Below, one piece after another: positions 1 through 64,000 of a stretch of DNA of 64,000 bases. The position numbers and the translations under genes are program-made. This DNA is from an uncultured Pseudomonadota bacterium (GTDB lineage: Bacteria; Pseudomonadota; Alphaproteobacteria; JACZXZ01): assembly GCA_963749075.1 (NCBI GenBank), contig CAVVLJ010000020.1, positions 512,001-576,000 on the forward strand, given 5' to 3'. Below the pieces are notes generated by a model that was not told the origin of the DNA, searched no databases, and saw only the letters and a list, made by a program, of their open reading frames with translations. How positions within the stretch are numbered: position 1 is the first letter of the stretch; every line of letters begins with the position of its first letter.

Positions 1-897
1 TCGATCGCCGAGCTCAGCGAGCCCGCGGGCGAGCCGGCTTCGGGCAACGCCGAGCCGCCGCCGGCCATGGCGGTCAACTTCATGGGGCTGACCGGCCCGA
101 GCGGCGTGCTGCCGCAGCACTATACCGACATCCTCATCCAGGTGACGCGGAGCAAGAGCTACGGCTTGCGCGATTTCTTCGACGTCTTCAACCACCGCCT
201 GGTGTCGCTCTTCTACCGCGCCTGGGAGAAGTACCGCCTGCCCGCGGCCTACGAGCATTTCGGCAACGGCGGCAAGGATCCGATCAGCCAGAGCCTCTAT
301 GCCCTCGCCGGCTTCGGAACAGGCCACCTCTGCGGCCGGCTCGAGATCGACGACGAGGCGCTGTTGCACTATTCCGGCTACCTCTCCCACTGGCCGCGCT
401 CGGCGGCGGCACTCGAATCACTCCTCAGCGACTATGCCGGCCGGCCCGTGCAGGTCGAGCAGTTCCACGGCCATTGGCTGTGGCTCACTTTGGACCAGCG
501 CTCGCGGATGCCGAGCAAGGACGAGCCGCAGGGCCGCTTCTGCGAGCTCGGCGTCAACAGCGTGGTGGGCGAGCGCGTATGGGACGTGCAGGGCAGCTTC
601 CGCCTCGCCATCGGGCCGCTCAGCTACGCCCAGTTCGTGCGCTTCATGCCGACCGGCGACGAGCTCCTGCGCCTGGCCCAGCTCACCCGCCTCTACGTCG
701 GCGCGGACCTCTATTTCGACGTGCAGCTCACCCTCGCCAAGGAGGAGATCCCGGCCTGCGAGATGGCCCAAGAGGGCGGCCAAGAGGGCGCTTACGTGCC
801 GCGCCTCGGCTGGAACACCTGGCTCAAGTCGCGTCCCGCCCGCCGCGACAGCTCGGACGCGGTGTTCTCGCTGCAGGGCTGGGTGGTCGCGCGGTGA
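1..897 (+). CDS. tssG: Type VI secretion baseplate subunit TssG (5' end probably outside window)
   Basis: Motifs FMGLTGPSGVLPQHYT, LRDFFDVFNHRLVSLFYRAWEKYR, RVWDVQGSFRLAIGPLSYAQF and RLGWNTWL are typical of TssG/VasB; the frame is open upstream of ATG 67 to the window edge. Confidence 0.9.
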   Translation, partial: SIAELSEPAGEPASGNAEPPPAMAVNFMGLTGPSGVLPQHYTDILIQVTRSKSYGLRDFFDVFNHRLVSLFYRAWEKYRLPAAYEHFGNGGKDPISQSLYALAGFGTGHLCGRLEIDDEALLHYSGYLSHWPRSAAALESLLSDYAGRPVQVEQFHGHWLWLTLDQRSRMPSKDEPQGRFCELGVNSVVGERVWDVQGSFRLAIGPLSYAQFVRFMPTGDELLRLAQLTRLYVGADLYFDVQLTLAKEEIPACEMAQEGGQEGAYVPRLGWNTWLKSRPARRDSSDAVFSLQGWVVAR

Positions 898-952
898 GCC
901 GGCGCTCAGAGGCTGCCGGGAATCAGTTCGTTATCTTCAATGCAAGATCCGT

Positions 953-999
953 CGTCATTCCCGCGAAGCTTGTCCTCGCGAAAGCGGGGGCGGGAATCC
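953..999. repeat. CGTC-type palindromic REP-like repeat
   Basis: cgtcattcccgcgaag...gcgaaagcgggggcgggaatcc hairpin between convergent genes; related to the element at 60967-61082. Confidence 0.7.
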
Positions 1000-1080
1000 G
1001 CTGTCGGTCCGATACCGCGCGTGAAAGCGGGGGCGACGAATAATCGATTCACCACGATCGCGTCATTTCGATCGGGGTGC

Positions 1081-2631
1081 TCAGATGACGCCGAGGCCGC
1101 GCCAGAGCGGCAGGATCTCGGTGAGCAGGACCTGCGCGCGCTCCTCGAGGAGGGCGAGGCTGTCGGCCTCGGACTCGAGCGGCTTGCCGTCCTTGAGAAT
1201 TCGCTCGCCGCGCTCGGCTAGGGTGCGCCAGAGCGCGCGGGCGAGGACGGCGGTGTCCGGTGCCGTGCCGCGCGCGAGCTCGTCGTAGACATGCGCCTCG
1301 ACGCCGCTCACGTGGAGCCCGGTGCCGAGCCGCTCCGCGGCGAGTGCGGTCATGGCGCTGAGCGGGGCTTCGCGCGCGCGCGCCGCCACGACGCGGTTGA
1401 GCGCCTTGGCGGCGGGCGGCGCGGAAGGGCCGGCTCTCGGCACCGGCAGCGCCTGCAGCGAGCCCACCAGCATGCCGGCGAGCTCGACCGCCTGCATCTT
1501 CGAGCGCTCGCGCACCTCGCTCAGCGCCAAGAGCTCGCCGACCGCGCGCGGACGAAGCGCCAACGCATCGAAGATCGGGCCGTAGACCGCCTCCTCGATC
1601 GACGCCGTGGCGCGTCCGGCGGTGAAGCTGAAGCGCGCGCGCGCGCGCGGCACCACGAGCGCCAGCTCGAGCTCGCGCATGAGCGCATCCTGGCGCGCGC
1701 GGCTCAGGCGCCGCGGTCCGCGCACGTAGACGTCCTTGCGCAGCAGGCGTGCCAGGAAGAAGTCCTTGAGCGTCTCCTTAAGGTCGCTCTCCTCGACGGC
1801 GGCCAGGAGCTCGCGCTCCTCCGGCGAGAGGGCGATCTCGGGGAAGTTCTCGAGCACGGCCGAGCTGCCGACGAAGCCGAGCTTGGCCTCGGCGAGCTCG
1901 CGCGCCACGTCGGCGTGATAGAGCGGCCGCCAATGCTCGTTGAGGAGCTCGTGGGCGAGGTAGACGCCGTAGCCGCCTTCCCACTGCTCGAGGATCTGGT
2001 CGAGGAAGGACTGCTCGGCGAAGAAGCGTGCTTTCACGCCGCGCATGCGGCGGGCGAAGCCGAGCGCCTGCTCGAGCCGGCGGTCCGAGCGTCCCTCGGC
2101 GAGTGCCGCCAGCTCGTAGAGCATGCGCTGGATCGGCAGCGCCTGTGTCCAGCCGGGCATGGCGTTGTAGCTCACATAGACCATGCCGCCGGGCTTGAGC
2201 TGCCGGCGGATGAGCTCGACGATGGCGCGCCGGGCCTCGGCGCCGATCCAGCTGTAGATGCCGTGCAGCGTGATCGCGTCGAACTCGGGCAGCGGCGGGC
2301 CCCGCTCCAAGAGCTCCTCGAAGCTGCGCTCGATGAACTGCACATTGCCGAGCCCGCTCGCGGCGGCGAGCTCGCGCGCGCCCGCGATGTGCGCCGGATT
2401 GAAGTCGACGGCATGGAACTCGACCGCGGGGTTGGTTGCCGCGAGCAGGCACGAGGTGAGGCCCTGGCCGCAGCCGAGCTCCAGATAGCGCATGGGGCCC
2501 TGGGGCGCCATGGGCTCGAAGCCGTTGAGGACCGCGATGAAGTCGAGGTGCGCCGGCGCCTGGTCGGGATAGAAGCCGGCGGTGTAGGCGATGTCGGCGA
2601 CATAGCCCTTGTTCCAGCTCGTGGTTGGCAT
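1081..2631 (-). CDS. Class I SAM-dependent methyltransferase with methyltransferase regulatory domain
   Basis: Start MPTTSWNKGYVADIAYTAGFY; SAM motif YLELGCGQG; FDAITLHGIYSWI, VYVSYNAMPGW and YLAHELLNEHWRPLYH are characteristic. True start 2631 lies inside the longer ORF 1081..3225. Confidence 0.85.
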   Translation of the reverse strand: MPTTSWNKGYVADIAYTAGFYPDQAPAHLDFIAVLNGFEPMAPQGPMRYLELGCGQGLTSCLLAATNPAVEFHAVDFNPAHIAGARELAAASGLGNVQFIERSFEELLERGPPLPEFDAITLHGIYSWIGAEARRAIVELIRRQLKPGGMVYVSYNAMPGWTQALPIQRMLYELAALAEGRSDRRLEQALGFARRMRGVKARFFAEQSFLDQILEQWEGGYGVYLAHELLNEHWRPLYHADVARELAEAKLGFVGSSAVLENFPEIALSPEERELLAAVEESDLKETLKDFFLARLLRKDVYVRGPRRLSRARQDALMRELELALVVPRARARFSFTAGRATASIEEAVYGPIFDALALRPRAVGELLALSEVRERSKMQAVELAGMLVGSLQALPVPRAGPSAPPAAKALNRVVAARAREAPLSAMTALAAERLGTGLHVSGVEAHVYDELARGTAPDTAVLARALWRTLAERGERILKDGKPLESEADSLALLEERAQVLLTEILPLWRGLGVI

Positions 2632-2642
2632 CCCGCTGTCCC

Positions 2643-2903
2643 TCACGTGATCGGACGGCCCGGAGCATGCGGGCCGGGCTCGGCGGGCTTGCGGATATCG
2701 AAGACCAGCATGTCCGCCTCCTTCCGTGCCGCGAGCAGCTCCAGCCCCGCATGATGGCAATAATAGGGGAAATCGATCGTCGCTGCCGGGTCGGTCGCGA
2801 GCACGGTCAGCGTCTCGCCCGGCGCCACGCCGGCCATCGCCTTGCGCGTGCGCAGCACGGGCTCGGGACAGAGCAGGCCTCTCGCATCCAGGACTCGCGG
2901 CAT
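2643..2903 (-). CDS. tusA: TusA/SirA family sulfur carrier protein
   Basis: LDARGLLCPEPVLRTRKAM (CPxP motif) and VLATDPAATIDFPYYC; 86 aa. Confidence 0.85.
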   Translation of the reverse strand: MPRVLDARGLLCPEPVLRTRKAMAGVAPGETLTVLATDPAATIDFPYYCHHAGLELLAARKEADMLVFDIRKPAEPGPHAPGRPIT

Positions 2904-3000
2904 GGCGTGGAACCTCGCGCGTGGCGCCGGACTCTACCCCATCGGAGCGCCCGTTGTCGCGCCGCTTGCCAGCGGCGGGGGGCTGCGACATGATGCGGCC

Positions 3001-3378
3001 ATGGCGGTTAAGCTCTTGATCGTTCTCGTCAATACCGATCCGCGCAAGGTCGAGGAGGTGGCCTCGGCCCTCTCGCAGGCGGCGGTCGCGGCGGCCATGG
3101 ATTTCGCGGTCGAGGTGATCTGCACGGCGGCTGGCGCGCGGCTGATGAAGCGCGGCTTCGCCCAAGAGCTGACGCTCAAGCCGGGCGCGCCCAGGACCGT
3201 CTACGACTTGATCAAGGACGCCCACGAGGCGGGGGCCAAGTTCCTCGCCTGCTCGGGCAACCTCGATCTCTTCGCGATGACCGAGGCCGACCTCATTCCC
3301 GAATGCAGCGGCTTCGTGGGCTCCGCCTATCTCATCGGCGAGGCCATGAGCGACGACTGCCGCGTCCTCACCTATTGA
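3001..3378 (+). CDS. DsrE/DsrF family protein
   Basis: MAVKLLIVLVNTDP...AAVAAAMDFAVEVICT...AHEAGAKFLACS...VLTY; about 125 aa DsrE-like fold, divergent from tusA. Confidence 0.75.
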   Translation: MAVKLLIVLVNTDPRKVEEVASALSQAAVAAAMDFAVEVICTAAGARLMKRGFAQELTLKPGAPRTVYDLIKDAHEAGAKFLACSGNLDLFAMTEADLIPECSGFVGSAYLIGEAMSDDCRVLTY

Positions 3379-4532
3379 GGGCGCCTCCCATCTTCAAGGA
3401 TCTTCTCCTCGTCGGCGGCGGGCACAGCCACGTCGAGGTGCTGCGGAGCTTCGGCATGGAGCCGATGCCCGGCGTGCGCGTCACCCTCGTGAGCGGCGGC
3501 GACGCCACGCCCTATTCGGGCATGCTGCCCGGCCTCATCGCCGGGCATTACCGCTTCGAGGAGACCCACATAGCGCTTCCGCCGCTCGTGCGCTTCGCAG
3601 GCGCGCACTTCATCCGCGACGAGGCGGTGGGCCTCGACCCCGATGCGCGGCGGCTCGCCTGCCGCAGCCATGCGCCGCTCGCCTACGACGTGCTGTCGCT
3701 CGACATCGGCTCGACGCCGCACATGGCGGGGGTGCCGGGGGCCGCGGGCAACGTGGTGCCGGTGAAGCCGATCCATGGCTTCCTCGAGCGCTGGCAGGCG
3801 CTCCTCGCGCGCGCGGCCGAGCGCGGCGGTGCGCGCATCGGCATGGTCGGCGCCGGCGCCGGCGGCGTCGAGCTATTGCTCGCGGCGCACCACCGGCTGA
3901 GCCGCCTCGGCGCGCGGCTCGAATGCCATCTCTTCAGCGCTACGCCCGACATCCTTCCCGGCCACAACAGCCGGGTTCGCCGCAAATTCCGCCAGGTGCT
4001 GGCGGCGCGCGGTATCGCCCTGCATGCCGGCCGCGCGGTCGTGGCCGTGGCGCCGGGCTGCCTCAGCCTCGCCGACGGAAGCACCTTCGCACTCGACGAG
4101 ATCCTGTGGGCGACGCAGGCAGGTGCTGCCCCCTGGCTCGAGGAGAGCGGCCTGGCGCTCGACGGAGACGGCTTCGTCGCCGTGAGCGCAGCGCTCGAAT
4201 CCCTCTCCCACAAGGGCGTCTTCGCGGCGGGCGACATCGCCGCGGTGATCGACCATCCACGGCCCAAGGCGGGCGTCTTCGCCGTGCGCCAGGGGAAGCC
4301 CCTCGCGCGCAACCTGCGCGCGGCACTCCTGGGCGAGGAGCCCCGCCCCTTCGTGCCGCAGCGGCATTTCCTCAGCCTGATCTCGACCGGCGACAAATAT
4401 GCCATAGCCTCGCGCGGCCCCTGGGCCTTCTGGGGCCGTGCCGTGTGGCGCTGGAAGGACGCCATCGACCGGCGCTTCATGCGGCGGTATAGCGAGGTGC
4501 CTGAGATGGCCCCTAGAGCGTGTCCCGATTAG
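3375..4532 (+). CDS. FAD-dependent oxidoreductase of the family found N-terminal to selenide,water dikinase SelD (stand-alone, no SelD domain)
   Basis: KDLLLVGGGHSHVEVL, TPYSGMLPGLIAGHY, PRPKAGVFAVRQG and WRWKDAIDRRFM; probable TTG start overlapping the upstream TGA (ttga 3375-3378). Confidence 0.8.
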   Translation: MRAPPIFKDLLLVGGGHSHVEVLRSFGMEPMPGVRVTLVSGGDATPYSGMLPGLIAGHYRFEETHIALPPLVRFAGAHFIRDEAVGLDPDARRLACRSHAPLAYDVLSLDIGSTPHMAGVPGAAGNVVPVKPIHGFLERWQALLARAAERGGARIGMVGAGAGGVELLLAAHHRLSRLGARLECHLFSATPDILPGHNSRVRRKFRQVLAARGIALHAGRAVVAVAPGCLSLADGSTFALDEILWATQAGAAPWLEESGLALDGDGFVAVSAALESLSHKGVFAAGDIAAVIDHPRPKAGVFAVRQGKPLARNLRAALLGEEPRPFVPQRHFLSLISTGDKYAIASRGPWAFWGRAVWRWKDAIDRRFMRRYSEVPEMAPRACPD

Positions 4533-4571
4533 GTGGAACCGCCTCTCCCGTCACCCCCGCGAGAGCGCTAG
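4513..4571. mobile_element. Partial CTAG-ended miniature element (MITE-like)
   Basis: ctagagcgtgtcccgatt... resembles the left end of the 55800-55903 element (ctagagcgtttcccgatc); a second ctag lies at 4568-4571. Confidence 0.5.
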
Positions 4572-4650
4572 GGTATGCAAACAAGACCGAAAATCACTGG
4601 CAAATCGCGGTGTTCCGCAGCGCACAGGCGACTCGGGCCGAGTGCGGCGC

Positions 4651-4764
4651 GTCCTTCGAGACGCTCGCTCTCGCTCGCTCCTCAGGACGAGTCAAAGTCT
4701 TTCTGCCACACACAAATTGACCTCGTCCTGAGGAGCGCCCCGAAAGGGGCGCGTCTCGAAGGAC
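4651..4764. repeat. Inverted doublet of palindromic repeat (TCCTGAGGAG...GTCTCGAAGGA family)
   Basis: gtccttcgagacg...ctcctcaggacgag spacer ctcgtcctgaggagcg...cgtctcgaaggac; same family at 33995-34099. Confidence 0.8.
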
Positions 4765-4851
4765 CCACCGAGACATTAGCGAGGATTGTGGCACCGCCTG
4801 CGCTAAGATGACGCCAACCGGGGCTTGCTCGACGACCGGAGGGAGGCCGTC

Positions 4852-5997
4852 ATGATGCGCAGCAGCGAGCGCTTTCTCACCACCCACACCGGCAGCCTGC
4901 CGCGGCCGGACGATCTCATCCGCATGATGTTCGCCAAGGAGGAGGGCGTTCCCGTCGACAAGGCGGCACTCGCGGCGCGCATCCGCTCGGCGGTCGCGGA
5001 GGTGGTGCAGAAGCAGCGCCAAGCGGGCATCGACATCGTGAACGACGGCGAGATGAGCAAGCCGAGCTACGCCACCTACATCAAGGACCGCCTCGACGGC
5101 TTCGGCGGCAGCAGCCATCCGCTGCAGTATCAAGACCTCGTCGAGTTCCCCGAGCTCGCCCGGCGCGTCTTCGGCGACCCCGGCCGCGCGCGGCGCAAGA
5201 CGCCCGGATGCAACGGCCCCATCCGCGTGAAGGACGGCGAAGCGGCCGGGATCGACGCCGAGAACCTCAAGGCGGCACTCGCAGCGGCCGGCGGCGGCGA
5301 GGGTTTCATGAGCGCCGCCTCGCCGGGCCTCATCTCGCTCTTCTTCCACAACGGCCATTACCCGACCCAGGAGGCCTATCTCCTCGCCATCGCCGACGCC
5401 ATGCGGCCCGAGTACGAGACCGTGGCCAAGGCCGGCTTCATCCTGCAGCTCGACTGCCCCGATCTCGCCATGGGGCGGCACATCCAATACGCCTCGCTCG
5501 GCCTCGAGGAGTTCAAGAAGCGCATGCACCTCCACATCGAGGCGCTCGATCACGCGCTCGCCGGCATCGCACCGGAGCGGCTGCGCATGCATCTCTGCTG
5601 GGGCAACTACGAGGGCCCGCATCACTGCGACGTGCCGCTCGCCGACATCCTCGATATCGTCCTCACAGCACGGCCGAGCGCCGTCTCCTTCGAGGCGGCC
5701 AACCCGCGCCACGCGCACGAGTGGCAGCTCTTCGAGCGCGTCAAGCTGCCGGAGGGCAAGCTCCTCATCCCCGGCGTCATCGAATCGAAGACGAACTTCA
5801 TCGAGCACCCCGAGCTCGTCGCCCAGCGCATCGGGCGCTACGCCAAGCTGGTTGGCCGCGAGAACGTCATCGCCGGGAGCGACTGCGGCTACGGCACCTG
5901 GGTCGGCCAGGCGGCCGTCGATCCCGCGGTGGTGTGGGCCAAGCTCGCCGCCATGGCGGAAGGTGCGCGCCTCGCCTCGCGCGCGTTCTGGCCCTAA
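4852..5997 (+). CDS. Cobalamin-independent methionine synthase II family protein (epoxyalkane:CoM transferase-like)
   Basis: FLTTHTGSLPRP, GIDIVNDGE, Zn ligand motif HLCWGN, AANPRH, GSDCGYG; RBS ggaggg upstream. Confidence 0.85.
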   Translation: MMRSSERFLTTHTGSLPRPDDLIRMMFAKEEGVPVDKAALAARIRSAVAEVVQKQRQAGIDIVNDGEMSKPSYATYIKDRLDGFGGSSHPLQYQDLVEFPELARRVFGDPGRARRKTPGCNGPIRVKDGEAAGIDAENLKAALAAAGGGEGFMSAASPGLISLFFHNGHYPTQEAYLLAIADAMRPEYETVAKAGFILQLDCPDLAMGRHIQYASLGLEEFKKRMHLHIEALDHALAGIAPERLRMHLCWGNYEGPHHCDVPLADILDIVLTARPSAVSFEAANPRHAHEWQLFERVKLPEGKLLIPGVIESKTNFIEHPELVAQRIGRYAKLVGRENVIAGSDCGYGTWVGQAAVDPAVVWAKLAAMAEGARLASRAFWP

Positions 5998-6062
5998 GCC
6001 GCAGGGCCGTGGACACAATTTTCGCCAATACCGGGAGCGGGCCGCGCGCCACGCTTTCGCCC

Positions 6063-6848
6063 ATGAGCGCGCCCGGAGAGGGATCGCGAGCGCCCTTGGC
6101 GGCGCTCGGCGGCAAGGCGGCACTGGTGAGCGGGGCGAGCTCCGGCATCGGGCGCGCCACGGCGCTCGCGCTCGCGCGCGAGGGTGCCGCGGTCTTCCTC
6201 GTCGGCCGCGACCGCGAGCGGGGCGAGGCCGCGGCTAGCACTTGCGCCGAATTTGGTGCACCCGCGTTCTTCTTCGCAGCCGACCTGAGCCGGCCGGGGC
6301 AAGCGGCGGCCATGGTCGAGGCAGCGCTCCAGCGCTTCGGGCGGCTCGACATCGCCTTCAACAACGCAGGGATGCAAGAGCGCCGAGCGCTCCTCGCGGA
6401 GCAGCCCGACGGGGTCTTCGAGCGCGTGGTCGCCACGAACCTGCGCGCCCTCTTCCTCGCGATGAAGGCCGAGATCGCCGCCATGCTGCGCCACGGCGGC
6501 GGCGTCATCGTCAACAACGCCTCGGTTAGCGGCGTGCGCAACCCGAATCCGGGCTTGGCACTCTACGCCGCGTCCAAGGCGGCCGCGATCTCGCTCACGC
6601 GTTCGGCGGCCATGGAATATGCACCGCACGGCATCCGCATCAACGCGGTCTCGCCCGGGCGCGTCGAGACGCCCATGATGCTCGCCTCCGGCATCGACGA
6701 CATGGCGGCCGTAGCTATGGGCTTGCCGCTCCGCCGCATGGGGCGGCCCGAGGAGGTGGCGGCCGCGGTCCTCTGGCTCGCCTCCGACGCGGCGTCCTTC
6801 GTGGTCGGCCATAACCTCGCCGTCGACGGCGGCTTCCTCGCGCAGTGA
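6063..6848 (+). CDS. SDR family oxidoreductase
   Basis: SGASSGIG, FNNAG and YAASK catalytic motif. Confidence 0.9.
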   Translation: MSAPGEGSRAPLAALGGKAALVSGASSGIGRATALALAREGAAVFLVGRDRERGEAAASTCAEFGAPAFFFAADLSRPGQAAAMVEAALQRFGRLDIAFNNAGMQERRALLAEQPDGVFERVVATNLRALFLAMKAEIAAMLRHGGGVIVNNASVSGVRNPNPGLALYAASKAAAISLTRSAAMEYAPHGIRINAVSPGRVETPMMLASGIDDMAAVAMGLPLRRMGRPEEVAAAVLWLASDAASFVVGHNLAVDGGFLAQ

Positions 6849-6939
6849 GCTCCTGCCGCGGCGCCGGAGGTTGACCGCGCGCGCGGCGGTCGGCCAAAGT
6901 CGCTGCCGGCCATGGGCAGAGGAGCGGGGGACGAGGGTC

Positions 6940-7878
6940 ATGACGGCAAAGGCCATTCTCTTCGGCAGCGACTTCGACGATCCGGCACCCTTCCGCGCGG
7001 TCTGCGCCCGCCGCTTCCCCGCCCTCGAATTCCGCGTCTGGCCCGAGGTTGGGCGCCGCGAGGACATCGAGTACGCGCTCATCTGGAAGATCGGCGACGG
7101 CGTTCTCGGCACGCTGCCCAACCTCAAGGCGATCCTGGCACTCGGCGCCGGCGTCGACCAGATCCTCAAGGACCCGGGCTTCCCGCGCGAGGTGCCCCTC
7201 TATCGCCTCATCGACGCCGGTCTCGCGGCGCAGATGAGCGAATATGCCATCCACGGCGTGCTCGAGCTGCACCGGCGCATGGCGGTCTACCGCGCGCAGC
7301 AGGCGAGCCGCACCTGGCACCGGCATCCCCCCATCGATCCCTCGGAGCTACGTGTCGGCATCATGGGCTTGGGCGTGCTCGGCGCCGATCTCGCGCGGAA
7401 GCTCGTCCTCCTCGGCTTCCGCACGCTCGGCTGGAGCCGCACGCCGAAGTCGCTCGAGGGCGTGAGGACGTTCCACGGCAGAGCAGGCCTCGACGAATTC
7501 CTCGCCGCCTCGGAGATCGCGATCGTCCTCCTGCCGCTCACGCCGGAGACGATCGGCATCGTCAACCGCCAGACGCTCGCGCGGCTGCCGCGGGGTGCCG
7601 CCCTCATCAACATCGCGCGGGGACGCCACGTGGTCGAGGCCGATCTCCTCGCCGCACTCGACGCCGGCCACCTGAGCCGCGCCATCCTCGACGTCTTCCA
7701 CGACGAGCCGCTGCCGCCCGCGCATCCCTTCTGGAGCCATCCGCGCGTCAGCTTGACACCCCACATCGCGGCGCAACCCATAGCCGAACTCGCCATGGAG
7801 CAGATCCTCGAGAACCTGCGCCGGCTCGAGGCGGGCGAGCCGCCCTTAGGGCTCGTCGATCCCGCCGTCGGCTATTGA
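6940..7878 (+). CDS. ghrA: Glyoxylate/hydroxypyruvate reductase A-like 2-hydroxyacid dehydrogenase
   Basis: LGAGVD, QMSEYA, GIMGLGVLG, LINIARG, LDVF-EPLP, TPHIAA. Confidence 0.85.
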   Translation: MTAKAILFGSDFDDPAPFRAVCARRFPALEFRVWPEVGRREDIEYALIWKIGDGVLGTLPNLKAILALGAGVDQILKDPGFPREVPLYRLIDAGLAAQMSEYAIHGVLELHRRMAVYRAQQASRTWHRHPPIDPSELRVGIMGLGVLGADLARKLVLLGFRTLGWSRTPKSLEGVRTFHGRAGLDEFLAASEIAIVLLPLTPETIGIVNRQTLARLPRGAALINIARGRHVVEADLLAALDAGHLSRAILDVFHDEPLPPAHPFWSHPRVSLTPHIAAQPIAELAMEQILENLRRLEAGEPPLGLVDPAVGY

Positions 7879-8137
7879 GGGTTGCCGTCGGGAAGGTTCG
7901 CGGGCTCCACCGAAGTGCAGATGCATGAGGAGACGCCGCGGCCGCGCGAGTCGAGGTGCGGCACCGCGAACGAAGATCGAGGGGCGGGCGCTTCGATAGA
8001 GCTCCGACGATGCTGCCGGCTCAGGAAAAGAGAAATATTTTTCGGGATGACAGTCGGAACCGCTGCCGAACTTAGTATTGTAATCGCGCGGCGGCCTATC
8101 ATGCGAATCCCTCCCCTCGACGACTGGCGGTGCAATC

Positions 8138-8833
8138 GTGAGAATAACTCGGCGGGCGCTCATGGCGCCCTGGCTAATGCTGAAGGCGTTGCTCTCGAAT
8201 TCGCTCGCGACGCGCGGCCGTCGCGCGCTCGTGGCCGCGGCGGCCTCGGCCGCAGTGTGCCTGCTCCTTCTCCCGAGTGCCGCCCTGGCGGACGACTTGC
8301 CGGCCGAGGCCGCCGCTTTCGTCTCGGCCGTGGCCGGGCAGGCGATCGGCATTCTCGAGAACAAATCGCTCAGCGAGGACCAGCGCAAGGCGAGCCTCGC
8401 CGACTGGTTCTTCGCCAATTTCGACGTGCGCTCGATGGGACTCTTCGCCCTCGGCGGCTACGCCGGCGGGGCGGCGGACCGCCAAAGGGACGCTTATGTG
8501 CTGGCCTTCAAGGACTACATGATCCGCAATTATTTCTCCCGCATGCGGGCTCTCGGCGACGTATTTTCCGTGGCCGGCGCGTCGCCCGACGGTGCCGATA
8601 CGGCGCTCGTGGAGAGCGGCATCGGCTCGCGCGGCGAGAAGCCGTCGCGGGTGGAGTGGCGCGTCCGCAAGCAGGACGGCGCCCTCAAGGTTTTCGATCT
8701 CATCGTTCAGGGCTCCAGCCTGGAATGGAGCCAGCGCGCCGACTTCGCCTCGGTGCTGCAGCGCAATCGCGGCAACATCGCACAGCTGGTGGACCTCATG
8801 CGGGTGCAGAAGGTCGGCCGCGAGACGCCGTAG
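8138..8833 (+). CDS. MlaC/Ttg2D family phospholipid-binding periplasmic protein (start uncertain)
   Basis: Signal-peptide-like segment, FDVRSMGLFALG, VEWRVRK...KVFDLIVQGSSL...QRADFASVLQ. Confidence 0.75.
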   Translation: MRITRRALMAPWLMLKALLSNSLATRGRRALVAAAASAAVCLLLLPSAALADDLPAEAAAFVSAVAGQAIGILENKSLSEDQRKASLADWFFANFDVRSMGLFALGGYAGGAADRQRDAYVLAFKDYMIRNYFSRMRALGDVFSVAGASPDGADTALVESGIGSRGEKPSRVEWRVRKQDGALKVFDLIVQGSSLEWSQRADFASVLQRNRGNIAQLVDLMRVQKVGRETP

Positions 8834-8941
8834 GGCGGGGTTGCGCCGCCGATCGCGCAAGCCTCCCGCCGGCCATCGAGCGCTTGCCGAGCACCGCGCG
8901 GGCAAAGCTATAATGTCCGCCTCGGCCGAACGGGGAGGCGG

Positions 8942-9811
8942 ATGGGCAAGTTGCTGAGCGCTGCGGAGATCGCCTCATTCGAGTGCTGCGGCTACGTGAG
9001 CGGCGTCCCCATCCTGGCAGCGGATGAGGCCAGACGCCTCGAGGAGCGCGTCGAGGAGTTCGAGCGCACCTATCCCGGCGAGGTGGCCTGGGCCTTCGAC
9101 ATCAAGTGCAACCTTCTGCTCGACTGGGTGGTGGCCGCCGGCACCGGCCAGCGCATGCTCGATGCGGTCGAGGACCTCATCGGAGCCGATATCTTCATGA
9201 CCGACGCGGTCTTCCGCATCAAGGAGCCGGGCTCGGACGTGCTTTACGACTGGCACCAGGATTCGGCGCGCATCCAGGTCGAGCCCTGCTTCATCATCGG
9301 CTATCTCGCGGTCGGCGCCGCGAGCGAGGCGAACGGCTGCCTCCAGGTCATCCCGGGGAGCCACCGCGGGGTGGCACCCTTCCGCGTGGTCGAGAATGCG
9401 CCCGGACAGCCCGCGCGCCGCGTGGCGCGGGTCGAGCATCCCGACGTCGCGCGCGCGGTGCCGCTCGAGCTCGCACCCGGCGAGGCCGCCTTCTTCTCCG
9501 CCAACCTGATGCATGCCTCCGGAGCCAACCGCTCGGCATCCCGCCGCGTGGCGATCCTCTACGATTACACCGCGGCGGCCGCGCGCCAGAGCGTCGGGCG
9601 CGGCTCGGGCCAGCTCGTGCGCGGGCGCGACGAGTGGCATCACCTCGCCCACGAGCCGCTGCCCGGTCCCCAGTTCACGCCGGCCACGGCCGCCATGCGC
9701 CGGCGAATCCTGCGCGCTTATCCCGAGAACCCGCTGATGGGCCCGCGCGAGCCGGGTGCGCCGATCCGCTTTCCCGATGCGACGGAGGGACCCTACGCCG
9801 AGCCGGCGTGA
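8942..9811 (+). CDS. Phytanoyl-CoA dioxygenase family Fe(II)/2-oxoglutarate oxygenase
   Basis: WHQD, NGCLQVIPGSH, HASGANRS..RR motifs. Confidence 0.85.
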   Translation: MGKLLSAAEIASFECCGYVSGVPILAADEARRLEERVEEFERTYPGEVAWAFDIKCNLLLDWVVAAGTGQRMLDAVEDLIGADIFMTDAVFRIKEPGSDVLYDWHQDSARIQVEPCFIIGYLAVGAASEANGCLQVIPGSHRGVAPFRVVENAPGQPARRVARVEHPDVARAVPLELAPGEAAFFSANLMHASGANRSASRRVAILYDYTAAAARQSVGRGSGQLVRGRDEWHHLAHEPLPGPQFTPATAAMRRRILRAYPENPLMGPREPGAPIRFPDATEGPYAEPA

Positions 9812-9821
9812 GCTTCTCGCG

Positions 9822-11150
9822 CTACAGCCCCTCCTGGGGTGCGAGGCGCGTGCCGTCGGTCATGCGCGAATAGCGGAAGGGCTCCGGGTCGACGAGCGGC
9901 GGGTCGCCGGCCACGAGCTCGGCCGCGAGCCTTCCTGCCGCCGGTCCGATGCCGAAGCCGTGGCCGCTGAAGCCGGTCGCGATAAAGAAGCCGGGGAGCG
10001 CCTCCACCGGCGAGATCACCGGCACCGCGTCGGGCGTCGCGTCGATCATGCCGGCCCAGGTCTCCGCCACCTTGACCTCGCCGAGCGCCGGATAGGCCGT
10101 CTTGACGTTGGCAAGTGCGGCCTGGAGCACGCCCATATCCGGCAGCGGGTCGAGCACGCGCTCCGCCTCGAAGGGCGAGGGCCGGTCGAGCGCCCAGCTG
10201 CCGGGCGTGGCGAGCGCCTTGAAGAAGGCGGCGCCGAAGCGCACCTTGATCCCCATGCTGCCCTGGGCATAGGCGGGCCAGAACGCGGGCAAGTAGCGCA
10301 AGGCGTCGAGCGTGAGATCGAAGCTCGCCGCGCCGCGCATGCCGACCGTATAGCCGCCGTCGAGGCGGCGGCGCATGCCGAAGCCGGGGGCGCTCAGCGG
10401 GGCGCTCAGGACCTCGGGCGCCGGCTCGGTGCGCAGCACCGAGGCGCGCACGGCGAGCTGCTTGAGATCGAGGCCGTGGCGGCGGCAGAAGAGGCGCGAC
10501 CAGGCGCCCGCGGCGCACAGCACGGCGCTGGTGCGGATGACGCCCGCCTCGGTCACCACCGCGGCGACGGCGCCCCCCTCGGTCTCGAGCCCGCGCGCGG
10601 CGCAATTCTGGTGCAGCGTCACGCCGAGCTTGCGCGCGGCCTCGGCGATCGCGGGTGCCGCCTTGGCCGGCTCGGCGCGGCCGTCGCTCGGCGTATGCAG
10701 GCCGGCCAGCCATTTCTCCTCGCAGCCCGGCATCATGGCCGCTGTCTCGGCAGCGCTCAGGAGCCGCGTGTGGAGCTGGTATTGCCTTGCGTGCTCGAGC
10801 CAGCGCTCCCAGCGCGCCAGCTCGGCCGGGTCCTTGGTGACGTAGAGGAGGCCGCTGCGGCGGAAGCCGGTGTCGGCGCCGATCTCCTCGTTGAGGCCGC
10901 CCCAGATCGCAAGACTCTCTTTGACGAGCGCGATCTCGCGCGTGTCGCGCATCTGCTGGCGGCACCAGCCCCAATTGCGGCTCGACTGCTCGCCGCCGAC
11001 GCGGCCCTTCTCGATGAGGGCTACCGAATGGCCCTTCTTGGCGAGAAAATAAGCGGCCGAGCAGCCGATGATGCCGCCGCCGATGACGACCACGCCGGCG
11101 GAGGCAGGCAGCTTGCCGTCGCTTCGCACGGCATCGACGGGTGGAGACAT
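9822..11150 (-). CDS. FAD-binding oxidoreductase, D-amino acid oxidase/dehydrogenase family
   Basis: VVIGGGIIG, GEQSSRNWGWCRQQ, WAGMIDATPD, ATGFSGHGFGIGP. Confidence 0.9.
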   Translation of the reverse strand: MSPPVDAVRSDGKLPASAGVVVIGGGIIGCSAAYFLAKKGHSVALIEKGRVGGEQSSRNWGWCRQQMRDTREIALVKESLAIWGGLNEEIGADTGFRRSGLLYVTKDPAELARWERWLEHARQYQLHTRLLSAAETAAMMPGCEEKWLAGLHTPSDGRAEPAKAAPAIAEAARKLGVTLHQNCAARGLETEGGAVAAVVTEAGVIRTSAVLCAAGAWSRLFCRRHGLDLKQLAVRASVLRTEPAPEVLSAPLSAPGFGMRRRLDGGYTVGMRGAASFDLTLDALRYLPAFWPAYAQGSMGIKVRFGAAFFKALATPGSWALDRPSPFEAERVLDPLPDMGVLQAALANVKTAYPALGEVKVAETWAGMIDATPDAVPVISPVEALPGFFIATGFSGHGFGIGPAAGRLAAELVAGDPPLVDPEPFRYSRMTDGTRLAPQEGL

Positions 11151-11495
11151 GTCGGGGCTCCTGTGAGCGGGAGGCGGAAAAGGGCAGCGGCGCCCGCGAT
11201 CTTGGGAACGGGCGCCATGGGCGTCAATGCAATTCGCGTCAAGGAACGTGCCGCGGCGGCGCTGCTTGGCACCCCGCCCCTCTCCTCAACCGGCTGAAAA
11301 CGAATGGCTTTCGCGCCATCGCACGGGATGGCAGCGGGCGGCGCCCGGGCTGAAAAATTGTTAAAATTTGCCCGAATTTTAATTCAATTGCCGCGAGACC
11401 ACGCCGTGCCCGCGCTGTAATCTCATCCCACCGGCCGCCCCAACCTGCCGGCGGGAGCGGTCAATTCGCCAGCATCGCGCGCGGCGATTCTCATT

Positions 11496-11511
11496 ATAAC
11501 CAAATATTAAC
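11496..11511. promoter_or_regulatory. Near-consensus CtrA-type binding site (ATAA-N7-TTAAC)
   Basis: ataa-ccaaata-ttaac, one mismatch from TTAA-N7-TTAAC, in an AT-rich patch upstream of the c-di-GMP gene. Confidence 0.4.
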
Positions 11512-11633
11512 AAAGGTCAGTCAATAATGAGATGATCAGTCTGGGCGGACGCGTGAAAATAGAGCAAAACAATCGACAAGCGAGCCGCGGCGCGGCAGCC
11601 AGCCGAGCCGGCTAAAGCGTGGAACGTAAACCA

Positions 11634-14273
11634 ATGTTGAGCGATAGGGTGGCGCGCATTCGCGGAACTCCGACGAGCCGGCCTAAGGAGGCGCCCTGCG
11701 GCGGCAATGCGCGCGAGGCGGCCGGCAAGACGCGGATCGTCATCATCGACGACCGCGTCACCAACCGGCGCATCATGAGCGAATTGGCCGCGGTGCTCGA
11801 GGAGAACATCACGGTCAAGGCGTTCGACGATCCGCTCGCGGCGCTCGCCTGGGTCGAGGACAACACGCCCGACCTCGTGATCACCGATTACAAGATGCCG
11901 AACATCGACGGCGCCGAGTTCGTGCGCCGCTTCCGCCGTCTGCCGCTCTGCTTCGACGTCCCCGCGGTGGTGGTGACGGTCTACGAGGACCGCGAGTTCC
12001 GCTATCAGGCGCTGGAGGCCGGCGCCACCGACTTTCTCCTCTCGCCCGTCGACCACCACGAGTTCTGGGCGCGCTCGCGCAATCTCCTTGCACTGCGGCG
12101 CCAGCAGCAGATCATCAAGCACCGCGCCTATTCGCTCGAGCGCAAGCTGGCGCAGAGCCATCGCCTCCACGAGGAGACGGTCAAGGAAATCCAGGGCCGG
12201 CTGCGCGCGGTGATCGATGCCGTGCCGGCGATGATCTACGCGACGGATGCCGACCTTCGCCTGGTCTTCCTCAACAGCCACGCCGCGACGTTCTCGGGCG
12301 TCGGGCGCGAGGCCGCGATCGGCGAGAGCGCCGAGGCCGTGTTCGGCGAGAGCTTCGGCCGCATGAGCCAGGCGGCCGATCTGACGCTCTTCACCACCGG
12401 TGAGGCGCCGCCGCCCTTCGAGGAGCAGCTCGTCGACGCCGCCCGGCGCCGGCGCGAGATGCTCACCACCAAGAGCGCCTTGCGCGACGCGGGCGGCCGC
12501 ATCACCCACGCCGTGACCGTCGCCATCGACATCACCGAGCGCAAGGATGCCGAGGCGGCGCGGCGCGAGGGCGAGGAGATGCTGCGCGGCATCGCCGAGC
12601 ATATGCCCGGCACGATCTTCCGCTGCGTGCTGCGGCCGGACGGCTCGATCGCCTACCCCTATATCGGCGCCACGGCCAAGACGATCTACGGCATCGACCC
12701 CGAGGAGGCCGTGCGCGACGGCTCCGCGATGCTCCGCGTCATGCATCCCGAGGACCGCGAGGGCTACATCGCCGCGATGCACCGCTCGGTGGAGAAGCTC
12801 TCCCCCATGGAGTTCGAGGGCCGCTTCATGACGCCGGCGGGCGAGCTCCGCTGGCTCAAGACCATGTCGCGGCCGCGCCGGCTCGAGAGCCGCGACATCA
12901 TCTGGGACGGCGTCATCCTCGACATCACCAACCTCAAGAAGGCCGAGGCGCACCGCGACTACCTCGCCTACCACGACCAGTTGACCGGCCTGCCGAACCA
13001 GAGCCTGTTTCTCGACCGCATGTCGCAGGCCATCACCCAGGCCGAGCGCTCGGGGCGCATCGCCGCCGTGCTCTGCCTCGAGATCGAGACCCTGCGCGAC
13101 ATCCGCGACAGCTGGGGCCTCGTCGCCGCCGACGACATCATCCGCGAGACGGGGAAGCGCCTCAGGGCCACGCTGCGTCCGGGCGATACCATCGCCCATG
13201 TCGGCGGCGGGCAGTTCTATGCGCTGCTCTGCGGCATCAGGAAGATGGCCAACGTAGCCGTGCCGCTGCACAAGCTCGTCGAGGCCTTCGAGCGGCCCTT
13301 CGCACTGCACGGCGACCACATCCACATCAAGGCCGTCATGGGCATCAGCGCCTTCCCGGTCGACGCGCGCGAGCCGGAAGCGCTGATGCGCAATGCCAAT
13401 ACCGCCCTCGACCGCGCCAAGTTCCTGCCCACGCGGCGCTACGAGTTCTACAGCGCGCAGATGACCGAGGGCGCGCTCAGGCGCATGAATCTCGAGGCGG
13501 GCCTGCGCCGCGCGCTCGACGAGGGTCAGATCGAGGTCTTCTATCAGCCGCAGGTCGGCTCGAGCGACTTCGCCATCGTCGGCCTCGAGGCGCTGGCGCG
13601 CTGGCGCCGACCCGGAAACCTGCTCGTCTCGCCCTACGATTTCATCCCCATCGCCGAGCAGACCGGCCTCATCGTGCAGCTCGGCGAGCACGTCCTGCGC
13701 ACGGCCTGCGAGCAGGCGAAGGCCTGGGAGCGCGACGGCCTCAACATTCCCTCCATGTCGGTCAACGTCTCCGGCCGCCAGCTCATGGAGGAGAACTTCG
13801 GCGATCTCGTGCTCTCCGTCCTGGGCAAGACCGGCTTCTCGCCCGTCAGCCTCAAGCTGGAGCTGACCGAGAGCACGATCATCCAGAACGCGGAGGTCGT
13901 CTCCCGCGTGATGCAGCAGCTCAGGAGCGAGGGCGTCACCTTTGCCGTCGACGACTTCGGCATCGAGCACTCGGCGCTGAGCCACCTGTCGCGTCTCAAG
14001 GTCGAGACGCTCAAGGTCGACCTCTCCTTCGTCTCGCAGATGACCGCCGACCCGGCGCACGCGGCCCTGGTGCAGGCCATCGTCTCGATGACGCACGCCA
14101 TGAAGAAGAAGGCCGTCGCCGAAGGGGTGGAGACCCAGGAGCAGCTCGATTACCTGCGCGCCTACCAGTGCGATGCGCTGCAGGGCTACCTGTTCTCGCG
14201 GCCGCTCAGCGCGGACAAGGTCGAGGGCCTGCTGCGCATCGGCACGATCCCGCCGGGCAAGCGGGCGAGTTGA
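11634..14273 (+). CDS. RpfG-like REC - PAS - PAS - degenerate GGDEF - EAL c-di-GMP phosphodiesterase
   Basis: REC (IVIIDD, DLVITDYKMP, GATDFLLSP), two PAS/PAC segments (DITERK, MHPEDRE, DITNLK), AYHDQLTGLPN with GGGQF in place of GGDEF, EAL motifs YQPQ, LEALARW, ELTES, DDFG, AEGVET, QGYLF. Start uncertain (11619-11650). Confidence 0.9.
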   Translation: MLSDRVARIRGTPTSRPKEAPCGGNAREAAGKTRIVIIDDRVTNRRIMSELAAVLEENITVKAFDDPLAALAWVEDNTPDLVITDYKMPNIDGAEFVRRFRRLPLCFDVPAVVVTVYEDREFRYQALEAGATDFLLSPVDHHEFWARSRNLLALRRQQQIIKHRAYSLERKLAQSHRLHEETVKEIQGRLRAVIDAVPAMIYATDADLRLVFLNSHAATFSGVGREAAIGESAEAVFGESFGRMSQAADLTLFTTGEAPPPFEEQLVDAARRRREMLTTKSALRDAGGRITHAVTVAIDITERKDAEAARREGEEMLRGIAEHMPGTIFRCVLRPDGSIAYPYIGATAKTIYGIDPEEAVRDGSAMLRVMHPEDREGYIAAMHRSVEKLSPMEFEGRFMTPAGELRWLKTMSRPRRLESRDIIWDGVILDITNLKKAEAHRDYLAYHDQLTGLPNQSLFLDRMSQAITQAERSGRIAAVLCLEIETLRDIRDSWGLVAADDIIRETGKRLRATLRPGDTIAHVGGGQFYALLCGIRKMANVAVPLHKLVEAFERPFALHGDHIHIKAVMGISAFPVDAREPEALMRNANTALDRAKFLPTRRYEFYSAQMTEGALRRMNLEAGLRRALDEGQIEVFYQPQVGSSDFAIVGLEALARWRRPGNLLVSPYDFIPIAEQTGLIVQLGEHVLRTACEQAKAWERDGLNIPSMSVNVSGRQLMEENFGDLVLSVLGKTGFSPVSLKLELTESTIIQNAEVVSRVMQQLRSEGVTFAVDDFGIEHSALSHLSRLKVETLKVDLSFVSQMTADPAHAALVQAIVSMTHAMKKKAVAEGVETQEQLDYLRAYQCDALQGYLFSRPLSADKVEGLLRIGTIPPGKRAS

Positions 14274-14418
14274 GGCCGGCGCCGCTTGCGCGCCGCAGGG
14301 AGATGGCCAAAGATCGGCGAAAATCCCGGTTGAGTCCTCGCCCCGGTCGTGCGGCCGGGAGCAGTCGCAATAAGCGGAAGGCGGGGCCGCCGCGGCGCGT
14401 TTTGCAGCAGTACTGGCG

Positions 14419-16977
<2,559 letters not shown>

Positions 16978-17059
16978 TCCCGCGCGCCGGCTGCTCCCCC
17001 CGGCGCCGCCGGTCGGCCGCCGGGCGGCGCCCTCGGGGGTGCCGCTCGGCGGGCGTCGC

Positions 17060-18097
17060 TCAGTTGTTGCGCACGAGCGCCGAGACGCGCCGGTCCTGGG
17101 CGGCGGCAAGGCGCTCCATGCGGCGGAGGTCGCTCTCCTCCAAGCTCAAGGCGGCCTCGACCCAGACGTGGGTCACGTCGAGGAGCTCCTCGTAGGGCAC
17201 CGGGTTGACGCGGCGGCGCACGCGGTAGACGGCACGGTGGGCCGTGTGGCGCCGCCCGAACTGGTCGATGTATTCGTAGACCGCGTCGTCGCCCTTGCCG
17301 TCGTCGGCCAGCACGTCGACGAGCCCGAGCTCGTAGAGCTCGTCGGCGCCATAGATGCGGCCGGAGAGGATCATGCGCTCGGCCTGTGCAGCACCTATGC
17401 GCCGCTCGATCAGGCTGTAGGCCCCCATGCCGGGGAAGAGATTGAAGAGCATCTCGGGGAAGCCGAACTTGGCGCTGCGCTCGGCGATCACGAGGTTGCT
17501 CGACAATGCCGCCTCGAAGCCGCCGCCGAGCGCGTCGCCGCGCACGAGCGAGACCGTGATGAGCGGCAGCTCCAGGTTGATCGTGTTGAGATAGACGACG
17601 TCCACGCACGCGGTCGCGTATTCCAAGAGGCGCTCGCGGTCGCGTTTGCGGATGAGCTCCACGAAGAGCTGCAGATCGCCGCCCAGATTGAAGATGCCCG
17701 GAACCTTGGAGGACCACACCATGTAGCGGAAGGGGGCGCCGGCGCCGCCGGGCTGCTCGCGAAAGAGCTGCTGCACCGAGCGCTGCAGCGTGCGGCTCTC
17801 GCGCGCGAGCTCGAGCGTCACGCTCGGCCGCGCCGTCGGGCTCATGAAGCACCAGAGGATCTTGTCTTGATCGTCGAACGTCAGCTCGATCTGGGAAAGA
17901 TTGCCGAGACGCGCCAGCCACTCGTCGCGCGTCTGGCCGGAGATCGCGTCGGGAAGGTTGATCACGTCCGCATGGTCGCCGAGAGCAGCACGGCGATCGA
18001 AGGACGGGGTCGTCGGTCGGGACGTGCCGAAGCGCCCGCGCAAGGCGCCCGGTTCTGTCGTCTTGGCCGTGTCGAGGCTTTGCCCATAGACTCGCAT
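17060..18097 (-). CDS. rpfF: RpfF DSF synthase (crotonase family)
   Basis: SKVPGIFNLGGDLQLF, LVRGDALGGGFEAALS, FGFPEMLFNLFPGMGAYS (both catalytic Glu), WVEAALSL..SDLRRMERL; strong RBS ggaggagg before ATG 18097. Confidence 0.9.
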   Translation of the reverse strand: MRVYGQSLDTAKTTEPGALRGRFGTSRPTTPSFDRRAALGDHADVINLPDAISGQTRDEWLARLGNLSQIELTFDDQDKILWCFMSPTARPSVTLELARESRTLQRSVQQLFREQPGGAGAPFRYMVWSSKVPGIFNLGGDLQLFVELIRKRDRERLLEYATACVDVVYLNTINLELPLITVSLVRGDALGGGFEAALSSNLVIAERSAKFGFPEMLFNLFPGMGAYSLIERRIGAAQAERMILSGRIYGADELYELGLVDVLADDGKGDDAVYEYIDQFGRRHTAHRAVYRVRRRVNPVPYEELLDVTHVWVEAALSLEESDLRRMERLAAAQDRRVSALVRNN

Positions 18098-18431
18098 TGC
18101 AACCTCCTCCTGTTTTTCGCCCGCGTTGCCCTTGCCTGCCGGCCGCGAGCTGCTTGCCCACTCACTATAGCACCGCGCCCGGTCCACGCATCAGGCGGGG
18201 TAATGCCTATAGTGCGGCACAATGTTGCAGTTTTGCATTCGTCGCAGCGCCGTCGCGGCCGCGCTCTCCATCCGCATGCGCGTTCCGCCGTCGGCGCTAT
18301 CTCTAAGCTATTGATAAATATTTATTATTACGACGTCGGGATGACTGGGCCGTGCGGAAAAATGGCGCAGGACCGGCGCTCCCCTGCCGCATCCCGGGCG
18401 GGGAGCCCCCCTTCTCGCGGCCCCTGGCGCC

Positions 18432-18731
18432 TCAGATTTCCCTCTCCTCCGCGCGCGGCGGCGCCCGCCTGGGTTGCGGCTCTGCGTGAGGGGGCTTGCG
18501 GCGGATGATGATGTCGCCCTTGCCGTCGATCGCCGGCAATTCGTAGCGGGGCAGCTGCTGGACCAGCCGCTCGAGCGCCTTCATCAGCTCGCCCGCCGCG
18601 TCGCGCGCCAGCTCCTCGACGCTCTTGGGTGCTGCCTCGTCGTTGCGCGCTTGCGCCAGGGCCGCGGCCGGTGCCGCCAGCAGCGCCGCCGCGGCAAGTG
18701 CCGCGCCTGCCATTGCCCGGAGTCTGCTCAT
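18432..18731 (-). CDS. Small exported hypothetical protein
   Basis: Signal peptide MSRLRAMAGAALAAAALLAAPAAALAQ then ...LPRYELPAIDGKGDIIIRRK; RBS ggagg; follows the asmA-like gene. Confidence 0.7.
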   Translation of the reverse strand: MSRLRAMAGAALAAAALLAAPAAALAQARNDEAAPKSVEELARDAAGELMKALERLVQQLPRYELPAIDGKGDIIIRRKPPHAEPQPRRAPPRAEEREI

Positions 18732-18763
18732 AGGGGCCTCCTCCATTCCCTCGCGCCGCGCCG

Positions 18764-21749
18764 CTATTTCCCGAACAACCCCTTGATGGCGTTGCCGATA
18801 TTCTTCACCGCGGGCGCCTGGCTGCCGCCCGCGGCGCCGCCCGGGATCGGCAGGCCCAGGCCCTTGGCCGCGTTGCCGAGGTTCGCGGGCAGGTTCTTCA
18901 GCCGCGCGGGGTCCTTCATGACCTGCGCGAGGACGGACTTCCAGTCGGCCTGGTAGCTCGGATTGCTCCATGGGCCGGTGATCTTGACCGGAATCGGGAT
19001 GCCGCTGAGCGAGTCACTGCCGCCTTGGCCTTGGGTTGAGGCTACGAGCGTGGCCTCGACGGTGTAGTCGAGCGTGCGCGGCGGGAAGGGAACGGTCCCC
19101 TTGCCGGTGAGGCGCACGAGCGGCGCCAGCATCTTGAGATCGCCGTTGCTCAGCACGCCGGCCTTCATCGCGAAAGTGCCGCTGAGCTCCGAGAAATCCG
19201 TCTTCTGCGTCTCGGAGCTGCCGAAGCCGAGGCTGCCGGCCTGGCGCAGCATGGCCGGGAGATCGATGCCGTGAATGGCGCCGTTGGTGATCTTGAACTG
19301 GCCCTTGCCTTGAAGCGTGCCGACGAGCTCCTTCTCGCTCCGCCCGCTGCCTGCCACGCTCATCTCGTAATCCGTGGTGCCGGAGAGCCGGCTGCTGCCG
19401 GCGAAGGTCTTGAGGAGCGGCTCTGCCTCTACGCCGGCGACGGTCGCCTGATAGGCGAGCTTCGGCACCGCGCCCGTGGCATCGAGCGACACCTTGGCGC
19501 CGATCGTGCCCTTGGCAAGGGCGAGCTTGCCGATCGTTACGGTAAGCACCTTGTTGGCGAGCGTGGTCTTGATCTCGCCCTCGGTGATGTCGAGATCGCG
19601 GTAGTGCGTCGAGGCGAGCTCGATGGTGAGATCGCCGTTGCCGTCCGCCAGCGAGGCGAGGTCGTAGGGCTCGGCGCTCCAGCCCGCGGCCGGTGCTGCC
19701 GCAGGTGCTGCGCCCTTGGCGCCGGGCGCGGCCGCCTGGCCCGTGCTGGACGGCAGGTAGGCGTTGAGATCCGCCTGCTGGACGCTGAGCTTGCCGGTAA
19801 AGGTGGGAACCTTCTGCGAGCCGTCGAGCTGCATCGCGGCCGTGACCTTGATCGCCTTGCCGGTGATCGAGGCGTCCTTGAGCGTGAGCTTGGCGCCGTC
19901 GCTCGCGAGCGTCGCATGGATCTTGAGCGGCCCGGGGTCCGGCTGCTTGGGGTCGAGCGGGTTGTCGAGCCAGGCCGCGAGCTTGGCGACGGAGGCTACG
20001 TCGACGTCGAAGGTGCCGTCGATGCCCGGCACCGGCTGCTTGAGCTGCACCTCGCCCGCGTAGTTGAGCGAGGCGAGCGCCGAGGCGAGGGCGATCTTGG
20101 CCGGGAAGCGCTCGCCCGCGAACATCTTCTGCAGCGGGCCGAGCGTGGCGTCCGTCGTCACCGCCTGGCCGTTGTAGTTGAGGCTGGCCTTGAGCGTCGG
20201 CTGCTTATCGAGGCCCGGAAGATCGACCTCGAGCTTGAGGCCGGAGATGGCGTGGGCAGCCGCCTCCTTGACGTTGACGCCGCCGAGGTCGAGCGCCAGC
20301 TTGCCGCTCAGGCCCGCGAAGAGGGCGCGCGGGGTGGTCCCCCGGGCCGCGGCGTCGAGGGTTGCCGAGACGGCGCCGCTCGCGGGCGTGCCTGCGAGGG
20401 CCGCCAGCTTGTCGACCGTCACGTGGTCGATCTTCATGCTGGCGGCGAGCGCCAGAGCATTCTGCGTGGCGTCGAGCTTCACGCCGCCCTTGACGCTGCC
20501 GCCGTAAAGCTGCAGATCGGCGAGCTCCGCATCGAGCACGCCGCCCTTCGCCGTGGCGCTCAAGGCCGTGTTGCCGAGCACGTAGCCCATGGCCTTGACG
20601 CCGGTCAGCGTCACCTTCACGTCGGCATCGATCTTGCGCAGTGCCTCGAGGTCGAACGGCTTGTCGGAGAGCGCTGCCGCCAGGCTTTTCCCCGGCGGTG
20701 CTGCGATCCCCGGCGCTGCCGCCGCGGCCTTGGGCGGCGGCGGCAGGTAGCGGTCGAGGTCGAGCATCGAGCTGTCGACGGCAAGCGAGAGCTTGGTCAC
20801 CGGGCCGCTCTCGTCCAGGCTCCCGCTGGCGCTCGCCTTGAGCGCCGTGCCTTGGAGCGTGGCCTCCTTGAGCGCCGACGTGCTGCCGTTCGAGGCGAAG
20901 ACGGCGTGGATCGTGACGGGCCCCGGATCGGCTTGCGCCTTGTCGAGCGGGCGGTGGAGCCAAGCCATGAGCCGGCCGACCGAAGGCACGCTCAAATCGA
21001 AGGTGCCGTCGAGGCCGGGCACCGGGCGCTGCTGCGCGCCGCCGTCGAATTTCGCCGTGAGCTCTTTCGTCGTCACCGCCAGCTTCACCTTGGCCTGCTG
21101 GCCTTGCGAGAGGCGGGCGAGGGAGTCAAGCGAGGCATCGAGCGTGAGCGGCTCGTCGTTGAGCGTCATGCTGCCTTTGAGCGTCATCGGGCTGGAGACC
21201 GCGGCCATCGCCGCGTCGAGCGAGACGTTCTTGGCCTCGATGGTCTGGCCGGTGGTGGCGTCGCTGTAGGCGACATGCCCGCCCGCGATCTTCACGTCGC
21301 CGAGACTGAGCCCTCCCAACCCTCCGCCGGAGGGCGCCGCTCCCGCTGCCGCCGGAGCCGCCCCGCTCGCGCCCGCGAAGCGCCAATTGGGCGTGCCGGC
21401 CTTGTTCACCTCAAGCGTGAGCGACGCATTCGTGACGGTGAGCTGGTCGATGACGAGGCGGCCGCCGATGAGCGGCCAAAGCTCAGCCTCGAGCGAGAGA
21501 TCGCCGATCGACAGCATCTCGGGCGCCGTCATGCCGGGTGCGTTGGCGAGGTGGACGCCTGCCGCACTCACGCGCAGCTCGGGCAAGCAGCGACAGGCTC
21601 AGCGCGCCGTCGATGCGCAGCTCGCGGCCGGTCGCCTGCCGCACGCTCGAAATGATCCACGGCTTGAAGTCGATGACGCTGGGGGCTGCGAAGACGGCTG
21701 CGACCAGAAGGACGATGACGCCGACAATGACGAGCGCCAGTTTTTTCAT
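18764..21749 (-). pseudogene. AsmA family protein with internally duplicated domain, interrupted by a +1 frameshift near 21586 (pseudogene or sequencing error)
   Basis: ORF 21483..21749 gives the AsmA N-terminus (MKKLALVIVG...QATGRELRIDGALSLSL) and ORF 18764..21586 continues LPELRVSAAGVHLAN...TDFSELSGTF..IPIPVKITGPWSNP; junction ctg-c-ttg-ccc has one extra base. Confidence 0.8.
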
Positions 21750-21942
21750 GGTGTCCCGCCTTTCGTGCCGTTCTTGTCGTGCGCGCCGGGGCGCCCCGAG
21801 AGAGGCTCGCCCGGCCCTTTACTATATACGCTCGCCCCCTCGGCTCGCCAGGGGCCGTGGCCGGCGCGAACTCCGTCAAGCAGGCTGCGGCCGCGCCGGC
21901 GGATCGCGTAGGATGCGGCTCACGGGCGAGGGCGGAGGGATC

Positions 21943-24363
21943 GTGAGGAGGCTGCGGAATCTCGGACCGGCGTTCTGTCTCGTGGCGCTCCTTGCGGGAA
22001 GCATGCGCGCCGCCGCCGGCGAGGCGCCGGCGGTCTACGCCGTCAAAGGGCTGGTCCAGCCGGTCGAGGTGCTCTACGACCCGTGGGGCGTGCCGCATAT
22101 TTTCGCAAAGACGCTGGCGGACGCTTTTTTCGCGCAAGGCTTCGTGGCCGCGCGCGACCGGCTGTGGCAGATCGACTGGCACCGGCTGCGCGGCCTGGGC
22201 CGGCTCGCCGAGCGTCTCGGCCCTGCTCTGGTTCCCTATGACCGAGCCGCGCGCCTCTTCCTCTACCGCGGCGAGGAGGAGGCCGAATGGCAGGCCTACG
22301 GCCCGCGCATCAGGGAGATGGCAACCGCCTTCACCGCCGGCATCAACGCCTATGTGGCGCTCGTGCGCCAAGAGCCGGCTCTCCTGCCCGCGGAGTTCCG
22401 CTGGCTCGGCTATTTCCCGGAGCCGTGGCAGCCCGCCGACCTCTTCCGCCTGCGCTCCGACGGCGCCTCGGGCAACGCCGCGGCCGAGGTGCGGCGCGCG
22501 GAACTCGCCTGCCGCGGCGCGCTCGCCGCCGACGCCATCGCCCATCCCTTGTCGCCGCCGTGGCGCACCGCGGTCCCCGACGGCCTCGACCCCTGCTCGG
22601 TCACGCTCGGCGACCTCGAGCCTCGGCTGCTGCTGGGGGCGAGGCTGCCCCTCGCGGAAGCCGCCGGCAAAGCCGGTTGGCTCCCTTCCCGCGCCGCCGA
22701 GCGGCTTGCCCAAGGCGACGCCGGCCCGTCCGACCCCGCTGCGGCCGAGGGCAGCAGTGCCTGGGCCATCTCGGGCCGCCTCACGCGGAGCGGGCGCCCC
22801 ATCCTCGCCAACGACCCGCATCTCCGCCTCGGGGTGCCCTCGCCGCGCTACATCAGCCATCTGGTGGCACCGGGCCTCGATGCGATCGGCGCCGGATGGC
22901 CGGGGAGCCCGGGCATCCAGAACGGCCACAACGACCGCATCGCCTTCGGCCGTACCAACTTCGCCATCGATCAGGAGGACGTCTACGTCCTCGAGACCAA
23001 GCCGGGCGATCCCGAGCAATACCTCTACCAGGGGCGCTGGCAGCGCATGACGGTCGTCAACGAGGAGATCGCGGTCAAGGGCGGAGCCCCTGTGGCCGTC
23101 AAGCTGAAATACAGCCTCTTGGGGCCGATCGTGGCCGAGCATCCCCGGGCGAGGCGCGCCGTGGCGCTCAAGGCCACCTGGCTCGAGCCCGGTGCGGCGG
23201 TCCTCCTCCTCAACCTGCCGTACGACTTCGCGCGGGACTGGCAGAGCTTCAACGAGGCGCTCGGCTCGGCCAGCGTGGGCACCAACTATCTTTACGCGGA
23301 CGTGGACGGCAACATCGGCTGGCGGCCCGCCGGGCGCGTGCCGCTGCGCCCCCATCACGACGGCCTCTTGCCGGTTCCCGGCGACGGGCGCTACGACTGG
23401 GCAGGCCTCATGCCGCTCGCGGATTTGCCCAGCGCCTTCAATCCGCCCGAGGGCTGGCTTGCCAGCGCCAACGAGATGAACCTGCCGCCGGATTACCCCC
23501 ATGCTACGCGCAAGATCGGCTTCGAGTGGGGCGCGCCCGACCGCCACGCGCGCATCGTCGAGCTCTTGAAGGCGGGCTCAGCCTTCTCGCTCGCGGACAG
23601 CGTGGCCGTCCAGCACGACGTGCTCTCCGGGCGCGCGGTGCGGCTGGCGGCACTTCTTGGCGGACTGCACCCGGACGATGCCAAGCTGGTCCGCGCCATC
23701 GCCATGCTCGGTGCCTGGGACAAGCGGATGGCCGCCGACAGCGCGGCCGCGGCGCTCTTCGAGGTCTGGTGGGCGAAGCTGTGGCAGGGCTTGCGCGACA
23801 GCTTGATCCCCGAGCGTTTGCGCGGGCTGGTGCCCTTCGTCAATCCGAGCGTCGGCCTCGCAGCACTCGAGCACCCGGACGAGCGCTTCGGGCCCGAGCC
23901 TGCGGCGGCGCGCGACGCGCTCCTCTTGGCCGCACTCGAGAAGGCCGTCCAGGAGCTCGAGCAACGGCTCGGACCCGAGTGGGCGGCCTGGCGCTGGGGG
24001 CGCCTCCATACGGCGGCACTCCGGCATCCGCTGGCGGCCCTCCTCAAGGAGGATGAGCGCGCTGCTACGGCCATAGCAGGCGGCGAGACGGGAGGCGACA
24101 ACTCGACCGTGCTGGCGCGCTGGCTCGCGTCGCCCACGGCAAATGTGTCGGGCGGCGCCTCCTTCAGCATGGTGCTCGACGTGGGGAACTGGGACGCCTC
24201 GTTGGCACTCAACGCGCCGGGCCAGTCGGGCGATCCCGCGAGCGCCCATTATCGCGATCTCTATCCGCGCTGGCTCAAGGGCGAGATGTTCCCGCTCCTC
24301 TTCAGCCGGGAACGCATCGAGGCGGTCGCCGGGACGCGGCTCCTGCTGCGCCCGGCCAAGTGA
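21943..24363 (+). CDS. Penicillin acylase family (Ntn-hydrolase) protein
   Basis: DPWGVPHIFA, AQGFVAARDRLWQ, GSSAWAISG at the processing site, PILANDPHL, NYLYADVDGNIG, PGQSGDP..HYRD. Start 21913 or 21943. Confidence 0.9.
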   Translation: MRRLRNLGPAFCLVALLAGSMRAAAGEAPAVYAVKGLVQPVEVLYDPWGVPHIFAKTLADAFFAQGFVAARDRLWQIDWHRLRGLGRLAERLGPALVPYDRAARLFLYRGEEEAEWQAYGPRIREMATAFTAGINAYVALVRQEPALLPAEFRWLGYFPEPWQPADLFRLRSDGASGNAAAEVRRAELACRGALAADAIAHPLSPPWRTAVPDGLDPCSVTLGDLEPRLLLGARLPLAEAAGKAGWLPSRAAERLAQGDAGPSDPAAAEGSSAWAISGRLTRSGRPILANDPHLRLGVPSPRYISHLVAPGLDAIGAGWPGSPGIQNGHNDRIAFGRTNFAIDQEDVYVLETKPGDPEQYLYQGRWQRMTVVNEEIAVKGGAPVAVKLKYSLLGPIVAEHPRARRAVALKATWLEPGAAVLLLNLPYDFARDWQSFNEALGSASVGTNYLYADVDGNIGWRPAGRVPLRPHHDGLLPVPGDGRYDWAGLMPLADLPSAFNPPEGWLASANEMNLPPDYPHATRKIGFEWGAPDRHARIVELLKAGSAFSLADSVAVQHDVLSGRAVRLAALLGGLHPDDAKLVRAIAMLGAWDKRMAADSAAAALFEVWWAKLWQGLRDSLIPERLRGLVPFVNPSVGLAALEHPDERFGPEPAAARDALLLAALEKAVQELEQRLGPEWAAWRWGRLHTAALRHPLAALLKEDERAATAIAGGETGGDNSTVLARWLASPTANVSGGASFSMVLDVGNWDASLALNAPGQSGDPASAHYRDLYPRWLKGEMFPLLFSRERIEAVAGTRLLLRPAK

Positions 24364-24415
24364 GCGGCGATGGCGGGCTTGCGCCCGCGTGGGGCTTAAC
24401 CGAGGAGGACCGGAG

Positions 24416-25258
24416 ATGGGCATGCTTGAGGGCAAGGTGGCGATCGTGACGGGTGCCACGAGCGGGATCGGCGCGCGCACGGCCGAGCTTTTCGTGGAGG
24501 AGGGGGCAAAGGTCGTCCTCACCGGCCGGCGCAAGGCCGAAGGCGAGGCGATCGCCGGCCGGCTCGGTGCCGCCGCGGATTTCGTCGCCGCGGACGCCAC
24601 GAGCGAGGCCGATTGGCAGCGCGTCATGGGCCGCGTGCTCGAGCGCCACGGCCGGCTCGACGCGCTCTTCAACAATGCGGGCGGCCCGGCCGAGACCGGC
24701 GGCATCGAGGCCGTCACGGTCGCCGGCTTCGATGCGGCGATGGCCCTCCTCGTGCGCTCGGTCATGCTCGGCATGAAGCACGCGGCGCCGGTCATGAAGC
24801 GCCAGCGAGCGGGCTCGATCGTCAACAACGGCTCGATCGCCGCACACCTCGCCGGTTACTCGAGCTCCATGGTCTACGGCGCCGCCAAGGCGGCGGTGGT
24901 GCATCTCACGCGCTGCGTGGCGATGGAGCTCGGCGAGCACGGCGTGCGCGTCAATTCCGTGTCGCCCGGTGCCATCGCCACCGGCATCTTCGCCAAGGCG
25001 CTCGGCCTCAGCGACGCCGGCAAGGCCGACGCCATGGCGGAGCGCATGCACGGGCCCTTCGCCAAGGCGCAGCCCATCCCGCGCGCCGGCATGCCCGACG
25101 ACATCGCCCAGTGCGCCCTCTGGCTCGCCTCCGACCGCGCGAGCTTCGTCAACGGCGAGGACATCGTGGTCGACGGCGGCGCCATCCGCGGGCGCCTCTT
25201 CACGCCGCATCAGGAGAGCATCCGGCAAATGCGCACGGCGCTCGGCATCGGCGAGTGA
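24416..25258 (+). CDS. SDR family oxidoreductase
   Basis: TGATSGIG, FNNAG, YGAAK; RBS gaggagg. Confidence 0.9.
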   Translation: MGMLEGKVAIVTGATSGIGARTAELFVEEGAKVVLTGRRKAEGEAIAGRLGAAADFVAADATSEADWQRVMGRVLERHGRLDALFNNAGGPAETGGIEAVTVAGFDAAMALLVRSVMLGMKHAAPVMKRQRAGSIVNNGSIAAHLAGYSSSMVYGAAKAAVVHLTRCVAMELGEHGVRVNSVSPGAIATGIFAKALGLSDAGKADAMAERMHGPFAKAQPIPRAGMPDDIAQCALWLASDRASFVNGEDIVVDGGAIRGRLFTPHQESIRQMRTALGIGE

Positions 25259-25310
25259 AGGGGCCGCGCCGGCTTGACGATCGGTTCATTCTGGCTATAG
25301 TCTGGCCAGA

Positions 25311-25604
25311 ATGCCGTTCGCAATCGCCTTGGCCCCGGAAGCCGCGGACGACCTGAGGATGCTCAAGGCCGGCGTCCGATCCGCGGTGCGGACGGCGCTC
25401 GAGAGGCATCTGAGGCACGCGCCGGCAAGGACGAGCCGTAGCCGCATCAAGCGGCTTCGCGGCATCCGCAGGCCGCAGTTCAGGCTTCGTATCGGCGACG
25501 TACGGGTGTTCTACGACGTCTCGGGATCGGTCGTCGAGGTCTTGGCGATCGTGGCAAAATCGGAGGCAGAGGCGTGGCTCATGCAATTCGGAAGTCCCGG
25601 GTGA
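25311..25604 (+). CDS. RelE/ParE family toxin
   Basis: 97 aa, basic; FRLRIGDVRVFYDV...VEVLAI RelE-type signature. Confidence 0.8.
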   Translation: MPFAIALAPEAADDLRMLKAGVRSAVRTALERHLRHAPARTSRSRIKRLRGIRRPQFRLRIGDVRVFYDVSGSVVEVLAIVAKSEAEAWLMQFGSPG

Positions 25605-25849
25605 GGGAAGTTCCGCTGTCCGCGATCAAGGATGACCTGTCGCGCTACCTCCGCGAGGCGGGCAAAGAGGAAATCGTCATTACGCGCCACGGCAAACCGG
25701 CCGGCGTACTGATCGGCTTCGCATCCGAAGACGATTGGTTCGAATATCGGCTCGAAACCGATCCGCGTTTTCTCCGCCGGATCGAACAAGCGCGCGCAAG
25801 CTTACGCGCCGGACGCGGCGTTCGTGTCGAAGACTTGGATCCTGAGTGA
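25601..25849 (+). CDS. Phd/YefM family antitoxin
   Basis: GTG start overlapping the toxin stop; IKDDLSRYLREA..EEIVITRHGKPAGVLI Phd signature. Confidence 0.85.
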   Translation: MREVPLSAIKDDLSRYLREAGKEEIVITRHGKPAGVLIGFASEDDWFEYRLETDPRFLRRIEQARASLRAGRGVRVEDLDPE

Positions 25850-25945
25850 CGGCGCGGCGCACGCATCTCGAAAGACATCGTTGTCGCAACAAATTATGCG
25901 TCGTTTCCGCGAAGCGGGTATGACGTCGCAGTTCATGAGCGCGCC

Positions 25946-26683
25946 TTAGGCGCCATCGCGCACGGCCACTGCGGCCGGCGCCTGCTGGAGTGCCTGAAGG
26001 ATCGCGGCGGCGCCCGCGAGCGTCTCGGGGAGCCCGATGTCGACGAAAGGGCTCGCGAAGGCGAGTGCCGAGACGCTCCCTCGGGCAATGGCGTCCGGCA
26101 GGAGCTCGCGCTCGAGCGATAGCGGCGCCAGCGGCCGCATGAGAAGCTTGCGCGCGACGAGCGCGATGCCGCCGTAGATGAGCCCAGGCCCGTGCGCTGC
26201 CGCCTTCTCGCGGAAGGCGGTCACCCGGGTGCCGGCGAGCTCGACGCTGCCGAAGCGTCCGGCATCGGACGCCTCGACGAGCGCCAGCGTCGCCTCCGCG
26301 CGCGTCTCCAGGTGGCGGCGGAGCAGAGCCCTGAGATCGAAGCAGAAGAGGCTGTCGCCGTTGGCCGCCAGCACCGGCTCGCTTTCCGTCAGCGGCAAGG
26401 CGTTGACGAGTGCTCCGCCCGTGCCGAGGGGGGTGGCCTCGCGCGCATAGGCGAGCGGCAGCGGCGGCGGGCTCAAGCGGTAATGCTCGACGAAGCGCTC
26501 GGCGCCAAAGCCAAGTGCCAAGACGGCCTGCCGCACGACGCCGCTCGCCGTGAGGGCCGCGAGGAGATGGTCGAGGAACGGCCGCCCGCCCACGCATGCT
26601 AACGGCTTGGGCAGGCCGCCGAGCACGGCTCCGAGCCGCGAGCCCTGCCCGCCGCAGAGGATGATGGCGTCGCTCGCGGCCAC
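25946..26683 (-). CDS. hddC: Sugar-phosphate nucleotidyltransferase, HddC-like (heptose-1-phosphate guanylyltransferase)
   Basis: AIILCGGQGSRL, LPKPLA.V.GRPFL, PLGTGGAL, NGDS, FVDIGLPE; directly downstream of hddA-like kinase. Confidence 0.7.
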   Translation of the reverse strand: MAASDAIILCGGQGSRLGAVLGGLPKPLACVGGRPFLDHLLAALTASGVVRQAVLALGFGAERFVEHYRLSPPPLPLAYAREATPLGTGGALVNALPLTESEPVLAANGDSLFCFDLRALLRRHLETRAEATLALVEASDAGRFGSVELAGTRVTAFREKAAAHGPGLIYGGIALVARKLLMRPLAPLSLERELLPDAIARGSVSALAFASPFVDIGLPETLAGAAAILQALQQAPAAVAVRDGA

Positions 26684-26685
26684 GC

Positions 26686-27690
26686 TCAGCCGCCGACGCG
26701 GCCGGCGAGCGTCGAGCCCTCGAAGTCGATGGCGAAGCTGACGCAGGTGCGCTCCGCGAGCGCCGCGCGGAAGCGCTCCTGGCGATCGGGCGGCACCAGC
26801 ATGAGGAGGAAGCCGCCGCCGCCGGCACCGCACAGCTTGCCGCCCAGCGCACCCTCGGCCAGACAGCGCTCATAGAGCGCGTCGATCTCCGCCGAGCTTA
26901 TCTTGGTGGAGAGCCGCCGCTTGACCCGCCAGCTCTCGTCGAGGAGGCGGGCCAGCTCGCGGGGCAGCCGCTCGCCGCGCTCCGTCTCGAGCAGGCGCTG
27001 GCCCAGGTCGGCGAGCTCGACCAGGTGGGAGAGATCGGCGTCGATGCGGCGTGCCGAGGTGTTCTCGACCTGCTCCGCCGCCACCTCGCTTGCCTTGCGC
27101 TTGAGGCCGGTATCGACGAGCAGCATCCACTCCGCGAGCGCCTCGAGATCGGCGCCGACGATGGCGATCGGCCGTGCCGCGAACGGCGTGCCGTTGCGGA
27201 AGTCGAAGCGGTTGAAGCCGCCGAACGCGGCGTGGAGCTGGTCCTGCACGCCGACGAGCTCGCCGAGCACTTTCTGCTCGACGTAGATCGCCTCGCTCGC
27301 CAGCTCGAGCCTGCTGCTGGGGGTGCCTTTCAGGCCGGAGATCAGCCTGAGGAAGCCCACGGTGAAGGCGGATGAGCTGCCGAGCCCGGCGCTCGCCTTG
27401 AGATCGGTCTCTACGATGATGTCGAGCGGGCCGTCGCTCTGACAGCGGCCGAGGAGTGCCCGCACCACCGGGTGCTGCAGCTCGGCCGGATCGTTGACCG
27501 TCTCCACCTTCGAATAGCTGAGCCGGTAGCGGTAACCCAGGCGAGGGGCCAGGGGGCGGGCGGTGATATAGATGTACTTGTTGATGGCGAAGCCGATCAC
27601 CGCACCACGGTGCCGCTCGAAATAGGCGGGGTAATCGGTGCCGCCGCCGAACAAACTCACGCGCAGCGGCGTCCTCGAGGTCATTATCAT
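26686..27690 (-). CDS. hddA: GHMP kinase, HddA-like (heptose-7-phosphate kinase)
   Basis: RTPLRVSLFGGGTD, AGLGSSSAF, VGVQDQ, GGKLCGAGGGGF. Confidence 0.8.
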   Translation of the reverse strand: MIMTSRTPLRVSLFGGGTDYPAYFERHRGAVIGFAINKYIYITARPLAPRLGYRYRLSYSKVETVNDPAELQHPVVRALLGRCQSDGPLDIIVETDLKASAGLGSSSAFTVGFLRLISGLKGTPSSRLELASEAIYVEQKVLGELVGVQDQLHAAFGGFNRFDFRNGTPFAARPIAIVGADLEALAEWMLLVDTGLKRKASEVAAEQVENTSARRIDADLSHLVELADLGQRLLETERGERLPRELARLLDESWRVKRRLSTKISSAEIDALYERCLAEGALGGKLCGAGGGGFLLMLVPPDRQERFRAALAERTCVSFAIDFEGSTLAGRVGG

Positions 27691-27936
27691 TGCGGCACCA
27701 ACGCGAGGCGCTTCGGGTTGGCCCGGCTCCCGTTCTTGCGACACCCCCCGCCGCCGCTCGGTCGAGTCCGCCTGGCGAGCTGACTATTAGCGGCCGGGTG
27801 CGGGTTTGTCCAACCCAATCGGGGCCGCGGCGGGCGGGTTTTGCCCCCGGAGTTGCTTTTGCTCCGGCGAATTGCGAAAAAACGCCGGCGGCGGACCGGG
27901 CGGCGGGGGCCGTGGACGCTCCGGGGAAGGTTGGCG

Positions 27937-28869
27937 ATGCGCATTCTCGTGACCGGTGGTGCTGGCTATATCGGCTCGCTCCTGGTGCCGGCGCTGCTCG
28001 AGGCCGGGCATGAGGCGACTGTCCTTGATACGTTCGCCGACGGCGGCACCCAGCTCGCCGCCGCCTGCCGCCACGCCGGCTTCGCCCCCGTCCGCGGCGA
28101 CGCGCGCGACGAGCGCCTGCTCGACGAGCTGGTGCCCAGGGCCGACGTGCTGATCCCGCTCGCCGCCCTCGTGGGGGCGCCGCTCTCGGCGCGCGACGAG
28201 GTGGGGGCGAGGACGGTGAACCGCGACGCCGTCGTGGCACTCGTGAAGCGCACCGGTCGCGGCCAGATGCTGATCTTCCCCACCACCAACTCGGGCTACG
28301 GCATCGGCAGCAATGCAGCACTCTGCACCGAAGAGACGCCGCTCCGGCCGATCTCGCTCTACGGCACCACCAAGGCCGAGGCCGAGCGCGCGGTCCTGGA
28401 GAGCGGCAAGGGGACGTCCTTGCGCCTGGCGACGGTCTTCGGCATGTCGCCGCGCATGCGCCTCGACCTCCTGGTCAACGACTTCACCTACCGGGCCGTG
28501 AACGACCGCGCGCTCGTGGTCTTCGAGGGCCATGCCCGGCGCAACTTCATCCACGTGCGCGACGTGGTCGGCGCCTTCGAGCACGCGATCGCCAAGTACG
28601 CGAGCCTCGCCCGCGAGCCCTACAACGTCGGGCTCTCGGACGCCAATCTCTCCAAGCTCGAGCTCTGCGCCCGCATCAAGGAGCAGGTGCCGGGCTTCGC
28701 CTACCTCGAGGCGCCCATCGGCGAGGACCCGGACAAGCGCGACTACATCGTCTCGAACGCCAAGTTCGAGGCGACCGGCTGGCGCCCGCGCTGGTCGCTC
28801 GCCCAAGGCATCGCCGAGCTCATCAAGGGCTTCCGCATGCTGCGCAACAGCCGCTTCTCCAACGTGTGA
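27937..28869 (+). CDS. NAD-dependent epimerase/dehydratase
   Basis: ILVTGGAGYIGS, PISLYGTTK, RLATVFG.SPRMRLDLLVNDF. Confidence 0.9.
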   Translation: MRILVTGGAGYIGSLLVPALLEAGHEATVLDTFADGGTQLAAACRHAGFAPVRGDARDERLLDELVPRADVLIPLAALVGAPLSARDEVGARTVNRDAVVALVKRTGRGQMLIFPTTNSGYGIGSNAALCTEETPLRPISLYGTTKAEAERAVLESGKGTSLRLATVFGMSPRMRLDLLVNDFTYRAVNDRALVVFEGHARRNFIHVRDVVGAFEHAIAKYASLAREPYNVGLSDANLSKLELCARIKEQVPGFAYLEAPIGEDPDKRDYIVSNAKFEATGWRPRWSLAQGIAELIKGFRMLRNSRFSNV

Positions 28870-28914
28870 GAGGGGGCGCGGCATCGGGCGGTATCGACGA
28901 TCTTCGATCCAAGG

Positions 28915-29021
28915 CGTACCCCCCACCCCAACCCTCCCCCTCAAGGGGGGAGGGGGTTTTCGTTGCCGTGCCAAGCACCTCCCCTCCCCCCTTGAGGGGG
29001 AGGGTCAGGGAGGGGGGTACG
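28915..29021. repeat. Inverted doublet of CCC-rich palindromic repeat (REPIN-like)
   Basis: cgtacccccc..ccctccccctcaaggggggagggg spacer ccctccccccttgagggggaggg..ggggggtacg between convergent genes; near-copy at 52701-52797. Confidence 0.85.
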
Positions 29022-29042
29022 ACGCGGCGATGACGCCGCGGC

Positions 29043-30644
29043 CTACCCCTTCTCCACGTTCCACAGGAAGAGGATCGGCGCCACGATGACGCCCTTCAGA
29101 TTATTGCGATAGGCGGTCGGGATGATGAACTGGCCGGTCGGGATATAGGGCAGCTCCTTGAAGGCCTCGATCTGCAGCTCGGCGGCGGCCTTCTTCTGGG
29201 CCGCGAGGTCGGGGGCGTCGAACCATTTGTCGTGGAGCGCCTCGAGCGCCGGGTCGCTCGGCCAGCCGAACCACGCCTTGTCGCCGTTGGCGCGCAGTGC
29301 GGAGAGCACCGCGGGATTGACGAGATCGGGCGCCACCGTCCAGGTGAAGAAGATGTTCCAGCCGCCCTTGTCGATGGGCGCCTTGGAGGCGCGGCGCGTG
29401 ATCAGCGTGCCCCAGTCCATCGCCTGGAGATCGACGTTGAGGCCGAGGCGCTTGAGCTCGTCGGCGACGACGAGCCCCTGCGCGTTCACGATCGGCTGGT
29501 CGGTCGCGATCATGATGACGACGCGCTCGCCCTTATATCCGGCCTCTTTCACGAGCGCCTTGGCCTTGTCGTAGTCGCGCTTGCCCATGAAGGCCTCGGC
29601 GCCCGCCTCGGTCGAGAGCGGCGTGCCGCAGGGGAAGAAGGAGTAGCAGGTGCGCCAGTCCTTGGGATTGCCGGCGACTGCCGTCATGATGTCCTTCTGG
29701 TCCACCACCTCGAGCACCGCCTGGCGCATCTTCTCGTTGTCGAAGGGCGGCAGCAGGTGGTTGAAGCGCAGGATGCCCATGCTGCCGAGCGGATCCACGG
29801 TGGTGACGGTGATGTCCTTGTTCTTCTCGAGGAGCGGCACGAGATCCGGCGGCGCCTGCTGCCACCAGTCGACCTCGCCGGCGTTGAGCGCGTTGGCCGC
29901 GGTGGCGGGATCGGGGATATAGACCCATTCGACGCGGTCGACCTTGACGACCTTGCCGCCGGCACCCCAGCTCGGCGGCTCGCTGCGCGGCACGTAGTCG
30001 GTGTTCTTGACGAAGACCGCCTTGCTGCCGGGCACCCATTCGGATTTCACGAACTTGAAGGGCCCGGAGCCGACCGTCTCGGTGATCTGCGTATTGGCGT
30101 CGGTCTTGGCGACGCGCTCCGGCATCATGAAGGGAGCGCTGCTCGAGAGCTTGGCGAGGCCCTCGAGGAGGAGCGGGAAGGGCTTCTTGAGCACGATGGT
30201 GAAGCTCTTGGCGTCCGTCGGCTTCATCTCGGCGATGGCGTCTGCCATCGCCTGGCCGAGCCCGTCGCGCTTCATCCAGCGCGCGAGCGAGGCTGTGCAG
30301 TCGGCGGCGGTGACCGGCTGGCCGTCGTGCCACTTGAGCCCGTCGCGGAGCGTGAAGCTGTAGCTCAAGTGATCGGCGCTCTCGCTCCAGCTCCCCACCA
30401 TCTGGGGCTGCACCTTGAAGTTGGCGTCGAAGGCGAAGAGCGTATCGTAGATCATGTAGCCGTAATTGCGCGTGATGTAGGCCGTGGTCCAGATCGGATC
30501 GAGGATGCGCAGGTCGGCCTCGGGAATGATGCGGAGCGTCTTTCCCGCACTTTGCGCCTCGGCGGCTGGGACGGCCAGCGCCGCCACGGCCGCCAGCGCT
30601 GCGGCAGCAAGCAATCCTTGCCGGACTTTCCTCATGACCTTCAT
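29043..30644 (-). CDS. ABC transporter substrate-binding protein (peptide/nickel family 5)
   Basis: ADLRILDPIWTTAYITRNYGYMIYDTL, FTLRDGLKWHDG, GSGPFKF; no permease genes adjacent. Confidence 0.9.
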   Translation of the reverse strand: MKVMRKVRQGLLAAAALAAVAALAVPAAEAQSAGKTLRIIPEADLRILDPIWTTAYITRNYGYMIYDTLFAFDANFKVQPQMVGSWSESADHLSYSFTLRDGLKWHDGQPVTAADCTASLARWMKRDGLGQAMADAIAEMKPTDAKSFTIVLKKPFPLLLEGLAKLSSSAPFMMPERVAKTDANTQITETVGSGPFKFVKSEWVPGSKAVFVKNTDYVPRSEPPSWGAGGKVVKVDRVEWVYIPDPATAANALNAGEVDWWQQAPPDLVPLLEKNKDITVTTVDPLGSMGILRFNHLLPPFDNEKMRQAVLEVVDQKDIMTAVAGNPKDWRTCYSFFPCGTPLSTEAGAEAFMGKRDYDKAKALVKEAGYKGERVVIMIATDQPIVNAQGLVVADELKRLGLNVDLQAMDWGTLITRRASKAPIDKGGWNIFFTWTVAPDLVNPAVLSALRANGDKAWFGWPSDPALEALHDKWFDAPDLAAQKKAAAELQIEAFKELPYIPTGQFIIPTAYRNNLKGVIVAPILFLWNVEKG

Positions 30645-30845
30645 GACACCCCCGCTGTCGGTTATTGGCTCTGCCGTTGCCGGCTTGCGGCCCATGTTAC
30701 GTGACGCCCTTGCTGCGGGCCAACAGATTCGCGAGGGGTTGCTGCGGCGCTCTGGCCAGGGCGCGCGAAACATGATTCATTTGCCGCTCTCATTTGCCCC
30801 TGCGGGCGGCAGATGCCCAGGGATTGAGCGGGAGCGGGAAGGCGC

Positions 30846-32093
30846 ATGGATGGCGCGGCCGTGAGCGAGGCGAAGGAAGCGATCGCGGCATTCCTTAGGG
30901 ACCGCCGTGCCGCGCAGCAGCGCCTCCTGGCCGAGCTCGTCAAGCTGCCGTCGGACAACCCGCCGGGCGACTGCGCGCCCCATAGCCGCGCCGCCGCCAA
31001 GCTCCTCTCGGCACTCGGCTTCGCCGTCGAGGAGCATCCCGTGGCGGGCGAGCTCTGCCGCGAGCACGGCATGACGAGCGCCGTGAACCTCGTGGTGCGC
31101 CGCACCTTCGGCGCGGGCCCCACGGTGGCGCTCAACGCCCATGGCGACGTGGTGCCGCCCGGCGAGGGGTGGTCCACGGATCCCTATGGTGCGGAGGTGC
31201 GCGGCGGCGTCATGTACGGGCGCGGCGTCGCGGTCTCGAAGTCCGATTTCGCGACCTATGCCTTCGCCCTCCTGGCGCTCGAGCATCTCGCCCTGCCGCT
31301 CGCGGGTGTGGTCGAGCTCCACTTCACCTATGACGAGGAGGCGGGCGGCGAGATCGGCCCCAAGCGGCTCCTCGATGCCGGCATCGTCAAGCCGGACCTC
31401 GCGATCTGCGCCGGCTTCTCCTATTCGGTGGTGACGGCACATAACGGCTGCCTCCATCTCGAGGTCGAGGTGCGCGGGCGCTCGGCCCACGCGGCGCGGC
31501 CCGACACGGGTGCGGACGCGCTCGCCGCGGCGACGCGCCTGCTCGCCGCCCTCTATGCGGAACGCGAAAGCTACGCTCGGCGGCGCTCGGCGGTGGCAGG
31601 CATCGGCTCGCCCACCCTCGTCGTCGGCCTCATCGCGGGCGGCATCAACACCAACGTGGTGCCCGACCGGGTGAGCTTCCGCCTCGACCGCCGCGTAATC
31701 CCCGAGGAGGCGCTGGCGGAGGTCGAGGAGGAGCTCCGCCGGCTCATCGCCGAGGCGGCGCGCGGCATGCCGGGTATCTCCGTCGCCGTGCGACGCATCC
31801 TCGCCGCCGCACCCTTGGTGCCGCTGCCGGGCGTCGAGCGCCTCACGGCACCGCTCGCCGCCAATGCCGCCCGCATCTTTGGCCGGGACATCCCCTGCCA
31901 CGGCATCCCGCTCTATACGGACGCCCGCCATTATGCCGCCGCGGGCGTGCCGACGGTGCTCTATGGTGCTGGCCCCCGCGATTTCCTCGAGGCCAACGCC
32001 CACCGCGCCGACGAGCGCCTGGTGCTCGCCGACCTCTACGGTGCTACCGAGGTCGTCGCCCGCAGCCTCTACGATCTCCTCGCTCCGCCTTGA
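30846..32093 (+). CDS. M20 family metallohydrolase (ArgE/DapE-like)
   Basis: [14 protein letters not shown]...SKSD, YDEEAGG, AHRADE. Confidence 0.9.
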
Positions 32094-32187
32094 GCGCCGT
32101 CCGCTTCTTCACCGCGCCCCTGCCCGGTGCTACGGTAGCGCCAACCGCGATCAAGGCGACAACATTCGGTTTTGGGAGAGCAACGCC

Positions 32188-33975
32188 ATGTCCGACGCTC
32201 CAGCAAAACGCCGACTGCGCAGCCAGGCTTGGTTCGACGACGCGCACAATCCCGGCATGACGGCGATCTATATCGAGCGCTTCCTCAATTACGGCATGAC
32301 GGTGGACGAGCTGCGCACCGGCCGCCCCATCATCGGCATCGCCCAGACGGGGAGCGACCTCTCGCCGTGCAACCGCCACCATCTCCAGCTTGCCGAGCGC
32401 GTGCGCGCCGGCATCCGCGACGCGGGAGGCGTGCCCTTCGAGTTCCCCTGCCATCCCATCCAGGAGACCGCCAGGCGCCCGACCGCGGCGCTCGACCGCA
32501 ACCTCTCCTATTTGAGCCTCGTCGAGGTGCTCTACGGCTATCCCATCGACGGCGTGGTGCTGACGACAGGCTGCGATAAGACCACCCCCGCCGGCATCAT
32601 GGGGGCGGCCACGCTCGACATCCCCGCCATCGTGCTCTCGGGCGGGCCGATGCTCGACGGCTATTACAAGGGCCAGCTCGTCGGCTCCGGCACGGTCGTA
32701 TGGAAGGCGCGCGAGGAGCTCGCCGCCGGCGAGATCGATTACGACGAGTTCATCGCCAAGGTCGCGGCCTCGACCATGAGCGTCGGCCATTGCAACACCA
32801 TGGGCACCGCCACCTCGATGAACTCGCTCGCCGAGGCGCTCGGCATGTCGCTCACCGGCTGCGCCGCCATCCCCGGGCCCTACCGCGAGCGCGGCCAGAT
32901 CGCCTACGAGACGGGAAAACGCATCGTCGAGATGGTGCGCGAGGACCTGCGGCCTTCGAAGGTGCTCACGAAAGAGGCCTTCGAGAACGCCATCGTGGCC
33001 TGCTCGGCGCTCGGCGCCTCGACCAACTGCCCGCCCCACATCACCGCGATCGCGCGACACATCGGCGTCGAGCTCCCCCTCGACGACTGGGACCGCCTCG
33101 GCTACGACATCCCGCTCCTCGTCAACCTGATGCCCACCGGCAAATATCTCGGCGAGGCCTTCCACCGCGCGGGCGGCGTGCCCGCGGTCATGAAGGAGTT
33201 GCTCAAGGCCGGCAAGCTTCACGGCGAGGCACTCACCGTCACCGGCAGGACCATGGCCGAGAACCTGGCGCGCGCCGAGATCAAGGACCGCGAGGTGATC
33301 CGCCCCTATGGCGAGCCGCTCAAGGAGAAGGCGGGCTTCGCCGTGCTCAAGGGCAATCTCTTCCATTCGGCGATCATGAAGACGAGTGCCATCGAGCCCG
33401 AGTTCCGCAGGCGCTACCTCGAGCGCAAGGGCGACGAGGGCGCCTTCGAGGGCACCGCCATCGTGTTCGACGGCCCGGAGGACTACCACGCGCGCATCAA
33501 CGACCCGTCGCTTCCTATCGACGAGAACGCGCTCCTCTTCATCCGCAATTGCGGGCCCGTCGGCTATCCCGGCTCGGCCGAGGTGGTGAACATGCTGCCG
33601 CCGGACCGCCTCGTGCAGAAGGGCGTCTCGACGCTTCCCTGCATCGGCGACGGCAGGCAGAGCGGCACCTCGGGCAGCCCCTCCATCCTCCACGCCTCGC
33701 CCGAGGGGGCGATCGGCGGCGGCTTGGCGCTCCTCAAGACGGGCGACCGCGTGCGCATCGACTTGAAGAAGCGGCGCGCCGACATGCTCGTGCCGGAGGC
33801 GGAGCTCGCTCGGCGGCGCGAGGACTACCGCCCGCCCAAGCTCGACAACCAGACGCCGTGGCAGGAGTTCTACCGCGGCCACGTCGGCCAGCTCGAGAGC
33901 GGCGGCTGCCTCGAGTTCGCGGTGGGCTATCAGCGCATCGACGCGGAGAAGGGCATCCCGCGGCATAACCACTGA
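32188..33975 (+). CDS. IlvD/Edd family sugar-acid dehydratase
   Basis: [38 protein letters not shown]. Confidence 0.92.
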
Positions 33976-33994
33976 GGCGAACGCCGCAGATCTT

Positions 33995-34099
33995 TCATCC
34001 CTCGAGACGCGATCCTGTGGATCGCTCCTCGGGATGAGGAGCGGGTTGCAGGGGTTCACCTCATCCTGAGGAGGCGCGAAGCGCCGTCTCGAAGGATGA
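33995..34099. repeat. Inverted doublet of palindromic repeat (TCATCCTGAGGAG...GTCTCGAAGGATGA family)
   Basis: tcatccctcgagacgc...ctcctcgggatgagg spacer cctcatcctgaggagg...cgtctcgaaggatga; same family as 4651-4764. Confidence 0.8.
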
Positions 34100-34211
34100 G
34101 GTGAAGGTGGCTCATCGCTCGCCCCACTCGCCTCTTGCCAAATGACGCATTGATGACTACAGCTTTCTCCATAGTCGCTGGTCTCTTAATGAACGACAAG
34201 GACACGCATAC

Positions 34212-34487
34212 ATGAACCAGGCGGAACTCATTCAGCAGATCGCGAAGAGGGAGAAGCTGAGCGCGCGCGAGGCGAAGGAAGCGGTGCAGACCGTGCTTGC
34301 CGCGATCCAAGCAGCGCTCCTCAAGGGGGAGGCGGTGCGCACCACGCTCGGCATCTTCACCGTCGCCAAGCGCGCGGCGCGCATCGGCCGCAATCCTCAG
34401 ACAGGTGCTGCCGTCAAGATCAAGGCGTCCAAGAGCGTGCGCTTCAAGCTCTCGCGCGCGGTCAAGGGAGCGCTCAACAAGCGCTGA
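34212..34487 (+). CDS. HU family DNA-binding protein
   Basis: MNQAELIQQIA, RAARIGRNPQTG, 91 aa basic protein. Confidence 0.9.
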   Translation: MNQAELIQQIAKREKLSAREAKEAVQTVLAAIQAALLKGEAVRTTLGIFTVAKRAARIGRNPQTGAAVKIKASKSVRFKLSRAVKGALNKR

Positions 34488-34625
34488 GCCGCCTCTTTCC
34501 GCGGCCGGCCGCAGCCTTCTTTTGAGGCGGCCTTCACTGTGCTAAGCTCGCGGCAACAAGAACGCTTGCCGCGAGAAGGCGTCTTGCGCCCGGGCGCAGG
34601 ACGCATGGCAGTGGGAGGATGCGCC

Positions 34626-35618
34626 ATGACCATGATCGCTTCGCTTGAGCGCGGCTTGACGGCGGCACTCGCCTTGCTCCTCGGCATGGCCGCCGCCGGC
34701 AGCTCATCTGCCGAGACCATCACCGTGACCCATTGGGGAGCCCAGTTCTACGGCGCCCCCTATGCGATCGCCATGGAGAAGGGCTTCTTCAAGAAGCGCG
34801 GCGTCGACATCACCGGCATTCTCACCTCGACGGGCGGCGGCACCTCCGTGCGCAACACGCTCGCGGGGGACCTCCCCTTCGGCGAGGTGGCGCTCTCGGC
34901 CGCGGTCGAGGCCATCCAGGCGGGTCAGCCGATCAAGATCGTCTCGGCCGGGGTGGAGAGCGTCGCCGACATCCTGTGGATCGCCAAGCCCGGTTCGCCG
35001 CTCAACTCGATCAAGGACATCGTCGGCAAGAAGATCGCCTATACCTCGCCGGGCTCGGTCACCAACATGCTCATCCTCATGGCGATGAAGGCCTCGGGGA
35101 TCAGGCCCGATCAGGTGACGATCGTGCCCGCGGGCGGCGTCGGCGCCAACCTGACCGCGGCGCTGAGCGGTGCGGTGGACGCGGCGATGACGGCCGAGCC
35201 GCTGTGGTCCGAGGAGAAGGCGAAGGTGAAACCCGTCTTCTGGGTCAAGGACATCCTGCCGCCCAACATGACCCAGACGGTGTGCATCGTCACCGAGGAG
35301 TTCGCCAAGGCGCAGCCCGACAAGGTGCGCGCCATCATCGCGGGGCGGCGCGAGGGCGTGCAATACATCGCCCAGCATGTCGACGAGGCGGCGGCCATCG
35401 TCGCCAAGGTCTACAACATCGACCCCGCCCTCACCCGCGAAGTGTTCAAGCATTTCCTCGCCATCGGCTATTGGAGCGAGGGCGCCTTCGACTATGCCGC
35501 CATGAACCGCATGGTCGAGGGGCTCGAGATCGTCGGCAAGCTCAAGGGTGCGATGGATTGGCCGAAGCTCGTCGAGACGGCGTACCTGCCGCAGGATCTC
35601 CAGGCCAAGACCCATTGA
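34626..35618 (+). CDS. ABC transporter substrate-binding protein (NitT/TauT family)
   Basis: Signal peptide, AMEKGFFKKRGVD, GKKIAYTSPGS; first gene of a four-gene ABC operon. Confidence 0.85.
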   Translation: MTMIASLERGLTAALALLLGMAAAGSSSAETITVTHWGAQFYGAPYAIAMEKGFFKKRGVDITGILTSTGGGTSVRNTLAGDLPFGEVALSAAVEAIQAGQPIKIVSAGVESVADILWIAKPGSPLNSIKDIVGKKIAYTSPGSVTNMLILMAMKASGIRPDQVTIVPAGGVGANLTAALSGAVDAAMTAEPLWSEEKAKVKPVFWVKDILPPNMTQTVCIVTEEFAKAQPDKVRAIIAGRREGVQYIAQHVDEAAAIVAKVYNIDPALTREVFKHFLAIGYWSEGAFDYAAMNRMVEGLEIVGKLKGAMDWPKLVETAYLPQDLQAKTH

Positions 35619-36487
35619 TGGCGGGCCTGCCGCAACCGTCGGGCAGCGCCGCGCGCGCGGTCCACGCCGAGCTGCGCGGTGTCTCCAAGGTCTATCGGGC
35701 GGCGGACGGCAAGGGTGCCGTGGCGGCACTCGGGCCGCTCGACCTCGAGCTCTACGCCGGCGAGTTCGTGGCCGTGGTCGGCCCCTCCGGCTGCGGCAAG
35801 ACGACGCTTCTCGAGACGCTCGCCGGCCTGGTGCCCGCGAGCGAGGGGGAGGTCATCTTCGAGGGGCGCGAGGTCAGGGGCCGCGTGCCCGACGGCATCG
35901 GCGTCGTCTTCCAGGAGGACGCCTGCCTCCCCTGGCTCAGCGTGTGGGACAACATCGCCTTCGGCCTGCGCCGCGCCGGTGCGGCGGCGGCCCAAGTCCG
36001 CGCGCGCGTCGATTACGCGGTCTCCTTCATGGGGCTCGGCAGCTTCGCACGAGCCTATCCGGCGCAGCTCTCGGGCGGCATGCGCCAGCGCGTCTGCATC
36101 GCGCGCACGCTCGTGCTCGAGCCGCGGCTGATCCTTCTGGATGAGCCGTTCGGCGCGCTCGACCAGCAGACCCGGCTCCTCATGGGCGACGAGCTCCTCC
36201 GCCTCTGGCGCGAGACCAAGGCGACCGTCCTCCTCATCACCCATGCCATCGACGAGGGCGTCATGCTGGCCAACCGGGTGGGCGTCATGTCGGCGCGGCC
36301 CGGCCGCTTCATCGAGCTGGTCGAGACCGGCTGGCCCTCGGGCCGCAATTCGCGCATCGTCGAGGAGGAGTCGTTCGGCCGGCTCACCGCGCACGTGTGG
36401 TCCAAGCTGCGCGGCGAATCGCTCAAGGCGCTCGGCCGCGGCGATGATGGCGCCGGCCCCGCCGCCCGGTCCGGGGGCGTTGCGTGA
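35618..36487 (+). CDS. ABC transporter ATP-binding protein (NitT/TauT family)
   Basis: GPSGCGKT, LSGGMRQR, LLDEPFGALD; TGATG coupling with the upstream gene. Confidence 0.92.
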   Translation: MAGLPQPSGSAARAVHAELRGVSKVYRAADGKGAVAALGPLDLELYAGEFVAVVGPSGCGKTTLLETLAGLVPASEGEVIFEGREVRGRVPDGIGVVFQEDACLPWLSVWDNIAFGLRRAGAAAAQVRARVDYAVSFMGLGSFARAYPAQLSGGMRQRVCIARTLVLEPRLILLDEPFGALDQQTRLLMGDELLRLWRETKATVLLITHAIDEGVMLANRVGVMSARPGRFIELVETGWPSGRNSRIVEEESFGRLTAHVWSKLRGESLKALGRGDDGAGPAARSGGVA

Positions 36488-37236
36488 GCCGGGCGAGCCT
36501 GCTGCGCGCAGCGCTCATCCTCGGCGCCCTGGTCCTCCTCGAGCTCCTCACCCGCACGGGCGCCGTCAGCAATCTCGTCATCATCCCGCCGAGCGTCATG
36601 GCGGCCCAGCTCTGGAGCATGCTCGTCTCGGGCAGGCTCGATGCGGCGATGGCGCAAAGCTTCGGCAACATCGCCCTCGCCTTCTTCCTCTCGGTGACGC
36701 TCGGGCTCGCGATCGGCCTTGCCGTCCACGCAGCGCCCCGCCTGCGCCGGCTCGCCGATCCGCTCCTCGCCTCCTACTATGCGGTGCCCTTCTTCGTCTT
36801 CTATCCGCTGCTCATCGCCATCTTCGGGCTCAACCGCTGGCCGCTCGTCGCCATCGGCTTCGCCTTCGGCGCCGCCGCCATGGTGATCGCCACGCTCAAC
36901 GGGCTCGACCGCGTGCCGCGCGTCTACGGCAAGGTGGCGCGCGTGCACCGCCTCGGGCGCGGCGAGGAGGTCTTCCGCATCATCCTGCCGGCGGCGGCAC
37001 CGCACCTCTTCACCGGGATCAAGCTGGCGCTCGCCTACAGCTTCATCGGCGTGCTGGCGGGCGAGTTCATCCTCTCGGGCGGCGGCCTCGGCTACTCGAT
37101 CGCCTATGCCTACGACGCCTTCGACAACCGCACCATGTATGCGCTCATGCTCTTCGTGGTGACGCTCGCGATCCTCCTCAACGCCGCACTCCACCTCTGG
37201 GAGCAGCGCCTGATGCGGCACCGGCAGCGCCAGTGA
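36484..37236 (+). CDS. ABC transporter permease
   Basis: Hydrophobic helices, EAA-like loop, IILPAAAP...GEFILSGGGLG. Confidence 0.9.
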   Translation: MSRASLLRAALILGALVLLELLTRTGAVSNLVIIPPSVMAAQLWSMLVSGRLDAAMAQSFGNIALAFFLSVTLGLAIGLAVHAAPRLRRLADPLLASYYAVPFFVFYPLLIAIFGLNRWPLVAIGFAFGAAAMVIATLNGLDRVPRVYGKVARVHRLGRGEEVFRIILPAAAPHLFTGIKLALAYSFIGVLAGEFILSGGGLGYSIAYAYDAFDNRTMYALMLFVVTLAILLNAALHLWEQRLMRHRQRQ

Positions 37237-38000
37237 GCGCCGTCCTCGCACTTCGGCCGCCGCGATTGCAGCGCTGGCTCGACGGGGCAGTGCTTGCGCT
37301 CGTCGTCGTGGCAGCCTGGCAGCTCCTCTACGCCGCGGTCGGCGGCGTCGCCATCACCTCGCCCTTCGGCACGCTCACGCAGGCGGACAAGCTGCTCCAC
37401 TCGCCCGTCTTCTGGCGCCACGTGAGCGCCACCGCCACGGCACTCGCCGTCTCGGTCGCCATCGCGTCCGCGGCCGGCGTGGCGGCGGGCCTGGCACTCG
37501 GCTTCCACCGCTTCTCGGGCGTCGTCGCCGAGCCGATCCTGACGGCGCTCTATACGCTGCCCAAGGTGACGCTCTATCCCTTGGTACTGCTCGTCTTCGG
37601 GCTCGGCCTCTCGGCCAAGATCGCCTTCGGCGTGATGCACGGCATCGTCCCCGTCATCCTCTTCACCATGGCCGCCGTGCGCGCCATCGATCCCGTCCAC
37701 CTCAAGACGGCGCGCGTGCTGCGCCTGACCCCGCTGCAGACGGCCGCGACCGTCCTCGCCCCCGCCGTGGTGCCGGAGATCTTCACCGGCCTCCGCGTCG
37801 GCTTCGCGCTCACGCTTCTAGGCGTCATCATCGGCGAGATGTTCGCCTCCCAGCGCGGCCTCGGCTTCATGATCATCAACGGCATGAACATCCACGACGT
37901 GCCGACCATGACCGCCGTCATCCTCCTCCTCATCCTCTTCGCGATCTCAGTGAGCTCCCTCCTCCTGGCCCTCGACCGCAGGCTGCACCGGCGGGGGTAG
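37233..38000 (+). CDS. ABC transporter permease
   Basis: LPKVTLYP, VLAPAVVP, GEMFASQRGLG; GTG start overlapping the upstream stop. Confidence 0.88.
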   Translation: MSAVLALRPPRLQRWLDGAVLALVVVAAWQLLYAAVGGVAITSPFGTLTQADKLLHSPVFWRHVSATATALAVSVAIASAAGVAAGLALGFHRFSGVVAEPILTALYTLPKVTLYPLVLLVFGLGLSAKIAFGVMHGIVPVILFTMAAVRAIDPVHLKTARVLRLTPLQTAATVLAPAVVPEIFTGLRVGFALTLLGVIIGEMFASQRGLGFMIINGMNIHDVPTMTAVILLLILFAISVSSLLLALDRRLHRRG

Positions 38001-38006
38001 GTGCAA

Positions 38007-38147
38007 TCCCTCACCCTTCCCATCGCTTCGCGATGGGCCCCTTCCCTCTCCCGCTTGCGGGAGAGGGAATGAAGCGCATCCTGCCCTCTCCCGCGAGCGG
38101 GAGAGGGAGGGACCCACGGCCGAAAGGCCGTGGGAGGGTGAGGGACC
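38007..38147. repeat. Inverted doublet of palindromic repeat upstream of DUF559 gene
   Basis: Copy A 38007-38068 tccctcacccttcccatcgcttcgcgatggg...ccctctcccgcttgcgggagaggga; inverted copy B 38084-38147. Confidence 0.9.
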
Positions 38148-38165
38148 ACGCGGTATCATGATGTT

Positions 38166-38906
38166 ATGACCAAGCGCGCCCTCTCCCCTCTACCGCGCCC
38201 CGAAGCCGCCGCCCGCGCCCGCCGGCTTCGCCGCGACGAGACCGACGCCGAGCGCCGCGTCTGGCGGGCGATCCGCAACCGGCAGATCGCCGGCGCCAAG
38301 TTTCGCCGCCAGGTGCCGATCGGCCCCTATTTCGCGGACTTCGCCTGCGTGGCACGGAGGCTCGTCGTCGAGCTCGACGGCGGGCAGCACGCGGACGCTA
38401 CCGTGCGGGACGAGGAGCGCGCGCGGGCGCTCGAGGCGCAGGGTTATCGGGTCCTGCGGTTCTGGAACAACGAGGCGATGGAGAATCTGGAGGGCGTGGT
38501 GGAGGCTATTCGGGTGGCGCTAAAGGAGTCGGGGCGGGGTGGTCCCTCACCCTTCCCATCGCTTCGCGATGGGCCCCTTCCCTCTCCCGTTTGCGGGAGA
38601 GGGAAAAGAGCGCGCAATTCCTATAGCCAGCTCATGTCCTCTCTCTGGCGCGCTTCGAAGGCGGCGATGTCGCGCTCGAGGCCGAGGGTGAAGCCGATCT
38701 CGTCGACGCCTTCGAGGAGGCAGTGCTTGCGGAAGGGATCGATCTCGAAGGGGATGGTCTCGCCCGCGGGGCTCGTCACGCGCTGGGCGGCGAGATCGAC
38801 GGTCATATGGGCGCCGGGCCTTGTGTTGAGTGCGGCGCGCAGGCCAGCCGCGGTCTCGGCCGGCACGACAATCGGGAGGAGGCCGTTCTTGAAGCTGTTG
38901 TTGTAG
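38166..38906 (+). CDS. DUF559 family (Vsr-like, PD-(D/E)xK) endonuclease; conserved domain ends near 38525, ORF runs on through the repeat
   Basis: ARRLRRDETDAERRVWRAIRNRQIAGAKFRRQVPIGPYFADFAC...LVVELDGGQH...LEAQGYRVLRFWN; hallmark DUF559 sequence. Confidence 0.88.
   Translation: MTKRALSPLPRPEAAARARRLRRDETDAERRVWRAIRNRQIAGAKFRRQVPIGPYFADFACVARRLVVELDGGQHADATVRDEERARALEAQGYRVLRFWNNEAMENLEGVVEAIRVALKESGRGGPSPFPSLRDGPLPSPVCGRGKRARNSYSQLMSSLWRASKAAMSRSRPRVKPISSTPSRRQCLRKGSISKGMVSPAGLVTRWAARSTVIWAPGLVLSAARRPAAVSAGTTIGRRPFLKLLL
38539..38604. repeat. Palindromic repeat copy C downstream of DUF559 domain
   Basis: 38543-38604 matches copy A (38007-38068) with a single c/t difference; inverted relative to copy B. 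Confidence 0.9.
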
Positions 38907-39226
38907 AAGATGTCGCCGAAGCTCGGCGCCAGCACCGCGCGGATGCCGTAGTCCCAGAGCGCATAGACCGCGTGCTCGCGCGAGGAGCCGCAGCCGAAGT
39001 TGCGCTCGGCGACGAGGATGCGGGCACCTCGGAAGGCGGGGCGGTTGAGCACGAAGCCGGGCTTCTCGCTGCCGTCGTCGGCAAAGCGCAGGTCGTGGAA
39101 GAGAAAGCCGCCCATGCCCGCCTTGCGCGGCTTGCGCAAGAAGCGCGCCGGGATGATCTGGTCGGTATCCATGTTGGGCGCGTCGAGCGGCAATGCTAGG
39201 GCCTCGAGGCGCTGGAACTTCTCCAT
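38621..39226 (-). CDS. leuD: 3-isopropylmalate dehydratase small subunit family
   Basis: NMDTDQIIPARFL, NFGCGSSREHA, SFGDIFYNN. Confidence 0.9.
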   Translation of the reverse strand: MEKFQRLEALALPLDAPNMDTDQIIPARFLRKPRKAGMGGFLFHDLRFADDGSEKPGFVLNRPAFRGARILVAERNFGCGSSREHAVYALWDYGIRAVLAPSFGDIFYNNSFKNGLLPIVVPAETAAGLRAALNTRPGAHMTVDLAAQRVTSPAGETIPFEIDPFRKHCLLEGVDEIGFTLGLERDIAAFEARQREDMSWL

Positions 39227-39227
39227 C

Positions 39228-40649
39228 TTATGCGCCCGCCATGAGCTTGCGCACGTCGCTCAAGCGGCCCGTCAGGGCCGCCGCCGCCGCCATGGCCGGG
39301 CTCAAGAGGTGCGTGCGCGCCCCCTTGCCCTGGCGGCCGGCGAAGTTGCGGTTCGAGGTGGAGGCGCAGCGCTGGCCGGCGGCCACCAGATCGCCGTTCA
39401 TGCCGACGCACATGGAGCAGCCCGCCTCGCGCCACTCGAAGCCCGCCTCCTTGAAGACGCGGTCGAGCCCCTCGGCCTCGGCCTGGGCCTTGACCAGGCC
39501 CGAGCCGGGCACCGCCCAGGCGGGGATCGCCGCCTTCCGTCCCTTGACCACCTTGGCCGCGGCGCGCAGGTCGTCGATGCGGCTGTTGGTGCAGGAGCCG
39601 ATGAAGACGCGGTCGATGGCGATCTCGTCGAGCGGCGTGCCGGGTGCGAGGCCCATATAGGCGAGCGCCTGGCTCCAGCCCGCGCCGACGATTGCATCCG
39701 GCGCCTCTCTCGGATCGGGCACGCGGCCCGAGATCGGAGCCGCATGCTCGGGCGAGGTGCCCCAGGTCACCATGGGCGAGAGCTCGCCTGCTGCGAGCGT
39801 CACCTCGCGGTCGAAACGCGCGGCGGGGTCGCTCGGCAGCGTGCGCCAAAAGGCGAGCGCCTTCTCCCATTCGCGGCCCTTGGGCGCGTAAGGCCGCCCC
39901 GCGAGATAGGCGAAGGTGGTGCCGTCGGGCGCCACCATGCCGGCGCGCGCACCCGCCTCGATCGACATGTTGCAGACCGTGAGGCGGCCTTCCATGCCGA
40001 GGCTGCGGATGGCGGCGCCGGCGTACTCGATGACGTGGCCGACCGCACCCGCGGCGCCGATCTTGGCGATGATGGCGAGGATGATGTCCTTGGCGAAGAC
40101 CCCCGGCGGCAAGGCACCCTCGACCGCGATCCTCAGCGTCTTGGGCTTCTGCTGCCAGAGCGACTGGGTGGCGAGCACGTGGCCCACCTCGGAGGCGCCG
40201 ATGCCGAAGGCGAGCGCTCCCAGCGCCCCGTGGGTCGAGGTGTGGGAATCGCCGCAGACGAGCGTCAGGCCCGGCTGGGTGATGCCCTGCTCCGGCCCCA
40301 CCACATGGACGATGCCCTGGCGCGCATCACCCAGCTCGAAGAGGGTGACGCCGTGCTTGGCCGCGTTCCGCGAGATCGCCTCGACCATGCCGCGCGCCTC
40401 GGGGTCGGCGATCGCCGCGGCATCGCGGCTCGAGGTCGGCACGTAATGGTCCGGCGTGCCGAACGTGCGCTCGGGCCGGCGCACATTCAGGCCGCGCTCG
40501 CCCAAGAGCTCGAAGGCGTGGCGCGAGCCGTCGTGGATGAGATGGCGGTCGATGTAGAGGAGGGTCTGGCCGTCGGCGCGCTCGACGACCTTGTGGCGCT
40601 CCCAGATCTTCTCGAAGAGCGTGCGCGGCTCTCCCGCCCCGTCCGTCAC
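39228..40649 (-). CDS. leuC: 3-isopropylmalate dehydratase large subunit family (atypical paralog)
   Basis: [40 protein letters not shown]; HDGS where canonical LeuC has HEVTS. Confidence 0.88.
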
Positions 40650-40655
40650 GGCGCG

Positions 40656-41576
40656 CTACTCGGCCGCCGGCTTGCGGCGCGCGAGCTCGGCCGTCGCCGC
40701 GGTGCGGAAGCGCTCGCGCAAGGGATCCCACTCCTCGGCCCCCATGCGGCGGAAGACGTCGCGCACGGTGGCGCCCATCGCGGGATGGCGCTTCGTCATC
40801 TTGACCTCGGCCAAGAGGGCGTCGAAGGCGTTGATGGCGCCCTTGAAGAGGAGGCCCGGCAGGATGGCGAGCTTGAAGCCGAGCCTCTCGGCCTCGGCCA
40901 GGTCGAGCGCCGGCGTCTTGCCGCCCCACACCACGTTGAGGAGGCAGGGGCCCTTGACGAGGCGCGGGATGGCGGCGACCTCCTCGGCCGTCTGGGGCGC
41001 CTCGAGGAAGGCCATGTCGGCGCCGGCGTCGAGTGCGGCATTCACGCGCCTCAGCGCCTCCTCGAAGCCGGCGCCGGCGCGCGAGTCGGTGCGCGCGATG
41101 ATGAGGAAGTCGGGGCTGCGCCTGGCCGCGGCCGCGGCGCGCACCTTGGCGAGGTAGTCGTCGAGTCCGATGATCTCCTTGTCGTCGAGGTGGCCGCAGC
41201 GCTTGGGGAAGCCCTGGTCCTCGATGTGGAGGCCGGCCACACCACGCTTCTCGTACTCGGCAACCGTGCGCACCACGTTGAGCTCGTTGCCGTAGCCGGT
41301 GTCCGCGTCGGCCACCACGGGAAGGCCGACCGCGGCGGCGATGCGGCCGGCGTTCTCCACCATCTCCGTCATGGTGAGGATGCCGTAATCCGGATAGCCG
41401 AGCGTCGCCGCCGTACCGGCGCCCGTCATGTAGACGGCCGGGAAGCCCGCCTGCTCGATAACGCGCGCGCTGATGCAGTCATAGGCGCCTGGGGCGATGA
41501 CCATGCCGGGTACCGCGAGGAGCTCGCGCAAGCGCCGCGCCGCCGGTGCTGCCGGAGCCGCCGTGAGAGCCGCCAT
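40656..41576 (-). CDS. Isocitrate lyase/PEP mutase family lyase (2,3-dimethylmalate lyase / PrpB-like)
   Basis: APGAYD, DADTGYG, HIEDQ.FPKRCGH, IIARTD. Confidence 0.88.
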   Translation of the reverse strand: MAALTAAPAAPAARRLRELLAVPGMVIAPGAYDCISARVIEQAGFPAVYMTGAGTAATLGYPDYGILTMTEMVENAGRIAAAVGLPVVADADTGYGNELNVVRTVAEYEKRGVAGLHIEDQGFPKRCGHLDDKEIIGLDDYLAKVRAAAAARRSPDFLIIARTDSRAGAGFEEALRRVNAALDAGADMAFLEAPQTAEEVAAIPRLVKGPCLLNVVWGGKTPALDLAEAERLGFKLAILPGLLFKGAINAFDALLAEVKMTKRHPAMGATVRDVFRRMGAEEWDPLRERFRTAATAELARRKPAAE

Positions 41577-41614
41577 GAGATCCTCCTTGAGCCCGCGTTA
41601 TTTTCAGCAGCTCT

Positions 41615-42727
41615 TTAGGCAAGCTCATCGAGTGCTGCGAGCACCGCATCGCCCATCCCCTGCGTCGAGACCTGCCGCGCGCCGCTCTCCATAATGTCCG
41701 CCGTGCGGGCACCACCGTCAAGCGCGCGGACGACCGCGGCCTCGACGAGGCGCGCCTCCGCCGGGCGGTGAAGCGACCATTCGAGCGCGAGCGCCAGGCT
41801 CAGGATGGCGCCGAGCGGATTGGCGATGCCGCGCCCTGCGATGTCGGGGGCGCTGCCGTGCACCGGCTCGTAGAGTGCCGGGCGGCGGCCGCCGGGGCCT
41901 ATGGGGCCGAGCGAGGCCGAGGGCAGCATGCCGAGCGAGCCCGCGATCATGGCCGCCGCGTCCGAGAGAAGGTCGCCGAAGAGGTTGTCGGTGAGCAGCA
42001 CGTCGAACTGCCTGGGGGCCCGCACGATCTGCATGGCGCAATTGTCGGCGAGCATGTGGCTCAACTCCACGTCGGCGTACTCGGCATCGTGCAGCGCCTG
42101 TACCACGTCGCGCCACAGCCTGCCCGCCTCCATGACGTTCGCCTTGTCGACCGAGGTCACGCGGCTCTGCCGCCGCTTGGCTAATTCGAAGGCGGTGCGC
42201 GCCACGCGCTCGATCTCGTCGCTCGTGTAGGAATGGGTGTTGATGCCGCGCTTGCGCCCGTCGGGCAGCGTCTCGATGCCGCGCGGCTCGCCGAAATACA
42301 TCCCGCTCGAGAGCTCGCGCACGATGACGAAATCGACGCCCTGCCGCACCGCGGGCTTGAGGCTCGAGGCCTCGGCGAGCGCCGCGAGGCCTACGACGGG
42401 ACGGAGGTTGGCATAGAGGTCGAGGGACTTGCGGATGCGCAAGAGGCTGCCGGACTTCAGCACCTCTGCCGGCAAGGCGGCATTGGCGAGGCTCCCGGTG
42501 GCGCCGAAGAGGATGGCGTCCGCCGCCCGCATGCGCGGCAAGGCCTCCTCGCGGAAGAGCCGGCCGTGGGCCTTGTAAGCAGCGATGCCGTAGAGCTCCT
42601 CCTCGATGTCGGCGGCGAGGCCGCGGTGGGCGATGAGCCATTCGGCCACGCGGCGGGATTGGGCGAGCACCTCGGGCCCGATGCCCTCGCCGGCCATGAT
42701 GAGGAGCGTTGCGCGGTTTGCTGGCAT
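41615..42727 (-). CDS. leuB: 3-isopropylmalate dehydrogenase family beta-decarboxylating dehydrogenase
   Basis: GEGIGPEV, YANLRP, VDKANV, NLFGDLLSD, EPVHGSAPDIAG. Confidence 0.88.
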   Translation of the reverse strand: MPANRATLLIMAGEGIGPEVLAQSRRVAEWLIAHRGLAADIEEELYGIAAYKAHGRLFREEALPRMRAADAILFGATGSLANAALPAEVLKSGSLLRIRKSLDLYANLRPVVGLAALAEASSLKPAVRQGVDFVIVRELSSGMYFGEPRGIETLPDGRKRGINTHSYTSDEIERVARTAFELAKRRQSRVTSVDKANVMEAGRLWRDVVQALHDAEYADVELSHMLADNCAMQIVRAPRQFDVLLTDNLFGDLLSDAAAMIAGSLGMLPSASLGPIGPGGRRPALYEPVHGSAPDIAGRGIANPLGAILSLALALEWSLHRPAEARLVEAAVVRALDGGARTADIMESGARQVSTQGMGDAVLAALDELA

Positions 42728-42949
42728 GTCGGGGCACCCTGCTGCGCGCGGTCGTTGCGGCGTTTCTGCCCGGGAGGAAAGCAGCTCAGAGGGTGGGCGT
42801 CCAGCCATTCCGGGGAGGGGCTGTGAGCGATTTGCGGTTACTATGAGACCTATGCAATGCTCGGGGCTACAGGCGCCGACTGAAGGAGTCGCGTTGGAGG
42901 CTCGGCCCTGTCGCGCTTGGATCCGTGGTGCACGACCCAGGGTATTGAG

Positions 42950-43927
42950 ATGCCCAAAGTAATGATACTTCCGCACTATCACTATGAGAGTGCGTTTGGC
43001 GCATTTCTTAATGCAGCGAACGAGGCACAATCGGATTTCAAATTCTACCTCCTTCCACCAGACGACGAGCCAGAGTCGCTACTGAGGCAGCCTGTCGCAG
43101 ACTATCTTGAGATATTGCAGTTCTTAGAGAGGAAAAAGAAAGGAGTGGGTCTGGGCAATGCGGATCTTCTGATTGCCCTCTACGACGGAGTTATAACTGC
43201 GATGGACCATGGATTGACGAACCTCTTTTTGGCCGGAGCTCACATGGATGACGCGCATCCTTGCACAGCTGTGGCCTCCTTACGCTTCATTGCCTGGGGA
43301 ACCCTAGAGCAGAAATTTGATTATTCGCTCCAGCGGCATGCTTTGTTTCATCTCGTAGTATGCGCATTGATTAGCAGTTATTCGAAGGCGCCCGCCCATC
43401 GGGAAACCTACGGCTGCCTCCTCGATTTCGACAATCGGCTTGACGATTTCAACAGAAAACTTCAAATGGGCTACTACTTGTGTTCTGAGCATCAGAAAGG
43501 ATGCTTCCGTGCCGTCAGTCGGGAGCGCTACGGCCACTCGATTATCAGTCTTTGTTGTGCGCTAAGAGTATCGATCGATCAGAAGCGCCTGAGCATAATT
43601 ATCAAGGAGTTGGTCATGGGTGACAAGTTCGAGGGAATTAGCAACGCTACGATCGTCAACCGATCGCTCGTGGAACATGCATTCAACAAAACAAAAGAGC
43701 GAATCGACGAAAATACGGCGGATGCTCTCCTCTCAATCGCCGAGCAAGTCGAGAAGTCGCAGAATTCGGCGGCAGGCGTGCTATTCGACAGCTTCATGAC
43801 GGAGGTCAAAGAGGAGAAGCCAAACAAATCAAAGCTCCGTCAATGCTGGGAAGGCCTCATTGCCATCTTGCCTGACTTCGTCAGGCTTGCCGATGCAGGT
43901 GCGAAGGTGACCAAGCTCTTCACATAG
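42950..43927 (+). CDS. Hypothetical protein, markedly lower GC than flanks
   Basis: 325-codon ORF with AT-richer codons; central H-x3-H...H...GCLLDF...LC-x5-C segment and helical C-terminal domain. Confidence 0.75.
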   Translation: MPKVMILPHYHYESAFGAFLNAANEAQSDFKFYLLPPDDEPESLLRQPVADYLEILQFLERKKKGVGLGNADLLIALYDGVITAMDHGLTNLFLAGAHMDDAHPCTAVASLRFIAWGTLEQKFDYSLQRHALFHLVVCALISSYSKAPAHRETYGCLLDFDNRLDDFNRKLQMGYYLCSEHQKGCFRAVSRERYGHSIISLCCALRVSIDQKRLSIIIKELVMGDKFEGISNATIVNRSLVEHAFNKTKERIDENTADALLSIAEQVEKSQNSAAGVLFDSFMTEVKEEKPNKSKLRQCWEGLIAILPDFVRLADAGAKVTKLFT

Positions 43928-43933
43928 ATGCCG

Positions 43934-44245
43934 CTAGGCCGAGGACTTGCGGATGCCGAGGAGGCTGCCCGAGGCGCGCACCTCTGCCGGCAAGGCGGCA
44001 TTGGTGAGGCTCCCGGTGGCGCGGAAAAGGATGGCGTCCGCCGCCCGCATGCGCGGCAAGGCCTCCTCGCGCAGGAGCCGGCCGTAGGCCTTGTAGGCAT
44101 CGATGCCGTAGAGCTCCTCCTCGATCGAGACATCGAGCCCGCGGTGTGCCACGAGCCATTCGGCCGCGCGGCGGGATTGGGCCAAGACCTCGGGCCCGAT
44201 GCCCTCGCCGGCCATGATGAGGAGCGTTGCGCGGTTTGCGGCCAT
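43934..44245 (-). pseudogene. Truncated, diverged duplicate of the leuB 5' end
   Basis: MAANRATLLIMAGEGIGPEVLAQSRRAAEWL...SGSLLGIRKSSA* parallels leuB 42727 downwards; similarity continues about 80 bp into upstream DNA (to about 44323). Confidence 0.9.
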
Positions 44246-44642
44246 GTCGGGGCACCCTGCTTCGCCGGTCGTCGCGGCGTTTCTGCGCGGGAGAGAAGCA
44301 GGTCGCGGAACGGGCGTCCAGCCCTCTGCGCCGAGCCGCCGACGGCCTCTCTTGCAGCGAACGCCGAGAGGAACAGTCGGTTGTTGGCGCGGGATCCTTA
44401 GAGTATGATGCCAAGCAATATCTTGACCGAATGAACTTCGGCGGGAGGCTCGGCGGGTCGCGGTGTCGCTCGACGCATCGCCAGGGGTTGCGTCAGCCGT
44501 CGCGGCAATATGAGGCGTCAGTCGGGCGTGCCGCGTGTCCGCTTTCGGGCGAAGGCGGTGCGCGCGAATTAGGCCGACGCCCATCCGCGCGTGGCGGCCG
44601 CCGGGACGTTCATGTGAGCTGTTGACCAGGGGAGGGCTCGCC

Positions 44643-45947
44643 ATGGCTGCCAACGGCAAATCGAAGAACGGGGGGAAGGAATCCCGCTCCCGCGACCTGC
44701 TCACCCGCCGCCGGCTCCTTGGCTGGAGTGCCGGGGGTGCTGCCGCACTCGGCGCGACGATGCTGGCGCCGGCGCCGTGGCGGGCCGCCTTCGGCCAGGC
44801 CAAGCCGTACAAGATCGGCTCGCTGCAGCCGCTTTCCGGCGCCGGCGCCGCAGGTGGCAAGACGGCGCTCGTCGGCATCCAGATGGCGGTGGACCGCATC
44901 AACAAGTCGGGCGGCATCAACGGCCGGCCCGTCGAGCTCATCGTGGAGGACAGCGAGTCCAAGCCCGATGTCGGCCGGCGCAAGGTCGAGAAGCTGGCCG
45001 TCGAGGACAACATCAACGTCCACGTGGGCGGCTTCCTCTCCAACGTGTGCCTGGCCTGCATGCCGGTGTGGGCGGAGCAGAAGATCGTCAACATGATCAG
45101 CGTCTGCCTGGACACCACCATCACCACGAGCAAGTGCGACCGCTACACGTTCCGCACATTCGATTACGCCCCCGCCCAGGCCGTGGCGTTTGCGCCCTAT
45201 CTGGTCAACAAGCTGGGCAAGAAGTGGTACCTGGCCTATGCCGACTACTCCTGGGGCCAGTCGACCAAGGATGCCTACGCGGAGGCGATCAAGAAGGCGG
45301 GCGGCGAGGTCGCCGGCACCATCGGCATCCCGCTCGGAACGGCCAACATGACGCCGTTCCTCTCCAAGATCACCGGCGACTTCGACGGCCTGTTCGGCAT
45401 CTTCTTCGGCAAGGACGGGGTGACCGTCGGCAATCAGGCCTACGACTTGGGCCTGACCAAGAAGTACAGGTGGGCCGGCGACGGCGCCATTGCGGAATCG
45501 ACCAACCTTCCGGCCCTCGGCAACAAGATCGAGGGCTTCATCGGCATCAACCGCTACATCCCGGTTCTCGACCCGCCGCTCGACACGCCCGCGAACAAGA
45601 AATTCTTCGACGAGGCGGTCGCCCGGCTCAAGAAAGTCGATCCCTCCGGCCCGCTGCCCGACCGCTACGTCCAGTCGAACTTCGAGGCCATGAATGCCGC
45701 CAAGCTCGCCATGGAGAAGTCGGGTTTCCGCGGCCGCGAGGACGCGCCGAAGCTGATCGCCGCGCTGGAGGGGCTCGAGATGAAGGAGGGGGACGACTTC
45801 CCCCAGGGCGACAAGACGCTGCGCAAGGAGGACCATCAGGCGTTCCTCCGCGAGTTCATCTTCGACATCAAGGGCGGCAAGCACCACATCCTCGAGGTCG
45901 TCCCGAAAGAGAAAACGATGGTGCCGCCGGCCTGCACCTTCGCCTAA
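44643..45947 (+). CDS. Branched-chain amino acid-type ABC substrate-binding protein with Tat signal
   Basis: LTRRRLL Tat motif, KIGSLQPLSG, GGINGRPVELIVED, ADYSWG. Confidence 0.9.
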   Translation: MAANGKSKNGGKESRSRDLLTRRRLLGWSAGGAAALGATMLAPAPWRAAFGQAKPYKIGSLQPLSGAGAAGGKTALVGIQMAVDRINKSGGINGRPVELIVEDSESKPDVGRRKVEKLAVEDNINVHVGGFLSNVCLACMPVWAEQKIVNMISVCLDTTITTSKCDRYTFRTFDYAPAQAVAFAPYLVNKLGKKWYLAYADYSWGQSTKDAYAEAIKKAGGEVAGTIGIPLGTANMTPFLSKITGDFDGLFGIFFGKDGVTVGNQAYDLGLTKKYRWAGDGAIAESTNLPALGNKIEGFIGINRYIPVLDPPLDTPANKKFFDEAVARLKKVDPSGPLPDRYVQSNFEAMNAAKLAMEKSGFRGREDAPKLIAALEGLEMKEGDDFPQGDKTLRKEDHQAFLREFIFDIKGGKHHILEVVPKEKTMVPPACTFA

Positions 45948-45964
45948 GCGGCCGCCGACGCTCG

Positions 45965-46734
45965 ATGATCTCGCCAGCCCGCGCGGCCGAGGAAGGTGCT
46001 GCGGCTCCCGTTCTCCGCACCGAGCGTCTGACGGTCCGCTTCGGCGGCCTGACCGCCCTCAACGCCGTCGACTTCGAAGTGCGGCGCGACGAGATCCGCG
46101 CGATCATCGGACCGAATGGTGCGGGAAAGAGCACTTTCTTCAACTGCCTGACCGGAGTCCTGCGCCCCTCGTCGGGACGCATCCTCTTCAACGGCGAGGA
46201 CATCGCCGGGCTGGCACCCAACCAAATCTCCCGCAAAGGCGTCGCCCGCTCCTATCAGATCACCAACATCCTGCCCAACGCCACCGTGCTCGAGAACGCC
46301 CGCATCGCGGCCCAGTCGCGCCGGCACGGCTGGAGCATGCTGACCCACCACCGCGCCTTCACCAACGTCATCGAGAAAGCCGAGGCGGCACTGGAGGCGG
46401 TCGGGCTGGGAGGCAAGGCGGACGAGCTGGCCGCCAACCTCTCCCACGGCGAGCAGCGCAATCTCGAGATCGGCATCGCCCTCGCGACCGAGCCCCGGCT
46501 CCTTTGCCTGGACGAGCCGACGGCGGGCATGAGCGCCGCCGAGACCCGCGACACCATGGCGCTGGTGCGGCGCATCGCGAGGAACCTGACGATCCTCATC
46601 GTGGAGCACGACATGCAGGTGGTCATGGACTTGGCCCAGCGCATTACGGTGCTCCACTACGGCGCCATCCTGGCGGAGGGGACGCCGGCGGAGATCCAGC
46701 GCAACCCCAAGGTGCTGGAGGTCTACCTCAAGAC

Positions 46735-46738
<4 letters not shown>
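45965..46738 (+). CDS. livG: LivG-like ABC ATP-binding protein
   Basis: FGGLTAL, GPNGAGKST, LSHGEQR, LDEPTAG. Confidence 0.88.
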
Positions 46739-47472
<734 letters not shown>

Positions 47473-47473
47473 C

Positions 47474-48346
47474 GTGCCCATTCCCCTCGAGCAGATCATC
47501 ATCCAGACGGTGAACGGCATCGTCACCGGCATGATCCTGGCGCTGGTCGCCTCCGGACTTACGCTCATCTTCGGCATCATGGACGTGGTGAATTTCGCCC
47601 ATGGCGAGCTCTTCATGCTGGGCGCCTACGTGGGCGTGATCACGCTCGCCGCCACCGGCAGTTTCTGGATTGCGCTCGTGGTCGCCACCCTCGCGATAGC
47701 GCTTCTCGGCGCGCTCATTCATGTGACCACCCTGCGCCCGTTGCTCGGCCGCGATCCCTTGACGACCATCCTCGCCACCTTCGGGGTCTCGCTCGTGCTG
47801 CAGAATTACGCGCTCTGGCAGTTCGGGCCGGTGGCGCGCAAGATTCAGGAGCCCTTCGCCGGCCACTTCACGCTCTTCTACCTCGAATATCCCTGGTACC
47901 GGCTGGTGATCGCCCTGCTCTCGGCCGCCATCATCGGCGGCCTCTGGCTCTTCCTCAAGTTCGGCACCTTCGGCATCTGGATCCGCGCCACGACCCAGGA
48001 CCGCGTCATGGCTCAAGCCATGGGCATCCCCGTGCCGTGGGTCCTCGCCGCCGTCTTCGCCATCGGCTCGGGCATGGCAGGCGCCAGCGGCGTGCTGTTC
48101 GGCCCGCTCGTCGGCGTCAACTACGCCATGGGGCTCGATTGGGTGCTCAAGGCCTTCATCGTCGTCGTGGTCGGCGGCATGGGCAATCTCTGGGGCTCCG
48201 TCGCCGCCGCGATCTTCATCAGCCTGCTCGAATCCTACGCCTCGCTCTGGGTCAGCCCCGCGCAGGCCGTCATCTTCTCCTTCGTGGCGCTGATCCTGAC
48301 CTTGCTCTTCCGCCCCACCGGCCTCTTCGTTCCGACGCCGAAATGA
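47474..48346 (+). CDS. livH: LivH-like permease
   Basis: GLTLIFGIMDVVNFAHG, VVVGGMG. Confidence 0.88.
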   Translation: MPIPLEQIIIQTVNGIVTGMILALVASGLTLIFGIMDVVNFAHGELFMLGAYVGVITLAATGSFWIALVVATLAIALLGALIHVTTLRPLLGRDPLTTILATFGVSLVLQNYALWQFGPVARKIQEPFAGHFTLFYLEYPWYRLVIALLSAAIIGGLWLFLKFGTFGIWIRATTQDRVMAQAMGIPVPWVLAAVFAIGSGMAGASGVLFGPLVGVNYAMGLDWVLKAFIVVVVGGMGNLWGSVAAAIFISLLESYASLWVSPAQAVIFSFVALILTLLFRPTGLFVPTPK

Positions 48347-49296
48347 GCAAGCGCCACGCCGTCGTCTATTGGACGGGGTTTGCCGTCATCGTGGCGCTCC
48401 TGATCGCCGCACCGCTCGTGCTGCCCGAGTTCTGGCGCCGCTTCGTGACCGAGATCCTGATCTGGGGGCTCTTGGCCATGTCCTCGGACATCCTGATCGG
48501 CTACACGGGCATGGTGTCGTTCGGCCACTCGGCCTTCTTCGGCCTCGGCATCTACGGCGCCGCGGCGGCGCTGCTCCTGGTCAAGCCGCCCAGTCTCTGG
48601 CTCGCGATCCCCTGCGGCCTCGTCGCCTCGGCCGCGGTCGCGGCCTTCGTGGCGTATTTCTCGACGCGGCTGCGCGACATCTACTTCGCGATCACGACCT
48701 TGATCTTCTCGCAGATATTCTACGTCGTCATCTTCACCTGGACCGCGGTGACGGGGGGCGAGAACGGGCTCACCTTCAGGCGGCCGGCGCTCGCCATTCC
48801 CGGACTGTTCTCGCTGCCGTTCACCACCGCGACGCTCCATTGGTTCGTGCTCGCGGTGGTCGTGGCGTCCTACCTCATCCTCAGGCGCATCACCCAATCG
48901 CCGTTCGGGATGGTGCTGCAGTCGATCCGCGAGAACGAGGCGCGGACCAGGGCCATCGGTTATGCCGTCGAGCGCTACAAGATCGTGGCCGTGATGCTCT
49001 CAGGCCTGTTCGCCGGGCTGGCCGGCGTGCTCTACGCCGTGCAGAACCAGTTCGCGGCACCCGACTTCGTCTTCTTCCTGGTCTCGGGCGAGGTCGTCAT
49101 CTACAACGTCATGGGCGGCATCGGCACGCTGGTCGGCCCCATCGCGGGTGCCGCGTTCTTCCTCCTTCTGCGCGAGGGGTTCTCGCGCTTCTTCACGGAA
49201 TACTACCTGATCCCGGTCGGGCTCATCTTCATCGCCATGGTGATTTTCATGCCCCAGGGACTGCTCGGCTTCATGAGGCGGTGGCTCAACCGCTAG
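48343..49296 (+). CDS. livM: LivM-like permease
   Basis: GYTGMVSFGH, SPFG..LQSIRENE, GGIGTL.GP, PQGLLG. Confidence 0.88.
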   Translation: MSKRHAVVYWTGFAVIVALLIAAPLVLPEFWRRFVTEILIWGLLAMSSDILIGYTGMVSFGHSAFFGLGIYGAAAALLLVKPPSLWLAIPCGLVASAAVAAFVAYFSTRLRDIYFAITTLIFSQIFYVVIFTWTAVTGGENGLTFRRPALAIPGLFSLPFTTATLHWFVLAVVVASYLILRRITQSPFGMVLQSIRENEARTRAIGYAVERYKIVAVMLSGLFAGLAGVLYAVQNQFAAPDFVFFLVSGEVVIYNVMGGIGTLVGPIAGAAFFLLLREGFSRFFTEYYLIPVGLIFIAMVIFMPQGLLGFMRRWLNR

Positions 49297-49345
49297 AGCG
49301 TTTCCCGCGCGAGCTGCCGCACGTTTAGGCCCGCCTACAGAGGGC

Positions 49346-50212
49346 TCATGGCTCCGTCCGCGCCGGCTGGAGCTTGGAAATGCACCAGCCCTCGGCATGC
49401 AGCCAGCAGGTCTCGCTCTCCGGGTGCTGGTCGCGGCGCAGCGACTTGATCGACTTGCCGCCATCGCGCGCAAGCGCCGCTCCTAATGGGCGACCGATGT
49501 CGGGGTCGCGCGCACCGCTGAACTCGATGAACCCGACCGTCCTGAGAACGCGCGCCGCAAAGGCCTCGGCGGTCTCGCGGCTGACCAGCAGCATGCCGCC
49601 CCAACGCTCGTCTGTCGTCATCGGAAAGAGAAGCCGGCCGCCCGACCGGAGGGCGTCGAGCCACGCCGGGAGCGGATGGGTAGCACCCGCGCTGGCGACG
49701 ATGCGGTCAACCGGCTCGAATGCCGCGGTCGCCGCATTGACGTTGGTGACGGCCACCTGCGGCCAGGGAGCGAGCGCGACGCGTGCCCGTTCGCAGAGTC
49801 GAGGGTCGATTTCGAACGCCGAGACCCTGCCCCTTGGCCCGACAAGCTCAGCCATGATCGCGGTATAGTAGCCCGTGCCGCAACCGAGGTGCAGCAGATG
49901 CTGACCCGGAGCGATCCCCAATTGGTCGAGCAAGAACGCCCAAAGTTGAGGCTGGCCGTTGTTGATCCCGCGGCTTTCGTCGAGTGCTATGAGCACGTCG
50001 TGGTAGACGGTGCGGGGATCCGCATCGTCGGTCGACCAATATTCGATTTCATCGACATCCATCGGGCTCTTGATTCGCCAAGGTCCCGATCCGACGAACC
50101 GCTCGCGTGCCACCGTCGCAAAGGCCTCGACGACAGCGGGCGAGCGAAGGTGAGCGGTGAAGCGCAATTCCTCCGCGTAGGCGCGGCGCGCGGCTGCAAT
50201 CTCATCGGGCAT
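49346..50212 (-). CDS. Protein-L-isoaspartate O-methyltransferase family protein
   Basis: AFATVARERF, INNGQP, LHLGCGTGYYTA, DRIVASAG. Confidence 0.82.
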   Translation of the reverse strand: MPDEIAAARRAYAEELRFTAHLRSPAVVEAFATVARERFVGSGPWRIKSPMDVDEIEYWSTDDADPRTVYHDVLIALDESRGINNGQPQLWAFLLDQLGIAPGQHLLHLGCGTGYYTAIMAELVGPRGRVSAFEIDPRLCERARVALAPWPQVAVTNVNAATAAFEPVDRIVASAGATHPLPAWLDALRSGGRLLFPMTTDERWGGMLLVSRETAEAFAARVLRTVGFIEFSGARDPDIGRPLGAALARDGGKSIKSLRRDQHPESETCWLHAEGWCISKLQPARTEP

Positions 50213-50277
50213 CACGGTTCCGCCGTCAAGAAAGCCGTCCCCCATTCGAAGAGATGCAGCTAGAGCGCGCCGCCGCC

Positions 50278-50790
50278 TCAACGTACCCAATGGCGCGCGA
50301 GGAGGAGGGCCGTGAGGAAGACCGTGGCATTGTCTTTCCTATGGACCTTCCTCCAGTCGTCGAAGGCCTGTTGAGCCCGGTCAATGTTCTCCAGGACCTC
50401 CGCCCGTCTGAACGTCTGCGCGCCGTCGTAATCGGCATCGCGCCGGATTTCCTGGAGATCGACGAATGCGCGGGCGACGGATGCCAGTTCCGCTTCGAGC
50501 GGTTCGGCGATCAAGGCGCGCACGGCCGGCTTCAGCGCAGACCGTTGCCCTGCGGCAAACTCGATGCACACATTCCGCATGGCCTTGTGATCGAAGGCCC
50601 GCTGCACGCGGAAGCGAAGACCGACGGGTCTGACATCCCTAAGCACGCCAGCGCCGGCCTCGACAAGGAGATGAAAGAGCGCGTAATAGGCGGCCGAGAG
50701 CGCGCGGCGCAGGCTTGCCTGACTAGGCTTGCCGCGCTCTTTCTCGGCCAGATGACGGGCCTGCTCCAGCAAGTCGTCAGCGAGGGCCAC
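50278..50790 (-). CDS. HEPN domain protein
   Basis: LLEQARHL...RRALSAAYYALFH and LQEIRRDADYD (R-x4-Y variant). Confidence 0.75.
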   Translation of the reverse strand: MALADDLLEQARHLAEKERGKPSQASLRRALSAAYYALFHLLVEAGAGVLRDVRPVGLRFRVQRAFDHKAMRNVCIEFAAGQRSALKPAVRALIAEPLEAELASVARAFVDLQEIRRDADYDGAQTFRRAEVLENIDRAQQAFDDWRKVHRKDNATVFLTALLLARHWVR

Positions 50791-50802
50791 GATGCGCCCT
50801 CG

Positions 50803-51105
50803 TCAGGCCTGATTGGCGGGAAGCCGCTCGACGAAGCGCACGAAGGGATAGTGCTCGAAGCCTTCGCGCAGGACATCCCGAGAGACCGCGGTATGAAGGG
50901 CACTGAGCTCGGAAATCCATTTCGGCGAGGGATTGTAATCGTCCTTGATCTTGAAGAAGATGCGCACCGCCGGCTCGCCCTCCGAATCCTCGCCGAACTC
51001 GAGCGCGAATTCCTTGATGCCGTGGGCGCGCGCGTGCTTGCGCACGATCGCGCGGATCTTCCGCTCCTCCTGGCTGGACACCGGGCCAACTCGACGGCGC
51101 GCCAT
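50803..51105 (-). CDS. Small protein upstream of HEPN gene, possible degenerate minimal nucleotidyltransferase-like partner
   Basis: About 100 aa with GEDSEGEPAVRIFF and C-terminal YPFVRF; co-oriented 12 bp upstream of the HEPN gene. Confidence 0.55.
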   Translation of the reverse strand: MARRRVGPVSSQEERKIRAIVRKHARAHGIKEFALEFGEDSEGEPAVRIFFKIKDDYNPSPKWISELSALHTAVSRDVLREGFEHYPFVRFVERLPANQA

Positions 51106-51278
51106 GGCGGCACCCTCTGTTGCAACGCGGGACGGCAGGGCATTTATAGGATGTTCCGCGGCGGCGGGCCAGCGCCCGCTGCACGGCTTGGCCCCTTCCC
51201 CCACTTTGCCGCCCGGCCGGGCGAGGCTATGCTGGCGCCCGCTCGTGCAGCCTTGCGCGAGGATTTCGGGAGCGGAAC

Positions 51279-52673
51279 ATGCCAGACGCGACGGGAACGC
51301 GCACCATCGGCAGCGAGGGCCACGGCGGGCCGGTCCATGCCTTCTATCTCAAGAAGGGCACGCCGCGGCGCCCGGTGATCGCCCGCGCCGAGGGCATCCA
51401 TATGTGGGACAGCGAGGGCAAGCGCTACATCGACGCCTCCTCGGGCCCGGTGGTGAGCAACCTCGGCCATGGCAACAAGCGCGTGCTCGCGGCCATGCTG
51501 GCGCAGGCCGGGAAGGCCGTCTTCGCCTCCCGCACGGCCTTCGAGAGCGAGGCCAACGTCGAGCTCGCGGACCTCGTGACCGGTCTCGCGGGGCCGGGCC
51601 TCGAGCGCGCTTTCTTCGTCTCCGGCGGCTCCGAGGCGACGGAGAGCGCCTTGAAGCTCGCGCGTCAATATGCCGTAGCCGTGGGCGAGGCGTCGCGCTG
51701 GAAGGTGATCGGCCGCGACCCAGGCTATCACGGCAGCACGCTCGGAGCGCTTGCCGTCACCGGCGATCCGGTCTCCGAGGCGGTCTTCGGCCCGATGATG
51801 AAGGCGATGCCCAAGGTGCCGGCGCCCTTCACCTACCGCCTGCCGCCCAACCACGACCCGCTCTCCTATGCCCGCCATTGCGCCGCGGCCGTCGAGGAAA
51901 CCATCCGCCGCGAGGGGCCGGAGAGCGTCCTCGCCTTCATCATGGAGCCGGTCGGGGGACTTGCGACCGGCGCCCTCGTCGCCCCCGACGTCTACTACGA
52001 CACCGTGCGCGAGATCTGCAACCGCTACGGCGTGCTCCTCATCTACGACGAGGTGATGAGCGGCGCCGGGCGCACCGGCAAGTTCCTCGCGGCCGAGCAT
52101 TGGCCCGCGGCGCGGCCCGACATGGTGACGCTCGCCAAGGGGATCGCCGCCGGCTACACGCCCATGGGGGCACTCTTGGCGCCCGACCGCATGGTCGAGC
52201 GCGTGGCGGCCGCGGGCGGCTTCCTCCACGGCCACACCTATCTCACCAACCCGCTCTCCTGCGCCGTCGGCGTGGCCGTGGTGCGCGAGATGATCGAGCA
52301 CGAGCTCATGGCGAACGCCGCGCGCATGGGAGCGCTTCTGCTGGAGCGGCTCGAGGGGCTCCAGGCGAAGAGCGCCATCTTGGGCGACGTGCGCGGCAAG
52401 GGCCTCTTGATGGCGATCGAGATCGTCACCGACAAGGAGACCAAGGCCGTGCCGCCGGCCGAGCTCATGGCCGTCTATCGCATCATGGATCTCGCGGCCA
52501 AGCGCGGCCTCCTCCTCTATTCGCGGCGCACGGCGGACGGCAAGTACGGCGAGTGGCTCATGATCGCCCCGCCGCTCATCGTGAGCGCCGCCGAGATCGA
52601 GGAGATCGTCGAGTTGCTCGGCGCCGCACTCGCCGACTACGAGGCGGAGCTGCGCGAGGCCAAGGTGATTTGA
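51279..52673 (+). CDS. Class III aminotransferase
   Basis: GKRYID, GGSEATE, YHGST, DEVMSGAGRTG, AKG, HGHTY. Confidence 0.92.
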   Translation: MPDATGTRTIGSEGHGGPVHAFYLKKGTPRRPVIARAEGIHMWDSEGKRYIDASSGPVVSNLGHGNKRVLAAMLAQAGKAVFASRTAFESEANVELADLVTGLAGPGLERAFFVSGGSEATESALKLARQYAVAVGEASRWKVIGRDPGYHGSTLGALAVTGDPVSEAVFGPMMKAMPKVPAPFTYRLPPNHDPLSYARHCAAAVEETIRREGPESVLAFIMEPVGGLATGALVAPDVYYDTVREICNRYGVLLIYDEVMSGAGRTGKFLAAEHWPAARPDMVTLAKGIAAGYTPMGALLAPDRMVERVAAAGGFLHGHTYLTNPLSCAVGVAVVREMIEHELMANAARMGALLLERLEGLQAKSAILGDVRGKGLLMAIEIVTDKETKAVPPAELMAVYRIMDLAAKRGLLLYSRRTADGKYGEWLMIAPPLIVSAAEIEEIVELLGAALADYEAELREAKVI

Positions 52674-52700
52674 GGGCCCTGGATTTGAGCGTCCATACCT

Positions 52701-52797
52701 ACCCCCCCAACCCTCCCCCTCAAGGGGGGAGGGGGCTCATTTGCGCGTGTCCCTAAAATTCCCCTCCCCCCTTGAGGGGAAGGGTAGGGAGGGGGGT
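52701..52797. repeat. Inverted doublet of CCC-rich palindromic repeat
   Basis: acccccccaaccctccccctcaaggggggagggg spacer cccctccccccttgaggggaagggtagggagggggg; near-copy of 28915-29021. Confidence 0.85.
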
Positions 52798-52841
52798 GCG
52801 TGCAGGCGAGGCTCGGAGCGAGAAGCGATTCGGGCGGGCGC

Positions 52842-54017
52842 ATGTCCTATCGCGTGAACAAGCTGGTGCAGAACGTGGCGGCGCCGCCGATCGCGGAGGC
52901 GCACGGCTGGGTGGCGGGGCGCAGCTTCCCCGCCGAGAGGCCGCTCCTCGACCTCTGCCAGGCGGTGCCGAGCTATCCGCCCGCGGAAGCGCTTCAGGCC
53001 CACGTGGCCGAGCTCGCGCGGTTGCCCGAGACCTCGACCTACACGCCGATCCTGGGCCTCCCCCATCTCCGCGCCAAGCTCGCCCGGCGCATGAGCGCCA
53101 ATTACGGCGCCGAGATCGCCGCCGGGCGGGTGGCCATCACCGCCGGCTGCAACCAGGCCTTCTGCGTGGCACTCTCGGCCCTTGCCCGCGCCGGCGACGA
53201 GGTGCTGCTGCCGCTCCCCTACTATTTCAATTACCAGATGTGGCTTGAGATCACCGGCGTGCGCGCCGTCCACCTGCCCTGCCGCGAGGAACGCGGCGCC
53301 ATGCCCACGCCGGAGGACGCGGCGCGGCTGGTGAGCGACAGGACGCGGGCCATTGTCCTCGTCACGCCGAACAACCCGACCGGCGCCATCTATCCGCCCG
53401 GGCTCATCGAGGCCTTTTTCGAGCTCGCGCGCAAGCGAGGCCTGGCGCTCGTCCTCGACGAGACCTACCGCGACTTCCGCGAGGAGGCAGCGCCGCCTCA
53501 CGGCCTCTTCGGCAAGCCGGGCTGGGAGGACACGCTCGTCCAGCTCTACAGCTTCTCGAAGGTCTATGCCCTGACCGGCTATCGCGTGGGCGCCATGATC
53601 GCCGGTCCGCACCTCGTCGAGGAGGTCGCCAAGATCATGGATTGCATCGCCATCTGCGCGCCGCGCATCGGCCAGGAGGCGGCGGCCTTCGGCCTCGACC
53701 ATCTGGAGGGCTGGCAGCGCGAGAAGTGCGCCATGATCGCGGGCCGGCTCGCGGCGCTGCGCGGCATCTTCGCCGACAACCGCCTCGCCTACCGGCTGGT
53801 GAGCTCGGGCGCCTATTTCGCCTATGTGCGCCATCCCTTCGACGGCACGCCCGCGGCCGCGGTGGCGCGGCGGCTTGCTGAGGAGGAGAATCTCCTGGCA
53901 CTCCCCGGCACCATGTTCGGGCCGGGCGAGGAGCCCTATCTGAGGCTCGCCTTCGCCAACCTCGATGCGGCCCTCATGCCGGAGGTCGGCCGCCGGCTCC
54001 TCGCCAGCCAGGGCTGA
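52842..54017 (+). CDS. Class I/II aminotransferase
   Basis: GCNQAF, VTPNNPTG, DETYRDF, SFSKVY..TGYRVG. Confidence 0.92.
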   Translation: MSYRVNKLVQNVAAPPIAEAHGWVAGRSFPAERPLLDLCQAVPSYPPAEALQAHVAELARLPETSTYTPILGLPHLRAKLARRMSANYGAEIAAGRVAITAGCNQAFCVALSALARAGDEVLLPLPYYFNYQMWLEITGVRAVHLPCREERGAMPTPEDAARLVSDRTRAIVLVTPNNPTGAIYPPGLIEAFFELARKRGLALVLDETYRDFREEAAPPHGLFGKPGWEDTLVQLYSFSKVYALTGYRVGAMIAGPHLVEEVAKIMDCIAICAPRIGQEAAAFGLDHLEGWQREKCAMIAGRLAALRGIFADNRLAYRLVSSGAYFAYVRHPFDGTPAAAVARRLAEEENLLALPGTMFGPGEEPYLRLAFANLDAALMPEVGRRLLASQG

Positions 54018-54025
54018 CGCCCGCC

Positions 54026-55387
54026 ATGGCGGGTGCGAGCGCCTCCATCGCCATCGTGGGCAGCGGGCCGTCTGGCTTCTATGCGGCGGATGCGCTCTTG
54101 CGCAAGTTGCCCGACTGCCGCATCGACATCATCGAGCGGCTGCCGAACCCTTATGGCCTGGTGCGCGCCGGCGTCGCCCCCGACCATCAGAGCACCAAGG
54201 CGGTGCAGCGCGTCTTCGAGCGCACGGCGACGCGGCCGGGCGTGCGCTTCCTCGGCGCGGTCGAGGCCGGCCGCGACGTGAGCACCGACGAGCTCAGGGC
54301 CGCTTACGACGCGGTGGTGATCGCCATCGGCTGCCCCGTGGACCGCCGCCTCGGCATTCCGGGCGAGGGGCTCCGCGGCGTCTACGGCTCCTGGTCCTTC
54401 GTCGGCTGGCTGAACGGCCATCCCTCGTTCCGCGATCTCGAGCCCGATCTCCAAGGTCCTGCCGTCGCCGTGATCGGCAACGGCAACGTCGCCATCGATT
54501 GCGTGCGCGTGCTGGCGAAGACGCCGGCCGAGATGGCCAAGTCGGACCTCTGCCGCCACGCCGCCGAGAGGCTTGCCGCGGCACCGCTCGAGCGGCTCTA
54601 TCTCATCGGCCGGCGCGGGCCGCTCGAGGCGAGCTTCACGCCCGTCGAGCTCGCCGAGCTGGGCGAGCTCGAGCGCGCCGTGCCGCTCCTCGACGGCGCC
54701 GCCCTCGAGCGCGACATCGCCGCCGCCGGGCCGGAAGCGCTCAAGGCGAAGGAGAAGGTGCTGGCGACGCTCCGCCGCTTCGCCGGGAACAAGCCGGGCC
54801 TGAAGCCGCTCGAGCTCCATCTCCTCTTCTGGTCGGCGCCGCAAGCGATCCTCGGGGAGACGCGCGTCGAGGGCCTGCGGCTCGCCTCGACCGGGCCGGG
54901 CGCGGGCGAGAGGCGCGAGCTCGCGGTCTCGACGGTGATCACCGCCATCGGCTATGCGACCGCACCCCTGGCCGGCCTGCCGCTCGATGCGCTGCGCGGC
55001 ATCGTGCGCAACGAGGGGGGCCGCGTCGAGCCGGGCGTCTACGCGGTCGGCTGGGCGAAGCGCGGCCCTTCGGGCACGATCCCCACCAACCGCGCCGACT
55101 CCCTGGCGGTGGCGGAGCTCATCGCCGCGGACCTCACTCTCCTCGGCCGGCGCAAGCCCGGCCCCGCCGCCCTCGACGCCCTGCTCGCGAGCCGCGGCGT
55201 CCGCCCCGTGAGCTTCGCGGACTGGCAGTGCCTCAACGCGGCCGAGGTGGCGCGCGCCGCACCCGGCCGGCCGCGCGAGAAATTCACCCGCATCGCAGAG
55301 ATGCTTGCCGTGCTTGACGAAGCTGCTCCGGCAACGGCAAATGCGGCAGCGCGCGAGGCGGTCCCGAGCCAGGAGAGCGAGCCATGA
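54026..55387 (+). CDS. Ferredoxin--NADP+ reductase (adrenodoxin reductase/FprA-like)
   Basis: IVGSGPSGFY, PYGLVRAGVAPDH, GNGNVAID, GWAKRGPSG. Confidence 0.9.
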   Translation: MAGASASIAIVGSGPSGFYAADALLRKLPDCRIDIIERLPNPYGLVRAGVAPDHQSTKAVQRVFERTATRPGVRFLGAVEAGRDVSTDELRAAYDAVVIAIGCPVDRRLGIPGEGLRGVYGSWSFVGWLNGHPSFRDLEPDLQGPAVAVIGNGNVAIDCVRVLAKTPAEMAKSDLCRHAAERLAAAPLERLYLIGRRGPLEASFTPVELAELGELERAVPLLDGAALERDIAAAGPEALKAKEKVLATLRRFAGNKPGLKPLELHLLFWSAPQAILGETRVEGLRLASTGPGAGERRELAVSTVITAIGYATAPLAGLPLDALRGIVRNEGGRVEPGVYAVGWAKRGPSGTIPTNRADSLAVAELIAADLTLLGRRKPGPAALDALLASRGVRPVSFADWQCLNAAEVARAAPGRPREKFTRIAEMLAVLDEAAPATANAAAREAVPSQESEP

Positions 55388-55785
55388 AGCCTGTCGCGAT
55401 CGGCCAGAGCCACACCGAGCGCATCGAGACGAACGACAGCCACACGGCGGCCCATTACGGCAACAAGGGCGTGGCGGTGGTGGCAACGCCGGTCCTCATC
55501 GGCTTCCTCGAGACGGCGGCCTTGGAGTGCCTGCGGCCGAGCTACGAGGCGGGCGAGGGCTCGGTCGGCGTCTTCGTCAACGTGCGCCATCTCGCGGCGG
55601 CACTCCCCGGCAGCATCGTCGAGGCCAACGCCACGGTCACCGCGGTCAAGGGCAAAGAGGTCGAGTTCGCGGTCTCGGCGAGTGCGGGCGGCAAGCTCCT
55701 CATGGAGGGCAGTCACGGCCGCGCCGTCGTCGACCTGGCGCGCTTCTTCAAGCACCTCGGCGTCAAGCCGCCCGCGGGCGCTTGA
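55384..55785 (+). CDS. Hot-dog fold thioesterase (FlK-like)
   Basis: VVATPVLIGFLE, SVG..VNVRHLAA, EGSHGR. Confidence 0.85.
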   Translation: MKPVAIGQSHTERIETNDSHTAAHYGNKGVAVVATPVLIGFLETAALECLRPSYEAGEGSVGVFVNVRHLAAALPGSIVEANATVTAVKGKEVEFAVSASAGGKLLMEGSHGRAVVDLARFFKHLGVKPPAGA

Positions 55786-55799
55786 GCGGATAAGGCTGG

Positions 55800-55903
55800 C
55801 TAGAGCGTTTCCCGATCACGTGGGATCGGGAAACGCTCTAAATTATATGGTTCGACGAGCAAATCCCGATCCGGTGATTCGACCGGATCGGGATTTGCTC
55901 TAG
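55800..55903. mobile_element. 104-bp CTAG-ended miniature inverted-repeat element with two internal hairpins
   Basis: ctagagcgtttcccgatc-acgtgg-gatcgggaaacgctcta spacer gagcaaatcccgatccggt-gattcg-accggatcgggatttgctctag; termini ctagagc / gctctag are inverted. Confidence 0.8.
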
Positions 55904-56921
55904 TGCCGCCGAGCTGGCCTTCGAGAGCCGCGAAAGGAAGCGGTGCGCCTCGCACCCAGGCGCCCACGTCGATCTCGGTCGGCGTCGCGTCGCCGCCGAT
56001 GCCGACGAGGAGGCGGCGCTTGGCCGGCTCGGCGACGAGCGTGTGGAGCGTGCCGGCGCCCTTGGCATAGGCGTGGAAGAAGGCGGGCGAGCGCGAATCG
56101 TTGAGCGCGCGGTAGAGATCGTCCGCGCTCATCGTCCGTGCCGCCCAGGCTTCGAGCGGCGGCAGGCGCTTCCGCGACGGCCGGGTGACCCGCCGGTTGA
56201 AGCGCTGCATGGCGGGCGATTGGAAATGATTGGTGCAGGCGAGCCAATCGCCCTGGCGCACCGCGACGGCACCAGGGGCCGCCTCGACGACCGCCGCCTC
56301 GCCCGCGGCGTCGAGCAGCGAATAATTGAAGCCGAGCCCGTGCGGCAGGCGGCGCAGCAAGGCGAGCGCTTGCCGCGTGTCGGCGCACTGGTCGAGCACC
56401 ATGCGCACGATGAGGATTGAGACGAGGCCGGGCTGCCATGTCCTCTGGTTGACCATATGAAGCCCGACGGCGAGCCCGCTCTCGTTCATGCCGTCGAGCC
56501 GGCCGGTGAAGCGGTCCGCGAAGCCGATCGAGGCGTGAACACCCTGCGGCTGGATCGCCATCATCGTGCGGTCGTAGCGGCTCGCGCCGAAGTCGTAGTT
56601 GCGCGCGTAGATGCCGCCCGACATCACCGCCGAGCAGCCGCGCCTGGGATAGCGCAGCCGGCCGTTCGAGAACTCGGCGACGGCGCGCTCGAGGGGCACT
56701 GCAAGGCCGTCCGCGATGCCGTGGAGCTCCTCCCAGATATTGGGCGCCCAAGCTCCGAGTGCCGCCTCCGCGTTCTTGAGGCTGAAGGCGAAGGGGCGGC
56801 GCGGGCGGCGCCGTGCAAAGGCGCGCCCGCGTGGCGTCTTGAGGAAGGCTAGGGCGAGCCCGCGGCCGACCTCGTAAGGTGTCCCGCGGGCCTCGAGCAC
56901 GTCCACGCGGAAGGGCTTCAT
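55800..56921 (-). CDS. C45 family autoproteolytic acyltransferase/hydrolase
   Basis: GCS..ARNYDF nucleophile region, GRLDGMNESGL, CTNHFQ; last ~33 codons come from the CTAG element. Confidence 0.85.
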   Translation of the reverse strand: MKPFRVDVLEARGTPYEVGRGLALAFLKTPRGRAFARRRPRRPFAFSLKNAEAALGAWAPNIWEELHGIADGLAVPLERAVAEFSNGRLRYPRRGCSAVMSGGIYARNYDFGASRYDRTMMAIQPQGVHASIGFADRFTGRLDGMNESGLAVGLHMVNQRTWQPGLVSILIVRMVLDQCADTRQALALLRRLPHGLGFNYSLLDAAGEAAVVEAAPGAVAVRQGDWLACTNHFQSPAMQRFNRRVTRPSRKRLPPLEAWAARTMSADDLYRALNDSRSPAFFHAYAKGAGTLHTLVAEPAKRRLLVGIGGDATPTEIDVGAWVRGAPLPFAALEGQLGGTRANPDPVESPDRDLLVEPYNLERFPIPRDRETL

Positions 56922-56953
56922 CTTCGCCTCTACTTTTTTGGCCGCAGAAAACA

Positions 56954-57055
56954 CCCTCACCCCGACCCTCGATCCGCTTCGCGGCTCGAGCCCTCTAAAG
57001 AGGGAGAGGGGGAAGCTCCCCCTCTCCTCCTTTAGGAGGAGAGGGTAGGGTGAGG
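56954..57055. repeat. Inverted doublet of CCCTCACCC-type palindromic repeat
   Basis: ccctcaccccgaccctc...gagggagagggg spacer ccccctctcctcctttaggaggagagggtagggtgagg; same ends as the repeats flanking DUF559. Confidence 0.8.
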
Positions 57056-57071
57056 AGGCGGTCGCATCAGC

Positions 57072-58583
57072 TTACCCCCGCACCATCTCCCTGAGCCGGT
57101 ATTTGAGCACCTTGCCCATGGCGTTCCTCGGCAGCGCTTCCACGAAGACCACGTCGTGGGGGTGCTTGAAGCGCGCGAGGCGGCCGGCGAAGAGGGCGAG
57201 CACCCGCTCGGCCGTGAGCGCCGCGTCCGGCCGCGGGACGACGACGGCGATGGGAACCTCGCCCCAGCGCTCGTGCGGGCGCGCCACCACGGCGGCATCG
57301 GCGATCTCCGGAGAGGCATGCAGCACGGCCTCGAGCTCGGCCGGATAGATGTTCTCGCTGCCCGAGATGATGACGTTGCCCTTGCGCTCGTCCACGTAGA
57401 AGTTGCCGGCCGCGTCGCGATGGCCGATGTCGCCCGTATGGAACCAGCCGTCCGCGAGTGCCGCGGCCGTCGCCGCCGGATCGCCCCAATATTCGCGCAT
57501 CACGTTCGGCCCGCGCACGAGGATCTCGCCGCGTTCGCCCGGTGCCGCCTCGCGGCCGTCGGGTGCGGCGATCAGCGCCTCGCAATGGAGCGCCGGCTTC
57601 CCCGTCGAGCCCACGCTTCCGAAGGCGTCGGCGATGCGCTGGTGCACGGCGATGGGCGCCGTCTCGGTCGAGCCGTAGACCTGGATCATGGGCACGCCGC
57701 GCGCCTGCCAGGCCGCGATAAGCGGCAGCGGCACGATGGTCGAGCCCGTGGTCACCGCGCGCAGCGAGCCGAGCGGCAGCTCCGTCCAGCCGGCGTGCTC
57801 GATGAAGGCCTTGAGCTGGGCGGGCACCAGCACGGTGAGCGTGGGCTTCTCTAGGGCGATCGCGCGCATCGCGGGCTCGAGCTCGAAGCGGCGGTGGAGG
57901 ATCACCGAGGCGCCGGCATGGAGGGCGGGCAAGGTCTGGATGTTGAGCCCGCCCACGTGGAACATGGGGAGCGTGGTGAGGATCACGTCGTCGCTTACAA
58001 GGTCGTGCATGGCGGCCGAGTTGACCGCGTTCCACAGAAGTGCCGACTGGGTGAGCACGGCACCCTTGGGCCTGCCGGTGGTGCCCGCGGTGTAGACGAC
58101 GAGGAGCGGGCTCTCGAGGCCGTCGTGGGCGTTGCGGCCGTCGCCCCCGGCCGCGGCCATGAGCTCGCCGTAGGAGAGCCAGCCGGGTGCGGCGGCTGCG
58201 AAGGCGACGAAGCGGCAATCGGGCAGCGTCGCGCGCAGCGTCTCCGCGTGGGCGAGGAATTCGGGCTCGACGAGGAGGATGGAGGCGCCCGCGTCGCCGA
58301 GGATGTAGCGATGCTCGGGTGCCGCGAGCCGCCAGTTGAGCGGTGTTAAGAGCGCCCCCAGCCGCGCGCAGGCGAAGAGGAGGGTCAGGAACTCGACGCT
58401 GTTGTAGCCGAGGAAGGCGATGCGGTCGCCGCGCTCGACGCCGAGCCCGTCCTTGAGCAGCCGCGCGGCCGCGGCGATGCGCGCGGCGAGGGCGGCGTAG
58501 CTCCACGCCTCGCCCGCGAAGCGGATCGCGGTCTTGCCGCCTGCGAAGGCGGCCCAGCGCTCGATCCATTGGGAGATGTCCAT
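57072..58583 (-). CDS. Acyl-CoA synthetase (AMP-binding enzyme)
   Basis: YTAGTTGRPKG, YGSTET, WFHTGDIG, ENIYPAE, PRNAMGK. Confidence 0.92.
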   Translation of the reverse strand: MDISQWIERWAAFAGGKTAIRFAGEAWSYAALAARIAAAARLLKDGLGVERGDRIAFLGYNSVEFLTLLFACARLGALLTPLNWRLAAPEHRYILGDAGASILLVEPEFLAHAETLRATLPDCRFVAFAAAAPGWLSYGELMAAAGGDGRNAHDGLESPLLVVYTAGTTGRPKGAVLTQSALLWNAVNSAAMHDLVSDDVILTTLPMFHVGGLNIQTLPALHAGASVILHRRFELEPAMRAIALEKPTLTVLVPAQLKAFIEHAGWTELPLGSLRAVTTGSTIVPLPLIAAWQARGVPMIQVYGSTETAPIAVHQRIADAFGSVGSTGKPALHCEALIAAPDGREAAPGERGEILVRGPNVMREYWGDPAATAAALADGWFHTGDIGHRDAAGNFYVDERKGNVIISGSENIYPAELEAVLHASPEIADAAVVARPHERWGEVPIAVVVPRPDAALTAERVLALFAGRLARFKHPHDVVFVEALPRNAMGKVLKYRLREMVRG

Positions 58584-58595
58584 GGGGTGCAGCGC

Positions 58596-59825
58596 CTACT
58601 CGTCCTTTTCGCCGGCCTCGTAGAGCGCTTCGCGGCCGATGCGGTCGAGGCAGAGCTCCGCCGTCCAGGGCAGCATGAGCGAGCCGCAGCGGCTGTCGCG
58701 ATAGAGGCGCTCGAGGGGCAGCGACTTGAGCATGGACTGGCCGCCGCAGGTGCGGATGGCAAGCCGGCAGAGGTCGTTGGCGTTCTCCATGATGGTGAAC
58801 TGCGCGGCATAGGCCCTGAGCCGCTCGCTCTTCGAGGGGTCGACGTGCGCCTCGCGGATCGCCTGGCGGAAGAGCGCCCAGGTCTGCTGCAGCTTGACGA
58901 ACATCTCGGCCACGGCGATCTGCTTGGTCGGATACATGCGGCGCTTGACGCCCATGCCCTCGACCTCGCCGCGCAGGTAGGCGCGCGTGAAGTCGTAGGC
59001 GGCCTGTGCGATCCCCATGTAGGTGGGCGCGAGCGTCAAGAACATATGCGGCCAGCGCGAGGCGGCCTGGTAATAGATGCCGCGCGGCAGGAGCTCGGCC
59101 TCCTCGGGCACGGCCACGTCCTCGAGGAGGAGAGTGCGCGACACCGTGGCGCGCATGCCGAGCGGGTCCCAGGGGCCCACGACCGAGACGCCCGCCGCCT
59201 TGGCGGGCACCGCGAGATAGAGGGTGTCGCGGAGCGAGCGCTCGTGCTTGTCCTCGCTGCAGAGCACGCCGTAGTAATCGGCGGCACCCGAGAGGGAGGC
59301 GAAGATCTTCTTTCCCTGGAGGCGCCAGCCGCCCGCCGTGCGCGTGGCAAGCGTGCCGAAGGGCGCTCTGCCCGCTGCCGCCGCACTTCCTTCCGAGAAG
59401 GGCTGGGCATAGAGGGCGCCCTCGGCGACGATGCGGCGGTAATGGAGGCGGCGGTGGGTCTCGTGGCGCGCGCGCTCGTCTGCCGTCATGTCGAGATCGT
59501 TGGCCAGCGCCCCGCTCCACAGGGCCGAGCAGGCGTGCATGTTGAAGGTGAGCGCCGTCGCCCCGCAGAAGCGCGCGAGCTCGGCCGAGACGAGACAATA
59601 GGTCTCGAAATCGGCACCGAGACCGCCATAGGCCTCGGGCACCGCGAGCCCGAGGAGGCCCGACTTGCGCAGCTCGCCGTAGTTCTCGAAGGGAAAGGCG
59701 GCCTCGCGGTCGTAGCGCTCGGCGCGCGCAGCGAAGCCGGGCCCGAGCTTGCGCACGGCTTGGATGAGCGCCGCCTGCCTGCCGCTCACGCGGCCGGCCT
59801 CGGGCAAGAAGGCGTCGTCGGCCAC
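58596..59825 (-). CDS. Acyl-CoA dehydrogenase family protein
   Basis: GLAVPEAYGGLG, QPFSEG, GKKIFAS, WDPLGMRATVS, LERLYRD; probable GTG start at 59825. Confidence 0.88.
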   Translation of the reverse strand: MADDAFLPEAGRVSGRQAALIQAVRKLGPGFAARAERYDREAAFPFENYGELRKSGLLGLAVPEAYGGLGADFETYCLVSAELARFCGATALTFNMHACSALWSGALANDLDMTADERARHETHRRLHYRRIVAEGALYAQPFSEGSAAAAGRAPFGTLATRTAGGWRLQGKKIFASLSGAADYYGVLCSEDKHERSLRDTLYLAVPAKAAGVSVVGPWDPLGMRATVSRTLLLEDVAVPEEAELLPRGIYYQAASRWPHMFLTLAPTYMGIAQAAYDFTRAYLRGEVEGMGVKRRMYPTKQIAVAEMFVKLQQTWALFRQAIREAHVDPSKSERLRAYAAQFTIMENANDLCRLAIRTCGGQSMLKSLPLERLYRDSRCGSLMLPWTAELCLDRIGREALYEAGEKDE

Positions 59826-59836
59826 AGCCGGCCGCC

Positions 59837-60883
59837 TCAGGCGAGTGGGGGCTGGAGCGCCCCCTTGACCACGACGGGCCGGCCGTCGAGCTCGACCGTG
59901 CAATTGCGCAAAGGGAGGTCGAAATGGCCGAGCGTGTGGCGCCCGGCGGCCTCGTTGGCGCCGGTCGAATAGAGGAAGTTGCCGGCAAAGGCGCGCAGCT
60001 CGGTGCCGTTCACGTCGCGCTTGTCGTAAAGCGCCAGCGCTTCCCAGCGGGCGCGCGGGTTCATACCCCAGCCGACGTGGGAGGTGGCGTAGGCGTCGCG
60101 CTCGCCCCAGGCGGCGATGTAGCTGCGCATGAGCTCGGCGTCGAGGCCGTCGCCCGCGATCTCCGTCACATAGTCGTCGGCGATGGTGAGGCGCACGGCG
60201 CTCTCGAGGTAGCGCTTGAAGGTGAGGTTGGCGTCGCCGCGGTCCAGCACGAGGGTGCCGTTGACCGTGCCCTTCCTCGGGAAGCACAGCACGAGGCCGC
60301 CCGGCCAATGGGCGACCTGCCCGGGCTTCGCGCAAAAGCCCCAGACGCCGCCCGTGGGCGCCCCCTCGACCTCGACCGCGAGGTCGCTCCCCGCAGCCGA
60401 GCGCACGGTCATGCGCTTCGCCGCGCGCAAGAGCCTGATGCCCTCGCGCACCTTGCCCTCCGAGGCGGGGTCGGGCAGCAGGCGCTCGAGCACCTCGGGA
60501 TGCTCGTTGCTCACCATGAGGAGGCGGGCGCCGCGTTTAAGGATCTCGGGCAGCTCCGGCGCATGCAGCATGCCCTCGACCGTGAGGTCGATGACGAGGT
60601 GCGATGCGGCGAGCGCCGCGAGCGCCGGCTCGAGCCCTTGCAGCGCGTCGGAGGCGCCCGTCGAGCGCACCGGCACCGGGGCGGCTTGCGCCGGCGTGGG
60701 GAGGACGAGGTGGAAGGTCCGCGCGCCCAGGCGCAAGGCGGCAAGCTCGGCGAGCGCCACGTTGAGCGGCCGCGACTGGCTTTCCGAGAGGATGGCGGCC
60801 GTCTCGCCCGGTGCGAGCTTGCAGAGGGCGAAGACCCGCGCAAAGCTCTCGATCCACTTGCCCTCGATGCGATCGTCGCGCAC
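59837..60883 (-). CDS. NicX-like (2,5-dihydroxypyridine dioxygenase / peptidase M29-like) protein
   Basis: RIEGKWIE.F, SNEHPE, HWPGG, SHVGWGMNP.A, RAFAGNFLYSTG, GHFDLP match the NicX-like family including the His/His/Asp region. Confidence 0.7.
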   Translation of the reverse strand: MRDDRIEGKWIESFARVFALCKLAPGETAAILSESQSRPLNVALAELAALRLGARTFHLVLPTPAQAAPVPVRSTGASDALQGLEPALAALAASHLVIDLTVEGMLHAPELPEILKRGARLLMVSNEHPEVLERLLPDPASEGKVREGIRLLRAAKRMTVRSAAGSDLAVEVEGAPTGGVWGFCAKPGQVAHWPGGLVLCFPRKGTVNGTLVLDRGDANLTFKRYLESAVRLTIADDYVTEIAGDGLDAELMRSYIAAWGERDAYATSHVGWGMNPRARWEALALYDKRDVNGTELRAFAGNFLYSTGANEAAGRHTLGHFDLPLRNCTVELDGRPVVVKGALQPPLA

Positions 60884-60966
60884 GCGCGTCCCGCTCTCCG
60901 TTGGGAAGGGCATTTTTGGCGCCCGTCCGATCCCCGTGCCTCGGTTCCGACACGTCATCCCCTCTT

Positions 60967-61082
60967 CGTCATGCCCGCGAAAGCGGGCATCCAGTGCTGC
61001 GACAGATGGATTCCGGCTCTCCGCTTCGCGGAGCCTGTCCCCAGGCCGGCCCTACGGCCGGACCCGGGGGGCCGGAATGACG
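60967..61082. repeat. CGTC-type palindromic repeat doublet with nested hairpins
   Basis: cgtcatgcccgcgaaagcgggcatcca ... tggattccggc...gccggaatgacg; related to 953-999. Confidence 0.75.
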
Positions 61083-61126
61083 ACCCCGGGGTCCGAATAA
61101 AGTACCGAGGACAATAGACTAGCACA

Positions 61127-61156
61127 GAAAATTTATATGAAAAGGCATAGATTTTC
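61127..61156. promoter_or_regulatory. Candidate MarR operator (imperfect AT-rich palindrome) in divergent promoter region
   Basis: gaaaatttatatg-aaaagg-catagattttc between the catabolic operon and the MarR fusion gene. Confidence 0.45.
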
Positions 61157-61203
61157 GCGCTACACTGGCTCGTGCGCGGGGGTGAAGCGGGAGTGTCGCG
61201 AGC

Positions 61204-62172
61204 ATGAGCGAGAGCAAGCCGGGCAGCGACAAGCGCGCCTTCCGCAACGCCCTCGGCCGCTTCCCGACCGGGGTCACGGTGGTGACCACGCTCGGCCCCG
61301 GCGGCCGGCGCATCGGGCTCACCGCCAACTCCTTCAACTCGGTCTCCCTCGACCCACCGCTCGTGCTGTGGAGCCTCGCCAAAGCGGCGAGGAGCCTGCC
61401 CTATTTCGTAGGCGCGCCGCATTACGTCATCAACGTGCTCGCCGCCGACCAGATCGCCCTCTCGCGCCAGTTCGCGAGCGCCCGCGACGACCGCTTCCTC
61501 GACGTGGCCTGCCGCGAGGGCCTGGGCGGGGTGCCGATGATCGAGGGCTGCACCGCCTGGTTCGAGTGCCACAACGTCCATCAGTACGAGGGCGGCGACC
61601 ACGTCATCATGGTGGGCCGGGTCGAGCGCTTCGCCGACGCCGACCGCACGGCGCTCGCCTTCCATCTCGGCGGCTACAAGGTCACCTCGCACCATCCCGA
61701 GAGCGAGGCGCCGGCGGGGCGGCGCGGCCGCTTCATCGACGACTACCTCCTCTATCTCCTCGCCCGCGCCTCGAGCCAGGCGAGCGCCGAGTTCCATGCC
61801 AGGCTCAAGGGGGCCGCGGTGCCGATCCCCCATTGGCGCGTGCTCGCGGCCCTCTCCGACGGCGAGGCGCTCACCGTCTCGGCGCTTGCCCGCATCGTGC
61901 TCTTCAAGCAGCCGACGCTCACCAAGATCCTCGACCGCATGGCGCGGCTCGGCCTGATCGGGCGCCGCCCCGGCACCGCCGACCGGCGCGTGGTGCTGGT
62001 GCGCATCACTGAAGCCGGACGGCGCGTGGCACGGCACCTCGCGCGGCGCGCCAAGGCGCACGAGCGCGAGGTGCTGGCCGGCTACGATCCGGTCGAGGAG
62101 GCGCAGCTCAAGGCGGCGCTGCGCACCCTCCTCCAGCACCTCGCCGACGGCGGGCGCGGGCGGGCGCCGTGA
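61204..62172 (+). CDS. Flavin reductase domain fused to C-terminal MarR regulator
   Basis: FRNALGRFPTGVTVVT, TANSFNSVSLDPPLV, GGDH; then DDYLLYLLARAS, WRVLAAL, QPTLTKILDRM, DRRVVLVRIT. Confidence 0.9.
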   Translation: MSESKPGSDKRAFRNALGRFPTGVTVVTTLGPGGRRIGLTANSFNSVSLDPPLVLWSLAKAARSLPYFVGAPHYVINVLAADQIALSRQFASARDDRFLDVACREGLGGVPMIEGCTAWFECHNVHQYEGGDHVIMVGRVERFADADRTALAFHLGGYKVTSHHPESEAPAGRRGRFIDDYLLYLLARASSQASAEFHARLKGAAVPIPHWRVLAALSDGEALTVSALARIVLFKQPTLTKILDRMARLGLIGRRPGTADRRVVLVRITEAGRRVARHLARRAKAHEREVLAGYDPVEEAQLKAALRTLLQHLADGGRGRAP

Positions 62173-62232
62173 GCGTGCTCGCACCTACTAGGGAAGCAGC
62201 CGAAGCTGCGGGCTCGACTAAACAATCCAATC

Positions 62233-62589
62233 ATGATAGGATGTAATCTGGATAAGATCGATCATGAATTGGAGTTCTTGCTCAGCCTTGATGAATACGA
62301 GTTTAGATTCGCAAGCGGCTATCGGGTGAAATTCGCAGCTCGGGAGATTAAGGCGACCGAGGGCCGGCCGCACGGGATTAAATACAGTCTCACGCTGCAC
62401 AATCCCAAAGGGCGGCGCATTTACGGGATCGATAATGCCCACAAAGCGGGCCGCCGACGAGAGTTCGATCACCGGCACGTCTACGGCGCGCACGAGGTCG
62501 TCGGCTATGCGTACCGCGGGCCAGCGCCATTGCTGGAGGATTTTTACCGCGAGGTCGAGAGGATTATGAAGGAGCGAGGTGTGTCATGA
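62233..62589 (+). CDS. DUF6516-like putative toxin
   Basis: RPHGIKYSLTLH...RIYGIDNAH...FDHRH...LLEDFYREV; AT-richer start region. Confidence 0.7.
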   Translation: MIGCNLDKIDHELEFLLSLDEYEFRFASGYRVKFAAREIKATEGRPHGIKYSLTLHNPKGRRIYGIDNAHKAGRRREFDHRHVYGAHEVVGYAYRGPAPLLEDFYREVERIMKERGVS

Positions 62590-62987
62590 GGGGCAAAGTC
62601 GGAAGCTTCAAAGAGTTCCAGGCCTACACGCTTGCGCTCGCGCGCGGTGCGCGGCCGGTCGATCCGAGTGCGCCCAAAATTTGGTGCGAGCGCGCCGATG
62701 GGACGAAAGGCACGAAGAGCCGGGTGCAGTTCCGCTCGCTCGAGGCCGGAGCCAAGCTGCTATCGGCCAAGAACCGCATGCTGTTGCGCGCGATCGCCGA
62801 GCGGAAACCGCAGTCCGTAACGGAGCTGGCCGCGATGACCGGCCGGGCCGAGCAGAACGTGTTACGGACGCTCAAGAAGTTCGTTGCCGCTGGAATCGTG
62901 CGGCTCGACAAAGGGGAAGGCCGCGCCCTACGCCCTATCCTGGCGGCGCGAAAGGTGCACTTCGAAATCGACCTGGTCGCGGGTTAG
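62586..62987 (+). CDS. HTH transcriptional regulator / putative antitoxin
   Basis: FRSLE...LLSAKNRMLL..IAERKPQSVTELAAMTGRAEQNV.RTLK; ATGA overlap with the upstream gene. Confidence 0.75.
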   Translation: MRGKVGSFKEFQAYTLALARGARPVDPSAPKIWCERADGTKGTKSRVQFRSLEAGAKLLSAKNRMLLRAIAERKPQSVTELAAMTGRAEQNVLRTLKKFVAAGIVRLDKGEGRALRPILAARKVHFEIDLVAG

Positions 62988-63014
62988 CGTCCTCCGCACC
63001 CTCGACAGCAGGTG

Positions 63015-63136
63015 CGGCCTCGCGTGGCGCACGAACGCGCGGTGCTCGCCGGCCACGACTCGGTCAGGCAGCCGACCTCAAGGCCGCCCTGCGCAACCTC
63101 ATCGCGCACCTCGCAAACGGCGGGCGCGGACGCTGA
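63015..63136 (+). pseudogene. Degenerate duplicate of the 3' end of the flavin reductase-MarR gene
   Basis: AHERAVLAGHDSV/ADLKAALRNLIAHLANGGRGR* (with a frameshift) versus AHEREVLAGYDPVEEAQLKAALRTLLQHLADGGRGRAP* at about 62040-62172. Confidence 0.8.
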
Positions 63137-63182
63137 GAGCGAGGCGAGGGCAGGCCAAAATGCAGGCTATGATATGGTGCAA

Positions 63183-63464
63183 ATGATGACCGTGCCGATG
63201 CCCGATCTCGGCATTCTCGCGCTGCCGCAGCGGCGGCTCTGGGCTGAACTCGCAACACCGGATCATTTTACGCTTTATCGCGGGACTGCGTTGGCACTCC
63301 GTCTCGGACACCGCAGCTCGGTCGATTATTACGACGACGTGCCGGCAAGTCCGATCGGCGTGCGGGACCGGCTCAGCGCCGCCGTCGGGTCGGTCGATCC
63401 GATTGCGCCGCCAAAGCCGACGCCGCACGTGAAGCGGCCGCCCGAAGATGGAGGCGCGTCATGA
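63183..63464 (+). pseudogene. Internally deleted AbiEii-like nucleotidyltransferase toxin
   Basis: QRRLWAEL..P.HFTLYRGTALALRLGHRSSVD (AbiEii N-terminal GGTAL...HR.S.D motif, mutated) jumps directly to a C-terminal-like segment; only about 93 codons. Confidence 0.65.
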
Positions 63465-63750
63465 GGCCGTTGCCTCTCTCGCCCGCTCTCCTTGCCGTGG
63501 CGCGCCGCGTCGTCTGGTTCGAGGAGCCGGCGGTTGCTCTCGCCGATCCCGTGCGTTTTCTCGCCCACGTCATGACCTATGGCACCCTCGAGGACCTCGT
63601 TGCCCTGCGCGGAATGGTCGGCAAGGAGGAATTTCGGGAGGTCCTGGATCCGGCGCCGCCCGGCGTTTTCGACCGGCGCTCCTGGGCTTACTAGAATTTG
63701 GTTTGCGGCCGGCGGCCGGCGCCGCCGATGCCGAAGCGCGCCGGGCTGGA
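63461..63750 (+). pseudogene. Small partner gene of the AbiEii-like toxin with premature TAG at 63692-63694
   Basis: VARRVVWFEEP..AL.DPVRFLAHVMTYG...APPGVFDRRSWAY*NL...PAPPMPKR; the protein-like pattern continues past the stop, consistent with TGG to TAG. Confidence 0.6.
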
Positions 63751-63779
63751 GCCGGAGGGCGGCCCACCGCGACGAGGCG

Positions 63780-64000
63780 CTAGTCCTCGGTGAAGAAGCG
63801 CTGGCCAAGGGCGAAGCGGTTGGGCTTCATGAACATGGAGAGGAGGATCGCACCCTCCGGCGCGCGGGCGATGTGGCGGCTGCCGCCCGGACGCCAGACG
63901 AAATTGCCCGGCGTGCATTCGCCCTCGTGGTCGACCAGGCGGCCCTCGATCATGTAGGTCTGCTCGATCGCCGTGTGCTCGTGGAGCGGCACCTCGGCAC
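63780..64000 (-). CDS. ChrR-like cupin domain protein (5' end outside window)
   Basis: PLHEHTAIEQTYMIEG, GNFVWRPGGSRH.A cupin motifs. Confidence 0.8.
   Translation of the reverse strand, partial: AEVPLHEHTAIEQTYMIEGRLVDHEGECTPGNFVWRPGGSRHIARAPEGAILLSMFMKPNRFALGQRFFTED

Follow-up and report, generated by a model that had tools for sequence, protein, structure and literature searches.

A putative DSF-type rpfF/rpfC locus with a replaced response-regulator output in an alphaproteobacterium

The locus described here resembles the known RpfF/RpfC/RpfG systems, and the output of its response regulator is replaced by a putative EAL enzyme. It lies in the window, that is, the whole 64-kb stretch of DNA that was analysed, and we consider it probable that its three genes form a DSF fatty-acid signalling module. 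An earlier reading made from the sequence alone (the sequence-only reading) had proposed an alphaproteobacterial host and a Xanthomonas-like gene order, regulator followed by rpfC and facing rpfF; both were supported, and all three ORFs were found in place. The features are as follows.

11496-11511, plus strand: ATAA-N7-TTAAC element, which differs from the CtrA box TTAA-N7-TTAAC at one position
11634-14273, plus strand: regulator in the position of RpfG (the RpfG slot); ATG start, 879 aa; REC, PAS_4, PAS_3, GGDEF and EAL by Pfam
11736-12545, plus strand: REC-PAS1 input module of the regulator, its conserved part, with a receiver of the RpfG lineage
12546-12580, plus strand: approximate splice junction, PAS1 end and linker helix, where different outputs are joined in relatives
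12581-14270, plus strand: PAS2-GGDEF(degenerate)-EAL output module of the regulator, 50-57% identical to five paralogues of the same genome
14419-16977, plus strand: rpfC, RpfC-type hybrid sensor kinase; 852 aa; HisKA, HATPase_c, REC and HPt by Pfam
14485-14508, plus strand: sensor motif R23-A-D25-S26-E27-H-E-Q30 of RpfC, from a 48-row alignment
17060-18097, minus strand: rpfF, RpfF-type crotonase and candidate DSF synthase; ATG at 18097, 345 aa

In Xanthomonas campestris (Xcc), the rpfGHC operon is convergent with rpfF, and the ORF positions in the window give the same order and orientation, with the regulator gene and rpfC in tandem on the plus strand and rpfF convergent to them. Because the identical three-gene order was kept in 7 of 7 compared loci, and also in distant loci, the arrangement is not due to chance. 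The neighbours assigned by Pfam are a DAO oxidoreductase, a 179-aa ORF without a Pfam match and AsmA, in agreement with the earlier statement that no rpfB, rpfH or HD-GYP gene is adjacent. Unlike the locus of X. campestris, that of the window is without rpfH and rpfB and has a CtrA-box-like promoter element. No RNA holder of the locus was listed, which carries no information about expression. Elsewhere in the window, most genes serve metabolism or transport and have no connection with the rpf locus.

RpfF scored 371 bits against the PRK08788 model (cut-off, 177), and its matches in the PDB at E ≤ 1e-15 were all RpfF or RpfF-like (4 of 4). Phylogeny, which had been suggested as a check, placed it among true RpfFs, inside a 56-row clade (support 100/100) with B. 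cenocepacia RpfF and xanthomonad-type RpfFs, and apart from the eight ordinary crotonases of the same genome. Both catalytic glutamates are retained as claimed (E195 and E215; motifs GGGFEAAL and FPEMLF), and together with the two oxyanion glycines (G140 and G192) they show, in the alignment, the same spacing as G86, G138, E141 and E161 of Xcc RpfF, in the numbering given in PMC9040811. On these grounds, RpfF is a candidate DSF synthase, which would make a cis-2-unsaturated fatty acid from acyl-ACP.

RpfC resembles its X. campestris counterpart in the sensor residues, the membrane domain and the HisKA-HATPase-REC-HPt arrangement. R23, D25, S26, E27 and Q30 match R15, D17, S18, E19 and Q22 of Xcc RpfC (5 of 5 kept), for which PMC5391125 reports a requirement in DSF binding, and the motif sits ahead of the first membrane helix, as in Xcc. 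The N-terminus is hydrophobic, and approximately five peaks in the hydropathy profile suggest about five membrane helices. The phospho-sites H208 (HisKA), D633 (REC) and H787 (HPt) are also kept. The RADSEH-like sensor, transmembrane region, REC and HPt that had been ascribed to RpfC were confirmed by the RADSEHEQ motif, the hydropathy peaks and the Pfam domains. The membrane domain had a single match in its own genome and none among the solved structures searched. A difference from xanthomonad-type loci was found between the ATPase and REC domains, where the window protein has a receiver-sized spacer of approximately 160 residues without a Pfam call, against 32-47 residues in those loci. The predicted complex of RpfF with the REC domain of RpfC scored 0.79 (best control, 0.00), a level that 51 of 78 solved pairs and 2 of 108 mismatched pairs attain; the model runs agreed in at least 97% of contacts, with a partner pLDDT of at least 86. 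Since a similar complex is already solved (3M6M), the model indicates likeness only.

As the sequence-only reading had it, an EAL-containing protein sits in the RpfG position. The proposed REC-PAS-PAS-GGDEF-EAL architecture stood, but the GGDEF motif is degenerate (HVGGGQF, that is, GGGQF instead of GG(D/E)EF), and in the receiver Ser137 takes the place of the conserved Lys. Active EAL phosphodiesterases carry the motif set EAL, N, E, DDFG, K, E and Q, and the regulator has all of EAL, VNVS, ELTE, DDFG, LKVD, EGVE and QGY. Because the GGDEF motif is degenerate and the EAL motifs are intact, the regulator is probably a c-di-GMP phosphodiesterase of the same sign as RpfG; a bifunctional or cyclase output was rejected on the GGGQF motif. 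The net output, c-di-GMP degradation, is thus probably shared with X. campestris, whereas the domains differ (PAS-PAS-degenerate GGDEF-EAL versus HD-GYP), as does the receiver, which in the window is without the conserved Lys. D85 and T115 are kept in the regulator, and the acidic pair, phospho-Asp and Thr were common to all slot receivers compared. The Lys was replaced in all 34 alphaproteobacterial slot receivers (Ser in 33 and Thr in one) and was kept in the four HD-GYP slot receivers (4 of 4). Loss of this Lys weakens activation, so that canonical phospho-activation of the regulator is not assured.

At the level of sequence, the trees show that the REC-PAS1 input descends from a REC-PAS-kinase ancestor and that the PAS-GGDEF-EAL output, with its degenerate GGDEF, came from a family of paralogues within the lineage itself. 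A single clade (support 100/99) contained the 38 slot receivers (23 kinase, 11 EAL and 4 HD-GYP), set against an outgroup of 15 other receivers from the window's genome; this outgroup, drawn from one genome, had long branches, and the bootstrap was unsettled. REC-HD-GYP proteins were 57-63% identical to the regulator over the receiver region, and by its place in the tree the receiver belongs to the RpfG lineage. The window REC-PAS1 nests among kinase-type regulators; it is 76% identical to that of locus L078 of the same family, and as judged from this half, rpfF/rpfC/REC-PAS-histidine kinase loci, which share the same RpfF, RpfC and REC-PAS1 input, are the immediate ancestor of the window locus. 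The GGDEF-EAL half groups with five own-genome paralogues (clade support 100/100), all with a degenerate GGDEF; it does not fall with the eight RpfR-type rows, and a 100/100 branch separates it from the RpfRs and from the slot EAL modules of distant lineages, at 32-39% identity. An RpfR-hybrid origin of the output was rejected on this clustering. In the Burkholderia/Cronobacter RpfF/RpfR system, a soluble PAS-GGDEF-EAL receptor is encoded beside rpfF and no kinase takes part; in the window, a membrane kinase plus a receiver domain intervene, and the GGDEF-EAL, degenerate in GGDEF, is not of the RpfR type. The third architecture put forward earlier was not supported in that form: the locus does not stand alone, as its receiver is of the RpfG lineage and its GGDEF-EAL comes from own-genome paralogues, not from RpfR.

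We also compared the outputs among relatives. In 401 genomes of the alphaproteobacterial class, 32 RpfF loci were found, mostly with RpfC and a non-RpfG output; the slot held a putative PleC/DivJ-like kinase in 22, GGDEF-EAL in four (three from the window's genus) and HD-GYP in none. This sample did not support EAL as the prevailing output in Alphaproteobacteria, where it was the minority (4/32 versus 22/32 for the kinase type). In relatives of the window bacterium, the module mostly ends in a kinase similar to those known from the alphaproteobacterial cell-cycle and motility network. The H-box was common to 24 of 24 slot kinases compared, and we take it to be PleC/DivJ-like; this label also leans on NCBIfam ranks and JGI names, the DivJ or PdhS model being the top NCBIfam match in 4 of 8, all far under cut-off. 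In the phylum sample, an EAL output was seen in three of eight new alphaproteobacterial matches. A synteny search, likewise suggested beforehand, found the REC-PAS-GGDEF-EAL/rpfC/rpfF triad recurring in several distant lineages (L006, L007, L074, L094, L096, L100, L125 and L126), with the GGDEF motif intact in most. At the PAS1 end, the junction joins kinase, PAS-GGDEF-EAL or PAS-GGEEF outputs in different relatives, and close relatives of the window carry a predicted GGEEF cyclase in place of the EAL output; the five genomes searched gave no gene context for these cyclase variants (P0246-P0248). One receiver module is combined with at least four outputs, namely HD-GYP, histidine kinase, GGDEF-EAL and GGDEF only. 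In the literature searched, neither a prior characterisation of the triad nor any account of rpfF-rpfC combined with a regulator of the EAL or kinase type was found; PMC8895600 uses KEGG orthology to list RpfC-RpfG for alpha-proteobacteria and gives no gene context.

The kinase-type loci differ from the window not only in output but also in host. Every one of the 25 kinase-type genomes had DivK (62% identity or more), and 21 of the 25 had CtrA, whereas DivK was found in 0 of 6 genomes of the window's genus. These six (assemblies 79-100% complete, and counting as one evolutionary event) also gave PleD 0/6, ChpT 0/6, CtrA 0/6 and flagellin 0/3, against 5/5, 4/5, 4/5 and 2/2, respectively, in five other genomes of the family, and the PleC/DivJ-like kinase family is missing from the genus. 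The window's lineage appears, from these gene contents, to have lost the alphaproteobacterial cell-cycle and motility network. A requirement of DivK loss for the EAL output was rejected, as three of four other EAL-slot genomes keep DivK at 81-84%; a DivK-like protein at 53-55% is kept in two Sphingomonadales genomes. The L005 genome combines a window-type locus with DivK, but it argues less strongly against the correlation seen in the genus because the locus DNA is 92-96% identical to the loci of the window's genus and the genome has its own second, kinase-type locus; either misbinning or transfer would account for the window-type locus.

The element at 11496-11511, compared with the CtrA box consensus given in PMC7200025, overlaps a -35-like hexamer (TTAACA at 11507). 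It is also present in L001, L004 and L005, and with two mismatches in L003, and the family loci L078 and L079 have perfect CtrA boxes at about equal distance. Of 34 alphaproteobacterial loci, 18 have CtrA-box motifs upstream of the regulator gene, against 0-5 with other spacers. The element is probably promoter DNA, and it may be what remains of a CtrA site, CtrA itself not having been found in the genome. Coupling of AHL quorum sensing to CtrA is described for the roseobacters Dinoroseobacter shibae (PMC4046655) and Ruegeria KLH11 (PMC3692519). The rpf loci would resemble these in linking quorum sensing to the CtrA pathway in Alphaproteobacteria, but signal chemistry and receptors differ, and the rpf-CtrA link is suggested by the CtrA-box motifs and the PleC/DivJ-like output kinase of the relatives.

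In the mechanism that we propose, the fatty acid made by RpfF would bind the N-terminal R-x-D-S-E-H-x-Q sensor of RpfC, as its conserved residues suggest, and phosphate would pass from H208 to D633, H787 and D85 of the regulator. In this way c-di-GMP degradation by the EAL domain would be switched on, the degenerate GGDEF having no catalytic role, and the RpfC REC would, going by the model, probably also bind RpfF. The output swap likely reconnected the signal to c-di-GMP after the old kinase output had been left without a target. A wider reading is tentative, and we hold it to be possible rather than probable: in many Alphaproteobacteria a DSF-type signal would be looped into the DivK-CtrA network, with CtrA controlling rpf promoters and RpfC handing phosphate on to a second, PleC/DivJ-like kinase that acts on DivK/PleD. 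REC-PAS would then be a plug-in adaptor with outputs exchanged at a fixed junction. In the window's lineage, which would have lost the entire CtrA network, the adaptor would have been joined first to a phosphodiesterase, as in the window, and later, within a nested sub-lineage, to a diguanylate cyclase, so that one signal would evoke responses of opposite sign.

Other explanations were weighed against a DSF module with a replaced output. The signal and RpfC may be real while the Ser-type receiver is not switched by stable phosphorylation, being instead a phosphate sink or controlled by binding RpfC HPt or RpfF. The replaced Lys, kept only with HD-GYP, fits this, as does the proposal of PMC4504480 that in Xylella RpfF changes its REC partner. 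Nevertheless, the acidic pair, phospho-Asp and Thr persist in every slot receiver and RpfC retains its three phospho-sites, and the uniformity of the Ser points to an active-site variant under selection rather than to decay; we regard this explanation as unlikely. It is similarly improbable that the crotonase fails to produce a diffusible signal, or produces a chemically different fatty acid, and that RpfC reads the acyl-ACP or membrane fatty-acid state of its own cell as a metabolic sensor, not for quorum sensing. RpfF does fall below the curated cut-off of the narrow NCBIfam RpfF equivalog NF053515 (218 vs 550 bits), is only 36-38% identical to xanthomonad-type and Burkholderia rows, and has an N-terminal extension of approximately 60 residues ahead of the part aligning with solved RpfFs, and no rpfB-type turnover gene is adjacent. 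Against this stand its membership of the RpfF clade with all catalytic residues, the intact sensor motif of RpfC and the persistent linkage of the three genes.

It is very improbable that the locus represents a third DSF architecture, ancient and separate, in which RpfC is combined with an RpfR-like bifunctional GGDEF-EAL and the whole was inherited as a unit. It would accommodate the distant triads with mostly intact GGDEF motifs and the presence of EAL in 35 of the best 120 REC-PAS homologues, but not the separation of the window GGDEF-EAL by a 100/100 branch, its degenerate GGDEF or the nesting of its input half among kinase-type proteins.

DSF signalling has been described in three operon types and is confined to Gammaproteobacteria in a strict-identity 2026 survey (PMC13711827), which kept homologues only at 65% identity or more because RpfF resembles ordinary hydratases. 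If the loci described here are functional, fatty-acid quorum sensing would reach a sizeable group of bacteria from soil and water. The findings also suggest a link of a DSF-type signal to the CtrA/DivK network that the papers searched do not report. In addition, one receiver joined successively to a kinase, a phosphodiesterase and a cyclase would offer a clean natural series, in which domain-swap rewiring of signalling after loss of the downstream target can be tested. Among cultured species, the same regulator family occurs in Methylopila turkensis (P0354) and Hansschlegelia zhihuaiae (P0357).

The sequence-only reading described a regulator gene followed by rpfC and a convergent rpfF, and all three open reading frames were found in this arrangement, listed here with one upstream motif:

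11634-14273, + strand: regulator gene; ATG start, 879 aa; Pfam REC-PAS-PAS-GGDEF-EAL
14419-16977, + strand: hybrid kinase gene (rpfC type); 852 aa; Pfam HisKA-HATPase-REC-HPt
18097-17060, - strand: crotonase gene (rpfF type); ATG start, 345 aa; Pfam ECH; convergent with the kinase gene
11496-11511: ATAA-N7-TTAAC; overlaps a -35-like hexamer

By Pfam, the flanking genes encode a DAO oxidoreductase, AsmA and a 179-aa ORF without a match, and neither rpfB, rpfH nor an HD-GYP gene is adjacent, in agreement with the same reading. The host genome, G000 (5.5 Mb, 96% complete), comes from a small order (n = 11 genomes).

The locus is a genuine RpfF/RpfC module. Window RpfF scored 371 bits against PRK08788, above the cut-off of 177, and 218 bits against the narrow NCBIfam RpfF equivalog, below the cut-off of 550; PDB gave four matches at E ≤ 1e-15, every one an RpfF or an RpfF-like protein. 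Both catalytic glutamates are kept, as had been claimed: in the alignment, G140, G192, E195 and E215 have the same spacing as G86, G138, E141 and E161 of Xanthomonas campestris (Xcc; numbering from PMC9040811). In a 64-row tree, which carried a long-branch warning at the root, the window crotonase fell inside a clade of 56 rows (100/100) that also contains a B. cenocepacia RpfF and those of xanthomonad type, and 8 ordinary crotonases of G000 fell outside it, so that the phylogeny proposed as a check placed it with the true RpfFs. The RpfFs of L102 and L103 formed a clade of their own; in these plasmid loci of Sphingomonas parapaucimobilis and Methylobacterium radiotolerans, rpfF is convergent with a GGDEF-EAL gene, an RpfR-like arrangement in Alphaproteobacteria.

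The N-terminal domain of window RpfC is alignable with those from REC-HD-GYP/rpfC/rpfF loci, and R23, D25, S26, E27 and Q30 correspond to the five Xcc DSF-binding residues (5/5), replacement of which abolishes DSF binding (PMC5391125). With phospho-sites H208, D633 and H787 also present, the sensor segment, REC and HPt are retained as first read. The predicted complex of RpfF with the RpfC REC domain scored 0.79 against 0.00 for the best control (solved pairs reached the mark in 51 of 78 cases, mismatched pairs in 2 of 108), with at least 97% of contacts agreeing between runs and partner pLDDT of at least 86; because a like complex (3M6M) is already solved, the model speaks for likeness, not binding. 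Between the ATPase and REC domains lies a segment the size of a receiver in which Pfam called no domain (window 15700-16160, RpfC ~430-580); it aligns weakly to the receiver-like region that comes first in solved hybrid kinases and is missing from xanthomonad-type RpfC. Elsewhere, the sensor motif is partly or wholly eroded in some loci with an EAL protein in the RpfG position, hereafter the slot (L006, L007, L096, L100), where the ligand may be different, and in L069 rpfF is flanked on its other side by another gene for an RpfC-like kinase, which lacks HPt (10127-12487).

Sequence comparison shows the regulator to be chimeric. With numbering from GTG 11619, its residues 38-320 share 76% identity with the REC-PAS-histidine kinase that is the regulator in family locus L078; residues 316-879 share 57% with a paralogue encoded at another site in G000. 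All 38 slot receivers (23 kinase, 11 EAL, 4 HD-GYP) formed one clade against 15 other G000 receivers (100/99), in a tree with long branches, an outgroup from one genome only and a bootstrap that had not settled. Over the regulator's receiver region, REC-HD-GYP proteins reach 57-63% identity. In the REC-PAS1 tree (PAS1, the first PAS), the window's clade is nested among kinase-type proteins, and every output type compared is joined at the same point, the end of PAS1. The window GGDEF-EAL forms a clade with five G000 paralogues (100/100), away from other slot EAL proteins. These PAS-GGDEF-EAL paralogues, on contigs C4, C16 and C17, have degenerate GGDEF and a common variant EAL loop, and, on the same kind of evidence, form the family from which the new output was taken. 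Thus the REC-PAS-PAS-GGDEF-EAL protein beside rpfC stands by Pfam, but the proposal of a separate third architecture does not, since the receiver is of RpfG lineage and the output derives from G000 paralogues. Three homologues nested inside the window's clade (P0246-P0248; 83-85% identity over REC-PAS1) have an intact GGEEF cyclase, 72-73% identical to another G000 paralogue, and no EAL; their output is predicted to have the opposite sign.

The regulator's GGDEF motif is GGGQF and its EAL motifs are intact, and therefore phosphodiesterase is its likely activity. We consider it probable that RpfF makes a cis-2-enoic acid, which RpfC would sense before relaying phosphate to regulator D85, and that the EAL domain would then lower c-di-GMP. 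The conserved receiver Lys is kept in the four HD-GYP slot receivers and replaced in alphaproteobacterial ones (Ser 33/34, Thr 1/34); a non-canonical receiver that is itself controlled without stable phosphorylation is an unlikely explanation, and a metabolic fatty-acid sensor with no diffusible signal is about equally improbable. An old RpfC/RpfR hybrid seems very improbable, and 8 RpfR-type proteins stood apart from the window GGDEF-EAL in its tree.

PRK08788 matched 32 of 401 genomes of the class, the window's included. When all 32 neighbourhoods were read, with Pfam run on 25 chosen proteins, the proposed synteny search gave a GGDEF-EAL slot in 4 (3 from the window's genus), a kinase in 22 (two cut by contig ends) and HD-GYP in none; 3 lacked rpfC and 3 lay at contig ends. 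These and the following distribution counts include kin and are not independent. L049, counted as kinase-type, has a divergent regulator gene in which the ATPase domain was not called. The same holds for L080: both regulators are divergent from rpfC without a HATPase_c call, and their host genomes keep DivK and lack CtrA. A phylum sample gave 74 matches in 401 genomes, of which 8 new alphaproteobacterial ones comprised 3 EAL-slot loci and 2 of RpfR type; in the other 3 no neighbour was recognised. Outside the class, 12 of 63 matches were fetched: 4 REC-HD-GYP, 3 RpfR-type, 4 with rpfC and no adjacent regulator, and 1 other. Most phylum-sample matches came from family f225, in which L089, L090, L092 and L093 have rpfF and rpfC and no adjacent response regulator. 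The best 120 of 1144 REC-PAS homologues comprised 82 kinases, 35 GGDEF-EAL and 3 GGDEF only, by listed Pfam domains.

A single H-box, which we take to be PleC/DivJ-like, is common to all 24 kinase-type regulators examined. A DivJ or PdhS model ranked top in 4 of 8 scanned, all far under the cut-off, and JGI names PleC for three such proteins. Predicted PdhS kinase targets are DivK and PleD (PMC7003649). With a query confirmed against PDB, DivK was found at 62% identity or more in 25/25 kinase-type genomes and in 0/6 genomes of the window's genus, where the best matches were 43-44% in longer frames. PleD, ChpT and CtrA were each found in 0/6, against 5/5, 4/5 and 4/5 of the other family genomes; flagellin was found in 0/3 tested against 2/2, and the PleC/DivJ-like kinase family gave 1-2 weak matches per genus genome against 4-15. 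These assemblies (G000, G002-G006; 3.5-5.5 Mb; a contig end truncates the G004 locus) are thus without detected CtrA, ChpT, DivK, PleD and PleC/DivJ-like kinases, which sister genera keep. Neither DivK nor this kinase family was found in the complete genome G318, which likewise has an EAL slot. We infer that in the genus the kinase-to-EAL swap came after, or together with, loss of the DivK/PleD/CtrA network, a reading based on one evolutionary event and one parallel case (G318). There are alphaproteobacteria that have lost CtrA and DivK (PMC2877005). Contrary to a strict rule, EAL-slot genomes G465, G543 and G754 retain DivK and CtrA, two Sphingomonadales genomes retain a divergent DivK-like protein, and CtrA is absent in 4 of 25 kinase-type genomes. 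The genome of L005, a locus of 92-96% DNA identity to the genus loci, has DivK, yet also its own kinase-type locus.

The CtrA consensus is given as TTAA-N7-TTAAC (PMC7200025) or TTAA-N7-TTAA (PMC9437464). Allowing one mismatch at most, the former was found in the 450 bases that precede the receiver-coding part of the regulator gene in 18 of 34 alphaproteobacterial loci (5 perfect; 14/29 without five genus-type rows), compared with 0-5 loci for nine other spacer lengths and 1.65 for block shuffles. Upstream of rpfF, 12 of 32 loci had it as well; kinase-type L054, and also L055, L056 and L061, have several perfect motifs there, some tandem. Across whole genomes of the family, perfect boxes numbered 23 in G007, where the reversed-pattern control was itself high (19), and 20 in G009, one being at the rpf operon in each, and 0-1 in each of five genus genomes. 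The ATAA-N7-TTAAC kept in the window, which departs from this consensus by one mismatch, may simply be a promoter.

The module would work in the manner of RpfF/RpfC/RpfG; with a regulator that is not REC-HD-GYP, it falls outside strict membership of that system. Core DSF pathways are given as RpfCG and RpfR (PMC4504480); PMC13711827 names three operon types and confines RpfF to Gammaproteobacteria at 65% identity or more, and PMC12781772 has a figure with 13 RpfC-G fragments. RpfC-RpfG is attributed to alpha-proteobacteria via KEGG orthology (PMC8895600), which counts against full novelty of host range. The accessible parts of PMC4618731 and PMC2877005 contain nothing on DSF. Our literature search, with supplements and most subscription journals, where a mention is possible, outside its scope, found no description of rpfF-rpfC with these regulator variants. 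The interest of the locus lies in the swappable output and the tie to the CtrA/DivK network more than in the EAL output itself.

AHL acylases belong to the penicillin amidase family. A gene for a hydrolase of this family lies ~3.5 kb from rpfF (21538-24363, + strand); a 34% homologue was found near L074, and a full-length homologue was absent from the other fetched loci. At the left edge of the window is a gene for TssG of type VI secretion (67-897, + strand).
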